Shown piece by piece: positions 1-7,527 of a stretch of DNA of 7,527 nucleotides. The DNA lies in the IMG/VR virus record IMGVR_UViG_3300005859_000117, positions 1-7,527 of that record; one strand, written 5' to 3'. Every line of letters begins with the position of its first letter. Positions within the stretch are counted from its first letter, which is position 1. The notes below the pieces were generated by a model. The model did no database searches. It was not told where the DNA came from and saw only the letters and a list, made by a program, of their open reading frames with translations. The position numbers were made by a program, and so were the translations under genes.

Positions 1-243
1 ATTTAATGAAAAATATAGTTTTTAATTTGTTGATTCAATAGGTTATGGTTCTGATGTTGATATTAATTTCTATTATAATAAGGAATTAAATATTGGAATA
101 AATGCTTTGTTTAAAGATGGAGATATTATTGTATTTTCAATATTGTATTTTTGTTGTTGGTTTTAATGATGGAAACTTTAAGAGAAATAGATAAATTTGT
201 CAAAAGAGAAAAAGAATTAGGAGGAGGAAAAAATGTTTCTTGA
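1..243 (+). pseudogene. Possible frameshifted or degraded 3' part of an upstream gene
   Basis: Frame 2 reads FNEKYSF*(TAA 23-25)FVDSIGYGSDVDINFYYNKELNIGINALFKDGDIIVFSILYF. One extra T in the T5 run at 148-152 joins it to frame 1, LLLVLMMETLREIDKFVKREKELGGGKNVS* (TGA 241-243), which overlaps the SD and ATG of the next gene as coupled genes do. Inference only. Confidence 0.3.
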
Positions 244-544
244 TGATAATGATGATATACTTGGAGATATAATAATTAGAAAGTATAAAGATAATTTTGA
301 AATTGTATTTACGAAAAGTTACAAATGTTTTATTTCAGATTTTCAAGAAAAATATTGTATTGTTGAGCATATAGATAAAGATAAAGATTTTGATGTTTAT
401 TTGATTCCTTATGAAGAGCTTAATGTCAAAAATATAGATGAATTATTTCTATTATTAATCAAGGAGCCTAGAAAAATTATAAAAATATTAACTGAAAATG
501 ATATACCGATTTATAGGCTTATTATAGAGTACTACAAAAATTAA
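233..544 (+). CDS. Hypothetical small acidic viral protein (103 aa)
   Basis: ATG preceded by strong SD GGAGGAGG (220-227) and followed by a T-rich tract. About 22 D/E versus 15 K/R. No family recognised. Confidence 0.8.
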   Translation: MFLDDNDDILGDIIIRKYKDNFEIVFTKSYKCFISDFQEKYCIVEHIDKDKDFDVYLIPYEELNVKNIDELFLLLIKEPRKIIKILTENDIPIYRLIIEYYKN

Positions 545-562
545 TTCCTTTTATATTTTTTT
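545..562 (+). terminator. Oligo-T archaeal terminator
   Basis: TTCCTTTTATATTTTTTT directly after the stop codon. Confidence 0.55.
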
Positions 563-583
563 AGGTTTAGAGATTTAGAATGA

Positions 584-595
584 TTTATATTTGTC
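584..595 (+). promoter_or_regulatory. TATA box + GTC (rudivirus-type promoter)
   Basis: TTTATATTTGTC, identical to the SSB promoter 12-mer (minus strand, 4549-4560). SD-like GAAGGT precedes ATG 629. Confidence 0.7.
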
Positions 596-628
596 ATAAA
601 AGATATGTCAATTTGAAGGTAGTCAAAA

Positions 629-1111
629 ATGAGTGAAAATAAAGATCAGATTAAAAAAATAAATGAGATAATTGAAAAATTAGAAAATTTGAAGCAAGAG
701 ATAGCCGAGTTGCAACAACAAATGGAAGCTCAAAAATATGAAAGTGATGTAAAGAATTTGTTTAAAATGATAAAAAAGATAACAAATGAGGAATTTAATT
801 CTGTATTTTATGTTGAAGGTGACAAAGTAAAGTATATAGCTAATCATGAAAGAATATCTGGATTTCCTAATTTAATTGTCTATTGTGATAAATCATCTTG
901 TAAAATGTATTGTTATCGATTTTATACAGTTGAAAATCATTTAATTAAAGTTAAATATTATGCAGAATATGATGTTCCAGATGATATAATTAGTATTTTG
1001 AAAAAATTGCCAGAAACTCCGAAAATTGATGAGTGTGCCACAGATTCAATTTTTAAATTGTATTGTTTACTAAAACAAGGTTATTCAATAAGTTTCATTA
1101 AGGAAAATTGA
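629..1111 (+). CDS. Hypothetical protein (160 aa) with N-terminal coiled coil
   Basis: Own promoter and terminator. Heptad pattern in IKKINEIIEKLENLKQEIAELQQQM. Five Cys in the C-terminal half. No family recognised. Confidence 0.85.
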   Translation: MSENKDQIKKINEIIEKLENLKQEIAELQQQMEAQKYESDVKNLFKMIKKITNEEFNSVFYVEGDKVKYIANHERISGFPNLIVYCDKSSCKMYCYRFYTVENHLIKVKYYAEYDVPDDIISILKKLPETPKIDECATDSIFKLYCLLKQGYSISFIKEN

Positions 1112-1159
1112 TTTTTTCTTCTGTTTTTGTTCTCTATTTTTCTCATAAAAAAATAGAGA
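1112..1159 (+). terminator. Oligo-T terminator followed by an 11-bp perfect inverted repeat
   Basis: T tracts from 1112, then TCTCTATTTTT (1131-1141), a 7-nt loop and AAAAATAGAGA (1149-1159). Confidence 0.55.
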
Positions 1160-1178
1160 TTTAGAGAGATAGAAGTTG

Positions 1179-1223
1179 AGAGAAAGATTTAAAAATGAGT
1201 TTAGACATAGATTATTTCGGTGA
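1179..1223 (+). promoter_or_regulatory. Strong BRE-TATA promoter plus SD
   Basis: Purine-rich BRE (AGAGAAAGA), TTTAAAAA (1188-1195) and archaeal SD GGTGA (1219-1223) 7 nt before ATG 1231. Confidence 0.7.
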
Positions 1224-1230
1224 TAGGAGA

Positions 1231-1617
1231 ATGAGTAAAGAAGATAAGTTAAATCAATTTCTAGATTTGACTCAATTAAATATTGAGGAAAGGCGTGAAC
1301 TAATCATGAAGGCGATAAAGGAAGGGAAGGAGGAAGCAAAATACATACTAATGCTCACAGAATATGATAGACCAGGACCGAGCTTTACAGATAGAGCAAC
1401 AATCAAGATATTGTACGGAGAAGTAGAAAGAGTTCTAATGAACAGAGTTTATAGCTATCCTACGACGGACGAATATTTATACGCGTTGATTCCGAAAACT
1501 AGAACTGTTGTTTTGTTGTACAAATCTGCAAGTGATTATGAAGGAGAACTAGAGAAACATGAAAAGCTATTTGTGTTTAGTTATCCTGAAGGTTGGAAGT
1601 CAATCTCTTTATATTAA
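1231..1617 (+). CDS. Hypothetical viral protein (128 aa), probable early gene; start revised from 1195
   Basis: ATG 1195 overlaps the TATA box, whereas ATG 1231 has a GGTGA SD. The motifs EYDRPGPSFTDRA and YSYPTTDEYLYALIPKT resemble, from memory, ~130-aa terminal-region proteins of rudiviruses (unverified). Confidence 0.85.
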   Translation: MSKEDKLNQFLDLTQLNIEERRELIMKAIKEGKEEAKYILMLTEYDRPGPSFTDRATIKILYGEVERVLMNRVYSYPTTDEYLYALIPKTRTVVLLYKSASDYEGELEKHEKLFVFSYPEGWKSISLY

Positions 1618-1773
1618 TTTAATTCTTTTTTTATTTTGCTCTAATTTCTTAGCTTTCTAGTTTTTCTATTTTTAATTTTTTAGCTTCATGTCTAGTTTTT
1701 TTCATAGCTAAAATGTAATTTTATTTGAAAGTTGAGAAAAATTAGATATAAAAAAATGGGTTAGATTTGAATT
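1618..1773. terminator. Convergent terminator region
   Basis: Several T5-T7 tracts on the + strand (1626-1702). A7 at 1750-1756 is a T7 on the - strand just downstream of the stop at 1774. Confidence 0.6.
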
Positions 1774-2133
1774 TCAGAGATAAACACTTAGCAGATATTG
1801 TCTATTATTAGTTGCAAATATATCAATTTCGCTTGCGTTCTTTTCAACTGTAATTTCTATATCTTTCATTAGTGTTTGTTTTCCGAATTGCAGAACTATC
1901 TTTAATGTGTATTTATTGTCTTGAATTACAAAAGCTATATTGAATGCAAAAACTTTCTTGTGAATTATTGTAAATCCTTTAATTGATAGTAGTCCGCGGT
2001 TTAAAGCTATGATTGGAGGCATTTCTTCTAGTTCAAAAGTAGATGTTAAGAGTTCGGAGATTTGTTGCTTTGTTATCTTTTGAACTACTTGTCTAACGTT
2101 TTCCTTCCAATCTTCTATTTTCTTAGGTTCCAT
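1774..2133 (-). CDS. Hypothetical protein (119 aa from ATG 2133; 122 aa if GTG 2142 is used)
   Basis: Long ORF directly downstream of the Cas4-like gene. TATA-like TTTTAATA lies about 35 nt upstream, with an SD-like GTGAG before the ATG. C-terminal half looks beta-rich. No family recognised. Confidence 0.8.
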   Translation of the reverse strand: MEPKKIEDWKENVRQVVQKITKQQISELLTSTFELEEMPPIIALNRGLLSIKGFTIIHKKVFAFNIAFVIQDNKYTLKIVLQFGKQTLMKDIEITVEKNASEIDIFATNNRQYLLSVYL

Positions 2134-2179
2134 TTTTCTCACACTTATATTTTAGAGATTTAGATATTAAAAGTTTTCT

Positions 2180-2803
2180 CTAGAACAATTTTCCATAGCA
2201 GTAGTTTATAAATTCGCAATTTGTGCAAAATTTGTTATTTAAGCCTGGTACTTTTTTATAATCGGTTTGACTTAAATATTCCTTCAATTTCTTTATCCAA
2301 TCAATTGCTTTCTTAACGTAAACCTCTAGTAGTACATCATCAATTCTTAATTGTTTGACTTCTTTAGTTGTCCTATTTAGATAAATGATGTATACATTAT
2401 CAATTTTGTAATTTTGTTTTTTGAGCAAGTAGTAGTAAATTGCAACTTGATAAAGATGATATTCTTTAACTTGAAAAATTTCATGACTTATAGTTTTTAG
2501 TTCAATAAGGTCGTTTCCACAAATTAAATCAATTCTTGCGGAGATTTTCATTCCTTCAATTTCATCATTTATTACGACTTCATTTTTACAATTTAATTTT
2601 TCAACTAGATAGTTCTCTATATGCTCATGATATTGTATTCCTAAGTCCATGTAAAATTCATTAATTTTCTTCTGGAATGTTGTTTTTCTGCTTAAGTAAC
2701 TTCTCCTGAAGCAAATTCCGATTTCACTCGGGAAAATTGTATCTTCTGGATATTTTACATTAAAACTTTCCTTAATTATATCTTCATAATTCATAGTTAT
2801 CAC
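2180..2803 (-). CDS. cas4: Cas4-like RecB/PD-(D/E)xK nuclease with Fe-S cysteines (SIRV2 gp19/ORF207-like)
   Basis: Motifs PSEIGIC, Gxxx[21 protein letters not shown] and C-terminal CxxCxxxxxC. GTGA overlap with the ATPase stop (alternative ATG at 2794). Gene order matches gp17-18-19. Confidence 0.93.
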
Positions 2804-4116
2804 GCTGATAAATTGAAATATCTCATTAATAATGATATCTGTTTACAAATTTCTTCATTTTGTCTTTGCCCAATTCCAATATCAATTCCGAGAGCTTGCA
2901 GTAAAATCTGAATATCTATAGCTTGTTCTTGTCTCCTAGATTGTAAATTTTCGCAATTTATATAATTTGTAGTTTTGTTAATTTTGTCTTGAATTAGTTC
3001 AACTAGAGCCTTCAAAATTGACGGATATAGAACTCTTGCATTTATAATTTGGTCGTAAGTTTTTTTGAGTGCAATTTGAATAATATGAATTCTATCAAGA
3101 ATTGCTGGAGTAAATATTTCGTAATTTACTAAATAGTCCTCTACATCCGGAGTTGAGAGTCTATTGATCGTATACGAGTAGGGATTCCCGGCGTAAATTA
3201 TCGGCAAGCACTTCTGTATGATTGCAGATTTTGATTCTGTACCACTTCCTCTAGTCCAAATGCAATTTTCAATTCCAGTACTTAGAGTTGAATTTATAGC
3301 GTTCAAATTATTTTTTGAAAGGTTATCTTTCCAAGTTTGGATTTCATCAAAAATTAGTCCGTTAGACAAAAACACTGCCCCGTACATATTATTTCTTGCA
3401 TCGTAAACTAAATTTGCATAAGTTGGTGCTTCAGTGTAGTATCTGAAATTAAATACTTCTTGTAATATCATAAATGTTGTAGTTTTTCCGGTTCCTCTAT
3501 TTGAAATTTCAATATAATTAATTTGTCTTTTTGTAATCGGAGATTTGAAGAGTGGAAATAGTCTCGGTAAGAAGAGGAAAATGTCATTTACGTCCATTTT
3601 TGTTGGGTCATATCCGAATGCTTGCAGTAAGAGAGCGTAAAGCTGGTGTTCTGCATCTGCTTCTTCAAATAATTCTTTTGCAATTTCATAATTATTCGGT
3701 GGTTCAATTGAATAAATGTCGTAAATGTACCAACTATCTGTACCTTTCCTAATTTTGACAAGCATATATGAAGATATCAAGTTGTAGAAATCTTCAGGGT
3801 TGTCAGCAATAAGGTGGGGGTCGAATTCTCCGGCAAAGCCGTTTTGAAATCTTGCTAACACACTGTCATTTTTTACTTTAAAGTTAGTAATCTTTGAGAT
3901 AAATTTTACTTCATCATTAAATAATAGATAGCTTTGAAAATATTGATTATCAATTCCGCGTTTGTAAGCTTTAAAAATTTCAATTCTTTTCCTTTCTTCA
4001 ACTTTTTTCTCTCCTAAGATAATGTTGAGTATTCGCTCTGTGTCACGGGGATTATAATAAAAAGAATGTGCTATCTCTTTCTGGAGAAAAGAAGGCTTAT
4101 TTTCAATTTGAGACAT
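2800..4116 (-). CDS. AAA+ ATPase, putative helicase (SIRV2 gp18/ORF436-like; BrxL/MCM-related)
   Basis: Walker [10 protein letters not shown], Walker B LIFDE, sensor-1-like IIYAGN and Arg finger AILDR. 438 aa, between the SSB and Cas4-like genes. Confidence 0.92.
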
Positions 4117-4135
4117 GAAAAAAAAGTTACAATTT

Positions 4136-4147
4136 GACTTTTTTAAA
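4136..4147 (-). promoter_or_regulatory. TATA+GTC internal promoter for the ATPase gene
   Basis: Minus strand TTTAAAAAAGTC, 19 nt from ATG 4116, overlapping the SSB stop codon. Confidence 0.55.
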
Positions 4148-4529
4148 ACTCATCTTCTACGTTCTTTTTCTGTTGTTTTTTAGACTGTTGATGTTGCTCT
4201 TCTTCTATGTCAAGTTCCTCTTCTTGTACTCCGTTGCTATTCCTTCCAGTAAATTTAACGTATTCATTCAGCAAATCTCTATATTTATCCAGAAATTCGT
4301 AGATTATCTTAAAATCTTCCGCATCATTAGCAGTTATCCCTATCTGTTTCCTAAAATTATTAGCTGAGTGGATTGTCATTGAATATCTTACAGAATTTCC
4401 GTTCGGTACCGCATTCAGTTGAACAACTAGTCTTTTTGTTCCTTTAATTTTTAGCACTCTTGAAACTGGCTTATTACTTTGCTTTGCTTGACTTCCTAAC
4501 TGATCTATTATTTCTTTTAAGGACGCCAT
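4143..4529 (-). CDS. Single-stranded DNA-binding protein (SIRV2 gp17/ORF131b-like), 128 aa; start revised from 4553
   Basis: MASLKEIIDQLG...LKIKGTKRLVVQLNAVP...RYSMTIHSANNFRKQIGIT closely matches gp17 as I recall it. Acidic, probably disordered tail ending VEDEF. The track's TTG start lies inside the promoter. Confidence 0.92.
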   Translation of the reverse strand: MASLKEIIDQLGSQAKQSNKPVSRVLKIKGTKRLVVQLNAVPNGNSVRYSMTIHSANNFRKQIGITANDAEDFKIIYEFLDKYRDLLNEYVKFTGRNSNGVQEEELDIEEEQHQQSKKQQKKNVEDEF

Positions 4530-4548
4530 TAAGATAGATAAAAAGTTT

Positions 4549-4560
4549 GACAAATATAAA
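4549..4560 (-). promoter_or_regulatory. TATA+GTC promoter of SSB (leaderless)
   Basis: Minus strand TTTATATTTGTC, 19 nt from ATG 4529. Confidence 0.75.
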
Positions 4561-4731
4561 ATTATAGAGTTGTAGAGTTAGGAATCTAAAAAATATAAAA
4601 GTAAGTGAAGCACGCTTGAAATTCTTTTATTTCGGAGTTAAAGCTTCACGAGTGCGAAAATGGAGTTACAAATTTAGAAATTTCAGTTTGTAAATTAAAA
4701 ATTAAGCACGAAAAGTTAAAGAAAAAAAGAT

Positions 4732-5001
4732 TTAACTTATTTGGAATATTATATTTCTAATTAGAGTTGAAATTGGCATATTATATTTTTTAGCAAGTTC
4801 TTCTAGTTTTTCATAATAAAGTTCATCAACGGTTAGCGATACTCTTTCGCTATATATTTCTAAGTCTTCAATTCTTCTAATTTCTATATTTTTCTGGATT
4901 ATCTCATCAATAATTTGTAGGATTTTGTCTTTATTTTCATTAAAAAATCTTAGCTTAGACTTTGGTAGTCTTATAATTATATGCTTTTTTACGCTTTTCA
5001 T
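4732..5001 (-). CDS. Ribbon-helix-helix transcription regulator, probably tandem RHH (89 aa)
   Basis: C-terminal ERVSLTVDELYYEKLEELAKKYNMPISTLIRNII is a canonical RHH pattern. N-terminal KHIIIRLP plus helices looks like a degenerate second RHH. T7 terminator at 4722-4728. Confidence 0.8.
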   Translation of the reverse strand: MKSVKKHIIIRLPKSKLRFFNENKDKILQIIDEIIQKNIEIRRIEDLEIYSERVSLTVDELYYEKLEELAKKYNMPISTLIRNIIFQIS

Positions 5002-5024
5002 TATGTCAAATCTTAGCGTTAAAA

Positions 5025-5057
5025 TTTTTAAAGATTTCGAGAAATTTTTTAAATGTC
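5025..5057. promoter_or_regulatory. Back-to-back divergent promoters (RHH / Rep)
   Basis: Minus TATA TTTAAAAA (5032-5025) and plus TATA+GTC TTTTTAAATGTC (5046-5057) flank the dyad ATTTC-GA-GAAAT (5034-5045). Each TATA is about 23 nt from its ATG. Confidence 0.7.
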
Positions 5058-5075
5058 ACTTTTGCAAATGCAATT

Positions 5076-5420
5076 ATGAATTATGAAAAGCTTCTAGAGT
5101 TGCATCTCTCTTCTGCTTATACATATTTTGTCACAATTGCAACAAATTATAGATTTTATTCAACTATTCCGATTTATAAAAAATTTCGACAATATATCTA
5201 TAATTTTGATAGGTCTGCTCATGTGTTCTCTGTAAAGGAGCTTACGCAAGTCAGTCGTGGACTGCATTATCATCTTCTAGTTTTTACTAACAAGAAACTG
5301 GATTATTCTAAAGTTCATAAAAAAATGCCTTCACATAGTGATATTCGAATTGAGTTAGTTCCAAAAACAAAAACTGATATAAAAAAAGTTATGGAATATA
5401 TGTTAAAACAAAATTCATGA
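5076..5420 (+). CDS. rep: HUH-superfamily Rep endonuclease (SIRV1 ORF119 / SIRV2 gp16-like)
   Basis: Motif I FVTI, motif II GLHYHLLV and motif III YMLK with a single Tyr. 114 aa, no helicase domain. Confidence 0.93.
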   Translation: MNYEKLLELHLSSAYTYFVTIATNYRFYSTIPIYKKFRQYIYNFDRSAHVFSVKELTQVSRGLHYHLLVFTNKKLDYSKVHKKMPSHSDIRIELVPKTKTDIKKVMEYMLKQNS

Positions 5421-5597
5421 TTTTTTTCCTAAATGATATCCACCATGAATTAATAATGTTGAAAGCAGAATGTACAATATATTCATATAATTTTGACATT
5501 TGAATAATTCTGGATTTACAACTGCTAAGAATAGAAAAACTGCAAATAGTACACTATGAACTAGAAAAGCTATAATTGTTAGAGTTTGGTCGCTCAT
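5415..5597 (-). CDS. Small two-TM membrane protein (60 aa)
   Basis: Two hydrophobic helices (LTIIAFLVHSVLFAVFLFLAVV; ILYILLSTLLIHGGYHLG) and a basic C-terminus. Fills the gap between its neighbours exactly. Confidence 0.75.
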   Translation of the reverse strand: MSDQTLTIIAFLVHSVLFAVFLFLAVVNPELFKCQNYMNILYILLSTLLIHGGYHLGKKS

Positions 5598-5634
5598 GCT
5601 AAGTTTATTAAAGTCAAAGTGATAAAAAAATATT
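5598..5634. promoter_or_regulatory. Interleaved divergent promoters in a 37-bp gap
   Basis: Plus TTTATTAAAGTC (5604-5615), 19 nt from ATG 5635. Minus TATA-like TTTTTATC (5628-5621), about 23 nt from ATG 5597. Confidence 0.6.
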
Positions 5635-6327
5635 ATGCAGAAGCAAACATTAGAAAAATTGAGAGAAAATTCTAAATTTCTAATTGAAAATTTTGAAGAG
5701 AGTGAATTAACGAAATTGAGTAAGCTTGAGCAAGAACTAGGTTACGGTGTAATTTGGCAAAATTTTGATTCAAATACCGGATGTCTGAATTGGGTAATTT
5801 ATAATAATTCGGGAATTGATAGAGAATTTGTACTTGTGAGAGGGACTCCAGAAGTTCAGCCTTACGCATTCTTGAATTTCTATACAGAGGTATACAAAGC
5901 TTTTGGAATTATCAAATTCATAACTAATAAAGACAAATATTATAATTATCCTTATAGAGTCGGTTTAGTTCAAGATGTTGATGGGAATCTAAATTATGCC
6001 GGCGTTTTTTATGTCCCGGCGTTTAAGAAGCTTGTCTTAGAGGAATGCGGTTTCTCAGCTCCGAACAATTTGCCGAATTATTATAGAGTATTTCCGGCGT
6101 TTGCAAGAAGTACTCATGAATATTTTGTTGAATATAACCCGCTCGAGATTGCACTTTATACTATGGAGACTGGAATTCTGGTATTAAATGCTCCATTTCC
6201 AATTTATCTACAACAAGTTGAGAAATATATAGTTGATAACACTGTACCTTTTGCAAATTCTAGAGAATTTACAGAAGCAACTTGGTTAAAAAAATGGATA
6301 TATAAATACTTGGGGATTTTAAAATGA
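5635..6327 (+). CDS. Hypothetical aromatic-rich, beta-rich protein (230 aa)
   Basis: Long ORF with TATA+GTC promoter and ATGA overlap with the next gene. Resembles, from memory only, the SSV6 C213-like family of Sulfolobales viruses. Confidence 0.85.
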   Translation: MQKQTLEKLRENSKFLIENFEESELTKLSKLEQELGYGVIWQNFDSNTGCLNWVIYNNSGIDREFVLVRGTPEVQPYAFLNFYTEVYKAFGIIKFITNKDKYYNYPYRVGLVQDVDGNLNYAGVFYVPAFKKLVLEECGFSAPNNLPNYYRVFPAFARSTHEYFVEYNPLEIALYTMETGILVLNAPFPIYLQQVEKYIVDNTVPFANSREFTEATWLKKWIYKYLGILK

Positions 6328-6890
6328 TAAGTAGATATTTGTTTTTTAAGACACTGCTAGTTGTTATTTTTTCAATTACTTACGCGTTTGTTGAAGTAAA
6401 AACGCCGTTTTATCTTTACATTAATCCCTATATTTATCGCGTAATTTATTTCATTTTCTTTTTTGTAATTTCATTAGTTCCAAGTGTAACGTTAACATTT
6501 TCACTTTTTCTCTACAGTATGACGCTTGAGGACGTTTTCTATTGGATTCTTGATAATGAGTTACCGTTCAATTACGCTTGGTATTACCCCGTTTATTATC
6601 ATATTCCGATTGATGATGCCATAGAAGTTACAGTTGCAACTATCTTGTTGAAGCTCGGAAGTTCTAATTTCAAAACTCCAGAGTTTCATAATTCAGAATC
6701 TTGCAGAATGTGGTATTATTTTGTTCATGGGAAAACTCATGATTTATACGGCTTGCTTGCTCTAGTTCTGTTAAATATTATTTTATACTTTGCAACTAAT
6801 ATTTCTTTAGTTAAGTTTATTGCAATTGCAGATATTGTAATATCTACGGGAATATTTGTAGATTTGTGGAGTCACTGTTTTCATCATTAG
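6324..6890 (+). CDS. Multi-pass membrane protein (188 aa, about 5-6 TM)
   Basis: Hydrophobic segments, an EDVFYW motif and His clusters (HGKTHD, WSHCFHH). Translationally coupled to the upstream gene. Confidence 0.85.
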   Translation: MISRYLFFKTLLVVIFSITYAFVEVKTPFYLYINPYIYRVIYFIFFFVISLVPSVTLTFSLFLYSMTLEDVFYWILDNELPFNYAWYYPVYYHIPIDDAIEVTVATILLKLGSSNFKTPEFHNSESCRMWYYFVHGKTHDLYGLLALVLLNIILYFATNISLVKFIAIADIVISTGIFVDLWSHCFHH

Positions 6891-6895
6891 ATACT

Positions 6896-6907
6896 TATTT
6901 ATTTGTC
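6896..6907 (+). promoter_or_regulatory. TATA-like + GTC promoter of the svtR-like gene
   Basis: TATTTATTTGTC, 28 nt before ATG 6936. Confidence 0.55.
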
Positions 6908-6935
6908 AATATCACTTTTTAAAAATTGAGAGAAA

Positions 6936-7082
6936 ATGCAAGAAGAAAAAGTAAGTTTTGGGATAGTAATTTCAAGAGAACTAAAAACTAGACTGAAAAT
7001 GTATTGTGCTAAAAATGATAAAAAAATAAAAGATGTGATATCAGAAGCTTTAGATGAATATCTCAAAAAGAGGGGCTTCTAA
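6936..7082 (+). CDS. svtR: SvtR-like RHH transcriptional repressor (48 aa; absent from the ORF track)
   Basis: Manual translation MQEEKVSFGIVISRELKTRLKMYCAKNDKKIKDVISEALDEYLKKRGF. Shares FGI...LKTRLKxYCAKN...EAxxEYLxKR with SIRV1 SvtR (ORF56b) as I recall it. Confidence 0.9.
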   Translation: MQEEKVSFGIVISRELKTRLKMYCAKNDKKIKDVISEALDEYLKKRGF

Positions 7083-7088
7083 TCTCCG

Positions 7089-7107
7089 CTCAGTCGTTAG
7101 GACTGAG
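7089..7107. repeat. 7-bp perfect hairpin at a convergent gene junction
   Basis: CTCAGTC-GTTAG-GACTGAG. The loop contains the stop codon of the minus-strand gene. Confidence 0.6.
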
Positions 7108-7297
7108 TTTCGTAAGATACTTCTATTTTTTTAACTCCGACAAATTTTTTATGACAATTAGGGCATTCATAATTTAATGATTTTAGAAGTTCAGCATTTG
7201 AATATAGCTTGATGCTTAGTAAATCGTAAGCTCTTGCATCTAATAATGTATATCCGCAATAGCCACACTTATAAACAACACGGACTCCTTTTTTCAT
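7097..7297 (-). CDS. C4 zinc-ribbon protein (66 aa)
   Basis: YKCGYCG ... CPNCH, two CxxC pairs. TATA+GTC promoter 18 nt upstream. Confidence 0.85.
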   Translation of the reverse strand: MKKGVRVVYKCGYCGYTLLDARAYDLLSIKLYSNAELLKSLNYECPNCHKKFVGVKKIEVSYETQS

Positions 7298-7315
7298 AAT
7301 TCAAAAGCTTGAGTT

Positions 7316-7327
7316 GACAAATTTAAG
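7316..7327 (-). promoter_or_regulatory. TATA+GTC promoter (leaderless)
   Basis: Minus strand CTTAAATTTGTC, 18 nt from ATG 7297. Confidence 0.65.
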
Positions 7328-7500
7328 ACTATTCTACGTTCTGCAGATATTCAAAATATTCATTATAAGCAATTTGTTGATTCCAGACTTTTGCAAACTC
7401 TAAGCTATATTATTTATATTAGGAATATTGCTTGACTTATTTCACTCTATAGAGAAATAGATAAATTTTTAAATGATAAAAGCGAATTATATAGATAGTG

Positions 7501-7527
7501 ATGCAAATGAAAATAAGAAGTATACAA
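7501..7527 (+). CDS. Probable 5' end of a gene running off the window (MQMKIRSIQ...)
   Basis: TATA TTTTTAAA (7466-7473) lies about 27 nt upstream and the frame is open to the window end. A second frame from ATG 7473 is also open, so the frame is uncertain. Confidence 0.4.

What the first reader, a model, noticed from the sequence alone, without database searches (positions are those of the whole stretch)
1179..1617. 128-aa gene under an early anti-defence-type promoter
Seen: AGAGAAAGA-TTTAAAAA-TGAGTTTAGACATAGATTATTTC-GGTGA-N7-ATG, the most canonical BRE/TATA/SD set in the window, lacking GTC. Established: a conserved strong early promoter marks anti-defence genes in SIRV2-like viruses. That this promoter belongs to that class is my recollection and is unverified. 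It is the best anti-defence candidate in the window.
Basis: partly seen in the sequence, partly recalled or inferred. Interest (0 to 1): 0.6.

Follow-up and report, generated by a model that had tools for sequence, protein, structure and literature searches.

The report
Early-promoter anti-defence candidate gene, rudivirus
A 128-residue gene in a hot-spring rudivirus fragment sits behind the same conserved early promoter that drives the known anti-CRISPR genes of SIRV2-type viruses, and it belongs to a published but untested candidate anti-defence family (ADG.05).

Summary

**Promoter.** Window 1148-1233 aligns without gaps to 20 early "anti-defence gene" (ADG) regulatory sequences of SIRV2, SIRV1-XX, SIRV9 and SIRV10. 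These include aca8, acrID1 and acrIIIB1. A weight matrix built from those 20 scores the window site at 55.7 bits. True members score 58 +/- 11 when left out. The next best window site scores -3.8 and the best of 500 random sequences 2.5.

**Protein.** The gene is 1231-1617 and encodes 128 aa. The 140-aa call starts inside the TATA box. The product is 38-55% identical to the members of cluster ADG.05 of Bhoobalan-Chitty et al. 2024. In that paper all 11 homologues carry the motif and none was tested. All six IMG/VR homologues found here carry the promoter too.

**Fold and family.** The model is N-terminal helices plus a seven-strand beta meander, with no convincing solved relative and no catalytic-looking conserved residues. 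A profile search enlarges the family to 129 clusters. At least five members fuse the domain to a ribbon-helix-helix (RHH) DNA-binding domain behind a palindromic operator.

**Function.** The most likely role is an early protein that binds and blocks a host immune component. That role is unproven.

**Verdict.** New member of a known, predicted kind.

The parts
1148..1187 (+). Purine-rich upstream half of the conserved ADG regulatory sequence (AGAGAGATAGAAG...), ending in the BRE-like AGAGAAAGA at 1179-1187
   Evidence: It aligns without gaps to 20 SIRV early promoters, lies within the PWM hit at 1153-1223, and is conserved in the homologous loci L014-L019.
1188..1195 (+). TATA box TTTAAAAA. The published consensus is TTTAWATA, so there is one mismatch.
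   Evidence: consensus quoted from PMC11065993. The start of the box lies 43 nt before the ATG, the same spacing as in SIRV2 aca8, gp02 and gp03.
1196..1218 (+). Conserved segment between the TATA box and the Shine-Dalgarno sequence (GAGTTTAGACATAGA...). It probably contains the transcription start, expected near 1216-1220, and may be the operator for an Aca8-type repressor. Both points are inferences.
   Evidence: The columns are conserved across SIRV ADG promoters and across homologous loci. The operator role is the paper's hypothesis and was not tested here.
1219..1223 (+). Shine-Dalgarno-like GGTGA, 7 nt before the ATG
   Evidence: The same GGTGA sits in the same register in most of the training promoters.
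1231..1617 (+). Coding sequence of 128 aa plus stop codon; a member of family ADG.05 / phrog_10536. The alternative ATG at 1195 (140 aa) lies inside the TATA box and is not the real start.
   Evidence: Homologues start at MSKE(E/D), and in L014 an in-frame stop codon rules out the extension. AF2 model pLDDT 85.7. dN is 0.18-0.23 with dS saturated, which points to purifying selection.
1618..1650 (+). T-rich tract after the stop codon, a probable archaeal oligo-T terminator shared with the convergent gene that ends at 1774 (inference only)
   Evidence: Sequence reading. Not tested.

Best explanation
The window is a terminal-arm fragment of an uncultured SIRV-like rudivirus from a hot spring.

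The gene at 1231-1617 is a single-gene unit. It is driven by the Aca8-type early regulatory sequence: a purine-rich BRE and TATA box that make a very strong TFB/TBP promoter, virus-class-specific flanks, a short leader and a Shine-Dalgarno sequence.

The gene is therefore expected to be transcribed immediately after infection. It would then be shut off by an Aca8-like repressor encoded elsewhere in the genome.

The product is a 15-kDa, mildly acidic protein with no cysteine. It has N-terminal helices and a seven-strand antiparallel beta meander, and it belongs to cluster ADG.05.

It most likely acts without catalysis, by binding and blocking a host immune component. A CRISPR-Cas effector is the obvious class of target in Sulfolobales.

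Shown here: promoter class membership, family membership, conservation of the promoter upstream of homologues, and the predicted fold.

Inferred: early timing, repression by Aca8, and the anti-defence activity and its target.
For: Promoter:
- It aligns without gaps and in register with aca8, acrID1, acrIIIB1 and 17 other SIRV early promoters.
- The PWM score is 55.7 bits. Left-out true members score 58.2 +/- 10.7, the next window site -3.8 and the null maximum 2.5.

Family:
- tblastn gives E 2e-41 to SIRV isolates V3, V60 and V65, 2e-33 to SIRV1-XX ORF134b, and 1e-15 to 1e-20 to SIRV5-10 gp01/gp49. The phrog_10536 match has E 1e-31.
- These proteins form ADG.05 in PMC11065993. Its motif prevalence is 11 of 11, as high as Aca8's, and AcrNET calls the family an Acr.

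Conservation of the promoter:
- All six IMG/VR homologues carry the promoter directly upstream, scoring 25.8-65.8 bits.
- Against L016, the promoter segment differs at only a handful of positions in the alignment, while the coding sequence is 68% identical. This is the pattern the paper describes.

Evolution:
- The gene is much more diverged than the core genes. Its dN is 0.18-0.23, against 0.02-0.07 for the Cas4-like, ATPase, o230 and o188 genes.

Protein:
- The broad-family alignment conserves only G, P, W and L residues, so there is no catalytic signature. The window protein has pI 5.3, no Cys and one His.
- Distant members fuse the domain to an RHH domain behind a palindromic operator that brackets the TATA box. 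This is the architecture of self-regulating Aca-Acr fusions.
- In contig L028 the fusion gene lies inside a cluster of small single genes that share their own conserved regulatory sequence.
Against: - No member of ADG.05 has been tested, and DeepAcr scores the family 0.
- No transcript data exist for this virus.
- No aca8 homologue is present in the window or in five related contigs of up to 16.9 kb. This is weak evidence, because in SIRV5, SIRV6 and SIRV7 ADG.05 is gp01 and aca8 is gp50-53, at the other end of the genome.
- The paper's own criterion, a motif shared among several genes of the same genome, cannot be met in this fragment, which holds only one copy.
- An early promoter marks early genes, not necessarily anti-defence genes.
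- The fold gives no functional hint. The best VIA Z-score is 5.4 and Foldseek finds nothing in the PDB at E <= 0.001.
- One distant member, in L027, sits inside a co-directional operon rather than behind its own promoter.
Confidence: 0.6

Rival explanations
1. It is an early host-takeover or regulatory protein that does not target immunity. For example, it could modulate host replication, the cell cycle or transcription. The promoter would then only report early timing.
For: - The promoter class defines early genes. Within SIRV2, only aca8, acrID1 and acrIIIB1 of the 11 early genes that share this sequence are characterised.
- The core BRE and TATA box also occur at strong host promoters (Supplementary Data 2 description).
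- The protein has no similarity to any known Acr or defence-related family.
- In this clade the gene lies immediately next to the conserved replication-associated block of Cas4-like nuclease, ATPase and gp17-like protein.
Against: - Motif prevalence of 1.0 and a terminal, variable genome position match the behaviour of the characterised Acr genes.
- Divergence is high relative to core genes.
- The family is patchy among rudiviruses. tblastn at E <= 1 lists no SIRV2 record, which is not expected for a core takeover function.
Confidence: 0.22
2. It is a viral antitoxin mimic. The helix-plus-beta domain would be the toxin-neutralising part of an RHH-type type II antitoxin, and the stand-alone viral copy would neutralise a host abortive-infection toxin, as shown for ADG.17/Phd.
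For: - At least five family members have an N-terminal CopG-type RHH domain (PF01402, E 1e-7 to 1e-9).
- In the model of P0053 that N-terminal domain superposes on the MazE, TacA, ParD and KacA antitoxins at about 2 A.
- In L030-L032 the fusion gene overlaps a small downstream ORF.
- There is a precedent for a viral antitoxin among ADGs.
Against: - The downstream ORFs of L030 and L031 are unrelated to each other and have no Pfam match.
- L028 and L033 have no co-directional downstream partner.
- The genome-contig scan (one genome per species) found no convincing cellular homologue beside a toxin. The only hit is a virus-like pair of MAG contigs.
- The window protein itself has no RHH domain and no adjacent toxin-like gene.
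Confidence: 0.08
3. The domain is an oligomerisation or ligand-sensing module of transcription regulators. The stand-alone protein would then be a co-regulator or anti-repressor of the early gene programme, with no host target.
For: - The RHH fusions and their conserved palindromic operators around their own TATA boxes show that the domain works alongside DNA-binding regulators in some lineages.
- One member, P0021, is a tandem duplication of the domain.
Against: - About 95% of the family (the great majority of 122 representatives scanned) have no DNA-binding domain.
- The window protein's N-terminus is an acidic, low-confidence tail rather than a DNA-binding fold.
- Self-regulating Acr-Aca fusions explain the same architecture (established knowledge, for example AcrIIA1 and AcrIF24).
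Confidence: 0.08
4. It is not a real gene, or the real product is the 140-aa ORF that starts at 1195.
For: Some gene callers chose the 140-aa start (P0001, P0003, P0005, P0008 and P0011).
Against: - The ATG at 1195 lies inside the TATA box.
- Most homologues start at the conserved MSKE, and L014 has an in-frame stop codon just upstream.
- The apparently conserved N-terminal extension is simply the translated promoter.
- The family has 129 clusters, and the model is confident.
Confidence: 0.02

Closest known systems
ADG.05 cluster of predicted anti-defence genes (Bhoobalan-Chitty et al., Nat Commun 2024, PMC11065993). Members include SIRV isolates V3/V60, SIRV1-XX ORF134b, SIRV5-10 gp01/gp03/gp49, ARV2 gp39 and AFV7 gp14.
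   Same: - Homologous over the full length: 38-55% identity to the rudiviral members.
- Same length class.
- Same single-gene layout near a genome end.
- Same regulatory sequence directly upstream.
   Different: - It comes from an uncultured clade whose core genes are about 75% identical at nucleotide level to SIRV4-10.
- The gene abuts the conserved Cas4-like/ATPase block, rather than being separated from it by a multi-gene ADG cluster (compare SIRV9).
- It is the only gene with this promoter on the arm, in contigs of up to 16.9 kb.
- The function of the family is untested.
SIRV2 early regulatory sequence of aca8 (gp01/54), acrID1 (gp03) and acrIIIB1 (gp48)
   Same: - Purine-rich BRE, TATA box, conserved upstream AGAGAGATA-type segment, conserved segment after the TATA box, and GGTGA.
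- Identical 43-nt spacing from TATA box to ATG.
- A PWM score within the member range.
   Different: - The TATA box is TTTAAAAA, not TTTAWATA.
- The segment after the TATA box (GAGTTTAGACATAGA) differs in detail from SIRV2's (TAGTTTATGCATATG).
- No aca8 was found in the fragment.
- Early timing is not measured.
Self-regulating Acr-Aca fusion proteins of phages (for example AcrIIA1 and AcrIF24; from general knowledge, not tested here)
   Same: Distant ADG.05 members join a DNA-binding domain (RHH) to the ADG.05 domain, and they sit behind a palindrome that brackets their own TATA box.
   Different: - The window protein has no DNA-binding domain.
- The DNA-binding fold is RHH, not HTH.
- Neither autoregulation nor Acr activity has been shown for any member.
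RHH-type type II antitoxins (MazE, ParD, TacA, KacA)
   Same: The N-terminal domain of the fused members superposes on these antitoxins (Z 5.5-6.4, rmsd about 2 A over 51-54 residues). The order of domains, RHH first and effector domain second, is the same.
   Different: - The C-terminal part is a roughly 100-residue folded beta domain, not a short toxin-wrapping tail.
- There is no conserved toxin neighbour.
- The window protein lacks the RHH domain.

Membership tests
Aca8-type early ADG regulatory sequence (PMC11065993) | Strong core promoter: a purine-rich BRE directly upstream of a TTTAWATA-type TATA box | tested here: met
   AGAGAAAGA at 1179-1187 and TTTAAAAA at 1188-1195, with one mismatch to the TATA consensus.
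Aca8-type early ADG regulatory sequence (PMC11065993) | Similarity of the flanks around the core promoter to the consensus of other ADG promoters | tested here: met
   A cross-genome PWM from 20 SIRV promoters scores the site at 55.7 bits. Left-out members score 38-81, the next window site -3.8 and the null maximum 2.5.
Aca8-type early ADG regulatory sequence (PMC11065993) | The motif is shared by several genes of the same viral genome (the paper's virus-specific MEME/RSAT criterion) | tested here: inconclusive
   Only one copy is present in the 7.5-kb window and in each related fragment of up to 16.9 kb. The record is estimated about 24% complete, so the other arm is unseen.
Aca8-type early ADG regulatory sequence (PMC11065993) | A single gene, not part of an operon | tested here: met
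   There are 119 nt of non-coding DNA upstream of the ATG, after the previous gene's stop codon at 1111. The next gene is convergent.
Aca8-type early ADG regulatory sequence (PMC11065993) | Transcription immediately after infection | not testable with these tools
   No RNA run holds this sequence. The only holder is one DNA metagenome.
Aca8-type early ADG regulatory sequence (PMC11065993) | aca8 present in the same genome | tested here: inconclusive
   tblastn with three Aca8 proteins finds nothing below E 0.04 in the window or in five related contigs. In SIRV5, SIRV6 and SIRV7, aca8 lies at the opposite genome end from ADG.05.
ADG.05 protein cluster / phrog_10536 | Significant sequence similarity to cluster members (the paper used PSI-BLAST at E <= 0.001) | tested here: met
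   tblastn E values are 2e-41 (V60), 2e-33 (CAG38864.1 region) and 7e-20 (SIRV10 gp49). The phrog_10536 match has E 1.3e-31 over 111 of 117 profile positions. Foldseek matches the BFVD models of SIRV10, AFV7 and ARV2 members at E 4e-10 to 2e-7.
Characterised archaeal Acrs (AcrID1, AcrIIIB1, AcrIII-1/DUF1874, AcrIA3) | Sequence or fold similarity to a characterised Acr | tested here: not met
   - tblastn at E <= 1 finds no match in SIRV2, which encodes AcrID1, AcrIIIB1, AcrIII-1 (gp37) and gp47/AcrIA3.
- The paper lists AcrIIIB2 as a cluster separate from ADG.05; no AcrIIIB2 sequence was compared here.
- There are no Pfam or PADLOC hits.
- No PDB match by sequence or fold.
RHH-type type II antitoxin | An N-terminal RHH DNA-binding domain and an adjacent cognate toxin gene | tested here: not met
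   The window protein has no RHH domain and its neighbours are not toxin-like. Even in the RHH-fused relatives, the downstream ORFs are not conserved.

The most novel reading that the evidence does not exclude
The ADG.05 helix-plus-beta-meander domain could be a previously unrecognised inhibitor fold used widely by archaeal viruses, well beyond Sulfolobales rudiviruses. The family has 129 clusters at 50% identity, and the contigs fetched range from 24 to 49% GC.

Its RHH-fused forms could be the first archaeal self-repressing Aca-Acr fusions. Their conserved palindromic operator (GTACGGA, TATA box, TCCGTAC) could then serve as a new bait for regulatory-sequence or guilt-by-association discovery of anti-defence genes in uncultured archaeal viruses.
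Probability: 0.3. Interest if true: 0.6.

Novelty: new member of a known kind. Interest (0 to 1): 0.4.

Why it matters
Very few archaeal anti-defence proteins have been characterised. ADG.05 has the most consistent promoter association of the large predicted families (11 of 11 homologues, and 7 more here including the window), yet it has no known activity or target.

The window shows a rudivirus clade in which ADG.05 is the only gene with this promoter on its genome arm. That makes it a clean candidate for testing.

The enlarged family, a confident structural model and the RHH-fused, apparently self-regulated relatives supply concrete reagents and hypotheses for finding what the protein inhibits.

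As a discovery it is incremental. Both the promoter principle and the family were published in 2024.

Tried and rejected
- **Family scans.** Pfam and PADLOC scans of the protein gave nothing. A PDB sequence profile search gave only E >= 0.057 noise.
- **Fold searches.** Foldseek against the PDB found no match at E <= 0.001. VIA wide gave a best Z of 5.4 on the window's model and again about 5 for the beta domain of the better P0053 model; both are below the tool's stated noise level of 7-8. The ESM Atlas structure search gave TM <= 0.46 (DsbD-N and chagasin-like Ig sandwiches). The Atlas feature search scored 0.80, at noise level. The recurring weak chagasin/EhICP2 resemblance was considered and rejected as generic beta-sandwich similarity.
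- **Literature.** A search for 'ADG.05' found no follow-up paper.
- **Expression.** The only sequencing run holding the region is a DNA metagenome. Read laying was therefore not run, and expression stays untested.
- **Aca8.** Searches of the window and five related contigs were negative but uninformative.
- **Toxin-antitoxin reading of the RHH fusions.** The downstream ORFs are not conserved.
- **dN/dS.** The ratio could not be computed because synonymous sites are saturated. Only dN and the contrast with neighbouring genes are reported.
- **Repeats.** The repeat search found no terminal inverted repeat or other structure bearing on the finding.
- **Not run.** Complex prediction was not used, because no specific binding partner is claimed.

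Full report
**What the window is.** The 7527-base window is a whole IMG/VR virus record, classed as linear and estimated about 24% complete. It is AT-rich, 21-34% GC. Region 2209-4529 is about 75% identical at nucleotide level to SIRV4-10 and SIRV2. That region encodes homologues of the rudiviral gp17-like protein (PF21017), a BrxL-like ATPase and a Cas4-like nuclease. The window is therefore one arm of an uncultured SIRV-like rudivirus. The only public run holding the region is a hot-springs DNA metagenome.

**The observation.**
- AGAGAAAGA at 1179-1187
- TTTAAAAA at 1188-1195
- a 23-nt spacer without GTC at 1196-1218
- GGTGA at 1219-1223, then seven bases
- ATG at 1231 and the stop codon at 1615-1617

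The ORF listing reports a 140-aa ORF from an ATG at 1195, but that ATG lies inside the TATA box. Most homologues begin at the conserved MSKE(E/D). In locus L014 an in-frame stop codon lies directly before that methionine. The 128-aa reading is therefore correct, and the 'conserved' 12-residue extension seen in some database entries is simply the translated promoter.

In SIRV2, aca8, acrID1, acrIIIB1 and eight further early genes share a regulatory sequence built around a strong BRE and TATA box. That sequence was used to predict anti-defence genes (ADGs).

I extracted the upstream regions of annotated genes from the termini of SIRV2, SIRV1 variant XX, SIRV9 and SIRV10. Twenty of them align to each other and to window 1148-1233 without a single gap. 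The 43-nt distance from the start of the TATA box to the ATG is the same.

A 71-column weight matrix built from those twenty, with none from the window, gave the following scores:

| Sequence scored | Score (bits) |
|---|---|
| Window 1153-1223 (+) | 55.7 |
| True members, each left out in turn | mean 58.2, sd 10.7, range 38.2-81.0 |
| acrIIIB1, left out | 38.2 |
| Next best site in the window, either strand | -3.8 |
| Maxima of 500 Markov-1 randomisations | mean -22.9, highest 2.5 |

One caveat applies: some training promoters are near-duplicates, which inflates their left-out scores.

The other genes of the window use a different promoter type containing ATTTGTCA next to the TATA box. It occurs five times against 0.69 expected. 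The same type precedes SIRV2 gp04, gp06, gp10, gp12, gp46 and gp51.

**What the protein is.**
- Pfam and PADLOC find nothing.
- PHROGs places it in phrog_10536, of unknown function, at E 1e-31.
- tblastn against phage records finds 55% identity to unannotated ORFs of SIRV isolates V3, V60 and V65, 49.5% to SIRV1-XX ORF134b, and 38-42% to gp01/gp49 of SIRV5-10. Weak matches fall in ARV2 and AFV7. No SIRV2 record is listed.
- These are exactly the members of cluster ADG.05 in Supplementary Data 1 of the paper. That cluster has 11 homologues, all 11 with the motif. AcrNET calls it an Acr and DeepAcr does not.
- The paper tested SIFV2 gp15 and SMV1 gp44, not ADG.05. A text search for 'ADG.05' finds no later work.

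The family is a published prediction without experimental support, and the window adds a new member.

**Relatives and context.** A word-based protein search finds 17 metagenomic relatives. IMG/VR holds six loci. In every one, the same weight matrix finds the promoter directly upstream of the homologue, at 25.8 to 65.8 bits.

Three contigs form the window's own clade, with aligned segments 82-88% identical at nucleotide level: L022, L025 and L026. Their gene order is conserved: the ADG.05 gene, a convergent 122-aa gene, the Cas4-like nuclease, the ATPase and the gp17-like gene. In this clade the ADG.05 gene is the only gene with the promoter, even on a 16.9-kb contig. Two more SIRV-like contigs carry five and four copies.

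No aca8 homologue is present on any of these fragments. However, in SIRV5, SIRV6 and SIRV7, ADG.05 is gp01 and aca8 is gp50-53. The repressor gene may simply lie on the missing arm.

**Evolution.** The table compares the window with its three closest contigs.

| Gene(s) | Nucleotide identity | dN | dS |
|---|---|---|---|
| Cas4-like, ATPase, o230, o188 | 85-91% | 0.02-0.07 | 0.46-0.96 |
| ADG.05 gene | 68-70% | 0.18-0.23 | saturated |
| Convergent neighbour o122 | 63-65% | 0.37-0.39 | 1.1-1.5 |

By contrast, the promoter segment differs from that of L016 at only a handful of positions. A conserved regulatory sequence in front of a fast-diverging or exchanged coding sequence is the pattern described for ADGs. 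The low dN relative to saturated dS shows that the protein is under purifying selection.

**Structure.** AlphaFold2 with the 17-sequence alignment gives pLDDT 85.7 and pTM 0.76. The model has a disordered acidic tail at residues 1-9, helices up to residue 38, and seven sequential antiparallel strands at 40-126.
- Foldseek finds no PDB match at E <= 0.001.
- In BFVD it finds only the family's own members plus AFV2 ORF119.
- The exhaustive VIA search peaks at Z 5.4, below the tool's stated noise level.
- The ESM Atlas gives TM <= 0.46.

The protein has pI 5.3, no cysteine and one histidine. Across the broad family, only glycine, proline, tryptophan and leucine positions are nearly invariant. Nothing suggests catalysis. 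This is why I favour a stoichiometric binder.

**A larger family, with fusions.** The family scans left the function open, so I ran the exhaustive profile search. It found 129 clusters at E <= 1e-3 and 64 at <= 1e-10. Almost all are stand-alone proteins of 100-160 residues from metagenomes.

At least five members (P0053, P0057, P0074, P0080 and P0115) carry an N-terminal CopG-type RHH domain, with PF01402 E values of 1e-7 to 1e-9. BLASTP of the window protein against P0053 gives E 8e-14 over the full length.

A model of P0053 has pLDDT 94.6. It shows RHH helices followed by the same seven-strand meander. Its N-terminal domain superposes on RHH antitoxins and regulators at about 2 A, while its beta domain again has no convincing solved relative. 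P0021 is a tandem duplication of the domain.

The fusion genes lie on four different contig types of 38-49% GC. All sit behind the same promoter architecture: an inverted repeat GTACGGA / TCCGTAC bracketing the TATA box, with further half-sites nearby. This looks like an autoregulatory operator.

In L028 the fusion gene lies among small single genes that share their own roughly 60-nt regulatory sequence. That resembles an ADG cluster in a different virus lineage.

The ORFs downstream of the fusions are not conserved. I therefore do not read the fusions as toxin-antitoxin pairs.

One distant member, in L027, lies inside a co-directional operon. A homologue is split across two virus-like contigs of a MAG labelled Archaeoglobales.

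**Interpretation.** These points are shown:
- The promoter is a member of the SIRV early ADG class.
- The protein is a member of ADG.05.
- The promoter travels with the gene in every rudiviral homologue examined.
- The gene is real and diverges fast.
- The fold has no close solved relative.

These points are inferred:
- immediate-early transcription
- later repression by an Aca8-type protein
- a non-enzymatic anti-defence role

I put about 0.6 on the anti-defence reading. About 0.2 goes to an early takeover or regulatory role unrelated to immunity. Small weights go to an antitoxin mimic or a co-regulator.

**Novelty.** This is a new member of a known, predicted kind, so interest is moderate. 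The added value lies in four things: quantitative confirmation of the promoter, the clade in which ADG.05 is the only such gene on its arm, the much larger family, and the RHH-fused, apparently self-regulated relatives.

Noticed in passing
window 195-202, 589-596, 6901-6908 (+); 4548-4555, 7315-7322 (-): A second promoter class is present. ATTTGTCA lies next to the TATA box, 18-33 nt before the start codons of four genes (starts at 233, 629, 6936 and 7297); the fifth copy overlaps the called start of the gp17-like gene. It occurs 5 times against 0.69 expected. The same type precedes SIRV2 gp04, gp06, gp10, gp12, gp46 and gp51.
   Followed up: partly
window 4529-4553 (-): The listed TTG start of the gp17-like ORF (4553) overlaps its own ATTTGTCA promoter element, and the Pfam PF21017 match starts at residue 10. 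The real start is probably the ATG near 4529.
   Followed up: no
window 1774-2142 (-): The convergent 122-aa gene (phrog_28348) is the most diverged gene of the arm. It is 48-54% identical in amino acids to the three closest contigs, while flanking core genes are 87-97% identical. Its function is unknown, and it forms a variable hot spot together with the ADG.05 gene.
   Followed up: partly
L008 647-1078 (-) (= IMGVR_UViG_3300017469_000039): In one close relative, a 143-aa dual-specificity phosphatase gene is inserted between the o160 homologue and the ADG.05 promoter (PF00782, E 6e-9, HCxxxxxR motif). It is absent from the window.
   Followed up: partly
L010 993-1238 (+); L009/L014 134-379: In the 16.9-kb relative, the gene directly upstream of the ADG.05 homologue is an 81-aa protein with no Pfam match, in place of the window's o160. 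So the region upstream of the promoter is variable among close relatives.
   Followed up: no
L028 2420-4480; L030 25-49; L031 204-228; L033 238-262: RHH-ADG.05 fusion genes share a conserved inverted repeat, GTACGGA / TCCGTAC, around their TATA box on four contig types. In L028, four neighbouring small genes share a different conserved regulatory sequence of about 60 nt containing CACAAAA...GTTTTGT.
   Followed up: partly
P0021 (232 aa, ENA contig of 1441 bp): A family member that consists of two tandem copies of the ADG.05 domain.
   Followed up: no
L020 3977-4288 and L021 3-197 (QMZE01000050.1 / QMZE01000023.1): A 33-36% identical homologue is split across the ends of two contigs of a Guaymas MAG labelled Archaeoglobales. 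The neighbours are a glycosyltransferase, a LAGLIDADG endonuclease and large unknown proteins. This is probably a viral or mobile element binned with the MAG.
   Followed up: partly
L027 3831-4241 (JGI 3300041912 contig, 28,986 bp, GC 24%): A distant family member (P0047) lies 11 nt after the preceding gene in a long co-directional gene array, so it has no promoter of its own. An identical-cluster member is labelled a Nanopusillaceae MAG.
   Followed up: no
window 629-1111 (+) and 233-544 (+): The two genes upstream of the finding have homologues only in SIRV-type viruses: o160 matches phrog_12890 and SIRV9 gp08, and o103 matches only SIRV isolate V3. Both use the ATTTGTCA promoter type. The o160 homologue checked (SIRV9 gp08) is not listed as an ADG in the paper's supplement; o103 has no annotated homologue to look up.
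   Followed up: partly

What the first reader, a model, noticed from the sequence alone, without database searches (positions are those of the whole stretch)
5415..6890. Three-gene membrane cassette inserted between Rep and SvtR
Seen: a 60-aa 2-TM gene diverges across only 37 bp of interleaved promoters from a coupled pair, a 230-aa aromatic beta-rich protein and a 188-aa multi-TM protein. Rudivirus virions have no envelope, so the membrane proteins presumably act in the host membrane. From memory, svtR and rep are adjacent in SIRV1/2, and the 230-aa and 60-aa proteins resemble the SSV6 C213/B68-like pair found beside a fusellovirus tail-fibre gene (unverified). Inference: a module exchanged between virus families, acting in superinfection exclusion, surface or receptor modification, or egress. 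This is the best candidate for an undescribed system here.
Basis: partly seen in the sequence, partly recalled or inferred. Interest (0 to 1): 0.7.

Follow-up and report, generated by a model that had tools for sequence, protein, structure and literature searches.

The report
Conserved viral membrane cassette at pyramid-gene locus
Three real, conserved but uncharacterised genes of a hot-spring archaeal rod-shaped virus (two membrane proteins and a soluble protein with a new fold) sit where related viruses keep their cell-exit "pyramid" gene; what they do is unknown.

Summary
The window is a metagenomic rudivirus contig. It carries a 60-aa two-helix membrane gene (A, 5415-5597, minus strand). 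This gene diverges across 37 bp from a translationally coupled pair: B (230 aa, soluble, beta-rich) and C (188 aa, polytopic), joined by an ATGA overlap.

All three genes are under purifying selection and belong to families of unknown function. No cellular relative of B or of C's last 63 residues was found; C's N-terminal domain has chromosomal relatives in archaea. Relatives occur in Rudiviridae, Lipothrixviridae, AFV1 and an unclassified virus background. B and C are neighbours in 32 of 37 informative metagenomic loci.

The claimed resemblance to fusellovirus SSV6 C213/B68 is refuted. The claim that Rep and SvtR are adjacent in SIRV2 is verified.

New context:
- In North American rudiviruses the Rep-SvtR gap holds the pyramid egress gene (PVAP).
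- Close relatives of the window carry PVAP between A and B, flanked by a 63-nt direct repeat. The window has one repeat copy and no PVAP.
- C's last 63 residues form a hairpin with near-invariant His/Asp/Cys motifs.
- B has a confident predicted fold with no PDB match.

My best reading is a B-centred complex at the host membrane, possibly linked to egress. The function remains unproven.

The parts
5076..5420 (+). Rep (SIRV1 ORF119 / 117-like family). Left boundary of the locus; its stop overlaps the end of gene A by 6 nt (convergent).
   Evidence: Pfam PF21578 E 2.7e-45 and PF23343; Rep HMM hit.
5415..5597 (-). Gene A: 60-aa membrane hairpin, family phrog_9152. Invariant N28-P29 in the loop between the two hydrophobic segments, and a conserved H51-G-G-Y-x-x-G-K tail.
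   Evidence: Homologues: SMRV1 orf30, SIFV gp74, AFV1 ORF63. dN/dS 0.04-0.23.
5598..5634 (.). 37-bp divergent control region. TATA-like TTTATTAAA at 5604-5612 lies about 27 nt upstream of the B start. An A/T run at 5622-5631 lies about 30 nt upstream of the A start on the minus strand. Leaderless transcripts are inferred.
   Evidence: Sequence. 0-1 differences from L008 and L009 while synonymous sites differ by about 40%. No transcription start data.
5585..5647 (.). Single copy of the roughly 63-nt sequence that is present twice in relative L010 (2818-2880 and 3262-3324, spaced 444 nt), where the two copies flank the PVAP gene. This is the junction of a PVAP gain or loss.
5635..6327 (+). Gene B: 230-aa soluble, aromatic, beta-rich protein, family phrog_6678. 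Relatives include SIFV gp66, AFV1 ORF224, AFV2 gp44, SMRV1 orf32, SIRV8 ORF53 and SFV1 ORF28-205. Residues invariant in alignment A1: W53 N57 L67 R69 G70 Y77 F79 Y87 F125 E137 G139 F140 Y167 Y175.
   Evidence: AF2 pLDDT 89.2, pTM 0.87. No PDB fold match. In BFVD only SFV1 and SBRV1 proteins match.
6324..6890 (+). Gene C: 188-aa polytopic membrane protein, family phrog_26913, full-length relative AFV2 ORF202. Translationally coupled to B through the ATGA overlap at 6324-6327.
6324..6698 (+). N-terminal domain of C (aa 1-125), with conserved LED..YW...LPF.YAWYYPV..HIP. It also occurs as a separate 110-160-aa protein, including in archaeal chromosomes.
6699..6890 (+). C-core (aa 126-188): a two-helix hairpin. 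HGKTHD (aa 135-140, nt 6726-6743) precedes the first helix and DLWSHCFHH (aa 180-188, nt 6861-6887) ends the second. It is a stand-alone 60-80-aa protein in SIRV4-11, ARV2, ARV3 and SMRV1.
6936..7082 (+). SvtR-type RHH regulator. Right boundary of the locus.
   Evidence: Pfam PF21432 E 6e-16; SvtR HMM hit.

Best explanation
The three genes are a conserved membrane module found only on viral contigs. B is its hub: a soluble cytoplasmic protein with a fold unmatched in the PDB. B is made in fixed proportion with C through translational coupling. It most likely docks onto small membrane hairpins, namely the C-core and gene A, whose conserved polar motifs would lie on one face of the host membrane.

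In the C-core, HGKTHD sits before the first helix and DLWSHCFHH sits after the second. Together they would form a His/Asp/Cys cluster, probably a metal site, on the cytoplasmic side.

In this rudivirus lineage the module was built around the gene for PVAP, the pyramid protein that opens the cell for virion release. In the window that gene is absent from the site, through recombination at a 63-nt repeat.

I therefore think the module acts on the host membrane late in infection, in remodelling connected with release.

Shown: the genes, their conservation, their linkage, the PVAP synteny and the PVAP indel.

Inferred: a physical B-C(-A) complex, the membrane topology, metal binding, expression timing and any role in egress.
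For: Linkage:
- B lies within about 1.1 kb of C in 32 of 37 informative loci.
- B precedes C with a spacing of -4 to +9 nt in 19 loci (13 sequence clusters).
- C and B are convergent neighbours, 22-346 nt apart, in 11 loci (9 clusters).
- A, C-core and B are also clustered in SMRV1.
- A and B co-occur in AFV1 and SIFV.
- The A<B>C> cassette also sits in a non-rudiviral background.

Selection: dN/dS is 0.04-0.23.

C-core motifs: they are invariant or nearly so among close relatives. A reduced [TA]-H-[DS] ... D-x-x-A-H ... H pattern persists in most of the distant 60-80-aa relatives read.

Topology: the two motifs flank a helical hairpin, so they lie on the same membrane side. A's basic C-terminal tail fits a cytoplasmic end. 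B has no TM segment.

PVAP link:
- The order Rep>, <PVAP, SvtR> is found in 28 of 41 PVAP-selected loci, including SIRV4/5/9/11.
- L010 and L011 have Rep>, <A, <PVAP, B>, C>, SvtR>. L014 has Rep>, <PVAP, B>, C-core>, SvtR>.
- L010 carries a 63-nt repeat on both sides of PVAP, and the window has one copy.

PVAP-less rudiviruses SMRV1, ARV2 and ARV3 carry the C-core.
Against: - There is no direct evidence of function, timing, interaction or metal binding.
- The PVAP link is specific to this lineage. In SIRV4-11, B and the C-core lie in the right arm, far from PVAP. In SMRV1 and SIFV the neighbours are a methyltransferase and a glycosyltransferase.
- SIRV1-3, SRV and SSRV1 have PVAP and no detected A, B or C (SIRV2 also by HMM), so the module does not look necessary for pyramid egress.
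- ARV1 and MRV1 lack both PVAP and A/B/C, so the module is not a general PVAP substitute.
- The Rep-SvtR gap could simply be a recombination hot spot.
- Model coordinates could not be inspected, so clustering of the His/Asp residues is inferred from helix positions only.
Confidence: 0.35

Rival explanations
1. The module is a membrane-bound modification machine unrelated to egress. C would be a small metal-dependent membrane enzyme, or its anchor, and B its soluble partner. The target would be lipids, lipid-linked glycans or virion proteins, for example in envelope or capsid maturation.
For: B is present in every lipothrixvirus genus sampled and in AFV1, which are the enveloped filamentous viruses, but only sporadically in naked rudiviruses. 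In SMRV1, SIFV and AFV1 the genes lie beside a SAM methyltransferase and/or a glycosyltransferase. The His/Asp/Cys cluster looks more like a catalytic or metal site than a structural membrane protein. C's N-terminal domain has chromosomal relatives in housekeeping contexts, which suggests an ordinary membrane activity.
Against: No profile or fold match to any enzyme family. Most lipothrixviruses have B without C. B is not annotated as a virion protein in SIFV or SFV1, which is neutral. Proximity to the glycosyltransferase and methyltransferase may only reflect the conserved core block of these genomes.
Confidence: 0.22
2. The module provides superinfection exclusion or receptor masking. The membrane proteins would alter the host surface or pili so that further virions cannot adsorb or enter.
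For: Small virus-encoded membrane proteins in variable genome regions are typical of such functions (general knowledge of phages). The genes are variable among rudiviruses and sit in a recombination-prone locus.
Against: The conserved motifs of A and C most plausibly face the cytoplasm, and B has no signal peptide or TM segment. The families are strongly conserved, with dN/dS 0.04-0.23, rather than fast-evolving. No match in PADLOC. Nothing in the data bears on adsorption.
Confidence: 0.1
3. The genes do not form a system. They are functionally unrelated accessory genes that have accumulated in a recombination hot spot between Rep and SvtR.
For: Every combination occurs at the locus: with or without A, with or without PVAP, and with the long or the core form of C. 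Short duplicated junctions mark the events. Each family also occurs without the others in some genomes: ARV2 and ARV3 have only the C-core, and SFV1 has only B.
Against: B-C adjacency survives in two different arrangements, in distant genomes and in different genomic positions. The tight -4 to +9 nt coupling is conserved. A, B and C travel together into a non-rudiviral background.
Confidence: 0.15
4. The module was acquired from fuselloviruses and is related to SSV6 C213/B68 beside the tail-fibre gene.
For: SSV6 does carry C213 and B68 next to the end-filament gene B1232.
Against: hhalign probability 0.3% for the B family profile against C213. BLASTP E 0.14. No alignment between gene A and B68. 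HMMs of A, B and C find nothing in the SSV6 genome. No fusellovirus hit in tblastn or BFVD Foldseek.
Confidence: 0.02

Closest known systems
SMRV1 orf30-orf31-orf32 (Sulfolobales Mexican rudivirus 1)
   Same: The same three families are clustered: orf30 is A (54% identity), orf31 is the C-core, and orf32 is B (28% identity, pairwise E 1e-9). A diverges from the other two, as in the window.
   Different: The order is C-core then B. C lacks the N-terminal domain. The cluster sits beside the methyltransferase, not between Rep and SvtR. All three are annotated only as hypothetical proteins 'similar to Lipothrixviridae proteins'.
B family in filamentous viruses: SIFV gp66, AFV1 ORF224, AFV2 gp44, SFV1 ORF28-205
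   Same: Homologous to gene B. The predicted fold matches the SFV1 and SBRV1 proteins in BFVD (Foldseek E 1e-13, TM 0.70-0.78).
   Different: 23-27% identity. These are enveloped viruses. Most lack C, and only some have A. Function is unknown; the 'EF-hand' note in the records is an unverified pattern match.
AFV2 ORF202 and the stand-alone C-core proteins of SIRV4-11, ARV2 gp23 and ARV3 ORF22-65
   Same: ORF202 aligns over the full length of C (39% identity). The small proteins match its last 63 residues at 55-62% identity and share both motifs.
   Different: In SIRV4-11 the gene is unannotated and convergent with B. In ARV2 and ARV3 it follows the Holliday junction resolvase, with no B or A. 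ARV3's label 'putative viral structural protein' has no basis that I could find.
PVAP (SIRV2 P98 / STIV C92), the pyramid-forming egress protein
   Same: A small viral protein that inserts in the host membrane. It occupies the same Rep-SvtR gap in relatives and lies between A and B in L010 and L011.
   Different: No sequence similarity to A, B or C. PVAP has one N-terminal TM helix plus soluble helices. The window has no PVAP at this site.
Class II phage holins
   Same: The C-core and A are about 60 aa long with two TM helices and probably both ends in the cytoplasm (size and topology only).
   Different: The C-core has no charged C-terminal tail. It has strictly conserved His/Asp/Cys motifs, unlike the fast-diverging holins. 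No lysis function is known, and no holin has been shown in archaeal viruses (my own knowledge).

Membership tests
PHROG families 9152 (A), 6678 (B) and 26913 (C), all of unknown function | Significant profile match over most of the protein | tested here: met
   E 3e-19, 6e-13 and 1e-42.
PVAP (P98/C92) pyramid protein | Sequence homology to P98 | tested here: not met
   A PVAP HMM built from SIRV2 P98 and the L011 homologue scores gene A and its relatives at E > 0.1 and reports no B or C ORF in any locus scanned. It does find true PVAPs at E 1e-49 to 1e-60.
PVAP (P98/C92) pyramid protein | About 90-100 aa, with one N-terminal TM helix followed by soluble helices | tested here: not met
   A and the C-core are two-TM hairpins of about 60 aa. 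C has about 6 helices. B has no TM segment.
PVAP (P98/C92) pyramid protein | Self-assembles into pyramids in membranes | not testable with these tools
   Needs expression and electron microscopy.
SIFV gp43-type six-fold pyramid protein | Sequence homology to SIFV gp43 | tested here: not met
   BLASTP against C gives E 2.5. Against A there is no alignment. B was not compared with gp43.
Fusellovirus SSV6 C213 / B68 pair | Sequence or profile similarity to C213 (for B) and to B68 (for A) | tested here: not met
   hhalign probability 0.3%; BLASTP E 0.14; no alignment for B68. Family HMMs find nothing in SSV6.
Membrane di-iron 'His-box' enzymes (desaturase / hydroxylase type) | Three His boxes: HX3-4H, HX2-3HH and HX2-3HH | tested here: not met
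   Only two His motifs are present (HGKTH and HCFHH). H135 and H187 are not kept in distant members. A's second His is Gln in relatives.
Membrane di-iron 'His-box' enzymes (desaturase / hydroxylase type) | Profile match to a desaturase or hydroxylase family | tested here: not met
   No such Pfam or NCBIfam hit for C, for 21 family members or for 10 distant relatives.
Class II holins | Small protein with two TM helices | tested here: met
   (C-core, A).
Class II holins | Highly charged cytoplasmic C-terminal tail | tested here: not met
   The C-core ends in DLWSHCFHH with no Lys or Arg. A has a short basic tail.
Class II holins | Timed membrane permeabilisation | not testable with these tools
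   Needs expression assays.
Known anti-phage defence or immunity proteins (PADLOC) | Profile match | tested here: not met
   No hits at E <= 0.1.

The most novel reading that the evidence does not exclude
The C-core hairpin with its His/Asp/Cys cluster, working with B, could be a new kind of virus-encoded membrane machine. It might be a minimal metal-dependent membrane enzyme or a pyramid-independent release device. Such a machine could let rudiviruses without a PVAP gene (SMRV1, ARV2, ARV3 and the window's lineage, if it truly lacks PVAP) leave the cell. It might also control pyramid opening where PVAP is present.
Probability: 0.12. Interest if true: 0.85.

Novelty: new variant of a known kind. 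Interest (0 to 1): 0.5.

Why it matters
How archaeal viruses remodel and breach the host membrane is known for only one protein type, PVAP, plus SIFV gp43. Several rudiviruses lack any recognisable exit gene (bioRxiv 10.1101/2020.01.16.907410). The trigger for pyramid opening is also unknown (PMC10791045).

This cassette supplies three conserved candidates with no known function that sit at the PVAP locus: a soluble protein with an unmatched fold, and two membrane hairpins, one of which carries a probable metal site.

It also reveals natural variants with and without PVAP in the same metagenome. These variants, together with the culturable Yellowstone SIRVs that carry B and the C-core, make the question testable.

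If the module has nothing to do with egress, it still defines a widely shared Ligamenvirales protein set that needs a function.

Tried and rejected
1. C-core or A as the SIFV gp43-type pyramid protein. Rejected: no similarity. The original PNAS paper could not be read.

2. Fusellovirus SSV6 C213/B68 relationship. Rejected.

3. SIRV2 gp48 (ORF249, next to P98) or AFV2 ORF208 as B homologues. Rejected: E 0.6 and 1.3.

4. SFV1 ORF27-60, which is coupled to that virus's B gene, as an A or C-core homologue. Rejected: E > 0.1.

5. His-box di-iron enzyme idea. Weakened, because only two motifs are present, some of the His residues are not conserved, and there is no profile hit. A resemblance to YdjM-like membrane hydrolases recalled from memory found no support in Pfam scans.

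6. Fold searches. The B and C models have no significant PDB match. A PDB sequence-profile search with the B-family alignment also found nothing.

7. Cellular homologues. Two genome-contig scans found none. They used only patterns from the C-core and from B, so they could not see the N-terminal domain of C. That domain does have chromosomal relatives.

8. 'C-core replaces PVAP' as a general rule. Rejected, because ARV1 and MRV1 lack both and SIRV4-11 have both.

9. Literature. No paper held mentions AFV1 ORF224. The anti-defence gene supplement holds none of the searched accessions or gene names of the SMRV1, SIFV, ARV2 and AFV1 homologues as searchable text.

10. The sigma-70 promoter scanner was not used, because these are archaeal promoters.
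Full report
**1. What is in the window**

The window is the whole of a 7527-bp metagenomic contig, IMGVR_UViG_3300005859_000117 (Ga0080003_1002824). At DNA level only its replication block matches isolates, at about 75% identity to Sulfolobus islandicus rod-shaped viruses.

Left of the finding lie:
- a Cas4-like nuclease;
- the gp18-type ATPase;
- the PHA01746-like protein that corresponds to SIRV2 gp17;
- an RHH protein;
- a 117-like Rep.

Right of the finding lies a 56B/SvtR-type RHH gene.

- The two divergent start codons are 37 bp apart.
- The 230-aa and 188-aa genes overlap as ATGA.
- The 230-aa protein has no hydrophobic segment and is 17.8% aromatic. The other two proteins have TM segments.

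I call the genes A (60 aa), B (230 aa) and C (188 aa).

**2. They are real genes**

- Each has many homologues.
- Against four relatives, dN/dS is 0.04-0.23 for all three genes.
- The 37-bp spacer is identical in one relative and differs at one base in another, although synonymous sites in the flanking genes differ by about 40%. This fits a constrained double promoter.
- A-T-rich TATA-like boxes lie about 27 and 30 nt upstream of the two start codons, which suggests leaderless transcripts. That is read from the sequence, not measured.

**3. The three families**

None matches Pfam, NCBIfam or PADLOC. Each falls in a PHROG family of unknown function.

*Family A* is found in SMRV1 (orf30), SIFV (gp74), SIFV2, AFV9 and AFV1 (ORF63).

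*Family B* is widespread in Ligamenvirales:
- all betalipothrixviruses, AFV1, AFV2, SFV1 and SBFV1-3;
- the rudiviruses SIRV4-11, SBRV1 and SMRV1.

*Family C* has two forms:
- a full-length relative in AFV2 (ORF202, 39% identity);
- stand-alone proteins of 60-67 aa that match only its last 63 residues, in SIRV4-11 (unannotated there), ARV2, ARV3 and SMRV1.

An exhaustive profile search of 1.84 billion representative proteins found only 61 clusters. It also showed that C is a fusion of two modules that occur separately: an N-terminal domain of about 110-160 aa, and the C-core of about 60-80 aa.

The N-terminal domain has cellular relatives:
- one lies after the triosephosphate isomerase gene in the Sulfuracidifex metallicus chromosome;
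- another lies in a housekeeping context.

A third relative of this domain lies on a 46-kb viral contig that encodes a family-B DNA polymerase.

No cellular relative of the C-core or of B was found, within the limits of the pattern-based scans.

**4. Is it a module?**

I collected 80 metagenomic loci by similarity to C. Of these, 37 have at least 800 bp of flank on both sides. In 32 of the 37, B lies within about 1.1 kb of C.

Two arrangements recur:
- B directly upstream of C, with a spacing of -4 to +9 nt: 19 loci in 13 sequence clusters.
- C-core and B convergent, 22-346 nt apart: 11 loci in 9 clusters. This is the SIRV4-11 type.

All 16 informative loci with B upstream of the long form of C also carry A, diverging from B.

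The same A<B>C> unit also occurs with no Rep or SvtR nearby, on contigs whose other genes match no isolate. Those genes include a Holliday junction resolvase and a 177-aa protein of phrog_23653.

SMRV1 clusters the three families as A<, C-core>, B> next to its methyltransferase.

So B is the hub:
- it pairs with C in rudivirus-like genomes;
- it pairs with A in AFV1 and SIFV;
- it pairs with both in the window's lineage.

Each family can also occur alone, as in ARV2 and ARV3 (C-core only) and SFV1 (B only).

**5. The locus**

In SIRV2, SvtR (ORF56b) and Rep (ORF119c) are 24 bp apart.

The more telling comparison is with North American rudiviruses. In 28 of 41 loci fetched with a PVAP query, including SIRV4, 5, 9 and 11, the order is Rep>, <PVAP, SvtR>. 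There the Rep-SvtR gap is the home of the pyramid-forming egress gene.

Relatives of the window show graded versions of this locus:

| Loci | Order between Rep and SvtR |
|---|---|
| L014, L086, L099 | <PVAP, B>, C-core> |
| L010 (about 90% protein identity to the window), L011-L013 | <A, <PVAP, B>, C> |
| window, L008, L009, L043, L044 | <A, B>, C> (no PVAP) |

In L010 a 63-nt direct repeat (71% identity, spaced 444 nt) brackets PVAP. Each copy carries the promoter-like spacer and the first bases of B, with a 15-nt identical core. The window has a single copy. PVAP was therefore gained or lost here by recombination at this repeat, and the direction is not resolved.

In L011 a duplicated 3' end of Rep brackets gene A.

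The PVAP-less form recurs in contigs from several data sets, under purifying selection, so it is not an assembly artefact. Because these contigs are only 3-9 kb long, a PVAP gene elsewhere in the genome cannot be excluded. Contigs with PVAP at this site occur in the same metagenome.

**6. Structure and motifs**

*B.* AlphaFold2 gives a confident model (pLDDT 89, pTM 0.87), mostly beta strands with five short helices. Foldseek finds no PDB match: the best E-value is 0.016 at TM 0.22. In BFVD only the SFV1 and SBRV1 homologues match. Fourteen residues are invariant across the family, including R69, E137-x-G139-F140 and several aromatics.

*C.* The model is all-helical (pLDDT 83, pTM 0.57) and has no PDB match. 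The striking feature is the C-core:
- C127, F133, G136-K137, H139-D140 and Y142-G143-L144 precede the first helix.
- V179-D180-L181-W182, H184-C185-F186 and H188 close the second helix.
- All of these are invariant in 24 sequences.
- Most of the distant stand-alone relatives read keep a reduced pattern, [TA]-H-[DS] ... D-x-x-A-H ... H.

The two motifs flank a hairpin, so they lie on the same side of the membrane. The spacing of D180, H184 and H187/188 puts them on one helix face. I read this as a probable metal site.

I place the site on the cytoplasmic side. Outside these acidophiles the pH would protonate histidines, and B, the likely partner, has no export signal. This topology is inference.

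*A.* It has an invariant N-P in its loop and a conserved H-G-G-Y-x-x-G-K basic tail. My first idea of an HX3H box in A failed, because the second His is Gln in relatives.

**7.

The fusellovirus link is refuted. SSV6 C213 and B68 exist next to the end-filament gene, but they show no similarity to B or A by BLASTP, profile-profile comparison or family HMMs.

Exchange between virus families is real, but it involves rudiviruses, lipothrixviruses, AFV1 and an unclassified background.

Of the suggested roles, only egress gains any support, and that support is circumstantial.

**8. What it most likely does**

I commit, at about one chance in three, to the following model:
- B is tethered to the cytoplasmic face of the host membrane by C and/or A.
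- The C-core supplies a metal site.
- The complex acts late in infection, in membrane remodelling tied to virion release.

Points in favour:
- the PVAP synteny and the shared divergent control region in this lineage;
- the membrane location;
- the presence of the C-core in three PVAP-less rudiviruses.

Points against:
- SIRV1-3, SRV and SSRV1 make do with PVAP and have no detected A, B or C.
- ARV1 and MRV1 have neither PVAP nor A/B/C.
- In SIRV4-11 the genes are far from PVAP.
- In SMRV1, SIFV and AFV1 the neighbours are methyltransferase and glycosyltransferase genes. This supports the main rival: a membrane-bound modification activity serving envelope or capsid maturation.

Superinfection exclusion, and the view that the genes merely share a hot spot, remain possible but fit the data less well.

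**9. Novelty**

The genes are already in databases as hypothetical proteins. What is new here:
- the recognition of a B-centred three-family module;
- the two-domain build of C and its invariant His/Asp/Cys hairpin;
- the unmatched fold of B;
- the placement of the module at the PVAP locus, with a natural PVAP gain or loss.

I file it as a new variant of a known kind: accessory membrane genes of an archaeal-virus egress locus. If the C-core proves to be an enzyme or a release device, it would be a new kind of system.

**10. Limits**

No expression, interaction or phenotype data exist. The key SIFV egress paper could not be read.

Noticed in passing
L010:2818-2880 and L010:3262-3324 (window equivalent 5585-5647): A 63-nt direct repeat (71% identity, 444 nt apart) brackets the PVAP gene in a close relative. 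The window has one copy and no PVAP. This is a natural presence/absence polymorphism of the egress gene.
   Followed up: yes
L011:2550-2598 and L011:2838-2886: The 3' end of Rep is duplicated (71% identity) on both sides of gene A in the 40.7-kb relative. This suggests that A was inserted by recombination at the end of Rep.
   Followed up: partly
L001:4492-4686 (-) in SIRV8; the same place in SIRV4-7 and SIRV11: The 64-aa C-core gene is not annotated in the GenBank/RefSeq records of the Yellowstone SIRVs. In SIRV8 an opposite-strand ORF55 is annotated over it.
   Followed up: partly
L176:8001-8417 (Sulfuracidifex metallicus chromosome): A 138-aa relative of the N-terminal domain of C lies 6 nt after the triosephosphate isomerase gene and before an aldose epimerase gene. 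The domain therefore has cellular, non-viral members. Another lies in a housekeeping context on L179.
   Followed up: partly
L105:1290-1866 and L074:3159-3521: In some metagenomic loci the N-terminal domain and the C-core are separate, overlapping or duplicated ORFs (a split or frameshifted C, or an extra copy of the N-terminal domain).
   Followed up: no
L078:2326-8455: In an AFV2-like lineage the long form of C sits among several Ser/Thr-rich proteins with N-terminal TM anchors, which are probably glycosylated surface proteins. No B gene is adjacent.
   Followed up: no
window 233-2142: Four ORFs of 103-160 aa at the left end (233-544, 629-1111, 1195-1617 on the plus strand; 1774-2142 on the minus strand) were not examined. 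They lie outside the block that matches isolates at DNA level.
   Followed up: no
window 7097-7297 (-): A 66-aa protein with two CxxC pairs (zinc-ribbon-like; only weak Pfam hits) converges on SvtR.
   Followed up: no
P0045: A 124-aa database protein joins the C-terminal part of C to a 56B/SvtR RHH domain. It is probably a read-through or a gene-calling artefact on a 652-bp contig.
   Followed up: no
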